A DNA stretch of 62,943 nt, counting the filler, from Basidiobolus meristosporus CBS 931.73 (Eukaryota > Fungi > Basidiobolomycota): NCBI GenBank assembly GCA_002104905.1. It is 4 parts of 4 records of this genome, joined end to end, with 100 filler letters (N's around TTAATTAATTAA, not from the genome) between each part and the next. Parts side by side here need not be neighbours in the genome. Positions count along the whole stretch, not along the records: positions 40,082 to 51,736 come from MCFE01001269.1; 3 more parts are not named here. One strand, given 5' to 3'. Below are positions 1 to 62,943 of the stretch, in pieces. A model generated the notes under the pieces. That model made no database searches. It saw only the letters and a list, made by a program, of their open reading frames with translations, and was not told the DNA's origin. The first letter of the stretch is position 1. Each line of letters starts with the position of its first letter. The position numbers were made by a program, and so were the translations under genes.

Positions 1-1540
1 ATCTCACACATTTGCAGCAATACTGTTCATTGTGCCCAGAAAAGCCAGTTATCTTGCAGATGGCTGGGGTATCTCCGATGCAACAATATTATGCATTTGA
101 CATAACAGACGTTTACTGTTATCCTGCTGGAAAGCATACAAATTCTTGCAGCAATGGATACTGGTAGCTTTCCAGGCTGGACAGTGATTTAGGCCCAAAT
201 GCCAGTGATATTACCATCAGATTTTGGCTCTGATACTATAAGATGGGCAGCAAATTCAGGTTGCTGAGAATCAGTAGGCCGCAGGATTTGCTGGTAGAGT
301 ACTTGTTTAATGAGAATTCTTCAAGTACCAAAGCAAATGTATGGTCATTCATACCTTCAAAGTAGCCCTTGATTCCTAGCTGTTTGTAACATTTGCCAGC
401 AAATATATTGGATATGGTTGCACTTCATTGATACTGAGTGTGACACTTTATAGCTATGTAATATTTGATGGACTGCATGAGCTTCTTTAAACAGGGTACA
501 ACTGGAATATATTTGGAGTGTGAACAATGTTTTCCCTCAGTGGTGGTTGATTCCTGACAATTTGACACATTGCAATGGTGGCATTTTTGGGATGTGAATG
601 CCATGCAACTGTCAACACATTAGCAAATGCTGGAATCAGGACAGTTTCTGGGTCATATGTTGCAGCCGCATGACAGTTGTCCACTTATAATCTGTACATG
701 GTAAGTTACATCCCAGCATGACTTTGGCAAGAAGTGGTAATCAATCCTCAAAGCTCCCATTATTAATATCAGCAGAAACTCACCACTTCTCTAGCCACAA
801 CATTACATCATTCACCAGTAGATGGATTACTGGGCTCACTTGGCTCCATAAAGTATCCTTGGCACTTGTTTCAATGGGTGTTGTCTCATTGAATATTGGG
901 ATTGGACCAGGCTCATGTGTGGTACTGTGGTTAGGGAAGATAGACTAACAATCCATCAGTAGGCCTTCATTGTCACAGCCCTCACTCTGCATGCCATATT
1001 CAGAAGGCTGAGGTGAGCCTAAAGGTGTCACAAACTCACCTAACTCAGTTTGCACAAGGTGACAGGTACATCCAGAGGCCATTATAGAAGTATCAACTGG
1101 CTGGCAAGATAATGTTGGTACAGTAGTGACTGATGACTGGCCAAATATTACTTGTGTGGCAAAACACTGGGTGTGAGCCTTGCAATATCTCCTATGCTGC
1201 CTATGTGCTTCATGGCTGAGTGGCTTGCTACAATAGCCACATGGTGATTTTTCTCTTCTTTCATGGTGTTGAGTCAAAGTAGTCTTGTCTATGGGGCAAA
1301 CAGTACAACCTTCAAAAATGTAACACTATTACATCACTTTTTGGTCAATACTGATGAGAACTTAAGACAGACTTGCATCTGAGATATTCCACCTACATTA
1401 ATGTAAGATTCAATGATGACCTGCCATAGTAAGAACATTATGAATGAGGTTGTTGCACCACATACCCATGCATATGTAACACTATTTCCCCTTTGGTTTG
1501 ACTCACTTCCAGAGCTTAGCAATTACATTCTAGTTTCCAC
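1..1540 (-). mobile_element. Decayed CMC/EnSpm (CACTA, Tnp2/Transposase_21-like) DNA transposon remnant
   Basis: Hand translation of the minus strand at 1-480 gives NLLPIL*..ENL-like..AFGPKS..YQYPLLQEF..GDTPAICKITGFSGHNEQYCCKC, matching the NLPP..GP..P..D.PA..K..GF.GH..C..C pattern of Tnp2. The upstream YDPET..NATIA segment is also found at ~18500-18800 and ~33300-33600. Many stops and frameshifts. Confidence 0.7.
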
Positions 1541-1741
1541 CCAGGCCTAGCATATCTAGCACTACTAAGGACATCAAGCCTAGCCTATATAGCAAATCAA
1601 CTCTGTTGTCTTTATAGCCATACCCAGCTATATACAAGACTAAGATTTGACAAGAACCTCTCTGCTAATATTTCTGCCACTCTCTGATAATTCTAAGAAT
1701 ATGCACTTAGTTGTCACTTAGGTTCAGTTAAGCCATTCAAG

Positions 1742-2615
1742 AGTTTTATTAGAGTTTTCTCTTGGATACAACAAGCTGATCTTTGGTCATTTGCGCTAAT
1801 AATCAAAGTTGATGTGTTAATATCTCCTGCAGTAAGGCATTGGTGCTTCTTCATTGCAGTTACTTATATTAGCTTCCATATATGATGGAATATAAGTCAA
1901 CCTGTATATATTTGGATTGCTCATTTCCAAAGTAATATGAGTATCATTCTGATCAGTGATTGTACATCCAGAGCTGTCAAAACTGAAACTAAGTCCTTCT
2001 TTGGTGGCCTTGCTCACAGATAGAAGGTTCTTGGCTAACTGGTACATGGAGTACTTCTTTCAAGGTAATTTCATGGCTTCTGTTGCTACATCTGAAGTTC
2101 ACTTGATAGTTCCCTATCCAACCTCAGCAAGTGTTCCATTATCAACTGAGAATACCTTATTTACTGGGATTACCACAGGTTGGGCTAACAATTCTTTTTG
2201 GCCTGTAAAGCTTTGAGATGCTCCAGAGTCAATATACCTTGTGTGAGAATCCTTGTTGGGGTCATATTCAGCTCAGATATTCATAGTCTATCTTCAGTTG
2301 TTGCAGCATGACTATATTCAGGCTTTTTCTGTGGATTATTCCTCTTACTGAGCACCAGTTTGATGTGTGTCCTCTGCAGTTGCAGTAGCTGTTGCCTTTA
2401 AAGGGTCTTAAGTGCCTCCTTTATTGGTCAATGTTTCTAATCAAAGCATTTTCTTCCTCCTTCTAGTTGGTGCTTGATATTCTTAATTCTTCATCTAGGA
2501 GCTTTCTACATTTGTGCACAAGGTTGAATCTAAAGATCTTGACTCTGGGACAGATTCAAGCCCCTGTAACCAATCAGTCAGGCTACTTAGGAGGGTACTA
2601 TCACATCTTCATCAC
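1742..2615 (-). mobile_element. Highly decayed Ty1/copia family A gag/protease fragment
   Basis: ORF 1817-2047 (LAKNLLSVSKATKEGLSFSFDSSGCTITDQN) matches the intact polyprotein at 55282-59253. Confidence 0.85.
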
Positions 2616-5600
2616 TGTTGTAACAGTCTTGAAGATATTGGAAGAGATTGGGAGGACAAGTAGATTATGTGGTTTTCACTTAGTGATTTATTCAATGTAA
2701 AAGTAGTATTTATACTTTTGCATAGTCTTAACATTACAAGCACGTAAAATAGGCCAAGGAAGCTCCCAAGAGCATGTATGCAAAGCTTGAGGCTGTTAGG
2801 ACAACTTTGAGAATTTTCATGTTCTGGTTACCCAGTATATTGATGAGTATATTCTAGGTATATCCCATCAAGGTACTTGGTCAGTATTCTCCAGGATTTG
2901 AAGGTAATGATCTAAGTGACTATTTTATGTAAATATTTAGTTGGAATTACAAATCTTTACAGCACTCCCACTCAGCAAAATGCTCATACTGACTAGTCCT
3001 AATTTTGACCTAGGACATTCAAACCTGTCTCTAGCTAATGGTTTGGTAAATATGTTTGCAAGCATTTCATCTGTAGGACAGTAAGCCAAGTTAACTACAT
3101 TGCTCTCTATAGGTTTATGTATGAAATGATGTCTAATATCTAAGTACTTAGTTTTAGCATGAAAAGTTGGATTTCTACCTAGTTGTGTACATCCTTGATT
3201 ATCTTGAAATAAGGTAATAGGTGTTTTTTGACATAGGCCTAAATTGGTAAAAAGCCTTCTTAACCACATTGCTACTTTTGTAGCTTCACAGGCCGCCATA
3301 TACTCTGCTTCTGTGGTAGAAAGTGTTATGGTTGGTTGCTTTCTTGAATTCCATGAAATTGCCCCTTTACAGTAAAGAAAGGTGAATCCTGTGGTGGATC
3401 CTCTGTCTTCCAAGCTTTGTCCCTACTCAGCATCAGATTATCCCACAAGATCTTGTTCTAAATCCTTATAAGTGTATCTTAAGCAGATATCAGCAGTTCC
3501 TTTTAGGTATCTTAAAATCCGCTTAACTGCTGCATTATGATCAGATCCATAGTTCTGATTATGTTGGCTGACAACTCCCACTGAATATAAGATATCTGGA
3601 CATGTTCCAAGCATGATATACATCAGACTGCTGACCATGGATTGATAAGGAAAATCAGGGCTTTCAGATGGCACCATGCTCTCTTGATTTGGTTGAGTTT
3701 GACCAAGTTAAGGTTTGTTGGCATTGGGGTAGTTGTCAGTTTAGAGTCTTCCATTTGGTGCTTCTTTAGTATATCTTGAATATACTTGGATTGGCTTAGG
3801 GTGATAGTCTAGGTGCTACTGTCTATGGAGAACTTAATCCTTAAGTAGTAACTGAGTGCTCCTAGATTGAACATCTTGAACTCCTTAGATAGGCTGGATT
3901 TAGTCTCTTCCAATGTTACTGTGTTATTGGCAGCTATAATAAGATCATCCATGTATAGAGCTAATAGGACTGGATTTGCTCTATCAGGCTTATAGTATAT
4001 ACTATAGTCAGCATTACTCCTCTTGAAACTCAAGATTCCAAATAAGAATCTATCTTGCAATTCCAGGCTCTTGGTGATTGTTTAAGACCATATAGTGGGG
4101 GCTATGATGGTCAACAAACCCATCAGGTTGGTCCATATTCATGTCCTCATTAAGTTCTCCACTCAAAAATGCAGTGTTTACATCCATTTGATGAATAAAA
4201 AACTTATATTTGGCTGCAATAGCCAGTATCAATCTGATGGAATTACACTTGGCTACTGGTGCAAAGGTCTCAGTATATTCAGGTAATTTTGTTTGAAGGT
4301 ATCCTTTGGCCACAAGTCTTGCTTTGTATCATTCAAATGTTCCATTAGCCTTGTATTTTTTCTTGAAGATCCATCTTCATCTAATTGACTTTTGGTTGAT
4401 TGGTAATTTGACCAAGTCCCAATTTTGATTTTCCATGAGGGCCTTATACTCCTCAGTCATTGCAGATCTCCAAAACTTTGTCTGAGGGGTATTTAGGGCC
4501 TCTTTGACAGTCTGGGCTCATCAATATGGACTGAATAGGCATAGGCTAAGTTTGTACCCTCATTGATATAGTAATTTGGGCTATTTCTTGTCCAATTGGG
4601 TCTCCAAGCATTTGATAATGGAATGTTCACTTCTGAGATATTCCTGGACCCTGCTTCAGGCTGAACCACAGGTGTATAGTTCTCTGGAGTGAAAATATTC
4701 ATTGTTTTGCTCTGATTCAAACCTACCAATTGGTGGTCTTGAGATCAGAGTTTTATCATCATCATATGTCATTTTTAGGGAAAATTTTGAATATTCATCA
4801 AACAACAAACCCTGGACTTGATTTGCTTCTTTATTTTGGCTTGTAGAGTCTGTATGCTTTACTCTCATTGCAGTAACCCAAAAATATGTATTTTACACAT
4901 TAGACTTGTTCTGTTAGATAGGGCCACATTGAGCCAGGAGTGCCAAATGATGCCATAGTGTGCCAGAGAGGCCAAGTGCACCTATACTTGGCCACAGAGT
5001 GTGAAATATGGATCTGCATCTTCATGCAAAGCAGCCCCTGTGTTTCACCTATGATGCAGGAGAAAATCCATTTTTGGTATTTTTGAGTGGACCAAGATAG
5101 TGCCATTCATTTTTGTGACCTGATACAAGCTACAGGAGCTAGATTCAGAGTGCCATGTGTATTGAGTACCAAATGCATGTCTTCAGTCCTTCTGTCCTCT
5201 TACACATCCTACACAACACTGATCCAACAAAAAAGGTCAAAAAATGGATTTTCTCCAACACAAAGAGTGAAACACAGCGGCTGCTTTGCATGAAGATGCA
5301 GTGCTATGTTTCACACTTTGGGACCAAGTTTAGGTCTGCTATATCCTCTCTGGCATGCAATGGCACTATTTGGCACTCATGGCTCAATGTGGCACTATCC
5401 AATGGAACAAGTCTATTTTGGCTCACATTTTGACCAATTTCTGGACAGCTTCTTGGCATATGCTGCACACCCAAATATTCTTAGATGTTCTGCACTTGGT
5501 CTGTGTCTATACCATGCTTCAAATGGGGTAGAACCACAAAGTATTCTGTTATAACTCCTATATCTAAGGTATGTGGCAGTAGCAACTGATTCCGCCCAAA

Positions 5601-7340
5601 AATCATAGGATAATTTTTAATCATGGATCATAGATCTTGCCATATCATTTATTGATTTGTTAGCACATTCTGCTACTTCATTTTGCTGTGGGGAGTATGG
5701 TACAGTAGTCCCTTGCTTTATCCCATGAATTTTGTAGAAGTGGATGAAGAGTTTTGAGGTATATTCTCCACCATTGTCAGAGCATATTTTCTTAATTTTT
5801 TCACCAGTCTCTCACTCCACCTTAGCTTTGAAATCCCAACGCTTAGACAGAGCATTTTTCTTTCTATCCATGCAGTAAGTCCATGTGTATCTTGTAAAAC
5901 TATCAATAAAAGTGATTAAATACTTCATCATGCCTGATTATAAAATTTGCCTAGGCCCACATATATCTGAGTGAATTAGATCTAATTTTTTCATTGTTTT
6001 GATCAGCCCAGAGCTCTCAAACAGTTGTCTGGCTTGTTTCCCATATATGCAGGCTTCACAGTGCTCCAAATTAGCTGGGGGATCAACTTTTACTCCAGAA
6101 ATTAGCTGATCTTTGATCATTTTGGGCAAATAATCAAAATTGATGTGCCAAAATCTCCTGTGCCAAAGCATTGGTGTTTCTTCATTTAAGTTACTTATAT
6201 TGGCTTCCAGATATGATGGAATAAAAGTTAGCTTGAATAGATTCAGATTGCTGATACCCAAAGCAATATGGGCACCATTTTGATCAGTGATCTTGCATCC
6301 AGAATTGTCAATGCTGAAGCTGAGTCCTTTGCTGTGTCCTTGCTTACAGATAGTAGGTTCTTGGCCATTTGTGGTACAAAAAGTACTTCTGTGAAAGTCA
6401 GTGTATGGCTTCCTTCACTGCTTCTTAGGTTTACTTGGATAGTTCCTTCTCCCACTGCATCAAGTGTTCTATTGTCACCCATGAACACCTTCTTAATTAG
6501 AATTTCTTGATAGTAGGTGAAAGTTCTTTTTGGTGTGTAAAGTGTTGAGATGCTCCAGAGGCAATATACTACATCTGAGAATCCTTGTTTGTGGTCATAT
6601 TTAGTGCAGCTATGAATAGTCTATCTTCAGCTGTTGCTGCATTTTCATATTCAGGCTTCTTTTGCTGATTATCTCTCATTTTGAGACACTGATCAGATGT
6701 ATGCCCTTTCCTTTTGCAGTAGTCGCAAAACAGATTGCTGTTGCCTTTGTAGGGCCTTGGGTACCTCCCTTGTTAGTTATCATTGCTTATTAATGCATTT
6801 TTTCTTCCTTCTTATTGGTGCTTGATTTTCTTAATTTTTCATCCAGGAGCCTTCCATATATGTAATTTAAGGTCAAATCTTCAGTTCTGGGCTCTACAGC
6901 TGATACAAGGCACTGAAACCTGTCTGTCAGGATACTCAGGATGGCAACTATTACATCCCCATCAGTAGTTGATACACCCACAAATTCCATTTCATCTACC
7001 TGTAGGGTAATTCTGTTAATTAGATTTTTTATTTCTTCTCCTGGGAGCATCTTTATAGTAGAGAATCTTTGTCTCAAATACATTTTCTTAGCAGCTGAAC
7101 ATGACTGGTAGGTGTCTTCTAATGCCTTCCAGGCATTCTTTGCAGCTTTTGCTCTTGAGCATTGAATTTGCAATTTGTTCTTAACATTAATGCAAATGCA
7201 GTTAAAGGGACTTTGTTCTTTCTCCTGCTACTTTATGGCTACCTCTTCTACGCTTTTAGGAGGGCATTCTTCTCCCATGACACTATCCCAAAGGCTTCTT
7301 TCTTGTAGCAGCATCTGTGGTAATGGAGAGTATTTTGTTA
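2616..7340 (-). mobile_element. Decayed Ty1/copia family A copy (3' LTR about 2616-2964; 5' end lost), interrupted by a MITE
   Basis: Fragmented ORFs match the RNase H, RT, IN, PR and gag of the intact copy. PPT revcomp (ctcccactc) sits next to the LTR. Confidence 0.9.
4902..5414. mobile_element. MITE/foldback element with about 150-bp TIRs (AGACTTGTTC...), 3-bp TSD ATT
   Basis: Left end agacttgttctgttagatagggccacattgagcc mirrors right end ggctcaatgtggcactatccaatggaacaagtct. Removing it plus one ATT restores the host copia (ttttacacattttggctc). Confidence 0.85.
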
Positions 7341-7989
7341 CTACAATAGCTCTAAACCAATACTGCACTCATTTCTTTATTTTGCTTTTGCTATTGTAAC
7401 ATACAAGTGAAAGATCAAGATTTTCCAACTTTGAAGAACAAATGCTCCAGACCCTAACAAGCAAACCACACAAGAATATTATGTCATACAGTACACATAG
7501 AAGTCAACACATATTACAAATTACAGCTCATTTGAAGCAGTACTTAAGGAGTTATGACTAAAAGAGTCCAATTATTTTTTATACTATGACTTATTGCTAG
7601 GATTACTATGGTGACTTTGATTGCGTGTAACTCTTGAACCAGCCAATCAAATCACGTGAAATTCACACAGGTGCTGCGCCTATGTCCAATCTGCGCCACT
7701 GCAATATTTTAGCTTTGTATCACACGTATTACTTGTGCAATCACCCAAAAACTTTGATCCTTCAAAATTTTCATACATATAACTTCTCCAGCTGAAAAAT
7801 AAACAGAGAGCCTCTCTTTCCAGAATCTCCACACTACAAGTACAAGCTTAAAGGCTATAAGACTTCCCCTGCATCACCTGCACTGTTGAGTATTCTGACT
7901 TTGATTGGTACTACATCAGTAAAGAGACTGCAAAGCTCACAAGAATCCAATCTTAGTTCTACAAGAAACTACCACTTTTCTGTTGGAAA

Positions 7990-8235
7990 AGTCCCCTCTA
8001 AGAAACCCCTTCACTCTAAAGACACCCATTTAGACACCCCTTTAGTCTAAAGACCCCTTTAGGGATCTCTTTAAGAAACCCCTTTACTCCAAAGAAGCCC
8101 CTTTAGGCACCCCTTTAGTGTAAAGTCCACTTCCAAGACCATTACATGAAGTCCCTTTACTCTAAAGACACCCCTTTAGACACCTGTTTAGGTCTAAAGA
8201 CCCCGTTAGAGACTGCTACAACACACCCCTTCAAG
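7990..8235. repeat. Degenerate tandem repeat, three 73-bp units rich in cccctttag
   Basis: Units begin actctaaagacaccc at 8013, actccaaagaagccc at 8086 and actctaaagacaccc at 8159. Confidence 0.75.
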
Positions 8236-8564
8236 TTAAAGGGGAGCTCAGAATTTCCATATTAGGAAATACTTTCTCAGAAAGGAAAGTGACTTCCAAA
8301 TAAGGAAAAGTTACTATAGAACTAAATAAGCCCATTAGTCAACAGAAGGTCAGAACACCGCTTTAGAAGTGATAAACACTGCCTACAGTATATTTTAAGC
8401 CTAAGATTGAGGAAATTAGTGAAAGTTATATTTTCTATCAGTATATCAAACTCCCAATAAACTATTTCAGTGTTAGCATACTGGAAGTTATTGTATATTA
8501 TTGATTAACCTCTACATTGTAGAGCGAGCCCCAAACTAATCATAATATAACACCACACAACTTC

Positions 8565-9290
8565 ATCTTCACCTTCCACACTTGGTGGTTAGATCCATCC
8601 AACTTTTCAGCAGAGGGAAAATTCCAGTAATAGTAGTAGTAGACATTGCAGAGAGTGACATCTTGGGGCTCATAACCTGTTGTAAGCGTCTTGGAGATAT
8701 TGGAAGTGACTGGGAGAACAAGTAGATTATGTGGTCTTCACTCAATGATTCATTGAATGTAAAAGTAGTATCTATACTTTTACATGGTCTTGGCATTACA
8801 AGCACGTAAAAAAGGCTAAGGAAGGTCCCAAGAGCCTGTGTGCAAAGTTTGAGGCTATTTGGACAACTTTGAGATTTTTCATGTTCTGAGTACCTGGTAT
8901 TTTGGTGAAAATATTCTAAGTAAATCCCAAGAAGGAATTTGGTCAGTATTCTCTAGGATTTGAAAATAATGGTCTATGTGACTAAGTTAGGTGAATATTT
9001 AGGTAGAATTACAAATTTCTACAACAACTTTAAGGCTTCCTCTCCCACATTTTTGACAGGGCATTCTTCACCCATGACAATATCTCAGAGGCCACTTTCT
9101 TGCAGCAGCATCTTCATCTTCACCTTCCACACTTGGTAGTTAGATCCATCCAACTTTTCAGCTGTGGGAAAAATTCCAGTTGTAGCAGTAGTAGACAATG
9201 CAGAGAGTGACAGCTCAGGGCCCATAACCTGCTGTAAGAGTCTTGGAGATATTGGAAGTCATTGGGAGGACAAGTAGATTATGTGGTTTT
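8565..9290 (-). mobile_element. Two copia family A 5' fragments (PBS + LTR + gag start)
   Basis: PBS revcomp gggctcataacc at 8666-8677 abuts the LTR (tgttgtaag). A second fragment with gcccataacc lies near 9220-9230. Confidence 0.8.
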
Positions 9291-9373
9291 TGTTGTAAAA
9301 AATTGTAATTACACCTAAAACTCACCTAACTTAGTCACTTAGATCATTACCTTCAAATCCTAGAGAATACCAA

Positions 9374-10444
9374 TGTGGTGGTGTATAGGTCCAAGGGAGA
9401 GATACACCCAACACTTCTCAAGTGTTTTGTGTGTGGGGTGTTCACTGGGTGTAATAATCTCTGGCAAAAGCTTGCTAGGAATACTTGGGTTCTGTCTCTA
9501 ATCTAATGTGAAGGGGAATAAAGCCACATGCTTGTCAAGGGAAAACTATTGAGCTACACTCCCCAACTTAGTTGGCGTCTTAACAAAAGTATATGCTGGG
9601 TTCAGCATCCTTTGAGATGACAATGTACTAAAGCTTCCAAAGTCAAAACAACTGTAAACTCCACCAGCAGGGACTTGATAAGAATGCAGCTGTGGTCAAT
9701 AGTTACAAAGACAGAAAAGTATCTTTGCCTGTACAAGAACAAACTTGGGAAAGAATCAAATATAATAAAAGATACCTACTCTGAGTATTCCTCACAAGTA
9801 GTGCCTCCAAGGTCAGTTGGCTGTCAGCGTGGTTTCCTGGCAGTGTCCTGTGGTCTGGGGTTGGAAGTTCAGGTAGCAGCATGTAGTAGTGATCACACTA
9901 ATCAACAAGTTGGTATATTGATGAAAGGGATGATGATTTATTGTTGAGGGAAGGCTTCCCTTATATACTTTTCTTACAGGCTAAGTGATTACTAATCATG
10001 GTGTTCCAGAAGGTTCCAGATATCACTAGAAATCTTAATGACATCAGAATGACCAAAGAATGTTCTAAGTAGGTGCTAGAAGGTTCTAAGAGGCACAGCA
10101 CATCCAACCAATCAGGAATCAGTATTCTGAAACCTGTGTAACATGGGGATACCATATATGGTATGGGAATGGTAGGGATGGTGACATGGGTTGATCATGT
10201 GTCACAGGTACTGGCGCGGGTACTTGCCTAGTATAGAAGTACTTATAGCTAGTAATCATACATAAAGTGAGGGGTAACTTATGCAATAAGGTAAGCAGGT
10301 GTGATAGTCAACCGGCTTATGGGATAGTACTGATTGGGTAAGACAAATGGGATAAAACTAAAATAAGTGTAGTAGAGATATAGGGAAGTAGAAAATAAGG
10401 GAATGAGCACATCTGTCAGTGGGTGACACTGTCACCCCACTACA
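9374..10444. mobile_element. Solo LTR-like element (TGTGG...CTACA), 4-bp TSD CCAA
   Basis: CCAA at 9370-9373 and 10445-10448. The flanks rejoin into the copia A LTR. Confidence 0.8.
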
Positions 10445-10665
10445 CCAACCATATTCCTTGTTGGGATTTACTTAGAATATTTTCACCAAAATACCAGGTG
10501 TTCAGAACATGAAAAATCTCAAAGTTGTCCAAATAGCCCCAAACTTTGCACACATGCTCTTGGGACCTTCCTTAGCCTATTTTACATGCTTGTAATGCCA
10601 AGACCATGTAACAGTATAAATACTAGTTTTGCATTCAATAAATGATTGAGTGAAAACCACATAAT

Positions 10666-10876
10666 GGACTTGTTCCATCATTCCAGCCAATCATGGTGCC
10701 TAATAGTGCCATAGCATGCCAGATGGTGCCTGATCATGCCACAGAGTGCCAGATGGTGCCATATAGTGCCAATTTAGGATCAAAATTGACATGCATATGA
10801 CCCTAAAATATCAAATTAATAACAAAATATACAGCACTTTCTGGTACTATGATCAATGGCACAATGGAACAAGTCT
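10666..10876. mobile_element. Short MITE of the AGACTTGTTCC family, 3-bp TSD AAT
   Basis: aat|ggacttgttccat ... atggaacaagtct|aat. Internal gtgcc/ggcac repeats. The flanks rejoin as cacataatctacttg of the copia LTR. Confidence 0.85.
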
Positions 10877-12577
10877 AATCTACTTGTTCACCCAATCACT
10901 TCCAGTACCTCCAAGACTCTTACAACAGGTTATGAACCCCAAGATGTCACTCTGTGCAATGTCTACTACTGCTATTACTGGAATTTTTCCTTCTGCTGAA
11001 AAGTTGGATGGATCTAACTACCAATTGTGGAAGATGAATATGAAGATGCTGCTACAAGAAAGAGGCCTTTGGGATATTGTCACGGGAGAAGAATGCCCTC
11101 CTAAAAACATGGGAGAGGAAGCCTTAAAGTACCAGAAGAAAGAACAAAGTGCCTTTAACTGCATTTGCCTTAATGATCAGGACAAATTGCTAATTCAATG
11201 CGCAAAAGCAAAAATGGCAAAGAATGCCTGGAAGGCATTGGAAGACACCTACCAGTCATGTTCAGCTACTAAGAGAATGTATTTGAGACAAAATTCTTCA
11301 CTACAAAGATGCTGCCAGGAGAAGAAATGAAATATCTAATTAACAGCATTACCCTGCTGGTATATGAGAGGGAATCTGTGGGCATACTAACTACTGATGA
11401 GGATGTGATAGTTACCATCCTGAATAGCCTGACAGACAAGTTTCAGGGTTTTGTATCAACCCAAGAGTCCAGAACTGAAGATTTGACCTTAAATTATGTA
11501 TATGGAAGGCTACGGGGTGAAGAATCAAGAAAATCAAGTGGAAATAAGAAGAAAGAAGAAAATGCTTTATTACGCAATGATAACCATCAAAGGGGGTACC
11601 TTAGACCCCATAAAGGCAACAGCAACCTGTTTGTAACTACTACAAAGGGAAAGGACATACATCAGACCAGTGCTTCAAAAAAAAGATAATCAGTAAAAGA
11701 AGCCTGAATATATCAATGCAGCAACAACTGAAAATAGACTATTCATATCTGCACTAAATATGACCACAAACAAGGATTCTCAGATGTGGTATATTGCCTC
11801 TGGAGCATCTCAACACTTTACACACCAAAAAGAACTTTTTACTCAATATCAAGAATTTCCAATTAAGAAGCTTTTCATTAGTGACAATAGAACACTTGAT
11901 GCAGTGGGAGAAGGAACTATCCAAGTAAACATAAGAAGCAGTGAAGGAAGCCATACACTGACTTTTGGAGAAGTACTCTTTGTACCAGAAATAGCCAAGA
12001 ACCTACTATGTGTAAGCAAGGCCACAACAGAAGGACTCAGCTTCAGCTTTTACAATTATGGATTCAAGATCACTGATCAAAATGGTGCCCATATTGCTTC
12101 AGGTATCAGAGATTGGAATCTATACAAGTTGACTAATATTCCATCATGTTTGGAAGCCAATATAAGTAACTTAAATGAAGAAACACCAATGCTTTGGCAC
12201 AGGAGATTTGGGCACATCAATTTTGATTATGTGCGCAAAATGATCAAAGATCTGCTAATTTCTGGAGTAAAAATTGATCACCCAGCTAATTTAGAGCACT
12301 GTGAAGCCTGCATATATGCAAAACAAGCCAGACAACTGTTCAGGAGCTCTGGGTTGCTCAAAACAAAGAAAAAATTTGATCTAATTCACTCAGATCTGTG
12401 TGGACCTATGCAAAATTTATCCATAGGTGGGATGAAGTATTTAACCACCTTCATTGATGATTATACAAGATACATGTAGGCTTACTTCATGGATAGAAAG
12501 GAAGAAGCTCTGTCTAAGTTCAGGGAGCTCAAAGCCATGGTGGAGAGAGAAACTGGAGAAAAAATAAGAAAATATGC

Positions 12578-13380
12578 TGTGGTGGTGTAGAGGTACTCCT
12601 GGGAGAAGCTACACAACTCAAGGTGTGTGAGGTGTCTGATGGGTGCAATAATCTCTGTGTCTAAACTGCTGGCGTCTATGTTAATATGTCACTATGGTAA
12701 AAGCTCCTGCTTCTCCAGCTTCCTAGATGCTCAAAGTGTCTTCAAAGGCCTCTGTGCGTCTTGTGCACTACCCTGAAAAGCTCCTTGATGGCAGGTCTGA
12801 GATATACTGTTGAAGGCAGGTGTAGTGATCAACTGCTAATCAATAAGGTAGAAGTGTTACTGATAGAAGGGATGATTTATTGGTGAGGGATTGCTTTCCC
12901 TTAAATACTTTTCCTGGTTGCCAAGTGATTACTAATGGCAAGGTTCTGGAAGGTCCTAGGCATCAGTGGAGTTCTTGATGACATCACTATCAGCTAAAAA
13001 TATGCCAAGAATGTCCTGGAAGGTTCTAAAGGCACAGCACATCCAACCAATCAGGAATCAGTAGTCTAGCACCTCTGCAACGTAAAAATACTACATATGG
13101 TATTGAAATGGTAGGGAAGGTAACACAGACCTAGTTCATGTGTTACAGGTACTGACGCAGGTACTTGCCTTTTGTAGATACATACACTGATCACTAAGCT
13201 GAATAACATCTGGGATAACTAATGCTAATTACCAATCAGAGTAAACATCATATGGGGATAATACTGATAATATGGGCAAAAGAAGAATGGGATAATATTG
13301 ATAAGATAAAATATGGATAAGTATATCATAATGGCTATATAAATAAACTTGTCTGTGGGAGGTATGTTTACCCTACCACA
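12578..13380. mobile_element. Solo LTR-like element (TGTGG...CCACA, 803 bp), 4-bp TSD ACGC (left copy ATGC)
   Basis: The flanks rejoin to aaaatacgctct(g/a)ac, the RSDNGG codons of the copia integrase. Confidence 0.85.
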
Positions 13381-14403
13381 ACGCTCTAACAATGGTGGAG
13401 AATATACCTCAAAACTCTTCATCCACTTCTGCAAAATTCTGAGGATAAAGCAAGAGACTACTGTACCATACTCCCCACAGCAAAATGGAGTAGCGGAATG
13501 TACCAACAGATCAATAATTGATATGACAAGATCTATGATCCATGATCAAAAATTATCCTATGATTTTTGGGCGGAATCAGTTGCCACTGCTGTGTATCTT
13601 GAAAATAGGAGTAATAACAGAATACTTTGTGGTTCTACTCCATTTGAAGCAGCGTATGGATACAGACCAAGTGCAGAACATCCAAGAATATTTGGGTGTA
13701 CAGCATATGCCAAGAAACTGCCCAGAAATCAGTCAAAATTTGAGCCAAAAAGTGTAAAATGCATATTTTTGGGCTACTGCAATGAGAGTGAAGCATACAG
13801 ACTCTACAATACCAAAGCAAAGTAGCTAATAAAGTCAAGGGATGGGCTGTTTGATGAAAATTCAGAATTTTCACCAAAATGACTTCAGATGATGACAAAA
13901 ATCTGATCTCAAGTCCACCAATTGTCAGGTTTGAATCAGAGAAAAACAATGAAAATTTTTTCACTCCAAAGGACTCTACAACTGTGTTCAGCCAGAAGCA
14001 GTGCCCAAAATATTGCAGAAGTGATCATTTCAGTATCATATGCCTGGAGATCCAATCAGACAAGAAATAGCCCAAGTTACCATATCAATGAGGGTACAAA
14101 CTTAGCCTATGCCTATTCAGTCCATATTGATGAGCCCCAGACTGTAAAAGAGGCCCTAAATACCCATCAGACAAAGTTTTGGAGATCTGCAATGACTGAG
14201 GAATATCAGGCCCTGATGGAAAATCAAACCTGGGACTTAGTTAAATTACCAATTGACCAAATATCAATTGGATGCAGATGGGTCTTCAAGACAAAATACA
14301 AGGCTGAAAGTACAATTGAAAGATACAAAGCAATACTTGTAGCCAAAGGATACTCTCAAACAAAAGGACTTGACTATACTGAGACCTTTGCAAAAATTGT
14401 ATG

Positions 14404-16453
14404 AAACATATAGAATAGGTTGAGGAAGGTCCCAAGAACATGTGTGCAAAGCTTGGGGCTGTTTAGACAACTTTGAGAATTCTCAGGTTCTGGGTACCTG
14501 GTATTATGGTGAAAATATTCTAAGTAAATCCCAACAAGGAATTTAGTCAGTAGTCTCTAGGATTTGAAGGTAATGATCTAAGTGACTAAGTTACGTGAAT
14601 ACTTTGGTGGAATTACAAATTTTTTACAACACTCCCACAGCTAAATGTTCATACTGACAAGTCCTAATTTTGACCTAAGATATTCAAACTTGTCTCTAGC
14701 TAATGGTTTGGTAAATATGTCTGCAATCATTTCATCTGTAGGACAGTAAACTAAGCTAACTAAGTTATTCTCTATAGCTTCATGTATGAAATGATGTCTA
14801 ATAACTATGTGCATAGTTCTAGCCTGAATAGTTGGATTTATACCTAGTTGTATACATCCTTGATTATCTTGAAATAAGGTAATAGGTGTTTTTTGACATA
14901 TGCCTAAATCTGTAAAAAGCTTTCTTAACCACATTGCTTCTGCTGTAGCTTAACAGGCTGCCATATACTCTGCCTATGCGGTCAAAAGTACTATGGTTGG
15001 TTGCTTTCTTGAAATCCATGAAATTGCTCCTTTGCAGTAAAGAAAGGTGTATCCTGTGGTGGATCTTCTGTCTTCCAAGTTTTGTCCCCAATCAGCATTA
15101 GAGTATCCCACAAGATTCTGTTCTGAATCCTCCTAAGTGTATCTTAAGCAGATATCAGCAGTTCCTTTTAGGTATCTTAAAATCTGCTTAACTGCTGCAA
15201 TATGAGCAGATCCATAGTTCTGATTATGTTGGCTGACAACTCCCACTGAATATGAGATATCTGGACATGTTCCAAGCATGATATACATTAGACTGCTGAC
15301 CATGGACTGATAAGGAAAGTCAGGCCTTTCAGATGGCACCAAGCTCTCTTGATTTGGTTGAGCTTTGACCAAGTTAAGGTTTGTCTCCATTGGGGTAGCA
15401 GCCTGTTTACAATCTTCCATTTGGTACTTCTTTAGTATATCATGAATACACTTGGACTGGCTTAGGGTGGTAGTCTGGGTACTTATGTCCATGGAGAATT
15501 TAATCCCTAAGTAGTAACTGGGTTCTCCTAGAATGGACATCTTGAACTCCTTAGATAAGCTGTTTTAGTCTCTTCCAATGTTTCTAAGTTATTGGCCGCT
15601 ATAATAAGATCATCCACATATGGAGCTAATAGAACTGGATTTGCTCTATCTGGCTTATAGTATATACTACAGTCAGTATTACTCCTATTGAAACTCAAAG
15701 ATTCCAAATATGAATCCATCTTGCAATTCCTGGCTCCTGGTGATTGTTTGAGACCATATGGTGACTTTTTAAGCTTGCAGACCAAATGGGGGTTATCCTG
15801 GTCAGCAAACCCATCAGGCTGGTCCAAATACACATCCTCATCAACTTCTCCATTCATATATGTAGTTTTTATATCCATTTGATGAATAAAAAACTTATAT
15901 TTGGCTGCAATAGCCAATATCAATCTGATGGAATTAAACTTGGCTACCAGTGCAAAGGTCTCAGTATAGTCAAGTCCTTTTGTTTGAGAGTATCCTTTGG
16001 CTACAGGTATTGCTTTGTATCTTTAAATTGTACCATCAGCCTTGTATTTTGTCATGAAGACCCATCTGCATCCAATTGATTTTTGGTTGGTTGGTGATTG
16101 ACTAAGTCCCAAGTTTGATTTTCCATCAGGGCCTGATATTCCTCAGTTGTTGCAGTTCTCCAAAACTTTGTCTGATGAGTATTTAGGGCCTCTTTTACAA
16201 TCTGGGGCTCATCAATATGGACTGAATAGGCATAGGCCAAGTTTGTACCCTCATTGATATAGTAACTTGGCTATTTCTTTTCCAATTGGATCTTCAGGCA
16301 TTTGATACTGGAATGATTGCTTCTGCAAAATTCCTGGGCACTGATTCTGGCTGAACCATGGTTGTAGAGTCCTTTGGAGTGAAAAAGTTTTCATTGTTTT
16401 GCTCTGATTCAAACCTGACAATTGGTGACTTGAGATCAGATTTTTTTTATCAT
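14404..16453 (-). mobile_element. Decayed copia family A 3' half with partial 3' LTR (about 14404-14631), cut by contig end
   Basis: ORFs 14641-16240 match the RT/RNase H of the intact copy. Confidence 0.9.
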
Positions 16454-16553
16454 NNNNNNNNNNNNNNNNNNNNNNNNNNNNNNNNNNNNNNNNNNNNTTA
16501 ATTAATTAANNNNNNNNNNNNNNNNNNNNNNNNNNNNNNNNNNNNNNNNNNNN
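16454..16553. other. Artificial contig spacer
   Basis: 44 N + TTAATTAATTAA + 44 N. The palindrome gives stops in all six frames. Confidence 0.97.
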
Positions 16554-18455
16554 CTTAGCCAAAGCTCTGATGACTCCATGCTGTTGTGCATAACCTATTT
16601 AAGATGAGGATTAATGCTGGTATTCTAGAGCCTTATTGTGGACTATATACTTGCAGATGATTTGTGGCTAAAAAGAAAATCAAAAACTCTGATTCATACA
16701 CTCTATGCAAACTGCAAAAGCTGCCACTATTAACAATGCTGTTGGGTACTCATTCATTGATAGCTTTGCCAAAAACATTAGTGGGCACTGTTTCTGCTTG
16801 ACATATGACTGTTGCTTACAATATGACCAGATATCCCAGGATAAAGTGCCAAATTATGTGTTTGCACTGCAAACACCTTTTGTACAGTTAAGAATGACAA
16901 CACTCAGACAAGGGGCAATGAATTCTATGGCTCAGTTGCAGAGATGTATGGTAAGCTTGCTCTACCTTTTTATAACTGAGAAACTTGCTGTCTTTGGTGA
17001 TAACATAAGCATCAGTGGATCAAGTTCCAAAATACAAATGAAGTTATGTTTTGAGTAAGAAGGTTACTCTATGTTGCAATTTAAGAAGTAATTTGGATAC
17101 AAGGAGCTTATCAAGAAATAGTGATAATTGTTCAACTGCTGTTTAATCATAAAGAAGCTCAGTATTTATACCTTTGTAGAAGTAATACAATTGTAACACT
17201 AAATAAGGAGGGCTTCTCAACACTCAGAAGCATTCTGTAACAGTTTCAGGCTTAGCAGATAATGTTTGCTAAGAGTGCTAATGTGATCTTGACTATAGGG
17301 GAATAATGATGGGTGCATAGATCTGAAGAAAGTAGCAAAGTTAGGGTTGTAAGTTAGCTTACAGTGACCAAGACTAGTCCAGAATTGTTAAGTAGACTTT
17401 TAGCTGCTGTAAAATTCAAGATAGTCCCATATGTCAACAGGGTTCACCATCAGTGTAAGAAGAGCAGCTTTGATGTATCAGAGATATCCATTGTTTGACA
17501 AGCATGTAACGGCTGGTCAACTGAAGACCCCAAGATACAAAAAACGTGCTTCTGGGCAACTCCCACAAATCTTACACAAGCTTGCTACATGATGGTAGCA
17601 TGTGGGTTCTTAATGATGTGGATATCAGGTTTTTCTGAAATCAAAAAAGAACAAATATCAGCTGCAAATAGTCACTTTTCCTTTAATCCAAGAAGAAGAA
17701 CAAGAAAAAACCATGCAGCTGCAGAAAGAGGCCTTAGCATCTCCATGTATTCTAAGACCTCTTAACTTTCAGAACTATGAACATCTACCTGAGTTTATAG
17801 TTAATGCCAGCTTTTGTGGAGTTGGAACATTATTTGGACATAATGACCAAGATGGCAACTCATACACCGGCAGATATGAGTGCTGCTTATTCTTCCCTGA
17901 AGAGAGCTACTGGGAGCTGTGACAATGCTGAAGAAGCTGAAGTTACAACTCTACGTATTGCATTTTGTCCTGAAGACAGATGCAAAGCCTTTTATAGAAA
18001 TAATTGACAAGCATGACTTACCCATATTCCCACAGCTCAGAGATACTACTTGGAAAATATGTGCTTTGATATTTAACACTATAATGTGTCATATTTAGCT
18101 ATCTAAGCCTTGCCTAATAAGAGCTATACTAATTGGGGATTTGAACTTGAAGACATAATCTGCAGGTCTGGCTGCATCTGCCAGTCTGATGCTGACAGAG
18201 GCAAAATGGCATCTTAAGTGATTCATGAATTGTGCTCAAAATACAAGATATAAGTTTCTTTTACTGCTAATCACCACCCTCAAGTCAGTGAAGTTGTAGA
18301 AGGAGTCCATACTCCACCCATAAGCACTCTAGTCAGGAGCTTTGGCAACAACACCATAGAATAGCCACATCAGTTGCATCTTGCACTCTGGGCAGATACA
18401 ACCACTAACAAGAGAACAAATGTATTCTTGGCAGTTAAGCTACGCTCTTGACAAG
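16554..18455 (+). mobile_element. Highly decayed Ty3/gypsy-type pol remnant
   Basis: RMTTLRQGAMNSMAQLQR (RT-like), IVNASFCGVGTLFG..RYE (RNase H-like), HLALWAD (integrase-like); many stops. Confidence 0.6.
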
Positions 18456-18459
18456 AGTT

Positions 18460-19560
18460 AGTTATATGAAGTGTATGCCATCATAAGTATTGGATATGTT
18501 TGCACTTGATTGATGCTGAGTGATATACTTTAGCTTTGCAATACTTGTAGGGCTGAATAAGCTTCTTAGATGGGGTATTACCAGAATATGTATAAAATGT
18601 GAGCTATATTTTCCTCCTGTGGTGGTGGATTCCAGACAAGTTGCCAACCTTGCAATGGTGGCATTCTCTAATGTGAATGACGTGTATCTGTTGACTAATG
18701 CTGTTATCAGGATAGTCTCTGGGTCATATTTTGCCAGCATCATTACAGTTGTCCATTTGTACTGTTTACATGGTAAATTTGATACTGAAATGAATTTAAC
18801 AACATGTAGTAGTAATTCATCAAAGCCTAAAATACTGATATTTGTGGAAACTCCCCACTTTGTTGTGAAGCTGAAGGCATCAGAAACTCATCTAACTAAG
18901 TGTGTGCCAGGTGATAAGTACAGCTAGTGCTATTATGGAAGTGTCAACTGGCTGGCAAGATATTATTGGCATAACCCTAAATGACTGCATATGATCCTGG
19001 TAATACTTCCCATGCTGTCTGCATGCTTCATGGCTGAGAGGCTTGTCAAAATGGCCAAATGGTTTTTTTTTGCTTCTCTTATGGCTTTAAATCTAAGTAG
19101 TCCGCCTTGTGGGGGCAAACACTTTGACACTCAGCAACATAATGCTATTTACCACTATTTTGTCAATACTGTTGTGAATTCAAAACTGCCATGTATTTGA
19201 GACACTGCTCCTACATGAATATAAGATTCTATGAAGACCTGCCATGGTTAGTATTACAAATAAAGTAGAGGCACCACATGCACCAGTATATGTACCATTA
19301 TTTACCCTTTGGATTGACACACCCAACATAGATTCTGCCAAAAAATCAAGGTAAAGTTGTCTAGTTCCCAACTCCACCACAGTGTTGACAGCAACAAAAG
19401 AATGGTTTGGCAATAGCTTGCTTTGACATTCAGTGTACTATGCTGGAATACATCCAAAAGATGCCATGCTCCTGGTGTTTCCACTAACAGTAATAATGCA
19501 GATTCTTCAGGCTCTCAGTCAAGTATGCAGTTGAGAATCTCTGCAGAGCCACAAGCTAGC
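18460..19560 (-). mobile_element. Second decayed copy of the CMC/EnSpm-like element
   Basis: YKWTTVMMLAKYDPETILITALVNRYTSFTLENATIA and DKPLSHEACRQH are collinear with 1-1540. Confidence 0.65.
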
Positions 19561-19661
19561 CATAATGTACAGGCAGATCAGAATGTAGCAAAAGCAGTAC
19601 CTTTAGTTGCAGATTGGCAAGTGATCATCAGAACATCACTACCACTTGTATCAGCAAGTAA

Positions 19662-19982
19662 CCCTAAGAAAAAAATTAAAAAAAGGCCAGCAAAATACAA
19701 TCAAAATATCAGCTGAATTCTAACTTTCTCAAAATTTACAACTCACAATGTCTCTGTTGCTAGCTGAAAGACAGGTAAGCAAACAAATTCTCCAGGAGCA
19801 GAGTAGGCCAACCAACATCCATGCCAAATCTGGTCATGCACTGCCCATTACTTCCATCAAAAAATACATTTGACACTATGAACTTCAAACACCAGCTAAA
19901 TACCAGCAAAATACCATCAGAATACCAGCAGTACACCAGCTAAAAGTTAGATGAGTTCCAAGTTTAAAATTTTTCTTAGGGG
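19662..19982. mobile_element. MITE with about 14-bp TIR ccctaagaaaaa(a)tt, flanked by TAA/TAA
   Basis: taa|ccctaagaaaaaaatt ... aatttttcttagggg|taa. A homologous copy lies at 24384-24659. Confidence 0.7.
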
Positions 19983-20329
19983 TAAGTTGTCAGCTCATAC
20001 CAAAGCATTAATGAGGAAATTAGGTGCAGTGGCAGATAGAATAGATGCAATGGCCAAGCAAAATCTGTATATTGTCTGGACAGGAATACTGGGTAACACA
20101 TGTAGTGCAATCAATATCCCTGGTTGGGAATGTGGTATCTTTGCTGCAAAGAAGGAACTCAAGTAGCGCAAAGCCACCACCAAAAATTTAGCCATTTTCC
20201 AATGTAAATCAGAGGAACACTGTACAGTCTTTGTAGCACAATTACATTGCCCAAAGATAATGCCTAAAGAAAAACATATCACAGCATAGGAGGGAGCAAC
20301 TGTTGAATTTATGCCCAAGCCTAAAAATC

Positions 20330-21960
20330 AAGATCTGTGAAGCTGTTTAGTGCACTAATGAAGAGCAGACTTATGTTCATAGGGTTATTAGAATTCTAGG
20401 TTGGCATTAACTTAAAGCCAATTGACTATGGGACCATAAGGAGCTCAAGGCCAAGTAGAATGTACTTGACCTGTCCCAAGATGATTATTCTGGCCTAAAG
20501 CAAGCAAACAGATTTTCAGCCAGCATTGGAATGCTAAGAAAGTATCTTAGAATAGCAGAAACTATCCAAAGTGGAAGAAAAAAGATGTCATGGCCAAAAA
20601 CCAGCAGCTTCCTCAAGAGCTTGTCACAAGCAAGGCTGCAAGCTCTAAGCATGTGGAAAGAAATGTCAGTTAGGCAGAAGAGTGCCAGTGAGGGACATGC
20701 AGGCAGAAACAAATGCATTGGTGCAGCATTTATCTAGGAGAAAGCAAAGTTCAATAGAATATGCATTCAGTCAAAGTAGCAGTGAAGGACTTGAGAGTGC
20801 TAGAAAATGTCAGCTTGTTGGGAAATTGCAGAAAAGAGACAAGCAAGCAAAAAAAGGTGCACCAGCGCAGTATTCATCAAGGAGAAAACAAAGTACCATA
20901 CAAGAAGCACTCAGTCAAAGTAGTACTGAGCAACATGGCAATGATAAAGGTCATGTTGAAGAGAAAATGTCTAGCTAAGCCAGAGAAAGCTGCAGTTTTC
21001 ACCAGTTAGGACAGTCAGCCCAGAGCAGACCATTTGGCATCATAGCCTGGAAGAACTACCAACAAGAATGCAGCGCTTTTCTCAATAGCTAGACACACTG
21101 CCAGTTGAGCTACACTCCAAGGAGGTAGATGAGTTAACAGAGAAAAGCAATTTGTCTTCCTTTGCTTCTGCATTCTCCATTGTAGACAGAGTGGAAATCT
21201 AATTGACAGACAAAGTAATAATGAAAATAACTCAAAGAACCATCATAGTACCTAGAGCAGAATTTTGCTAAACTAATACACATACCAATAGGTTGCAGAA
21301 CTCCTTCAAGAGCTGTGCACAAGCAAACACACTTGCATATTGCAAGGATATGTTGCAAAGACTGGCAGATGAGGTGCTGCAGTGGTGTATAGGTCCAAGG
21401 GAGAGATACATCCAACACTTCTCAAGTGTTTTGTGTGTGGGTTGTTCACTGGGTGCAATCACCTCTGACAAAAGCTTGCTAGGAATACTTGGGTTCTGTC
21501 TTTAATCTAATGTGAAGGGGAATAAAGCCACAAGCTTGTCAAGGGAAACCTATTGAGCTACAATCCTCAACTTAGTTGGCATCTTAACAAAAGTATGTGC
21601 TGGGTTCAGCGTCCTTTGAGATGACAATGTACTAAAGCTTCCAGAGTCAAAACAACTGTAAACTCCACCAGCAGGGACTTGATAAGAATGCAGCCGTGGT
21701 CAATAGTTACAAAGACAGAAAAGTATCTTTGCCTGTACAATAACAAACTTGGGAAAGAATCAAATATAGTAAAAGATACCTACTCTGAGTATTCCACTTG
21801 AGATCATCCAACCTGTAGGAGTCAAATGCAAGTGTACCAATGGAGTCTGTAAGTAAAAAATGCAAAAAAGAGGTAATGGCCAATCAATGTACAAAAATGC
21901 AGGAAACTATTCAGTGTCCAGGACCAGAAAGTGAGAAATGGCAGTAAACCTATCAAAAGT
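20330..21960 (+). repeat. Unclassified interspersed repeat with K/S/Q-rich coding remnant, interrupted at 21378
   Basis: Homologous to the minus strand of 52250-53396 (NSFKSCAQANTLAYCKDMLQRLADEVL vs HFFKSSAQENALKYCMDLLQRLADKVL). Confidence 0.65.
21378..21793. mobile_element. Truncated copy of the 9374-type solo LTR
   Basis: Nearly identical to 9374-9790. Starts tgcagtggtgtataggtcc after GTGC; the right end is missing. Confidence 0.8.
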
Positions 21961-22009
21961 TACTTACATAACCTTGTGATGAGAGTGTAGACCAAGTTTT
22001 TTGTGACAT

Positions 22010-23700
22010 CTACGGTTCTGTGATTGTTGAGACAGCTTGGAGATATTGGAAGTGACTAGGAGTTCAAGTAGACTATATGGTTTTCATTTAATGATATAAT
22101 GAATGTAAAAGCTTTATATATAACTTTGAGAATTTCATGCACTGGATGCCTGATGTATTGATGAGAATCTCCCAAGTCATCACAAGGAACTTAGTTGATA
22201 TTGTTGTAGACTAGTGGTTAACAATCTAGGTGACTTAATCAAGTGAGTAGTGGGTTTGGGTTACAAGCTTTTACAACACTCTCACTCATCTGAATGTTCA
22301 TTTTCACCAGTCCTAATTGTAGCCCAGGATATTGGAGTTTGTCTCTGGCTAATGGTGTGTTAAGTATCTCAGCTATAATCTCATCTGTAAAACAGCAAGC
22401 TAAGTAAACTAGTTATTTTTCTAGAGCTTCACAGGTGAAATGATGTATAATATATAGGTGCATAACTCTAGCATGAAAAGTTGGATTTTACCTAGTTGTA
22501 TACATCTTTGCTTATCTTGGGATAAAGTAAAAGTTATTTTGAACTAAATCTTAAACCTTTGAAAATCTTTCTTAGCCACATTGCTTTATTTATAGCATTG
22601 CAGACTGCATTTTACTCAGCTTTTTTGGTTGAAAGTGTAATGGCTAGTTGCTTTGCCAAGTGCTATGAGTTGCTCCCTTTGGGTGACAAAAGGTGCATCC
22701 TGTTATAATTCTTCTAACTTCAAAATTTTGTCCCTAAGCAGCATCAAAGTATCCCACAAGATCATGCTCTAAGTCCTTATAGATGTATCTTGAGCATATA
22801 TGGGAAGCTTGACTTTGCTATCTGAAATCTTCTTGAATGTTAAAATATAATTAAATCCATAGTGGTGATAATGCTGGCTGACAACTCCTACTGAATACAA
22901 GTAATCTGTGCATGTCTCAAGCATGCTGTAAATCGGAATGCTGACCATATATTGGTAAAGTAACTCAGAGCTTTCAGATGGTGCCAAGCACTTTTGATTA
23001 GGTTGAGCATTGACCAAGTTAAGGCTTGTCTCCATTGGAGTGGCAGTCACCTGTAGTCTTTCATTTAGTACTTGTTAAATATATCACAAATAAGCTTGGA
23101 TTGGCTCAGGTTGGTAGTCTGAGTACTTTTATCTATGGTTAACCCCATCCCTAATAAATGGCTGAGCTCTTCTAGATTGGGCATATTTAGCTCTTTAGAT
23201 TGGCTGGATTTGACCTCTTCCAATATTTCTTGGTTATTGATGGTTTTAATAACATCATCCAATTATAATGCTAGTAGAGCTAGGTTTGCTCTCTCTGGCT
23301 TATGTCAAATACTATTGACAGTAGTGCTTCTTTGGAAACTCAAAGGTCCTAAATAAGAATCTATCTTGCAATTTCAAGCTCTTACGGACTGATTGAGTCC
23401 TTATAGATATTTACTTAGCTTGCAGATCAAAATTGAGTTATCTGAGTCATCAAGTCAATTATACTGGCTTATATACATGTCCTGATCAAGTTGTCCATTG
23501 AATATGCAGCCTTTACATCTATTTGATCAGTAAAAAACCTGTGTTCAGCTGTAATAGTCATTATTAGTCTGATAAAATTATACTAGCTACTGGTGCAAAG
23601 GTCTCAGTATTGTCTGGTCATCTAGTTTGATTGTATCCTTTGTATACAGGTCTCAACTGATATCCTTGATTTGCTCTGTTATGATGTACTGTTTGAACAT
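22010..23700 (-). mobile_element. Old, heavily decayed copia RT/RNase H plus LTR remnant
   Basis: ATPMETSLNLVNAQPNQ and MDDVIKTINNQEILEEVK fragments resemble family A. Confidence 0.75.
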
Positions 23701-24141
23701 TTAGGTTGTAACAGTTCTTGGTCAAATCAGTTAGTTTTAAGTTTAGCCTTGCAATATATCAATATTATCTATCAAATCAGTTGTATAAGCTGGCAGATGA
23801 ATCAGAAGATCCTTATTACACAGAAATTGGTATATTCAATATAACCTAACTGGGTGATGAAGATGCAATTAAATGAGTCATCAGCCACAACCTGCACTAG
23901 GAAATACAATTAGTCAGCAATTGATCAGGCAAAATGCATATAAGAAGCTCCTGGAACCTCAGCAAACATTGGTTATAGTTTTAGTGAATACATTACCGGC
24001 TAAACTCCCTATTCCTCTTCAATTCATATGTCAAGAATTGTAACATTGGTAGAAGCAATAACCAGAAACCTCCCTCTGGAAGGGAGAAGATGCCTCTCCC
24101 TGGATGTTGGAAAACTAGAATGGAACAATGCTATGTAGTGC

Positions 24142-25222
24142 TGTGGTGGTGTAGAGGGACTCCTGAGAGAAGCTACACAACTGAAGGTGTGTGAAGTGTC
24201 TGATAGATGCTACAACCTCTGGGTCTAAGCTGCTGGTGTCTTTGTCAATTTGTCACTATGGTAAAAGCCCCTGCATCTCTAGCTTCCTAGGTGCTCCAAG
24301 TGTCCCCAAAGACCTCTGTGTGCCATACACACTACCTTGAAAAGCCCCTTTATGGCTGGTCTGAGGTATAGCTGTTAAAGTTACCCTAAGAAAAGGCCAG
24401 TATAATACCACCATAATAGTAGCTGAATTCCAAGTTTCTTAAAATTGACAACTCCCAATATCTCTGTTATCAGCCAATGGGCTGGTAAGCAAACAAATTC
24501 TCCAGGAGAAGACTGGGTCAAGTAGCTTCCATACTAGACTTGTAAATTAGCTGCCCATTACTTCTATCAATGATTGCATTTGAAATTTTGAACCAAAAGC
24601 ACCAACTGAGTACCAGTGACAAATTGAATGAACTCCAAGTTTAAGATTTCTCATAGGGGTAGGAGCAATGGTCCACTGCCCATCAATAAGAAAGAAGTGT
24701 TACTGATAGAAGGAATAATTATTGATGGGAGATTGACTTTGCTTGAATACTTTTCCAGATTGCCAAGTGATTACTAATGACAAGGTTCTAGAAGATTCCA
24801 GGCATTGATGGAATTCTGAATGACATTACCTTGAGCTAAAAATACTCCAAGAAGGTCCTGGTAGGCTCTAAAAGGTACAGCACATCCAGCCAATCAAGGA
24901 ACAGTAGTCTGAAACCTGTGTAGCATAGAGATACCATATATGGTATCGATATTGTAGGGATAGTGACACAGACTTAGGTCATGTGTCATGGGTACTGACA
25001 TGAGTACTTGCCTAATGAAGATACACATACTGATCACAATGCTGAACAGCATCTGGGATAAGTAATGCTGATAACTAATCTGGAGTAACATCATGGAGGG
25101 ATGATACTAATAACATGGGCAACAAAGAATAAGATAATACTGATAAGATAAAATATGGATAAGTGTATCATCATAGCTATATGGATCAACTTGACTGTAG
25201 GAGGTTTGTTTACCCTACCCCA
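24142..25222. mobile_element. Solo LTR-like element of the 12578 type with nested MITE, 4-bp TSD GTGC
   Basis: GTGC at 24138-24141 and 25223-25226; termini tgtgg...cccca. Confidence 0.85.
24384..24659. mobile_element. Second copy of the ccctaag MITE
   Basis: tta|ccctaagaaaa ... tttctcatagggg|taa. Internal gcaaacaaattctccaggag is shared with 19662-19982. Confidence 0.7.
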
Positions 25223-27170
25223 GTGCATCCTGGCACAGCAGCAAGAATTACTCCAGATCCTTAGCCAGCAACAAGGAATGAGTTCCATTACCCAGAGCCA
25301 GCAAAGCCCTGTCAAGAGCAACTTTGGTATATAGGTCAACCAGTATCATGGTAGAGTCAATGAAAACCTGAGAACTTTGCTCTTTCAAATTGAGGGGGCT
25401 TTCAAAGAAATTACCCCAAATGCAATTTGCATTATGCAACTTCTTACTTAGCAGATGCAGCTTTACAGTGTCACCACTAAAACATCTGGTCAGCCACTTT
25501 GCTGGGATGCTCCACTACCTCTACCTGAGTAAAGTTTGTCTCAGAAACTCAGAATGCTTTTGAGCCTTCACACCAGTAGACACTATCCAGATAAAGATAA
25601 CCAGATAAAATGGAATTGTTCAAGAATACATCTATGAGTATAGATCTCTACTTGGACAAGTTGAGAGAATTGTGCCCCTGGATTAAGTGGAGTACTTTAT
25701 TGATGAGTTGCAAGAAAGAATTTGCATGGAATTAAATGGTAAAGACCTTAGACTATTGAAGAAGCTATTGAGAATACCATTGACTATAATTCAGCTATGT
25801 TTGCAGTTGGAAAGCCTACAGTGACTGCCCAGAGAAGCTACAATCACTATGAAAGATAACAATTAGAACTAGTATCAGTGGATATAGACACTATGTAGAA
25901 GAATCCCAGCTCAGAAGCATGTAAGAAGAGAAGACTTTGTTTCAACATTTAGAAGCTGCAAATTTGACCATCAGGCCCTGTAAGTCACTTTGGGGCACCA
26001 GTACTTTTAGTTCAGAAGAAGGATGGATTGCTAAGGATGTTCATTGGTTGCAGAGTCCTGAACTCAGTTAATGTGAAGATTATGTATGCCATACTGCAGA
26101 TTGATAAGCTTTTGGAATAGCTTAAAGGAGCCACAAAATTTAGCAAAACTAATCTTGTGACAGGATATAGTTAGATTTGGGTGAAACCAGAGGATATCCC
26201 TAGTACAGCTTTCAGGACCAGATATGGGCATTAGAAGTACTTGGTTGACATTAATGACTTTAATGTATACCATCTTCCAGCAGTATTTGGACAAGTGTGT
26301 GGTAATCATTCTAGATGATATATCAATACAGTGCAAGACAGAAGGGGACCACTTGATGCACCTTGATTGGGTCTTGAAGAAGCTAGGCAAGAGAAAGCCA
26401 AATAATAAGCTACTAAAATGCAAGTTCCTCAAGAAACAAGTTGAATATTTGGGACACAAAGTGACTAGCACATGAGTAAACTTAGACCCCAAGAATAAGT
26501 ATACCTGACTTCAGAAATGACTTTATCTCTGCACAGGTGCTTCAGATTATATACTAGATGGAGTACTGGGCCAAGAGTATGAAGTAAGGGAATGTCCAGC
26601 TCCTTTGGAATCCCAGAAGCTAAACTTGCAGAATAAAACTTCCCAGTGAATGAGAAGGACATGATTGCCATAATATACAGCTGAAAGACATGGAGATGCT
26701 GCATTGAAGAAGTTAAGTGCACTCTGAATACTGGTCATGCCTTATTCAGGTATATACTTACTCAGAAGGTACTATCTGGATGAATAACAACATGTAGTGA
26801 GTACATTCAGCAATCTTACTTGGAGATTCCCCACTACCCTGGGAAAAAAATGGTTACTAACACCTTATCAAGACAAGAACCAGTTGCACAGCTTAACCTT
26901 GTGCTCAAATCATATTGGCCCAGCTTATCACTAAGCTACTTGGAGGAACAAGCCATTCCTAATGAGGTGGATGCAGATACCAACAACATAATCAGAAATG
27001 AAGCCAGTGAACTTATAGTACAGCATGAAACATTCTACCAAATTGTTGATGAAAGCTCTATTACATACTGCCCATATGCTGCTTGCCTGCATTTAAGGCA
27101 CAAGCTATACAATGAATATGGACATATAGAAATTGAAGGAACTCATTGTTGTAATGTTAGACTACTTGGT
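25223..27170 (+). mobile_element. Decayed Ty3/gypsy remnant (gag, RT, RNase H)
   Basis: AFRTRYGH*, QYLDKCVVIILDD, FLKKQVEYLGH, EKDMIAII motifs with stops. Confidence 0.75.
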
Positions 27171-27223
27171 ATCAATTAGACGCCTAAAGCTTACTCCATA
27201 AACCTGGACTGGTCTTGGTCACT

Positions 27224-27690
27224 AGACTTTCTCTGTTGAATAGTGCCATATAGTGCCAGCTTGTCTATTGTACTGGATTGATCTGGCACTTTACAGCACC
27301 AGCTGGCACTCAAATCTCTACCATAGTGCCAGTGATTGGATACAGTTACTGATAACTTTACTCATCTTACTTATGCTGCTCAGAACAATGCTTTTCTTGC
27401 TTTAGTTACTCTTCACAATGCATCAGACATACTTCTCTCAGTATGGTCTTCTTGAAGGAAAATGCTCTGCATTAATAAGTATCTTGACTATGTTACATAT
27501 TTTGCTTTTTTCTCCTCTATACAACTTACCCCTGTAGTTACCTGCCAATATGCTGAATCTCTTTAGATATCCAAAGGTATGCTCTACTCTTACTCTGAAA
27601 TGGTTTAATATCTCATTGTAGAGCTTATTCTTTCTGTTAAGCACACCATTCCTTGGCTTTCTATTGCTAAGTTCACTTGTGTCCAATAAA
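27224..27690 (-). mobile_element. 3' end of a PHIS-superfamily (DDE_Tnp_4/IS5-like) DNA transposon with terminal repeat
   Basis: ORF 27438-27686 RKPRNGVLNRKNKLYNEILNHFRVRVEHTFGYLKRFSILAGNYRG fits the DDE_Tnp_4 C-terminus. Terminus act|agactttctctgttgaatagtgcc resembles the MITE TIR. Confidence 0.65.
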
Positions 27691-28031
27691 TGGAATTGAC
27701 TAAACTGAAATCCAGTCTGGCAGATGGCAGCTCACTGGTCTGGTTGCCTTTTTGATTCTGAGTGGCATGGGTTATCCATTTGATTGATGTACTATGGTTG
27801 AATAGCTATGTTTTTCCAAGTACTTGGTCTAATTTGAATTTTCCCATTATGTAGACCTTTAGGTCTTCTTCATAGTTGTTGGTCTTTATTCTTACTAGCT
27901 GAGTGATGCAGCTGATTATATGAGAGCTCCCATCAGCTGTTGAGACTAAAATTGATTCAAGCTTTCAAGGAAAACTACTCTGAGATGTACTTGTGTGATG
28001 CCCCTGAGTCAATCACAATCTTGGGAGGTAC

Positions 28032-31000
28032 TGTTGAAATATTGGACTATTTGGGATAATTCAGCAGCTAAAAATTTACTTAACAATTCTAGACTAGTCT
28101 TAGTCACTGTAGGATTCATTTACTGCCTTAACTTTGCCACTTTCTTCAGATATACAATCTTATGATTATTCCCTATAGTCAGGATCAAATTAGCACTATT
28201 ACCAAACATTATGTACTAACCCTGAAACTGTTACAGAATGCTCCTGAATATTGAGAAACCCTCCCTACTTAGTGTTGCAGCTGTATTACTTCTACAAGTG
28301 TATAAATAGTGAGTTTCTTTATGAATAAACAACAGTTCAACTATTATCACTACTTCTTGATAAGTTCCTTATATCCAAATCACTTCTTAAATTGCAACAG
28401 GTTATGAGCCCCAATTGCCTTAATCAATTCTAAAGATGACTTTTACCAGCAAACAAAGCAATACCAACATCTTCCCTGTAAAGGGGAGGTTTGATGGGAA
28501 GAACTACAGACTTTGGAGAATCAAGATGCAGATCCACCTTGAGGAAAGAAAGCTTTGGAACATAGTAACAGGAAAGGAAGTTGAGCCCAAAGGAACAGCA
28601 GAAGATGTGGAGAAGTTTCAAGAGAAGGAGAGAAAGGCCTTCAATGCCATATGCATCAATGTGCAAGACTCCTTCATTGGACAAATCCATGCCTCAAATA
28701 CTGCCAAAGCAGCATGGGAATCCTTAGAGAAGATCTTTAGAGCAAAGTCAGTATCAAGCAAGCTTTATTTGAAACAAAAGTTCTTCAACATGAGCAAGAA
28801 GCCAGATGATGACATGCTACAACTCATTACCAGAATGGAGACACTTGCAGAAGAACTTCACAGTATTAATGCTGGTGTAGATGATGAAGAAAAGATACTC
28901 TGTCTGCTTTGCAGTCTACCAGACAAGTATGAGCCACTCATACTTTCTTTTGAAAGCAGAGAAGAGAACTTGACTCTAGACTATGTCAAAGGAAGACTTC
29001 TCCATGAAGAACTCAGACGTAATGATCAAGCAGAGAAAGTTGAAGATAATGCTTTATTCAGTTCAGAAAGGCATACAGAAAAGAAGGGAAAGCAACAAAA
29101 CCAAAGAAAACCTGGCTGCTGTAACTACTGTAAGAAGCCAGGACACTGGGCAAGAGAATGCAAGAAGAAACAAGCAGACAAAAAACAGAAACTAGAGCAG
29201 GCAAACCATATAACTACTGATGAACAGTCATTTGTAACTGTGCAAGAGAGTGCAAGTAACCAAAGCAATGAATGGTATATTGACTCTGGAGCATCACAGC
29301 ATATTTGTGGTATAAAGGATTGGTTCAGCAACTTAAAGACTATTCCTGTAAGAAAGGTTTATCTGGGAGATAACTCTGCATTGGAAGCTACTGCCATTGG
29401 GTCTATACAACTAAATATGAGTGATAACTCAGGGGCAACAACAGCAAAACTGACTGACGTACTCTATGTACCTGGAATAGCTAAGAGCCTACTCTCAGTC
29501 AGTAAAGCAACTTCTCAGGGACTGAAATTCATTTTTACTAAGCTGAGCTGCTCAATATTGAGTGAAAATGAACAAAAATTAGCTTTGGGAACCAGAGATC
29601 ACAATATATACTAGTAACAATGCAAGATCATTGTACGTGAGTATGTCAACATTGCTAAAACTGATGAAGCCAACTGGGAGACGTGGCATAGGAGGCTAGG
29701 ACACATAGGGGAACAGAAAATGAGCCAATTGGTGAAAAACCAGCTTGTTTTGGGCCAAAAATACGCAATTTTGATCAAATTGAATGTTTGTGAGGGATGT
29801 TCATATGGCAAACAAGCTAGACAATGTTTCAAGAGCTCAGAAGGCATCAATACTACCAAAATATTGGCTATTGTACACTCAGACATATGTGGCCCCATAA
29901 GAACACTGTCCTTTGGAGCCAAGAGATACTTTATGACGTTTATTGATGACAAGACAAGATATACAGGGGTGTACTTCCTCAAAACAAAGGATGAAGCTTT
30001 AGAGACGTTTAAGCACTTCAAGAACATGGTAGAAACACAAACCGGGTGTAAATTGAAGGTACTACAAAGTGACAATGGAGGAGAAAACTGCTCAAAGGAG
30101 TTTGCAAAATACTGCTTGTCTACTGGTATGCTTCAACAGACCACAGTTCCTCATACTCCACAGCAAAGTGGAGTAGCAGAACGTGCAAACAGAGCAATAG
30201 TAGAGATGGGAAGATCTATGCTATATGATAAGGGAATGGACTACAAGTTTTGGGCTGAATCTGTTGCTACCACTGTATACATCAAGAACAGATACCCAAC
30301 AACAGCACTTTGTGATTCTACACCCTTTGAAGCATATACAGGCAAAAAACCAGATCTTCAGCACCTCAGGATCTTTGGCAGTGATGTTTTTTATCACATC
30401 CCTGACAAAAAACGCTCAAAGTTGGAACCAAAGAGTAGGAAAGGGATCTTTTTGGGTATTGTGAAGATACTAAAGGGTATAGAGTGTATGATGGCAAGAT
30501 TCAGAAGCTGATCAAGAGCAGGGAAGTTGTATTTGAGGAGATTCAGATCAGAAAGCCACGGAAATCATTGGCCAGCTGCCTGATGATGCAATCAACACAA
30601 ATGAAGAAGATACGTACCAAATCCAGCCAGAGATGGAAGATACTTCTACCAGTTCCAGATCAGAGCAGATTATCCCAGTTAGGAGATCTACCAGAATAAG
30701 AAACGCCCACGGATCCTGGTGGCAGATATCCAATGATCATGAAGAAGCATATCTTGCCTTATGTGCCAAACCTCAGAATCTGGAACAGGCAATGCAAGGT
30801 CCAGATGCTACCAAGTGGCAACAAGCCATGCAGGAGGAGTACCAATCACTGATCAAGGCAAAAATGTGGGAACTGGTAGATTTGCCAAATGGGAGAAAGC
30901 CAATAGGATGTAGATGGGTCTACAAGATCAAGATAACCTCAAATGGCGCTGTTGATAAGTACAAGGTGAGATTGGTAGCTAAAGGCTATTCCCAGATCCA

Positions 31001-32713
31001 GGGACTAGACTTTAAGGAAACATTTGCTCAGGTTGCCAAGTTTAACTCTATTAGGACAGTTCTAGCCCTGGCAGCTGTACACAGTCTAGATCTACACCAA
31101 ATGGATGTCAAAACAGCCTTTCTAAATGGGGATTTGCAAGAAACTATATATATGGAGCAACCAGAAGGTTTTACCAATCCAAAAGACCCCCATAAGGTAT
31201 GCAAGCTTAGAAAATTGTTTTATGAGCTTAAGCAGGCACCCAGAGCATGGTATAACAAGATTGACACATATCTAGAGGAAATTGGGTTCTCTCATAGCAC
31301 TGCAGATCACAGTATATATGTGAAACAGCTCAAAAAGGGTGTGATCATCCTAGTTCTTTATGTGGACAACCTAATTATAGCTACAAGTGATCAAGAGGCA
31401 CTTTAACAGATGAAATCAGATCTCTTCAGCAAGTTTGAGATGAAAGATCTTGGAAAATTGAGCTATTTTCTTAGAATTGAGATCAAATTTGACACACCTA
31501 CGCAGAAAGTTGTGCTGAATCAGTCTAAGTACATCAGGGGCATTTTTAGACGCTTCAAAATGGAAAATTGCAAACCTGCAGCAACCCCTATGGACAGTAA
31601 GCTGAAATTAAGCAAATCTCAGCCCGTTATAGATGAAAATGGCTCAAACATGGACCAAAACTTTCCCTATCAATCAATGGTTGGTAGCCTAATGTACTTG
31701 ATGGTGTCTACACATCCAGATATTGCGGTAGCAGTTGGAATAGTCAGTCAATTCATGCAGAATTATGGATCAGATCAAATTGCAGCAGTTAAGCGGATTT
31801 TCAGATATCTACAAGGTACCATAAATATGGTACTGGAATACTCTGGAGCAGCTAATAGGCAAAAATTTGATGGTTATAGTGATTCAGATTGGGGTAGGGA
31901 TCTGATTGACAGATGCTCTATCACAGGCTATGTATTTCTTTATGCTGGTGCAGCTATTACTTGGAATTGCAAGAAACAACCAACTATGGCACTATCTACA
32001 ACTGAAGCCAAATATATGGCTGCATGTCAAGCAACTAAGGAGGCTATATGGCTACAAAAATTATTCAAAGACTTAGGTTTTAATTCAGGTGAACCAACAT
32101 GTATTTACAAGGATAATCAAAGTTGTATTCCATTAGCTAGAAATCCTACTAATCATGCCAGAACTAAGCACATTGATATACAGCATCACTTTGTGAGGGA
32201 AGCTGTAGAAAATAACTTAGTGGAGCTGGTTTACTGCCCAACTGACAAAATGGTGGCAGACATATTGACAAAACCACTAGCTAGGCCACAGTTTGAGATC
32301 CTTAGAGAGAAATTGGGATTAAGAAATTATTTAGTTGAGGGGGAGTGTTGAAATATTGGACTATTTGGTGTCATTCAGCAGCTAAAAATTTACTTAACAA
32401 TTCTAGACTAGTCTTAGTCACTGTAGGACTCATTTACTGCCTTAACTTTGCCACTTTCTCCAGATATATGATCTATGATTATTCCCCTATAGTCAGGATC
32501 AAATTAGCACTATTACCAAACATTATGTACTAACCCTGAAACTGTTACAGAATGCTCCTGAATATTGAGAAACCCTCCCTACTTAGTGTTGCAGCTGTAT
32601 TACTTCTACAAGTGTATAAATAGTCAGTTTCTTTATGAATAAACAACAGTTCAACTATTATCACTACTTCTTGATAAGTTCCTTATATCCAAATCACTCC
32701 TTAAATTGCAACA
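28032..32713 (+). mobile_element. Full-length Ty1/copia family B element, inactivated
   Basis: 368-bp LTRs at 28032-28399 and 32346-32713 (about 11 differences by hand); TSD GGTAC; PBS GGTTATGAGCCC at 28400-28411; PPT gagggggag at 32337-32345. Gag knuckle CNYCKKPGHWAREC, DSGAS, HSDICGP, YVDNL, YSDSDW. Stops at 29612 and 31404 plus frameshifts near 30460-30600. Confidence 0.95.
28436..32351 (+). pseudogene. Copia B gag-pol polyprotein, disrupted
   Basis: ORFs 28436-29614, 29720-30511, 30633-31406 and 31410-32351 give gag-PR, IN, RT and RNase H in order. Confidence 0.9.
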
Positions 32714-33199
32714 GGTACTTCATCAAAGACACTATTCAAGTATAATAGTCCTTGTGAGTTTAAGATCATTTGGGATAAGTACTCATTTGTTATATGGGGG
32801 TGAGCTCTGAGTCTTCTTTAAGTTCATCCTCCATATTGCTATGCTCCTGGGCTTCAAATAGTTGAATATATCTGTTGACTAATGTCCAGTTCATCTCTGA
32901 GTCCAGTACCTTGAGATGTGTCCACTCAGATGGCAATGCATTAATGTCCTTTCTTCTATTACAAATTCCAAGCTGCTGTTATTATGACAGTCTCTAAACA
33001 GGATCTTGACGGCTGATCCAGATTGGATCCACCTGCAGGACCAAATTATTTTTCATAGGGTTGTGGCTGATGACTCTTTTAGTTGCATCATCATTACCCA
33101 GTTAGATTGTGCTTAATATATCTATTCTTGACTGATAAGGATCAGCTGATCCATCTGCTGACTATTACCACTGATTTGATAGACAGCACTGAGTTGCTG

Positions 33200-33825
33200 A
33201 TAGACTTATCATAAAACTAATTGACTTGACTTAACACTGATGTAACTCAAACATTTAAGTGGCAAATAGTGTATTGGTAGTGAGAGCTTTGAGGATATAA
33301 TGCTACTTATTACCAAGGTCATTTTGGGATACAAATTATCTGGTAGATGGTACAAATGGACAACTGTCATGCAGTTGGCAGCAAATGACCTGGAGACCAT
33401 TCTGACATTGGCATGTGTTGACAGTTCTATGGCATTCACATCAGAGAATGCCACCATTGCAAGATGCTCAGCTAGTCAGGAATCCAACATCATAGAAAGA
33501 AAACATCATATGTGTTCCAGATATATTACAGCAATACCACATCTGAGGAGGTTCATGCATTCCCACAAATGCTGTGAGGTTATAAAATACTGCATTTAGA
33601 ACCAATCAAGCACAAGTATTTCCATTATATTTGAATGCAAGCATTACAAACAACTAATCAGCAAGGGCTGCCGGAAAGGTATGTATTACCAGGCCTTGCC
33701 TTGGTACTAGATGGATTCTTGTTGAATAACCACTCTACCAGTACATTATGCAGGCCTCTGAAATTTGTCAACCTGCATCTGCTACCAATTTTGAAGTATC
33801 AGAGCAGATATCTAATGGTACACTA
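33200..33825 (+). mobile_element. Third fragment of the CMC/EnSpm-like element
   Basis: YKWTTVMQLAANDLETIL..AFTSENATIARC matches the 18462-18743 and 487-684 segments. Confidence 0.6.
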
Positions 33826-33830
33826 CTAGT

Positions 33831-34454
33831 TGTTTTAAGAGTCTTGGAGCTATTGGAAGTGATTGGAAGGACAAGTAGATTATGTGGTTTTCACTTAATG
33901 ATTTATTGAATGTAAAAGTAGTATTTATGCTTTTACCTGGTCTTGGCATTACAAACACGTAGAATAGGCTAAGGAAGGTACCAAGAACATGTGTGCAAAG
34001 TTTGGGGCCGTTTGGACAACTTTGAGAATTTTCATGTTCTGGGTACCTGGTATTTTGGTGAAAATATTCTAAGTATATCCCAACAAGGGATTTGGTCAGT
34101 ATTCTCTAGGGTTTGAAGGTGATGATCTAAGTGACTAAGCTAGGTGAATATTTGGTGGAAATACAAACTTTTATAACACTCCCTCTCAGCTAGATGCTCA
34201 TACTGACTAGTGCTAATTTTGAACTAAGATATTCAAACTTGTCTCTAGCTAATGGTTTGGTAAATATGTCTGCAATCATTTAATTTGTAGGACAGTAAAC
34301 TACGCTAACTAAGTTATTCTCTATAGCTTCACGTATGAAATGATGTCTAATATCTATGTGCTTGGTTCTAGCATGAAAAGTTGGATTTCTACCTAATTGT
34401 ATACATCTTTGATTATCTTGAAATAGAGTAATAGGCGTTTTTTGACATAGGCCT
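33831..34454 (-). mobile_element. Older copia A 3' LTR (33831-34178) and RNase H end; left host of copy 1
   Basis: Reverse complement of the family A 3' end with substitutions. Confidence 0.85.
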
Positions 34455-37400
34455 TGTTGTAAAAATTCGTATTTTCCACCTAAATATTCACCTAACTTAG
34501 TCGCTTAGATCATCATCTTCAAATCCTAGAGAATACTGACCAAATTCCTTGTCGGGATTTACTTAGAATATTTTCACCAAAATACCAGGTACCCAGAACA
34601 TGAAAATTCTCAAAGTTGTCCAAACAGCCCCAAACTTTGCACACATGTTCTTGGGACCTTCCTTAACCTATTCTACGTGTTTGTAATGCCAAGACCATGT
34701 AAAAGTATAAATACTACTTTTACATTCAATAAATCATTAAGTGAAAACCACATAATCTACTTGTTCTCCCAATCACTTCCAATATCTCCAAGACTCTTAC
34801 AACAGGTTATGAGCCCCGAGCTGTCACTCTCTGCAATGTCTACTACTGCTATTACTGGAATTTTTCCCTCTGCTGAAAAGTTGGATGGATCTAACTACCA
34901 AGTGTGGAAGGTGAAGATGAAGATGCTGCTACAAGAAAGAGGCCTTTGGGATATTGTCATGGGAGAAGAATGCCCTCCTAAAAACGTGGGAGAGGAAGCC
35001 TTAAAGTACCAGAAGAAAGAACAAAGTGCCTTTAACTGCATTTGCCTTAATGTCAAGGACAAATTGCTAATTCAATGCTCAAGAGCAAAAACGGCAAAGA
35101 ATGCCTGGAAGGCATTAGAAGACACCTACCAGTCATGTTCAGCTGCCAAGAAAATGTATCTGAGAAGAAAATTCTTTACTACAAAGATGCTGCCAGGAGA
35201 AGAAATGAAAAATCTAATTAACAGAATTACCCTGCTGGTAGATGAGATGGAATCTGTGGGCGTACCAACTACTGATGAGGATGTGATAGTTACCATCCTG
35301 AATAGCCTGACAGACGAGTTTCAGGGCCTTGTATCAGCCCTAGAGTCCAGAACTGAAGATTTGACCTTAAATTACGTATATGGAAGGCTCCTGGATGAAG
35401 AATTAAGAAAATCAAGCGCCAATAAGAAGGAAGAAGAAAATGCTTTAATAAGCAATGATAACCAACAAAGGAGGTACCCAAGACCCTACAAAGGCAACAG
35501 CAACCTATTTTGCAACTACTGCAAAAGGAAAGGACACACATCAGACCGGTGTCTCAAAAAGAGAGATTATCAGCAAAAGAAGCCTGAATATGGAAATGCT
35601 GCAACAACTGAAGATAGACTATTCATATCTGCACTAAATATGACCACAAACAAGGATTCTCAGACGTGGTATATTGACTCTGGAGCATCTCAACACTTTA
35701 CACACCAAAAAGAACTTTTTACCCAATATCAAGAAATTCCAATTAAGAAGGTTTTCATGGGTGACGATAGAACACTTGATGCAGTGGGAGAAGGCACTAT
35801 CCAAGTAAACCTTAGAAGCAGTGAAGGAAGCCATACACTGACCTTTAAAGAAGTACTCTATGTACCAGAAATAGCCAAGAACCTACTCTCTGTAAGCAAG
35901 GCCACAGCAGAAGGACTCAGTTTCAGTTTTAACAATTCTGGATGCAGGATCACTGATCAAAATGGTGCTCATATTGCTTCGGGCATCAGAGATCAGAACC
36001 TATACAAGTTGACTTATATTCCATCATATCTGGAAGCCAATATAAGTAACTTAAATGAAGAAACACCAATGCTTTGGCACAGGAGATTTGGACACATCAA
36101 TTTTGATTATCTTGCATAAAATGATCAAAGATCAGCTAATTTCTGGAGTGAAAATTGATCCCCCAGCTATTTTGGAGCACTGTGAAGCCTGCATATATGG
36201 GAAACAAGCCAGACAACCGTTCAAGAGCTCTGGGTTAATCAAAACTAAGAAAAAATTAGATCTAATTCACTCAGATCTGTGTGGACCTATGCAAAATTTA
36301 TCCTTAGGCGGGATGAAGTATTTAATCACTTTTATTGATGATTATACAAGATACACATGGGTCTACTTCATGGAGAGAAAGGAAGAAGCTCTGTCTAAGC
36401 TCAGGGAGTTTAAAGCCATGGTGGAGAGAGAAACTGGTGAAAAAATCAAGAAAATACGCTCTGACAATGGTGGAGAATATACCTCAAAACTCTTCATCCA
36501 CTTCTGCAAAATTCATGGGATAAAGCAAGAGACTACTGTACCATACTCCCCACAGCAAAATGGAGTAGCAGAACGAGCTAACAGATCAATAATTGATATG
36601 GCAAGATCTATGATCCATGATCAAAAATTATCCTATGATTTTTGGGCGGAATCAGTTGCCACTGCTGTATATCTTAAAAATAGGAGTTATAACAGAATAC
36701 TTCGTGATTCTACTCCATTTGAAGCATGGTATGGATACAGACCAAGTGCAGAACATCTAAGAATATTTGGGTGTACAGCATATGCCAAAAAACTGGCCGG
36801 AAATCAGTCAAAATTTGAGCCAAAAAGTGTAAAATGCATATTTTTGGGCTACTGCAATGAGAGTAAGGCATACAGACTCTACAATACCAAAGCAAAGAAG
36901 CTGATCAAGTCCAGGGATGTGTTGTTTGATGAAAATTCAAAATTTTCACAAAAAATGACATCAGATGATGACGAAAATTTGATCTCAAGTCCACCAATTG
37001 TCAGGATTGAATCAGAGCAAAACAATGAAAATTTTTTCACTCCAGAGGACTCTACAACCGTGGTTCAGCCAGAATCAGTGCCCAGGAATATCCCAGAAGT
37101 GATCATTCCAGTATCAAATGCCCGGAGATCCAATCGGACAAGAAATAGCCCAAATTACTATATTAATGAGGGTACAAACTTAGCCTATGCCTATTCAGTC
37201 CATATTGATGAACCCCAGACTGTAAAAGAGGCCCTAAATAGCCCTCAGACAAAGTTTTGGAGATCTGCAATGACTGAGGAATATCAGGCCCTGATGGAAA
37301 ATCAAACTTGGGACTTAGTCAAATTACCAATCAACCGAAAATCAATTGGATGCAGATGGGTCTTCAAGACAAAATACAAGGCTGATGGTACAATTGAAAG

Positions 37401-39142
37401 ATACAAAGCAAGACTTGTAGCCAAAGGATACTCTCAAACAAAAGGACTTGACTATACTGAGACCTTTGCACCGGTAGCCAAGTTTAATTCCATCAGATTA
37501 ATATTGGCTATTGCAGCCAAATATAAGTTTTTTATTCATCAAATGGATGTAAAAACTGCATTTTTGAATGGAGAACTTGATGAGGACGTGTATATGGACC
37601 AGCCTGATGGGTTTGTTGACCAAGATAACCCCCATTTGGTCTGCAAGCTTAAAAAGTCACTATATGGTCTCAAACAATCACCAAGAGCCTGGAATTGCAA
37701 GATAGATTCTTATTTGGAATCTTTGAGTTTCAAAAGGAGTAATGCTGACTATAGTATATACTATAAGCCAGATAGAGCAAATCCAGTTCTATTAGCTCTA
37801 TATGTGGATGATCTTATTATAGCCGCCAATAACCTAGAAACATTGGAAGAGACTAAATCCAGCCTATCTAAGGAGTTCAAGATGTCCGATCTAGGAGAAC
37901 TTAGTTACTACTTAGGGATTAAGTTCTCCATAGACAGAAGTACCCAGACTATTACCCTAAGCCAATCCAAGTATATTCAAGATATACTAAAGAAGTACAA
38001 AATGGAAGACTGTAAACCGGCAGCTACCCCAATGGAGACAAACCTTAACTTGGTCAAAACTCAACCAAATCAAGAGAGCTTGGTGCCATCTGAAAGCCCT
38101 GACTTTCCTTATCAATCTATGGTCGGCAGTCTGATGTATATCATGCTTGGAACACGTCCAGATATCTCATATTCAGTGGGAGTTGTCAGCCAACATAATC
38201 AGAATTATGGATCTGATCATATTGCAGCAGTTAAGCGGATTTTTAGATACCTAAAAGGAACTGCTGATATCTGCTTAAGATACACTTATAAGGATTCAGA
38301 ACAGGATCTTGTGGGATACTCTGATGCTGATTGGGGACGAAATTTAGAAGACAGAAGATCCACCACAGGATACACCTTTCTTTACTGTAAAGGAGCCATT
38401 TCATGGAATTCAAGAAAGCAACCAACCGTAGCACTTTCTACTACAGAGGCAGAGTATATGGCAGCCTGTGAAGCTACAAAAGAAGCAATGTGGTTAAGAA
38501 AGCTCTTTACAGATTTAGGCCTATGTCAAAAAACGCCTATTACTTTATTTCAAGATAATCAAGGATGTATACAATTAGGTAGAAATCCAACTTTTCATGC
38601 TAGAACCAAGCACATAGATATTAGACATCATTTCATACGTGAAGCTATAGAGAATAACTTAGTTAGCTTAGTTTACTGTCCTACAGATGAAATGATTGCA
38701 GACATATTTACCAAACCATTAGCTAGAGACAAGTTTGAATATCTTAGGTCAAAATTAGGACTAGTCAGTATGAACATTTAGCTGAGTGGGAGTGTTGTAA
38801 AAATTCGTATTTTCCACCTAAATATTCACCTAACTTAGTCACTTAGATCATCACCTTCAAATCCTAGAGAATACTGACCAAATTCCTTGTCGGGATTTAC
38901 TTAGAATATTTTCACCAAAATACCAGGTACCCAGAACATGAAAATTCTCAAAGTTGTCCAAACAGCCCCAAACTTTGCACACATGTTCTTGGGACCTTCC
39001 TTAACCTATTCTACGTGTTTGTAATGCCAAGACCATGTAAAAGTATAAATACTACTTTTACATTCAATAAATCATTAAGTGAAAACCACATAATCTACTT
39101 GTTCTCCCAATCACTTCCAATATCTCCAAGACTCTTACAACA
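34455..39142 (+). mobile_element. Ty1/copia family A copy 1, full length with one +1 frameshift
   Basis: 350-bp LTRs at 34455-34804 and 38793-39142 (2 differences seen); PBS 34805-34816; PPT gagtgggag. An extra C near 36111 (gattatcttgcat vs gattatttgcgt) makes it 4688 bp vs 4687 bp for copy 2. No 5-bp TSD. Confidence 0.95.
34809..38781 (+). pseudogene. Copia A gag-pol split by a single frameshift
   Basis: ORFs 34677-36119 and 36055-38781 together are nearly identical to the 55150-59253 ORF. Confidence 0.9.
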
Positions 39143-39981
39143 TGTTTGACATATGCCTAAATCTGTAAAAAGCTTTCTTAACCACATTGCTTCTTTTGTA
39201 GCTTCACAGGCTGCCATATACTCTGCCTCTGTAGTAGAAAGTGCTACGGTTGGTTGCTTTCTTGAATTCCATGAAATTGCTCCTTTACAGTAAAGAAAGG
39301 TGTATCCTGTGGTGGATCTTCTGTCTTCCAAATTTTGTCCCCAATCAGCATCAGAGTATCCCACAAGATCCTGTTCTGAATCCTTATAAGTGTATCTTAA
39401 GCAGATATCAGCAGTTCCTTTTAGGTATCTAAAAATCCGCTTAACTGCTGCAATATGATCAGATCCATAGTTCTGATTATGTTGGCTGACAACTCCCACT
39501 GAATATGAGATATCTGGACATGTTCCAAGCATGATATACATCAGACTGCCACCATAGATTGATAAGGAAAGTCAGGGCTTTCAGATGGCACCAAGCTCTC
39601 TTGATTTGGTTGAGTTTTGACCAAGTTAAGGTTTGTCTCCATTGGGGTAGCTGCTGGTTTACAGTCTTCCATTTGGTACTTCTTTAGTATATCTTGAATA
39701 TACTTGGATTGGACTTAGGGTGATAGTCTGGGTACTTCTGTCTATGGAGAACTTAATCCCTAAGTAGTAACTGAGTTCTCCTAGATCTGGACATCTTGAA
39801 CTCCTTAGATAGGCTGGATTTAGTCTCTTCCAATGTTTCTAGGTTATTGGCGCTATAATAAGATCATCCACATATAGAGCTAATAGAACTGGATTTGCTC
39901 TATCTGGCTTATAGTATATACTATAGTCAGCATTACTCCTTTTGAAACTCAAAGATTCCAAATAAGAATCTATCTTGCAAT
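39143..39981 (-). mobile_element. Older copia A RT/RNase H fragment; right host of copy 1
   Basis: ORF 39095-39541; CpG-decayed relative to the intact copy (gggacaaa vs gggacgaa). Confidence 0.9.
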
Positions 39982-40081
39982 NNNNNNNNNNNNNNNNNNN
40001 NNNNNNNNNNNNNNNNNNNNNNNNNTTAATTAATTAANNNNNNNNNNNNNNNNNNNNNNNNNNNNNNNNNNNNNNNNNNNN
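39982..40081. other. Artificial contig spacer
   Basis: 44 N + TTAATTAATTAA + 44 N. Confidence 0.97.
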
Positions 40082-41163
40082 GATGTTGGCTCATGGTAAC
40101 CCGGAATCACCCCCTCCCCAAGTGCAAGGTCACCGGAGTCGAAGATCGCCTCGACCCTACTATCGCATCGATTGTGAATTTCTGTTCCCGATATATATGT
40201 AAATGTGTGTTATTAATTCTCGTGCGTATTCGTACAACGTATATTTTTCTAATTTTCCCGGTCAGCCAACATTCTACGAGAGATACAACAGGAGACGGCT
40301 AGAGATCTCTCCATCACATGTTCCATGTAGCATCCACCTATCCCCTTTCTCCCAACCAGTCTCCGTGTACTTTCTTCCCAACAGACAATAATCTAACCAT
40401 CCACTATATGTATGTGATTCACGAGTGTCGAAACCCCCCATCAAGCGTACAGGGTCCGCGCAGGATGATATCGACCGAATCCAAGGTTCCACCATCCACC
40501 AGGGTGGGAATCCCATTCTTGTGCGCCCAAGTATTCCAACCGATTCTGATTAAAATTATTTTTCTACCTCGACCACGTTCTGACCAATGTCACCATCGCC
40601 CGCACCCATTACCTCCCACACAGAGGACCGGGTGGTGCGGTTCAAAGTGGGAGCCAATAAAAAAAATCGAGATTTACTCAGTATCTACTATCTTTTTTCC
40701 CAGTTATTCTCACCATGAGCGTTAGCTCAATACTGATGTCCCTAACTGAAGTAATCATCATAGTAAATTTCGATTGTGATGGCGGATTCGATCTCCGGAC
40801 TTTTAATCAACGGACGACCGCCTAAGACCGTGAAGACATCTACACGATCTACGAATAGAAAGAAAAATGATTAAAATATTGGATTTGAAATCAAGCACGA
40901 ATAAATTCAATGCCAGTGTCATGTCTTCTGGGAGCACTGTATGGAAAGTGTTGCAATGGAGATTTGGATACATACGCAGCAGATGCGGAGTATATTATGC
41001 GTGTTCAGATCTATGTGCGGCTTCATTTAGATTGGTCTTGACAAAGAATGTAGGTATTTACAAATTCAAGTCTAAGCGCACAGATAGTTCGAGTAAAAAT
41101 ACATCGGTAATCACCCAGGATTTGAAGTAGTAGAAATACACGAAAGTACAGTATCATTAGTGG

Positions 41164-41871
41164 TCAGAAATAGTCGGATAACTCGAGATCCCAATTGGAT
41201 ATAGATTCATCCCAGCAAGACGCCTGATTCTCAAAATCCAATGGTGTTAAAGGCAACTCCTCCAAAAGATTGGGTAACTGTGTATTTGTAGGGAAACACC
41301 AGGATTGGGCTCGAATCTTCTCCACGTGCGAAGTGAATTCTTCCAAGAAAAGCAACCATGTCTGATATTGCTCACAATTCAAAAACAAATCAAAATTGCT
41401 GCTTAGAAAGCGCATCTCTAACTGATTCAACTCCTCTACGGAAATCCCGCTGGCGGTGGACCATGATCGATTGTTGTATGCAACATCCTCGTGGAATTTC
41501 ATGGCCAACATGAAGGCGACAGTGACCAGTTGGCATTCGTCGAATAAATCAGACTCTTCGGGATAGCCTTGGCGATAGCGATGAAGGTACATAAGACCAA
41601 TGATGATGACGGACCATGAGAGCTGTGTACGATGTAACAGGAATTGGCAAAATTGTTTGAAACAGAGTGGAGCGAAGCAAGTAAAAGGGACATCGTTCAT
41701 GTGCCATATGGAATAGCACAAGTCGGCAACCACATCAACCATCTCCGTGTAGTCCATGGTGTCATCCGGATTATTGGCGACCTTGATGGTGTTGGGCCAT
41801 AGTTTGCAGAACGATAAATCATCAACCAAGTGGTCAAATAGCGAATTCGGTAATGAGCCTAATGCATCCAT
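41164..41871 (-). CDS. PHO80/PCL-like cyclin-fold protein, intronless, 235 aa
   Basis: LLHRTQLSWSVIIIGLMYLHRY..VAFMLAMKFHEDVAYNNRSWSTASGISVEELNQLEMRFL fits the Pho80-type cyclin box (LA.KF.DD..Y.N..W...G....ELN.LE..FL). Confidence 0.85.
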   Translation of the reverse strand: MDALGSLPNSLFDHLVDDLSFCKLWPNTIKVANNPDDTMDYTEMVDVVADLCYSIWHMNDVPFTCFAPLCFKQFCQFLLHRTQLSWSVIIIGLMYLHRYRQGYPEESDLFDECQLVTVAFMLAMKFHEDVAYNNRSWSTASGISVEELNQLEMRFLSSNFDLFLNCEQYQTWLLFLEEFTSHVEKIRAQSWCFPTNTQLPNLLEELPLTPLDFENQASCWDESISNWDLELSDYF

Positions 41872-44224
41872 AGTCTAGTGTAAATATGGGTTCATCGAAA
41901 TGTGTGTGAATGTGTAGCAAGATTTGGGAATTTGGGTTGGCTTTTATACGATCCAGGACTGAATTGAATATATTTACAGAACGAGTTAAGGCACATCCAC
42001 CCAGCCATCCTCCGGCTGTGTTACATGCTCTCCCCTCACCCTCAAACTCAATCAGTTCTAAAATAAGCCGATATAAAAAGCAACAGCATCCGCGCAGGAT
42101 GATTGGTCGGAAGCAATAATAACAAAAGAATTAAACTAAATTAGATTGCCATTCGCAGGCATTCACTGGCATTCACTGATTAGATACCAGCCATTCAACG
42201 AGCCATTCAACCAATTTTCAGATCCTTGTCCTCCTTAACCGGACAGGCATAGTCATGTATCGCTTCTATATGGGTCATAGAATACGAATCGATATCTAAT
42301 GATATTCCATACGTGAAAGCCACCTAATCACACAAACCTCACCAAAACTGCCCACTTCGTTCCATGCACGAATCTGCAAGCGGATAATTATTTTCTACAT
42401 TTGCGAAGCTTAGGGGTGGCCAAATCGAAAACGGAAGGCATCAGGTAAATCACAATGTAAAACGATCTCGATCCCGAGTCTCACCTGCCCAATAGGCTCC
42501 ATGGATGAAACCAGAGGTGAGAGATGGGACTTTGGCTGAGTTTTGGCAAATGGAATCCCAGTGGGTGACTGGCCTAGAAGTCGTGGATATTCCACGAGGT
42601 CAGCCCTGGAAGATTTGGCGATGATATGAACTTTATTTATCGATGAATCATCACCAAACATCTCCATTAATTCTCACTCGCCAATTGATTAGAGTTTCAG
42701 CATGTATCCCCCTGATACACGCGAGTTCTGGTGTGCGATGTTGTTATGCACCTTCCTAGTGAAAGGCCAAGCCCAACTCGTCAACCACCAAGTCGTATTT
42801 GGGTGGTGGCATCGCGAAAGGAATTCCCGAAATCATTGCGTTTAGTTTAATTGAATTCCTATTTCCTTAGGAAGGTGCATGATTGTCGTAGGCATTTCTG
42901 GAAATCCCGTTTCATCCTGATGTCAAACGTCCAGCAGATGTGGCATCTTGTATCATTTGCTAACCGTTTGATCACTTCCCTTTGTTCTCACTACCCTGTA
43001 CGATCCGTTTGAAATGCTTGTCAATAAACATGCATCACGTTCAAGCAATATTTTATTCATGCTGAATACATGTTACACATGAACGAATCAGCTCACCATG
43101 TAGATTGCTCGATTCTCGGCCCTGCCCCCACACATTCATCATATGTTGGCACAGGTTTTTCTTTAGATGGGCTCGTGTGACCACTTTAGCTTAATGTAGC
43201 CATGTACCATGTAAAGCTCCCATTCACAAAGATCCCACAAGCATCTATATGGCCCCTTACACAATGCTTAAACTTGGGCCAATGTATGGCATGCTGCATA
43301 CGTACTAATTCCATCATTGACTTATATGAGGTAGCGCCGTATCTAGACATTTAGGAACAGAATCATGCCCTGAATTCTGCTAATCATCGCCACCACCCAC
43401 TCATAGGATGCATAGAGGAAACAGGAGAGTGTTTAATGAGAGTGAGGCACTTATTGCATAATGGAATACGGGCGATGATGTGGGCGACGAGGCATCCTCA
43501 ATAAACGATGTGATGAAGGATGACGGTTGTTGGGCTTTCGGGAGAGAATGCTCAATCGTTAGCACCTTGTCATGTCGGATATCAATATCATGGCCACATC
43601 TTTGATCGACTTTTACTACAGCACCCGTAACTATAGTGGCTGAATAAACCCGCTGTTCTTTATGTATGAGTAGCGGAAGTAGAAATCCCCTGCAAGAGTG
43701 TCGCTAATATTCCCCTGTTTAGAGAGAAGCTTCTATGTTAGCTATCGAGGAGTTAAAGATACCACCGTTTTACCGGAAACGGGTTCAACATGGCGTCTCC
43801 GCACTCGATGTTCAGCTCTCTCACCCACAACAAGGCTCTCTTATCATCAGCGCTACCTGTCAACTCTTGGTGTTTTCACCTTAACAATCCAGTATCATGT
43901 CCTTATGTTTGCTTTGAACTCAGATTGATGGAGAATCAACCCGCATTGCCTCCAACTCGTACCAGAGGGCAACATTGACTGAGTGTTCAACAATGTTTGC
44001 CACCTTGGATACGGTTAAATAGAGCACAATGAAGTATTCTCATTGCTTCGCTAGTAAACAATTTTCATTCAACCCTTGCCTATACAATTAACCCGATTTA
44101 TACGTCAATTTGGTCGGATTCACACATCAGACACAATAAAATAGGGCAAATCCATAGGAAATTCGCTTTTCATTTGACAATATTATGAGGCCAAAAAGCC
44201 GTCAAGGTTATTAAATACATGGGG

Positions 44225-46240
44225 TTAATATTTGTTGATTTTGATGGTGATCTCCTCGCCATTGGATTTTTGGTTGTAGCTCTGATGAGAGGCCTCAGAG
44301 GCATTGTAGCTGTAGGTTCTGCTTTGTTGCTGTTGTCCATAATTGTGACTATACTGGCTAGCATTGCTATTGAAACTTTGTGCGCAGTGGTTGTTGCTGC
44401 TGTTGTGGTTTTGGGTATTGCTATTGCTGCTGCTAGCATAACGGCTTTCATTACTGCTGATGCTTTGGGCATCGCTACTGTTGCAGCTGTTAGCATATTG
44501 CTTCTCTAACTTTTGGGAGTCGCAGGAGTTTGAGTAAACAGATTGCCCATAGGAATGGCTGCTGCTAGTGTAAGCTTTCTGCTGATGACGTTGCTCGTTA
44601 GTGCTCACCTTTTGCGAATAGTTTTGTCCAAATTGCGCTTCAGTAGCACCTGCACCCATAGCGGTGGTTGAAGAAATTCCTCCCGAGACGAGATTAATCA
44701 ATCCATCATAATAATGGGCACCTGACCACTTTTGATGTTGAAGAGTATCCACGCTGTAGTTGCGCTCCTTGCGCTGGATGCCTTCAACGTAAGCCAACAT
44801 TCCTCTGGAGGCAAAGTCACGTGAAAACAGGTCAATGCTCAATGCATCACAATGAAATCCAGCAACAGTGATAAACTGCCAACAGTAGCCACTACGACCC
44901 AGATCCCAAATGAATGAGCCAATCTCACTGTCCGACATTCCACAGGCGTCCCAATTGAAGGATGGTGAGAGGTTGTAGGCAAGCTTGGCATGAGGATACT
45001 TCTTATGAACTCCTTCAGCGAATTGCTTAGCCTCATGCAAGAGAGGTCTTGAAGTTTCCATCCACAAAAGATCGGAATAAGGCGAGTACGCAATTGCACG
45101 GGCAACACTACTCTTTATGCCACCCAAGTACCTGTAGAAACCTTCGGCGGTACGAGGCTTCTCCCAATCAAACTCAATCTCGAAGCCAAGGGATTTGGCC
45201 AAGCGACGAGCATCGGTGTTGGAAAGGTTTTCCACTCCGCAATACCATTTAGTCAAGATCTTTTCCTTTTCGGCGTGGCAAGACTTCTGGATGGCCATTG
45301 CCACCGCTTCAATGTAAGTCTGAATGTTGGCATCTTCCAACCATTGAGCTTCCATGCGGTTGATTTCGATAGGGTTCATACCGGCAACTCGACACTCCTC
45401 CAACACCTCAGCCAATGGACGAAGATGCTTGCAAGTGGTACCAAGAATGAATGGATGGTCACGTTTGTCAATGGTACTGGTGATATAAGAAGCTGCCTCG
45501 GCATCGGTTCTCGAGATAATTAGATTCTCGACTCCCATGATATCAAACTGGGCTCGGACAGCAACCAAACGGTTGATATGTTCCGAAACTGGAACCAGCA
45601 CTTTCCCAGCCATATGGCCACATTTCTTAGTTCCAGGAGCCTGATCCTCCAGGTGGATACCTGCTGCTCCACGTTCCACAAACATCTTCGCCAGCTTCAT
45701 GACCGCGGTGATTCCGCCATGACCCGCATCGGCGTCCGCGATGATTGGACGGAGATAGTCATACTCCTGGGTAGTGGCCCTTAACTTGGCATCCATGTTG
45801 ATTCGATCCTCACGCTGCTTTCTATCGTGGAATTGCTGGGCAAGGAATAGCTGATGCACTTTGTTTGGAACAGTGTCCATTGGGTAGTCAGCAAGGTCTG
45901 GCCCGGGCTCGTTGGAGGTAGAAGCAGTGGAGGAGCTTTGCCATCCAGAGACATATACTGTCTCTAGGTATTTGGACATACAGGTCACCTGAACAGGATC
46001 CAGAGAGCCAAAGGTATGGGATGCGGTGCCATTCTGGAAGTGCTGGTTCACAATCTTCCAAAGTTTTTTGGCCATGGTGTTCGAGGGATATTGGATGTTC
46101 AAGGTTCCCCGCTTGGAAACAATGGATTCAGCAGTGTACGGACGAGTGACATGGGTGAAGCGGGAGTTTCTCCACCAAGCACGCACCTGTTCGCACTCAT
46201 CAGTGAAAAGCCCGGTTTCGTCGAAGTTACGAGTATGCAT
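44225..46240 (-). CDS. ICL1: Isocitrate lyase with a 134-aa low-complexity C-terminal extension (671 aa)
   Basis: Catalytic [55 protein letters not shown]. No intron is needed. Confidence 0.93.
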
Positions 46241-46327
46241 GGTTTCTTACGGCACTCCACTGGCACTGTTATCTCAGAAGGAAAGTAAGGCAGAATAACT
46301 GTCTCCTGTACTGAGCCGATGCTGGCT

Positions 46328-46335
46328 TATTTATA
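46328..46335 (-). promoter_or_regulatory. Probable TATA box of ICL1
   Basis: TATAAATA on the minus strand about 90 bp upstream of the ATG. Confidence 0.5.
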
Positions 46336-48045
46336 CTCTGAGATGAGAAGTTCATCCCGATAGTATACGTAAATGGCGCCTATAGAGTTACATTAGAAAA
46401 TAAGGGACATCAGACCATCATTAATGCATCCCCAAGGCATCCGGATTGGGCTGAGAAGAAAGATTTGACTTAATACGGTCGAGCACACTGGCGAATCCTA
46501 GTGGTGGTATTATGGACTAGTGGACTAAGCCATCCACCATCCCCTTGGAAACCGGAGTGGATCGAGATCAATACTGTGAAACAGAGATCCAGTTTTCGAA
46601 GCCACCTACCAGACACGTGATCCATTGTTAAGGTGCTGATGTGCTGATGTGGCAAGTACAGATATGATATTTTCCTAACGGCTCAAGAGCATTTAAGCAG
46701 CTGAGGAACACGTCGAAACCCTCCTGGAGCAGCATCCTCCATCATTTCGAATTATCACCTCATCGGACCCCTTTCAAGCGATCAACAGAAATAAAGTGGA
46801 AATGACTCAGTCTGTGTTCTACACGATAATGGGAATAGCTGAACAATTTATGATGATTTGAATGTATTGTATACAGTGATAACAGTGATAAAGTAGATAT
46901 CTCTATTGCAAATTAAGAAGGGACCAGGAAGCCAACAAAACATTGGTCCAACAGGATATCAGTGCTAACCCACGAATGGACATTCACTATGAATATCCAC
47001 GATATTAGTGAAATCTCGAGAATGACAAGAACCAGCACAATGAACACTTACTAAATAACTTTGTGGCATCTCTACCGGCCGCTCGCATCAGTTCCTTTTT
47101 CCCTACAATGGTCGGTTGTTGAGTTATCGGTATTTGGAGACACTTCTGTAACACCTACCTCCAGGATGAAAGTTTAGATATGCTGTCAAGTTGTACACCT
47201 TTCCTTGAATAGCGCACCAGGCATCGGTCTCGCTTTTGTGTTTCTTAAGGTCTTCTAGTGTGTATTTTCCAATGCAAGGAACCCCCTATTCCAATCATCA
47301 TCAGTACGCCATTATTGAAAAATCCCGATGGAATATTACTGTACTCTCAAGTCGGCACCCGAGTTTTTAAGTTTGGCCCAGTCCAAGGGTGAATGGCCTG
47401 GTTCCAGTGCAACTTTCACACGCCTGGGTTTCTTTTTGGTCTGTAATGGAGCTACCATCTGGGGCCCATTGGGAAGGGGGAATATGGATGTATCCTTATC
47501 CTCTGCTTAACCGCAATCAGTCGAGCGAACAGTAAGGCTTGGCGTATCAAAGTTACCTTCTTGTGTAGACAACGAAAACTTAATGCTAGGGGCAGCAAAC
47601 TCCGAGGAATCCATAACTTCACCAACTCACTTCTGTAATACTATCTCTGGAAGTCCCAGCAACCAATATATAGAGGGGTATTCCAATTTATTACTAATCT
47701 TCCAGCCCTCCTTACACAATGGAAGAGTCACATGAGCCAGGTCGATGTAATTTCTTGATTAGAACAGTAAACCAATCTACGTGACTTCGAACTTGGTCTT
47801 AGGAAAAAAAGAAAAAAATTCCAAATTGGCGATCGGTCGAAATCTTTTTTTTTCAAATCGGACTTGTGGATTTCGTGCCAAGTGGTTAAAGACAAGAGTA
47901 ACTGGGTAGTTCCGATTTGGAGTATCTTTCGAGGTTCCTTATACCTAACAACCTTCCTTTACGAACTTGACTGGAATATCTCCTCCCCATTCAGTACCTT
48001 ATATCACCGCATAGTTCATTTCTGTTTCTCTGATAATATAATAAG

Positions 48046-50618
48046 ATGGCTGCCGACTTTGTTATGACCATTGATGAGGAGGACGTCGTTCCTCTATTGG
48101 ACGAAGAGGAGACAATGGAGACACAAGAAGTAACCCAATTCGTTCAGTACTTGCTTCCTGAAATAGATAAATAACCCATTCTGTGGTGAATATTAGACAA
48201 CTAAAAAGAAGAATTACAAGAAGAAACAAAAGAAAGATGAAGATGCCATTAACCCAGGATTCAGATTCGATTTGGCTGGTGATTCGGTCAACAGCATCAT
48301 ACATACCCTGGATTTTACCGCTGCTAAAGCGGCTCTCAAAAAGAGAGACCACGTATGTCGCCTAGCTTCTCGATACTTCCTCTCTTCGTTCTCCAACTAA
48401 CATATTTTCTCCATACAGACCGCTAGTTACACGAGTCTAGATGAAAAAATCGCAAACAAGCGTCTTCAAATGAAGAGCAAAAAGAAATCTGCAGAGGAAG
48501 CTGAGCCAGAAGGTAACCGATATTACGATGATAGAAATAGCCCATCAGATATTAATATGTATTGGCTAAACCCAGATTCCGAAGACGATGGCTTGGATGC
48601 TGATAGTTCTTTCTTCATGGATGAAGATGACGATGAAGAGGAGGAGGATGTGCAGGAAGAGGACGAGGAGGAGGTAGAAATGGACGAAGAGGAAGATGCC
48701 GAAGAAAGCAACGATGATGAGGAAGATAGCGAGGAAGAGGAGGAGGAAGAGGAGATCGAAGAAGAGGAGGCTGATGACAGTGAAAGTGAAGACGAATATG
48801 AGAAGAGAGTAAGCCAGAACTATATAGCCTACACAAAGACGGACCTGAATGCTTAACACATTTTGATTAGCGTAAGGCAGCATACTTTGCCGCTCCTGAA
48901 GAGACCACAAGTGATGTGCCCGAATCCTTTGCCGGCATGAATCTATCGAGACCCATCATGAAGGGTCTCAGCAACATCGGGTTTGTCAAGCCCACACCCA
49001 TCCAGGCAAAGACCATTCCAATTGCTTTGCTTGGCAAGGATATTTGTGGTGGTGCAGTTACTGGCTCAGGTTAGCAATCCAAGCAAGATCTTCCAATTGA
49101 AGGCCGACTAACTTGAATTTAGGTAAAACCGGTGCTTTCATCGTCCCTATCCTCGAGCGTCTTCTCTACCGTCCTCGCCAAAATGCCGCCATTCGTGTGC
49201 TTATCCTCTGCCCTACTCGTGAGTTGGCCATCCAGTGTCACAGTGTTGGTACCAAACTCGCACAGTTCACCGATATCGATTTCTGCTTGTGCATTGGTGG
49301 GCTTTCGCTCAAAGTCCAAGAGATGGCCCTCAAGCAGCGCCCTGACGTTGTCATTGCCACTCCAGGTCGTTTGATTGATCACATCCACAACTCCCCCTCC
49401 TTTACCTTGGATCAGATTGAAATTCTTATTATGGACGAAGCTGACAGAATGCTGGAAGATGGTTTCACAGCCGAATTGACTGAGATCGTCAAAAACTGTC
49501 CCAAGTCCAGACAGACCATGCTCTTTTCCGCCACCATGACCGACAACGTCGATGAATTGATTAGATTGTCGCTCAACAAGCCAGTCAGATTGATGATTGA
49601 TTCGCCCAAATCCACAGCCGATAACTTGATCCAAGAGTTTGTCAGAGTTAGACAGCATCGCGAGGCTGATCGCTCGGCCATGCTTGCATCTCTTTGTAAG
49701 AAATACTTCAAAAAGAAGTGCATCATCTTCTTCAGAAGCAAGGCTTCCGCTCATCAGATGAAGATCATTTTCGGTTTGCTCGGCCTCAGAGCAGCTGAGC
49801 TTCACGGTAACTTGACCCAGGAGCAACGTCTCGAGGCTTTGGAGCAATTCCGTGATGAGAAAGTAGATTACCTTCTGGCTACGGACTTGGCGTCCCGTGG
49901 TCTCGATATCAAAGGAATCGAGACCGTCATCAATTTCAACATGCCTACCAGCTTTGCGCAATACCAGCATCGTGTTGGTCGTACTGCTCGTGCCGGGCGT
50001 AGCGGTAGATCGGTGACTCTTGTTGGCGAGGCGGATCGGAAAATGCTTCGCTTGGCTATCAAGCACTCGTCCAAAGAGAAAATCAAGAACCGCGTGTTGG
50101 GTCAAGAGTTGGTTCAGAAGTACAAGGAGAAGATCGACGGCTTGACCGAACAGGTGAAGGAGATCATGAAGGAAGAGAAGGACGAGAAGATGTTCCGCCA
50201 AGCGGAAATGGAAGTCACCAAAGCTCAAAACCTCATTGATCATGAGAAGGAGATTTACAGCCGCCCAGCAAGAACATGGTTCCAGTCGGAAAAGGAGCGT
50301 CAGAAGTCGAAGGATGTCGCTCTTGCTTCACATAATGCCAAATTCGAGCCCAAGAAGGTTCCCAACAGCAAGAAGAGACGTATGAAGTCTTCCGAAGACG
50401 TTCAGGTTGAAAATCAGCAAAAGAGATCGATCAGGGCAGCCAAGAAGGCGCTGCAACCCAAGAAGATCAACACTGTGATTGAGCGCAACGCCTCTGCAGC
50501 AGGCCCAGCAAAGAAGAAGCAGAAGAAGAACAGATCCTTTGCATCGGACTTGGCTGATGGCAGCAAGCGTAACGCTGGACCCAAACTCACCAGCAAGAAC
50601 AAGAAAGGAAGAAAATGA
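48046..50618 (+). CDS. DRS1: DEAD-box RNA helicase DRS1/DDX27; exons 48046-48129, 48197-48352, 48419-48512, 48576-48808, 48871-49069, 49123-50618
   Basis: Starts [12 protein letters not shown]; acidic N-terminal tract; Q motif [10 protein letters not shown]; GAVTGSGKT assembled across a GT-AG intron; [23 protein letters not shown]; C-terminal [15 protein letters not shown]. All five introns are GT-AG, 53-67 nt, and keep phase. Confidence 0.9.
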
Positions 50619-50745
50619 ACGCTTGCGCATTAATCATTAATTCGAATCACCCACTTCCCATCCACTGTTTCTTTTACTTTTCTTAGATAGTGTTATATAG
50701 ACTTGATACATAATTATTAAAAATCAGGACATGATTCAAACATGG

Positions 50746-51639
50746 TTATACAGCAGTGTGATGGCTCCGGGTTAAGCCCTTAACAACCGTATTAGTATGA
50801 CTGCTCTGTTGTGCCTCTGAAGCGAACTCTAACCTCTCCAACGCTTCCATTGCAATCAAGACGTCGTGCTTATTGCTGCTCACGATGTTCCCGTTGGCCA
50901 TCATTTCATTCAGGATCATATGGACCTTATCCAATTGGATCACTATGTAACCTGGTGTCAAGGAGGTGAAATATGCACGCTTGTTGAAAGGAAGAGGAAG
51001 AGTAAGGGCAAGGGCAGGAAAAAGATATATCAAGTTCACGCTGGTTTTTCAAAGGCAAATCGCGTAAACATCAGTGGTCTTGTCGAAGTGAAATCCCCAG
51101 TGAACTCACCACTTTGTCAAAGTAGACATTCAAGATTTCTGTTGGACAGCAGGGCTCAGAAGTTGAATGCAGGGAGGAGATAAAGCAGAGGACCACATAC
51201 CCACCCAGTTCTGCACGAACTCTATCACCTCGAACTCGTTCTAAACGAAGCTAGTCAATATCAGCTGTCTTTCCGCAAAATACCAGGAATCGTAACCACA
51301 TCTTCAGGCGATATCCCCAGGATGAAGAAAAGTCCAGCATATCTTCGATAGACTGCAGCAACATTTAGTTGGGCCACCGCGCACTCTGCATTTTACAACA
51401 TCCTTTTACCAAATTTGTATTGTTCGTGAAATATGATGGAGCACTAGGCGTAGATACTATCAGCAATTTGCTCCATAAGAACGGTGAAGTACTAACTTGA
51501 CTCTCAGTCCTTGGTATGATCTTTCGTGCCAACTCAGCCTCAAAAATCGACCGCTGCAAAGGTGACACCCCAATATCAGTGAAGTACTTGGAGAAGCGAG
51601 TCCTTCTTGCTTGTTGATAATGAGTATAAAGTGTATCAT
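50746..51639 (-). CDS. Adaptor complex sigma subunit, AP-4 sigma-like (about 170 aa); exons 51639-51497, 51443-51410, 51352-51300, 51240-51201, 51138-51110, 51040-51029, 50946-50746; apparent 1-nt deletion near 51605
   Basis: Spliced product: MIHFILIINKQ(fs)RTRFSKYF..QRSIFEAELARKIIPRTESQCSIIFHEQYKFVYRRYAGLFFILGISPEDNEFEVIEFVQNWVEILNVYFDKVRELDIVIQLDKVHMILNEMMANGNIVSSN. Sigma-adaptin family is clear; AP-4 assignment is from recalled AP4S1 motifs (QCS, N.VE.L..YF..V.ELDI...LDKVH.IL.EM..NG.IV..N). Confidence 0.8.
50947..51028 (-). other. U12-type (minor spliceosome) AT-AC intron, 82 nt
   Basis: 5' ATATCTTTTT; branch CTCCTTGAC at 50965-50957; 3' TTAC at 50950-50947. Removal joins RELD to IVIQLDKVH in frame. 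Confidence 0.85.
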
Positions 51640-51736
51640 TCTGCGATAAATCCTTGGAAAGCAGCATGACCGTCCATTGATCCATAAATGATCAAGATTG
51701 GTGCTTAATCAAGCATAATTAGGTTTTGGTATACAT

Positions 51737-51836
51737 NNNNNNNNNNNNNNNNNNNNNNNNNNNNNNNNNNNNNNNNNNNNTTAATTAATTAANNNNNNNN
51801 NNNNNNNNNNNNNNNNNNNNNNNNNNNNNNNNNNNN
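51737..51836. other. Artificial contig spacer
   Basis: 44 N + TTAATTAATTAA + 44 N. Confidence 0.97.
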
Positions 51837-51962
51837 ATTCATTGGGCTGTCAGCTATCAAGCATCACAACCACTTTGAATATGGAAAATTAACCCTTAAT
51901 ACCCTCTGGATTACTTATGAAATCAGACTTGGCTAGGACTGTCATTAGTGTCAGGTAGAATG

Positions 51963-52150
51963 TGTTGTAAAAAATTGTAATTGCACCTAAATATTCACCT
52001 AACTTAGTCACTTGGATCATGACTTGCAAATCTTACCAAACTCCTTGTTGGCATCCACCTGGAATATACTCACCAAAACATCAGATACCCAGAACATGAA
52101 TTTTTGATAAGTTGTTCAAACAGCCCCAAATCTTGCACACATGTCCTTTG
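51963..52150 (+). mobile_element. Decayed, truncated copia A-like LTR
   Basis: tgttgtaaaaaattgtaattgcacctaaatattcacctaacttagtcac matches the family A LTR start. Confidence 0.75.
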
Positions 52151-52249
52151 GGAAATAAATGTGATGATCCCATCAAATGGTCATCAAAAAATTTAAATCC
52201 CAAGATTAAGAGGTATTGATACTGCAAGGACACTATGCAAAGACTGTTA

Positions 52250-53396
52250 AGGAAAAATTGCACCCCAGATTTCACAAAAAACTTGGTCAAAAATTTTGAT
52301 CACAACAATACATGAGTGGCTTTTGATTGGTTATCTGCCAATTCTCTCACTTTCTGATCCCAGACACTCAATGGCCTCCCATGTTTGTGTACATTGATTG
52401 GCTATTGCCTCTTTTTCATACTCATTACTTTCTGACTCAATCAATGCTCTTACTTTTAATGCATATAATTGATTTCCATCTTCAGTTATAACTCAATTGC
52501 CAATCGCACTCACCTACACCAGTCCCTATACCCAACACTAATATTAAGCCCAACCCCACACTCAACAAGCAACTTCATTAGAATCCACCATTCAATAAGT
52601 GTTTCTGCCATAACACCCTTTTTCCACAACTTTGGCAGGAACCCTACTGCTTTATGCCATTGTTCATTCACTGGTTCTCATACATCCTGGTCTTCAGCCA
52701 GCACTGCAACTTCTAGCACCTTGTCTGCCAGTCTTTGCAATAAATCCATGCAATATTTAAGTGCATTTTCTTGAGCACTGCTTTTGAAGAAGTGCTGCAA
52801 CCCCTTAGTGTGGCTATTAATGTTCCAAAATTCCACTGTAGGTATTGTGATAGTCTTCCAATTTCTTGACATTGTTGCTTTGTATGTCAGTGGGATCTCC
52901 ACTCTGTCTACAATGCAGGCTATGGTAGACAAATTGTCTTTCTCTGCTAGCTCAGCTACCTCACTGGAGTGTAGCTCAACTAGCTATACTTCCAACTCTC
53001 AAGAAAATGGCTGTGGTCTTCTGGGTAATTCTTCTTGGCTATTATAGAATTCAGCCAGTACTGGGTTCAAGGCATTAATTGGTGAGTACTGCAACTTTTT
53101 TCTCATGCCTCCCCATCTCTGGCTTGGGTAGACTTTTTTCCCTTTACTTTTGTCTTTATCACTGCCAGGTCTTTCACTGCTAATCTGACTGAGTGCTTCT
53201 TATTTTGTACTTTATTTTCCCCTTGCTAATTGCTGCCCTGGTGCATCTGTTTCTGCATGCTTGTCTCTTATCAGCATTCTGCTGTTTACTTGACATTTCA
53301 TTGCTGCATATTTAGAGCTTTGAGCCCTACTTGCAACAGGCTCTTAAGGAAGCTGCTGATTTTTAGCTGTGGCACCCTTGTTCTTCTGCCTTTGGC
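52250..53396 (-). repeat. Second copy of the unclassified K/S-rich interspersed repeat; host of the chromovirus
   Basis: Collinear with 20560-21377 and 21840-21960. Confidence 0.65.
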
Positions 53397-53918
53397 TGTT
53401 ATGAATAGACACAAGGCAGGAGGAAAAGCTAGGCACGGCAGGAAAGGACTTAGGTGTGGATCAACAAGGCAAGGCGGATTTCCAAGGCAAGGCTGTTTAT
53501 CCAAGACCTGTGTTTATCAGACTGAGGAATACTTAAGGGGGGATAGGACTATATATACTTTTTGGCTATACTGATGCCAAGAGATATTAGCTAATACTAA
53601 TGGGGTTGTGGGGTGAGGCACAGCAATGGTGCTGGGGATAATGACATAGATGACACGGAACTGAGACAGGATGGGGAAATGGATTGGGTCACCTGATCAT
53701 GTGACTAAGTCATGTGACCTGGTATTTCCATATATGGTACTGGACTATGAAAAATACGATGGAAAGCTTCCATGGAATGTTCCATTGTGTAATAATGGTT
53801 TGGAATGGTCAAGAACTTTCTGGAAGGTGGTAGAAGGTTCCAGAAGGAATCTCTTAGAAATTGAGCTAAGAAGCTGAAACTTGGCATGGGTGTTCATGGT
53901 TGTCATGTGATCATGACA
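53397..53918 (-). repeat. 3' LTR of the chromovirus (about 522 bp)
   Basis: Begins TGTCATGA right after the pol stop/PPT. The end at ...ATAACA (53397) is inferred from where homology to the host repeat resumes. Confidence 0.7.
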
Positions 53919-54927
53919 CTATTCTCCTCTTCCAGGCAAAGCTCTGTTTCCCTTTGGGGCAGGTTTTGCAGGATATTGTTGGTGGAACTGGGTGACTAGT
54001 TCTTGACAATTAGTGAGATGGGTAGCTGGTTCCCATGTTTGGTCACTTGGATCATAACCAATCCAGTCTACTAAGTAGTACAGCTTTGACCAGATATACT
54101 TGGAGTCTAGAATCTGTTTAATTTCAAATTCTTGATGCTGGTCAACCTGGATAGCTTGGGGCTTTGCTTCTTGCCGGTTTGGCAATGTGTTCCTACAATA
54201 CAGCTCCAGGAGGGACACATGGAAAGTATCATGGATTTTCATACTTGCTGGTAACTGTAGCTGATATACTATAGGGCTAAGCTTCTTCTTGATCTTGAAG
54301 GGACCAAGTTTCTTGAAATCCAACATGTCACAAGGGCGGTTGGTGCTGATGTTTCTTCTGAGTAACCATACAGAATCTCCTTCATTAAGATCAGGGCTGG
54401 GATGCCATTTTAGATTGGCAAATTTCTTGTAGCTTTCCTGAGCTAAGGATAGCTCTTCCTTGAGGGTGTTCTGGATGTCCTGGATTGCTTGGGCATGTTC
54501 AGCCGCATGTGGGCTCATTGGGTTTGTTGGAATTTGGATATCAAACTGAGGGTGGAATCCATAGTTTGCATAGAATGGTGTAAAACCAGTTGCACTATGG
54601 CTTGAGTTGTTGTAGGCAAACTCAGCAACAGGGAGTAGATCAACCCAATTGTCTTGCTGGTAATTGATATAGCACTGGAGGTATTGCTCTAGAATCTGGT
54701 TGATTCTTTCAGTCTGGCCATTGGACTGTGGATGGAAGGCAGTAGAGAGCTTGACTTGAACACCAAGGTATTGCATGAAGTGTTTCCAAAACTTGGACAC
54801 AAACTGTGGGCCTCTATCTGACACAATATCACTGGGGATACCATGAAGGCGGAAAATATTCTTCAGGACTAAAGCTGCTGTTTCTTTTGCATCAGTGTTC
54901 TTACAGCAAGGGATAAAGTGAGCCATC
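53919..54927 (-). pseudogene. Chromovirus pol 3' part (integrase core + chromodomain)
   Basis: MAHFIPCCKN..SDRGPQF..AYNNSSH..chromodomain; in frame with 59615-62159 once the copia and one TSD are removed. Confidence 0.9.
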
Positions 54928-55178
54928 TGTTGTAAAAATTCGTATTTTTCACCTAAATATTCACCTAACTTAGTCACTTAGATCATCACCTTCAAATCCT
55001 AGAGAATACTGACCAAATTCCTTGTCGGGATTTACTTAGAATATTTTCACCAAAATACCAGGTACCCAGAACATGAAAATTCTCAAAGTTGTCCAAACAG
55101 CCCCAAACTTTGCACACATGTTCTTGGGACCTTCCTTAACCTATTCTACGTGTTTGTAATGCCAAGACCATGTAAAAG

Positions 55179-55206
55179 TATAAATACTACTTTTACATTC
55201 AATAAA
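55179..55206 (+). promoter_or_regulatory. LTR TATA box (TATAAATA) and AATAAA signal
   Basis: TATAAATA at 55179-55186 and AATAAA at 55201-55206; present in both LTRs. Confidence 0.6.
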
Positions 55207-55277
55207 TCATTAAGTGAAAAACACATAATCTACTTGTTCTCCAAATCACTTCCAATATCTCCAAGACTCTTACAACA

Positions 55278-55289
55278 GGTTATGAGCCC
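55278..55289 (+). promoter_or_regulatory. Primer-binding site complementary to the tRNA-iMet anticodon stem-loop
   Basis: GGTTATGAGCCC directly abuts the LTR end CAACA; it is complementary to GGGCUCAUAACC. Confidence 0.85.
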
Positions 55290-58200
55290 CGAGCTGTCAC
55301 TCTCTGCAATGTCTGCTACTGCTATTACTGGAATTTTTCCCTCTGCTGAAAAGTTGGATGGATCTAACTACCAAGTGTGGAAGGTGAAGATGAAGATGCT
55401 GCTGCAAGAAAGAGGCCTTTGGGATATTGTCATGGGAGAAGAATGCCCTCCTAAAAACGTGGGAGAGGAAGCCTTAAAGTACCAGAAGAAAGAACAAAGT
55501 GCCTTTAACTGCATTTGCCTTAATGTCAAGGACAAATTGTTAATTCAATGCTCAAGAGCAAAAACGGCAAAGAATGCCTGGAAGGCATTAGAAGACACCT
55601 ACCAGTCATGTTCAGCTGCCAAGAAAATGTATCTGAGAAGAAAATTCTTTACTACAAAGATGCTGCCAGGAGAAGAAATGAAAAATCTAATTAACAGAAT
55701 TACCCTGCTGGTAGATGAGATGGAATCTGTGGGCGTACCAACTACTGATGAGGATGTGATAGTTACCATCCTGAATAGCCTGACAGACGAGTTTCAGGGC
55801 CTTGTATCAGCCCTAGAGTCCAGAACTGAAGATTTGACCTTAAATTACGTATATGGAAGGCTCCTGGATGAAGAATTAAGAAAATCAAGCGCCAATAAGA
55901 AGGAAGAAGAAAATGCTTTAATAAGCAATGATAACCAACAAAGGAGGTACCCAAGACCCTACAAAGGCAACAGCAACCTATTTTGCAACTACTGCAAAAG
56001 GAAAGGACACACATCAGACCGGTGTTTCAAAAAGAGAGATTATCAGCAAAAGAAGCCTGAATATGGAAATGCTGCAACAACTGAAGATAGACTATTCATA
56101 TCTGCACTAAATATGACCACAAACAAGGATTCTCAGACGTGGTATATTGACTCTGGAGCTTCTCAACACTTTACACACCAAAAAGAACTTTTTACCCAAT
56201 ATCAAGAAATTCCAATTAAGAAGGTTTTCATGGGTGACGATAGAACACTTGATGCAGTGGGAGAAGGAACTATCCAAGTAAACCTTAGAAGCAGTGAAGG
56301 AAGCCATACACTGACCTTTAAAGAAGTACTCTATGTACCAGAAATAGCCAAGAACCTACTCTCTGTAAGCAAGGCCACAGCAGAAGGACTCAGTTTCAGT
56401 TTTGACAATTCTGGATGCAGGATCACTGATCAAAATGGTGCTCATATTGCTTCGGGCATCAGAGATCAGAACCTATACAAGTTGACTTATATTCCATCAT
56501 ATCTGGAAGCCAATATAAGTAACTTAAATGAAGAAACACCAATGCTTTGGCACAGGAGATTTGGACACATCAATTTTGATTATTTGCGTAAAATGATCAA
56601 AGATCAGCTAATTTCTGGAGTGAAAATTGATCCCCCAGCTATTTTGGAGCACTGTGAAGCCTGCATATATGGGAAACAAGCCAGACAACCGTTCAAGAGC
56701 TCTGGGTTAATCAAAACTAAGAAAAAATTAGATCTAATTCACTCAGATCTGTGTGGACCTATGCAAAATTTATCCTTAGGCGGGATGAAGTATATAATCA
56801 CTTTTATTGATGATTATACAAGATACACATGGGTCTACTTCATGGAGAGAAAGGAAGAAGCTCTGTCTAAGTTCAGGGAGTTTAAAGCCATGGTGGAGAG
56901 AGAAACTGGTGAAAAAATCAAGAAAATACGCTCTGACAATGGTGGAGAATATACCTCAAAACTCTTCATCCACTTCTGCAAAATTCATGGGATAAAGCAA
57001 GAGACTACTGTACCATACTCCCCACAGCAAAATGGAGTAGCAGAACGAGCTAACAGATCAATAATTGATATGGCAAGATCTATGATCCATGATCAAAAAT
57101 TATCCTATGATTTTTGGGCGGAATCAGTTGCCACTGCTGTATATCTTAAAAACAGGAGTTATAACAGAATACTTCGTGATTCTACTCCATTTGAAGCATG
57201 GTATGGATACAGACCAAGTGCAGAACATCTAAGAATATTTGGGTGTACAGCATATGCCAAAAAACTGGCCGGAAATCAGTCAAAATTTGAGCCAAAAAGT
57301 GTAAAATGCATATTTTTGGGCTACTGCAATGAGAGTAAGGCATACAGACTCTACAATACCAAAGCAAAGAAGCTGATCAAGTCCAGGGATGTGTTGTTTG
57401 ATGAAAATTCAAAATTTTCACAAAAAATGACATCAGATGATGACGAAAATTTGATCTCAAGTCCACCAATTGTCAGGATTGAATCAGAGCAAAACAATGA
57501 AAATTTTTTCACTCCAGAGGACTCTACAACCGTGGTTCAGCCAGAATCAGTGCCCAGGAATATCCCAGAAGTGATCATTCCAGTATCAAATGCCCGGAGA
57601 TCCAATCGGACAAGAAATAGCCCAAATTACTATATCAATGAGGGTACAAACTTAGCCTATGCCTATTCAGTCCATATTGATGAACCCCAGACTGTAAAAG
57701 AGGCCCTAAATAGCCCTCAGACGAAGTTTTGGAGATCTGCAATGACTGAGGAATATCAGGCCCTGATGGAAAATCAAACTTGGGACTTAGTCAAATTACC
57801 AATCAACCGAAAATCAATTGGATGCAGATGGGTCTTCAAGACAAAATACAAGGCTGATGGTACAATTGAAAGATACAAAGCAAGACTTGTAGCCAAAGGA
57901 TACTCTCAAACAAAAGGACTTGACTATACTGAGACCTTTGCACCGGTAGCCAAGTTTAATTCCATCAGATTAATATTGGCTATTGCAGCCAAATATAAGT
58001 TTTTTATTCATCAAATGGATGTAAAAACTGCATTTTTGAATGGAGAACTTGATGAGGACGTGTATATGGACCAGCCTGATGGGTTTGTTGACCAAGATAA
58101 CCCCCATTTGGTCTGCAAGCTTAAAAAGTCACTATATGGTCTCAAACAATCACCGAGAGCCTGGAATTGCAAGATAGATTCTTATTTGGAATCTTTGAGT

Positions 58201-59253
58201 TTCAAAAGGAGTAATGCTGACTATAGTATATACTATAAGCCAGATAGAGCAAATCCAGTTCTATTAGCTCTATATGTGGATGATCTTATTATAGCCGCCA
58301 ATAACCTAGAAACATTGGAAGAGACTAAATCCAGCCTATCTAAGGAGTTCAAGATGTCTGATTTAGGAGAACTTAGTTACTACTTAGGGATTAAGTTCTC
58401 CATAGACAGAAGTACCCAGACTATCACCCTAAGCCAATCCAAGTATATTCAAGATATACTAAAGAAGTACCAAATGGAAGACTGTAAACCGGCAGCTACC
58501 CCAATGGAGACAAACCTTAACTTGGTCAAAACTCAACCAAATCAAGAGAGCTTGGTGCCATCTGAAAGCCCTGACTTTCCTTATCAATCTATGGTCGGCA
58601 GTCTGATGTATATCATGCTTGGAACACGTCCAGATATCTCATATTCAGTGGGAGTTGTCAGCCAACATAATCAGAATTATGGATCTGATCATATTGCAGC
58701 AGTTAAGCGGATTTTTAGATACCTAAAAGGAACTGCTGATATCTGCTTAAGATACACTTATAAGGACTCAGAACAAGATCTTGTGGGATACTCTGATGCA
58801 GATTGGGGACGAAATTTAGAAGACAGAAGATCCACCACAGGATACACCTTTCTTTACTGTCAAGGAGCAATTTCATGGAATTCAAGAAAGCAACCAACCG
58901 TAGCACTTTCTACTACAGAGGCAGAGTATATGGCAGCCTGTGAAGCTACAAAAGAAGCAATGTGGTTAAGAAAGCTCTTTACAGATTTAGGCCTATGTCA
59001 AAAAACGCCTATTACTTTATTTCAAGATAATCAAGGATGTATACAATTAGGTAGAAATCCAACTTTTCATGCTAGAACCAAGCACATAGATATTAGACAT
59101 CATTTCATACGTGAAGCTATAGAGAATAACTTAGTTAGCTTAGTTTACTGTCCTACAGATGAAATGATTGCAGACATATTTACCAAACCATTAGCTAGAG
59201 ACAAGTTTGAATATCTTAGGTCAAAATTAGGACTAGTCAGTATGAACATTTAG
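55282..59253 (+). CDS. Copia gag-pol polyprotein, single open frame (start at 55282 or 55309)
   Basis: CNYCKRKGHTSDRC, WYIDSGAS, HRRFGH..CEAC, HSDLCGP, RSDNGGEY, PQQNGVAER, LYVDDL, YSDADW in copia order (PR-IN-RT-RH). Confidence 0.95.
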   Translation: MSPELSLSAMSATAITGIFPSAEKLDGSNYQVWKVKMKMLLQERGLWDIVMGEECPPKNVGEEALKYQKKEQSAFNCICLNVKDKLLIQCSRAKTAKNAWKALEDTYQSCSAAKKMYLRRKFFTTKMLPGEEMKNLINRITLLVDEMESVGVPTTDEDVIVTILNSLTDEFQGLVSALESRTEDLTLNYVYGRLLDEELRKSSANKKEEENALISNDNQQRRYPRPYKGNSNLFCNYCKRKGHTSDRCFKKRDYQQKKPEYGNAATTEDRLFISALNMTTNKDSQTWYIDSGASQHFTHQKELFTQYQEIPIKKVFMGDDRTLDAVGEGTIQVNLRSSEGSHTLTFKEVLYVPEIAKNLLSVSKATAEGLSFSFDNSGCRITDQNGAHIASGIRDQNLYKLTYIPSYLEANISNLNEETPMLWHRRFGHINFDYLRKMIKDQLISGVKIDPPAILEHCEACIYGKQARQPFKSSGLIKTKKKLDLIHSDLCGPMQNLSLGGMKYIITFIDDYTRYTWVYFMERKEEALSKFREFKAMVERETGEKIKKIRSDNGGEYTSKLFIHFCKIHGIKQETTVPYSPQQNGVAERANRSIIDMARSMIHDQKLSYDFWAESVATAVYLKNRSYNRILRDSTPFEAWYGYRPSAEHLRIFGCTAYAKKLAGNQSKFEPKSVKCIFLGYCNESKAYRLYNTKAKKLIKSRDVLFDENSKFSQKMTSDDDENLISSPPIVRIESEQNNENFFTPEDSTTVVQPESVPRNIPEVIIPVSNARRSNRTRNSPNYYINEGTNLAYAYSVHIDEPQTVKEALNSPQTKFWRSAMTEEYQALMENQTWDLVKLPINRKSIGCRWVFKTKYKADGTIERYKARLVAKGYSQTKGLDYTETFAPVAKFNSIRLILAIAAKYKFFIHQMDVKTAFLNGELDEDVYMDQPDGFVDQDNPHLVCKLKKSLYGLKQSPRAWNCKIDSYLESLSFKRSNADYSIYYKPDRANPVLLALYVDDLIIAANNLETLEETKSSLSKEFKMSDLGELSYYLGIKFSIDRSTQTITLSQSKYIQDILKKYQMEDCKPAATPMETNLNLVKTQPNQESLVPSESPDFPYQSMVGSLMYIMLGTRPDISYSVGVVSQHNQNYGSDHIAAVKRIFRYLKGTADICLRYTYKDSEQDLVGYSDADWGRNLEDRRSTTGYTFLYCQGAISWNSRKQPTVALSTTEAEYMAACEATKEAMWLRKLFTDLGLCQKTPITLFQDNQGCIQLGRNPTFHARTKHIDIRHHFIREAIENNLVSLVYCPTDEMIADIFTKPLARDKFEYLRSKLGLVSMNI

Positions 59254-59614
59254 CTGAGTGGGAGTGTTGTAAAAATTCGTATTTTCCACCTAAATATTCA
59301 CCTAACTTAGTCACTTAGATCATCACCTTCAAATCCTAGAGAATACTGACCAAATTCCTTGTCGGGATTTACTTAGAATATTTTCACCAAAATACCAGGT
59401 ACCCAGAACATGAAAATTCTCAAAGTTGTCCAAACAGCCCCAAACTTTGCACACATGTTCTTGGGACCTTCCTTAACCTATTCTACGTGTTTGTAATGCC
59501 AAGACCATGTAAAAGTATAAATACTACTTTTACATTCAATAAATCATTAAGTGAAAAACACATAATCTACTTGTTCTCCAAATCACTTCCAATATCTCCA
59601 AGACTCTTACAACA

Positions 59615-62159
59615 CCATCTTGGTCAGCCGGTCAGCCACTACAAGTATAGCATTGAAGCCACATGACTCAGGGAGGTCAGTAATGAAGTCCATAGATATA
59701 GATCTCCATTGGTGTTCTGGGATAGGCAGGGGCTGAAGAAGTCCATAAGGCTGGTGTCTGGCTGGTTTTGCACGGTTGCAAATATCACAAGTCAGAATGT
59801 ATTCTTTGATAAGAGTTATCATTCTAGGCCACCAGAAATCTCTTTTGATAGCATTCAAGGTTTTGGCAGTACCAAAGTGGCCTGCAGCCGTTGAATCATG
59901 CCAAGACTTAATGATGTCTAGCTGGGTGGCAAGGTCTGGGACATAAAGCTGCTGCTTGTGGTAGATGAGGTTGTTTACCAAATGCAGGTTCTGGATGTTT
60001 GGGAACTTGGGAGGGGGCCCAACTGGGGATTCCAGATATTTCTTGATGGTGCTGGAAGTCATATCAGAGGCTTGGGATTCTGATATCCTTACTAGGAATG
60101 AAGGGATGACAAGACTTGAGGACTGGGTGGCAAGAATCTCAAAATGTTTCTTGCTCAGCAATGGGTGTTCCATTTGCCAACAGGCATCATCTCCCTCTTC
60201 CAGGGCATATTCCTTTTTTCTGGACAGGGCATCAGGCTTTCCTTGCTTTGCACCAGGTCTATAGGTGATAGTAAAGTCAAAGCTGGACAGGAAGAGTGAC
60301 CATCTGGCTTGTCTCCGGTTTAGTACTTTGGAAGTTGCAAAGTACTCAAGGTTCTTATGGTCACAGAAGACTTTGATTTTGTGTTTTGCGCCGTCCAGGT
60401 AGTGTCTCCATTGCTCAAAGGCTACAATGATGGCAAGCAACTCCTTATCATAGATATCATAGTTGATCTCTGCAGGGGAAAACTTCCAAGAGTAGAATGC
60501 AATGGGGTGCAACACATTGTCCTCATCATACTGGGAGAGTATGGCACCAAGGGCAAAATCAGAAGCATCAGTCTCCACTATGAATTGCTTCTCAAGGTCA
60601 GGGTGGGCAAGCAGGGGGGCCTTCAGGAAAGATTTCTTGAGTTGGTTGAATGAGCTGGATTGCTCCTCATTCCAGGCAAAAGGTGTGTTCTTCTGGGTAA
60701 GCTTTGTCAGAGGGGTGACTATCTTGGAGTAGTTGGCTATGAACCTGCAATAGAAGTTGGCAAATCCCAGGAAGGATTGTACTTCCTTGACTGAGCCTGG
60801 AGTTTTCCAGGATTGGACTGAGTCAACTTTCTTTGGGTCCATTCTTGTTCCCTCAGGGCTGATGAGATAACCAAGAAATTCCACTTCTCTCTGGTCCAAT
60901 TCACACTTCTCTAGCTTGGCATAGAGACCAGCAGAGTCTAGTTTTCTCAATACTTTCTTGACATGCTCATCATGTTCATCTTGGCTCTTGGAGTATATGA
61001 GAATATCATCAAGGTAGATTACCACAAACTGGTCAAGGTATTCACGGAAAATGTCATTCATGAGGTGTTGAAACACAGCAGGGGCATTGGTGAGGCCAAA
61101 TGGCATTACTTTATATTCAAAGTGACCATATCTTGTGCAAAAGGCAGTTTTCCATTCATCACCGGGCTTGATTCTGACAAGATTGTAAGCTCCTCTCAAG
61201 TCAATCTTGGTGAAGACTTGGGCAGCAGACAGCTGATCCAGCAGTGTGTTGATCAGGGGCAGGGGGTAGCGGTTCTTGACTGTGATCTTATTCAAAGCAT
61301 GGTAGTCCACACACATTCTGAGTGTGCCATCCTTCTTCTTGACAAAGAGGATTGGGGCTCCAGCAGGTGATTTGGAGTGCTGAATAAAACCCTTCTGGAG
61401 GTTTTCTTCAATATAACCATGGAGTTCTTTCAACTCCGGCTGGGAGAGGTTATATATTGGGCCAAATGGAGGGACTTTTCCATCTTCAAGGTCAATAGGG
61501 CAGTCATAAGGCCGATGGTCAGGGAGGAGTTCTGCTTTCTTCTTGTCAAAGACATGGGCAAACTCTTGGTACTTGGCTGGTATGTTTGCTGGGGGGGCTC
61601 CTTCAGCTGGCAAGGTATCTTGGGCTGTTGAACTGTTGGCAACAGTCTTTTCACAGTTATCAGAGTCTGGAGATTTCATGGAGTTGACTTGGTGGAATCT
61701 GGTGAATGACAGGATTTTGGATTTCCAATCAATACTTGGATTGTGGTAACTCAGCCATGAGCTTCCAAGCACAATAGGATAGTGTGGTGAGTTGATGATG
61801 TTGAAGGCAATTCTTTCTTGGTGGGCAGTACTGGACAGCTGGAGTAAGCATGTTTCATGGGTAACGGCACCAGAGGAGAGTGATCTTCCATCAATAACTT
61901 CTACTTGGACTGGACAGGATTTCAAGGTAACAGGATTAGAGTGCTTCTGGACAAAGGCTTGGTCAATGAAACAGGATGAAGCACCGGAATCAATCAGGGC
62001 TAGGGCTGGGACAGGACTGGAGTCAGGGATCTGGATTTTGACAGGAATTCTCAAGGACTGGATGGATTTTGTGGCAAAGGAAGATTCTTGGATATGCTGG
62101 ATTTTCATGGGTGGGTCCAGTTGCAAGCCTGTCAGTGCAACTGGACATTGGAGTTTCCC
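59615..62159 (-). pseudogene. Chromovirus pol 5' part (PR, RT, RNase H, IN zinc finger), -1 frame relative to gag
   Basis: Open from the slippery site to DRLTKM at the TSD. Confidence 0.9.
62115..62159 (-). promoter_or_regulatory. -1 ribosomal frameshift signal
   Basis: G GGA AAC at 62159-62153 in gag frame, a 6-nt spacer, then a perfect 11-bp stem GTCCAGTTGCA/TGCAACTGGAC with a 10-nt loop. Confidence 0.9.
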
Positions 62160-62943
62160 GATGGATCTGAATCAGGTTGGTTACAGGAGGACTGCATCAG
62201 CTTGAAGCTGGACTTCTTGATGGGGCAGGACTTGGCAAAGTGACCTGGTTGGCCACAGTATAGACAGAGGTTGGCTTGTTGACGTCTGGACTTTTCACTC
62301 TTTGATAGTTTCTTGTATTTGGCACTATCAATCTGCATGGGATCTTCTGGAGTGACTTGGGGAGCAGGAGGGGCTGGGACTGCAACAGGAATGTGTCTTT
62401 GACGGTTCTTTTGCTTCTTCTGGAATAGTCTGTTATCACACCGGATTGCTTGGTGCATAGCTTCAACCAATGTATCTGGATCTGGGAGTGTGAGTAGCAG
62501 ATCACAAACTTCATCATTGAGGCCATCTTGGAATTGGCTAATCAAGGCTGCTTGACCCCAGGAGCTGAGGTCACTGGAGAGTTGTTGGAATTCTGAGGCA
62601 TAGACTGATGCTGGTTTGTTCCCTTGCTTGAGGGTCTTGATCTTGTTGGCAGCAGTTCTGGCTTGGTCAAGGTTACCAAATGTTAGCTCCATTTCAGTGA
62701 GAAAAGCTTGGTAGTCTCTGAGGAGGGGAGAATTGGTCTCCACTAATGGGGAGAACCACATGAGAGCTGTACCAGTAAGCAGGTTGGAGATGAAACCAAC
62801 TTTGGCCTGGTCAGTGGGGTACTGGTTGGGCTGGAGTGCAAGATTGTTCTTCACCATGTTGATGAAGCCACGGAATTCATTCTGCAAGCCATTGAACTTG
62901 GTAGCAGGAGTATACTTGGGTTCTTGGTAGACTGGGACATGGC
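62132..62943 (-). CDS. Chromovirus gag (runs off the window edge)
   Basis: EPK..KFNG..RGFI, retrotransposon gag core LKQGNKPASVYASEFQQL, FQDGLNDEV, MQID, CCHC knuckle. Confidence 0.9.
   Translation of the reverse strand, partial: HVPVYQEPKYTPATKFNGLQNEFRGFINMVKNNLALQPNQYPTDQAKVGFISNLLTGTALMWFSPLVETNSPLLRDYQAFLTEMELTFGNLDQARTAANKIKTLKQGNKPASVYASEFQQLSSDLSSWGQAALISQFQDGLNDEVCDLLLTLPDPDTLVEAMHQAIRCDNRLFQKKQKNRQRHIPVAVPAPPAPQVTPEDPMQIDSAKYKKLSKSEKSRRQQANLCLYCGQPGHFAKSCPIKKSSFKLMQSSCNQPDSDPSGNSNVQLH

What the first reader, a model, noticed from the sequence alone, without database searches (positions are those of the whole stretch)
50947..51028. U12-type AT-AC intron in a fungal adaptin sigma gene
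After RELD there is no GT donor, and the frame must shift by one to reach LDKVH. The intervening 82 nt start ATATCTTTT (U12 consensus RTATCCTT, one mismatch), contain CTCCTTGAC (consensus TTCCTTRAC) with the branch A 11 nt from the end, and finish in AC. Excision gives RELD-IVIQ-LDKVH, the same spacing as ELD-IMFN-LDKVH in AP4S1. Dikarya have largely lost the minor spliceosome, which is retained in some early-diverging fungi. Standard GT-AG gene callers would mis-model this gene.
Basis: partly seen in the sequence, partly recalled or inferred. Interest (0 to 1): 0.8.

Follow-up and report, generated by a model that had tools for sequence, protein, structure and literature searches.

The report
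Minor-spliceosome intron in fungal adaptin gene
The 82-base stretch is almost certainly a real U12-type (AT-AC) intron in the unannotated AP-4 sigma adaptin gene of Basidiobolus meristosporus, but that fungus is already known to be rich in such introns, so it is a correct but fairly ordinary find.

Summary
The piece is the whole contig MCFE01001269.1 of Basidiobolus meristosporus CBS 931.73 (Zoopagomycota). Its minus strand carries an 8-exon AP-4 sigma gene that NCBI's annotation does not call.

- **The intron:** 51028..50947 begins ATATCTTTT and contains CTCCTTGAC with its branch A 11 nt from the end. It ends in AC and follows a 12-nt microexon (RELD).
- **Conservation:** in B. ranarum the orthologous intron is scrambled except for ATATCCTTT (exact U12 consensus), CTCCTTGAC, the 11-nt spacing and the terminal AC. 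Synonymous sites between the two species are saturated.
- **Public record:** the GenBank protein KAK9719602.1 of B. ranarum is reproduced only by splicing at this AT-AC junction. Its "variant 2" retains the intron.
- **Reading frame:** the frame set by the junction is under strong purifying selection.
- **Older history:** the intron position, and in Phytophthora the same microexon, occurs elsewhere as GT-AG.

Published surveys already report about 240-250 minor introns and minor snRNAs in B. meristosporus. This is therefore a new member of a known kind.

The exon-1 frameshift in the piece is one of four single-base deletions near the contig end. It is absent from the main contig, where the intron is 83 nt. 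RNA reads could not be obtained.

The parts
50772..51639 (-). AP-4 complex sigma subunit gene (ATG 51639-51637 to stop 50774-50772), 8 exons and 7 introns; not annotated in the B. meristosporus assembly
   Evidence: Exon model checked. The same model on the main contig gives a 143-aa product, about 93% identical to B. ranarum KAK9719602.1. No gene is called here.
51497..51639 (-). Exon 1. In this piece it carries a 1-base deletion at about 51607 (CAAGGAAGG on the main contig, CAAGAAGG here), which splits MIHFILIINKQ from RRTRFSKYF..
   Evidence: The deletion is one of four single-base deletions, all within 713 nt of the contig end.
51444..51496 (-). Intron 1, GT-AG (GTTAGT..TAG), with a conserved GCTGATAGT branch region
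51410..51443 (-). Exon 2
51353..51409 (-). Intron 2, GT-AG
51300..51352 (-). Exon 3
51241..51299 (-). Intron 3, GT-AG
51201..51240 (-). Exon 4
51139..51200 (-). Intron 4, GT-AG (GTATGT..CAG)
51110..51138 (-). Exon 5 (..EILNVYFDKV)
51041..51109 (-). Intron 5, U2-type GT-AG (GTGAGT..CCAG)
   Evidence: Its acceptor is used in both B. ranarum GenBank isoforms.
51029..51040 (-). Exon 6, a 12-nt microexon CGTGAACTTGAT (RELD). ELD is invariant in 13 AP-4 sigma homologues.
   Evidence: Phytophthora cactorum has the same 12-nt microexon (CELD).
50947..51028 (-). Intron 6, the finding: a U12-type AT-AC intron, phase 0; 82 nt here and 83 nt on the main contig
51020..51028 (-). U12-type 5' splice site ATATCTTTT (B. 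ranarum: ATATCCTTT)
50957..50965 (-). U12-type branch-point box CTCCTTGAC, branch A at 50958, 11 nt before the 3' end. It is identical and equally spaced in B. ranarum.
50834..50946 (-). Exon 7 (IVIQLDKVHMILNEMMANGNIVSSNKHDVLIAMEALE..)
   Evidence: In this frame pS is 0.905 against pN 0.078; the other two frames are full of stops.
50779..50833 (-). Intron 7, probable GT-AG (GTTAGA..TACTAAT..TTAAG), inferred from the annotated B. ranarum intron
50772..50778 (-). Exon 8 (completes Arg, then Ala, then stop TAA)

Best explanation
Window 51028..50947 (minus strand) is a U12-type AT-AC intron of the AP-4 sigma adaptin gene of Basidiobolus meristosporus. Shown here: the sequence signals, their conservation in a second species, the reading-frame requirement, and use of the junction in a public CDS of the sister species. 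Inferred: the U11/U12 di-snRNP recognises ATATCTTTT and TCCTTGAC, with a bulged branch A 11 nt from the 3' AC. U4atac/U6atac.U5 then catalyse removal, joining the 12-nt microexon RELD to IVIQLDKVH. The upstream GT-AG intron is taken out by the major spliceosome, probably first, because a B. ranarum isoform has intron 5 removed and intron 6 retained.
For: 1. Signals: ATATCTTTT, CTCCTTGAC 11 nt from a terminal AC, and no pyrimidine tract in between. The joint pattern is unique, against 0.00 expected by chance in 22 kb.
2. B. ranarum ortholog: synonymous sites are saturated (pS 0.88, pN 0.03) and the intron interior is scrambled with indels. Even so, ATATCCTTT (perfect consensus), CTCCTTGAC, the 11-nt spacing and the AC are all kept.
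3. Public record: GenBank KAK9719602.1 (P0004) is reproduced exactly only with this AT-AC intron. Variant 2, KAK9719603.1 (P0003), is the intron-retained form.
4. Product: splicing restores the invariant ELD and the family's spacing to LDKVH. The exon 7 frame is under purifying selection and the other frames contain stops.
5. Contrast within the gene: the other six introns are GT-AG with CTRAY-like branch boxes.
6. Literature: B. meristosporus has 249 (or 237) minor introns. U11, U12 and U6atac were found at high confidence and a putative divergent U4atac at a lowered threshold (PMC10639083; PMC11347168).
Against: The 5' splice site has T instead of C at position +6 in B. meristosporus. No formal intronIC or PWM score was computed. 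The minor snRNAs were not seen by me: none lies in the 54 kb of Basidiobolus sequence available. Whether the B. ranarum model rests on transcripts is my inference from its isoform naming. An in-frame canonical alternative exists in B. meristosporus.
Confidence: 0.9

Rival explanations
1. The gene is spliced only by the major spliceosome, using one long canonical intron GTGAGT (51109) .. AACAAG (50980). This skips the RELD microexon and reads the last 33 nt of the 'AT-AC intron' as coding sequence (..FDKV-RAYFTSLTPGY-IVIQLDKVH).
For:: on the main contig this single GT-AG intron keeps the frame open and has a strong donor. It is what a GT-AG-only gene caller could produce.
Against: It deletes ELD, which is invariant in all 13 homologues aligned, and inserts 11 unconserved residues. 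In B. ranarum the equivalent read-through meets an in-frame TGA 9 nt before exon 7 (sequence). Both GenBank isoforms there include RELD. It does not explain the conserved ATATCYTTT and CTCCTTGAC.
Confidence: 0.04
2. The copy in this piece is a dead allele or pseudogene, given the frameshift in exon 1, so the intron-like stretch has no function here.
For: Exon 1 of the piece is frameshifted at about 51607. The piece is a second, slightly different copy: 19 substitutions and one retrotransposon insertion difference from the main contig.
Against: All four indels are single-base deletions, at least three in short homopolymer runs, clustered in the last 713 nt of the contig. The other 10 kb has none, which is typical of contig-end assembly error. 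The main contig copy is intact and otherwise identical over the gene. Splice signals are unaffected either way.
Confidence: 0.1
3. It is an AT-AC intron removed by the major (U2-type) spliceosome rather than the minor one.
For: A small class of AT-AC introns is U2-dependent (established knowledge). No experiment here assigns the spliceosome.
Against: U2-type AT-AC introns lack the ATATCC 5' box and the TCCTTRAC branch box close to the 3' end. Both are present here and conserved across species, whereas no CTRAY box or pyrimidine tract is conserved.
Confidence: 0.03

Closest known systems
The published minor (U12-type) intron complement of Basidiobolus meristosporus (Larue and Roy 2023, PMC10639083; Olthof et al. 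2024, PMC11347168)
   Same: Same genome and the same kind of intron. The consensus boxes are those described for animals, plants and Rhizophagus. The surveys report minor snRNAs in this species.
   Different: Those surveys score annotated introns only. This gene has no model in the B. meristosporus annotation, so this intron is very probably not among the 249 or 237 counted. I could not check their lists.
AP-4 complex subunit sigma-1 of Basidiobolus ranarum (KAK9719602.1, with variant 2 KAK9719603.1; GCA_040143965.1)
   Same: Syntenic ortholog, about 93% identical in protein, with identical exon lengths. It has an AT-AC intron at the same site with the same branch box and spacing.
   Different: The intron is 72 nt rather than 82/83 nt, and its 5' splice site is the perfect consensus ATATCCTTT. 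The gene is annotated there but not in B. meristosporus.
AP-4 sigma genes of Phytophthora cactorum (L005) and of two unidentified eukaryotes (L010/L011, L092)
   Same: An intron sits at exactly the same place (after ELD, phase 0). Phytophthora also has the same 12-nt microexon with an intron on each side.
   Different: Those introns are U2-type GT-AG (GTAAGT.., GTCAGA..). A Triparma-like stramenopile has its intron 6 nt further upstream.

Membership tests
U12-type (minor spliceosomal) intron | 5' splice site box /RTATCCTT | tested here: met
   ATATCTTT in B. meristosporus (7 of 8, C to T at +6) and ATATCCTT in B. ranarum (8 of 8).
U12-type (minor spliceosomal) intron | Branch-point box TCCTTRAC about 10-15 nt from the 3' splice site, with no pyrimidine tract after it | tested here: met
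   TCCTTGAC with its branch A 11 nt from the end in both species, followed by CACCAGGTTAC and CTTGAATCTAC respectively.
U12-type (minor spliceosomal) intron | AT-AC (or GT-AG) termini that give the correct reading frame | tested here: met
   AT..AC. Excision gives RELD|IVIQLDKVH, matching the family alignment. No canonical model keeps both ELD and LDKVH without a 29-38-nt GC-AG mini-intron and a long insertion.
U12-type (minor spliceosomal) intron | Junction present in RNA | tested here: inconclusive
   Reads were unobtainable. Indirect support: the B. ranarum GenBank CDS uses the junction and a second isoform retains the intron.
U12-type (minor spliceosomal) intron | Host genome encodes U11, U12, U4atac and U6atac plus minor-specific proteins | not testable with these tools
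   No fungal genome collection was searchable. There are no snRNA hits in the 54 kb in hand. The literature reports U11, U12, U6atac and a divergent U4atac in this species.
U12-type (minor spliceosomal) intron | Formal classifier score (intronIC or PWM log-odds) | not tested
   The classifier and its matrices are not available here.
AP-4 adaptor complex sigma subunit (Pfam PF01217 Clat_adaptor_s) | Sequence match to the small-chain family, closest to sigma-4 | tested here: met
   Exon 7 matches PF01217 with E 1.5e-4 (22.2 bits against a 22.5 cut-off for this fragment). Its best PDB hit is human AP-4 sigma-1. The ortholog P0004 carries PF01217 and finds AP-4 sigma proteins at 1e-35. The joined B. 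meristosporus protein itself was not searched.

The most novel reading that the evidence does not exclude
The intron is an ancestral, pre-fungal U12-type intron. It has survived as U12 only in Basidiobolus and was converted to U2-type in oomycetes and other lineages. It abuts an equally ancient 12-nt microexon, so a major-spliceosome 3' site and a minor-spliceosome 5' site sit 12 nt apart. That would be a natural test case for cross-spliceosome exon definition and ordered intron removal.
Probability: 0.35. Interest if true: 0.45.

Novelty: new member of a known kind. Interest (0 to 1): 0.25.

Why it matters
It adds one well-supported U12 intron, and a missing AP-4 sigma gene model, to the fungus already known to have the most minor introns. 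It shows concretely that annotation-based surveys undercount such introns, because the host gene was simply not called. It also shows that the ELD microexon of AP-4 sigma is easily mis-modelled, as in the Phytophthora cactorum protein. The shared intron position with GT-AG in other lineages gives a clean example for studying U12-to-U2 conversion. None of this changes current understanding.

Tried and rejected
- **Exon 7 word search:** it found nothing. The B. ranarum protein is hidden under a 110-aa cluster representative that lacks exon 7, and a protein of 170 aa or more would exceed the length filter.
- **Rfam:** nothing relevant on the piece, and no snRNA on 54 kb of Basidiobolus loci.
- **Literature:** searches linking AP4S1 or AT2G19790 to U12 introns found nothing usable. 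The supplements of the two surveys held no gene lists.
- **Metagenome scan:** 80 loci came back, almost all intronless or transcript-like. No further intron at the ELD site beyond L010/L011.
- **GT-AG-only reconstruction:** my first such reconstruction of the 143-aa B. ranarum model was wrong. The real protein needs the AT-AC intron.
- **Joined protein:** the joined spliced B. meristosporus protein was computed only inside scripts from references, to check frames. Searches went exon by exon or through the GenBank ortholog.
- **Human DNA:** none was fetched. The comparison with human AP4S1 is by the PDB protein hit only.

Full report
**What the piece is.** The ORFs for isocitrate lyase and a cyclin in the piece are found exactly in NCBI assembly GCA_002104905.1. 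The piece (window 40082-51736) is the whole 11,655-nt contig MCFE01001269.1. A neighbouring protein on the sister contig is named Basidiobolus meristosporus CBS 931.73. A second copy of the neighbourhood lies on the 195.7-kb contig MCFE01000053.1 (L001).

Over 10.9 kb the two copies differ by 19 substitutions and 4 single-base deletions in the piece. All four deletions fall within 713 nt of the piece's end. The copies also differ by a 5.4-kb Ty3-type LTR retrotransposon, which is present only on the large contig.

**The gene.** The minus strand from 51639 to 50772 holds an AP-4 sigma adaptin gene. My model has eight exons of 143(+1), 34, 53, 40, 29, 12, 113 and 7 nt.

- Exon 7 matches Pfam Clat_adaptor_s, and its best solved-structure hit is human AP-4 sigma-1.
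- In the piece, exon 1 is frameshifted: MIHFILIINKQ and RRTRFSKYF lie in different frames.
- On the large contig an extra G (CAAGGAAGG) restores MIHFILIINKQGRTRFSKYF. The frameshift is therefore most likely a contig-end error, or less likely a null allele.
- NCBI's annotation calls no gene at this locus on either contig.

**The observation.** After the 12-nt exon CGTGAACTTGAT (RELD, 51040-51029) there is no GT or GC donor.

- The next 82 nt start ATATCTTTT and contain CTCCTTGAC (50965-50957) with its A 11 nt from the end.
- They finish in AC at 50947, with no pyrimidine tract after the box.
- The next exon reads IVIQLDKVH.
- On the large contig the T-run after ATATC is one base longer, giving 83 nt. 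This lies inside the intron and does not move either boundary.
- The joint pattern occurs once in 22 kb, against 0.00 expected in shuffles. The two boxes on their own are not rare.

**Comparative test.** The syntenic ortholog in Basidiobolus ranarum (L004 5417-6305, minus strand) has exons of identical length.

- The protein is about 93% identical while the CDS is only 79% identical. pS is 0.88 (saturated) against pN 0.03.
- At that divergence the introns are essentially scrambled. Even so, intron 6 keeps ATATCCTTT (the exact U12 consensus), CTCCTTGAC, the 11-nt distance and the terminal AC. Its interior has several indels and its length is 72 nt.
- The other six introns are GT-AG, and their conserved internal blocks are CTRAY-like, for example GCTGATAGT in intron 1.
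- In the frame set by the AT-AC junction, exon 7 has pS 0.905 against pN 0.078. The other two frames carry 3-9 stops.

**Public annotation of the ortholog.** GenBank KAK9719602.1 (P0004, 143 aa, 'AP-4 complex subunit sigma-1') reads ..FDKVRELDLVIHLDKVH... It is reproduced exactly by five GT-AG introns, the AT-AC intron (L004 5666-5595) and one more GT-AG intron near the 3' end.

'Variant 2' (KAK9719603.1, P0003, 110 aa) ends ..RELDISFLSF. That is intron 5 removed and the AT-AC intron retained. I infer, but cannot show, that these isoforms come from transcript alignments. If so, they also suggest that the U2-type intron upstream is removed before the U12-type one.

The equivalent 3' intron in B. 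meristosporus (50833-50779, GTTAGA..TACTAAT..TTAAG) gives the same ending..ERA plus stop.

**Alternatives.** On the large contig one canonical intron (GTGAGT..AACAAG; 51109..50980 in the window) keeps the frame. It replaces the invariant ELD with 11 unrelated residues. The corresponding read-through in B. ranarum hits a TGA. The only canonical models that keep both ELD and LDKVH need a 29-38-nt GC-AG mini-intron and a 16-17-residue insertion.

**Age of the position.**

- In Phytophthora cactorum the same 12-nt microexon (TGCGAGCTCGAC, CELD; L005 2030-2041) is flanked by GT-AG introns at 1935-2029 and 2042-2129. The deposited protein misses it and reads VRKDKLHVRDAV instead.
- Two unidentified eukaryotes have GT-AG introns directly after CELD (L010/L011; L092).
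- A Triparma-like stramenopile has an intron 6 nt upstream.
- Pavlovales and many picoeukaryote genes have no intron there.

The position is therefore old. So far the U12 type is seen only in Basidiobolus, and whether U12 is the ancestral state remains open.

**What is known.** Larue and Roy (PMC10639083) report 249 minor introns (0.554%) in B. meristosporus, the highest density in fungi, and none in Dikarya. Olthof et al. (PMC11347168) report 237 minor introns. They found U11, U12 and U6atac at high confidence, and a putative divergent U4atac at a lowered threshold. A U12 intron in this genome is therefore expected.

What is new is this particular intron in an uncalled gene, next to a conserved microexon.

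**Limits.**

- No snRNA genes lie in the 54 kb available.
- No formal U12 classifier was run.
- The joined B. meristosporus protein was used only inside scripts and was not searched.

**Verdict.** This is a new member of a known kind, of modest interest.

Noticed in passing
window 51607, 51480, 51449, 51024: Relative to the main contig MCFE01000053.1, the piece has four single-base deletions, at least three in short homopolymer runs, all near its end. One of them frameshifts exon 1 of the sigma gene. The rest of the 10.9-kb overlap has 19 substitutions and no indels, so the piece looks like a second haplotype or duplicate with a poorly polished end.
   Followed up: partly
L001 15389-20766 (junction at about window 40857): A 5.4-kb Ty3/gypsy LTR retrotransposon is present on the large contig and absent from the piece. 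It has identical 300-nt LTRs, a gag ORF of 323 aa and a pol ORF of 1128 aa with protease, RT, RNase H and integrase domains. It looks like a recent insertion polymorphism. A 20-nt tandem repeat array lies at 20202-20429.
   Followed up: yes
L005 1935-2129 (Phytophthora cactorum WXXK01002537.1): The deposited AP-4 sigma model (152 aa) misses the 12-nt CELD microexon and translates 36 nt of intron instead. The corrected model would be 144 aa.
   Followed up: yes
window 44225-46240 (-): The isocitrate lyase ORF of 671 aa has a C-terminal tail of roughly 130 aa rich in Ser, Asn and Gln, which is unusual for ICL. The B. ranarum ortholog is 720 aa.
   Followed up: no
window 40665-40769 (-): Three overlapping sub-threshold Rfam hits to C/D-box snoRNA families (24-25 bits, E 0.3-0.75). 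This may be an unannotated snoRNA.
   Followed up: no
window 48470-48856 (+): An ORF of 128 aa that is extremely rich in Asp and Glu lies upstream of the DEAD-box helicase gene. It may be the helicase's N-terminal exon: the annotated helicase product has 648 aa, against 501 aa in the single ORF.
   Followed up: no
L093 360-455: In a Triparma-like stramenopile metagenome contig the AP-4 sigma intron lies between E and L of CELD. That is 6 nt upstream of the position used in Basidiobolus, Phytophthora, L010 and L092.
   Followed up: partly
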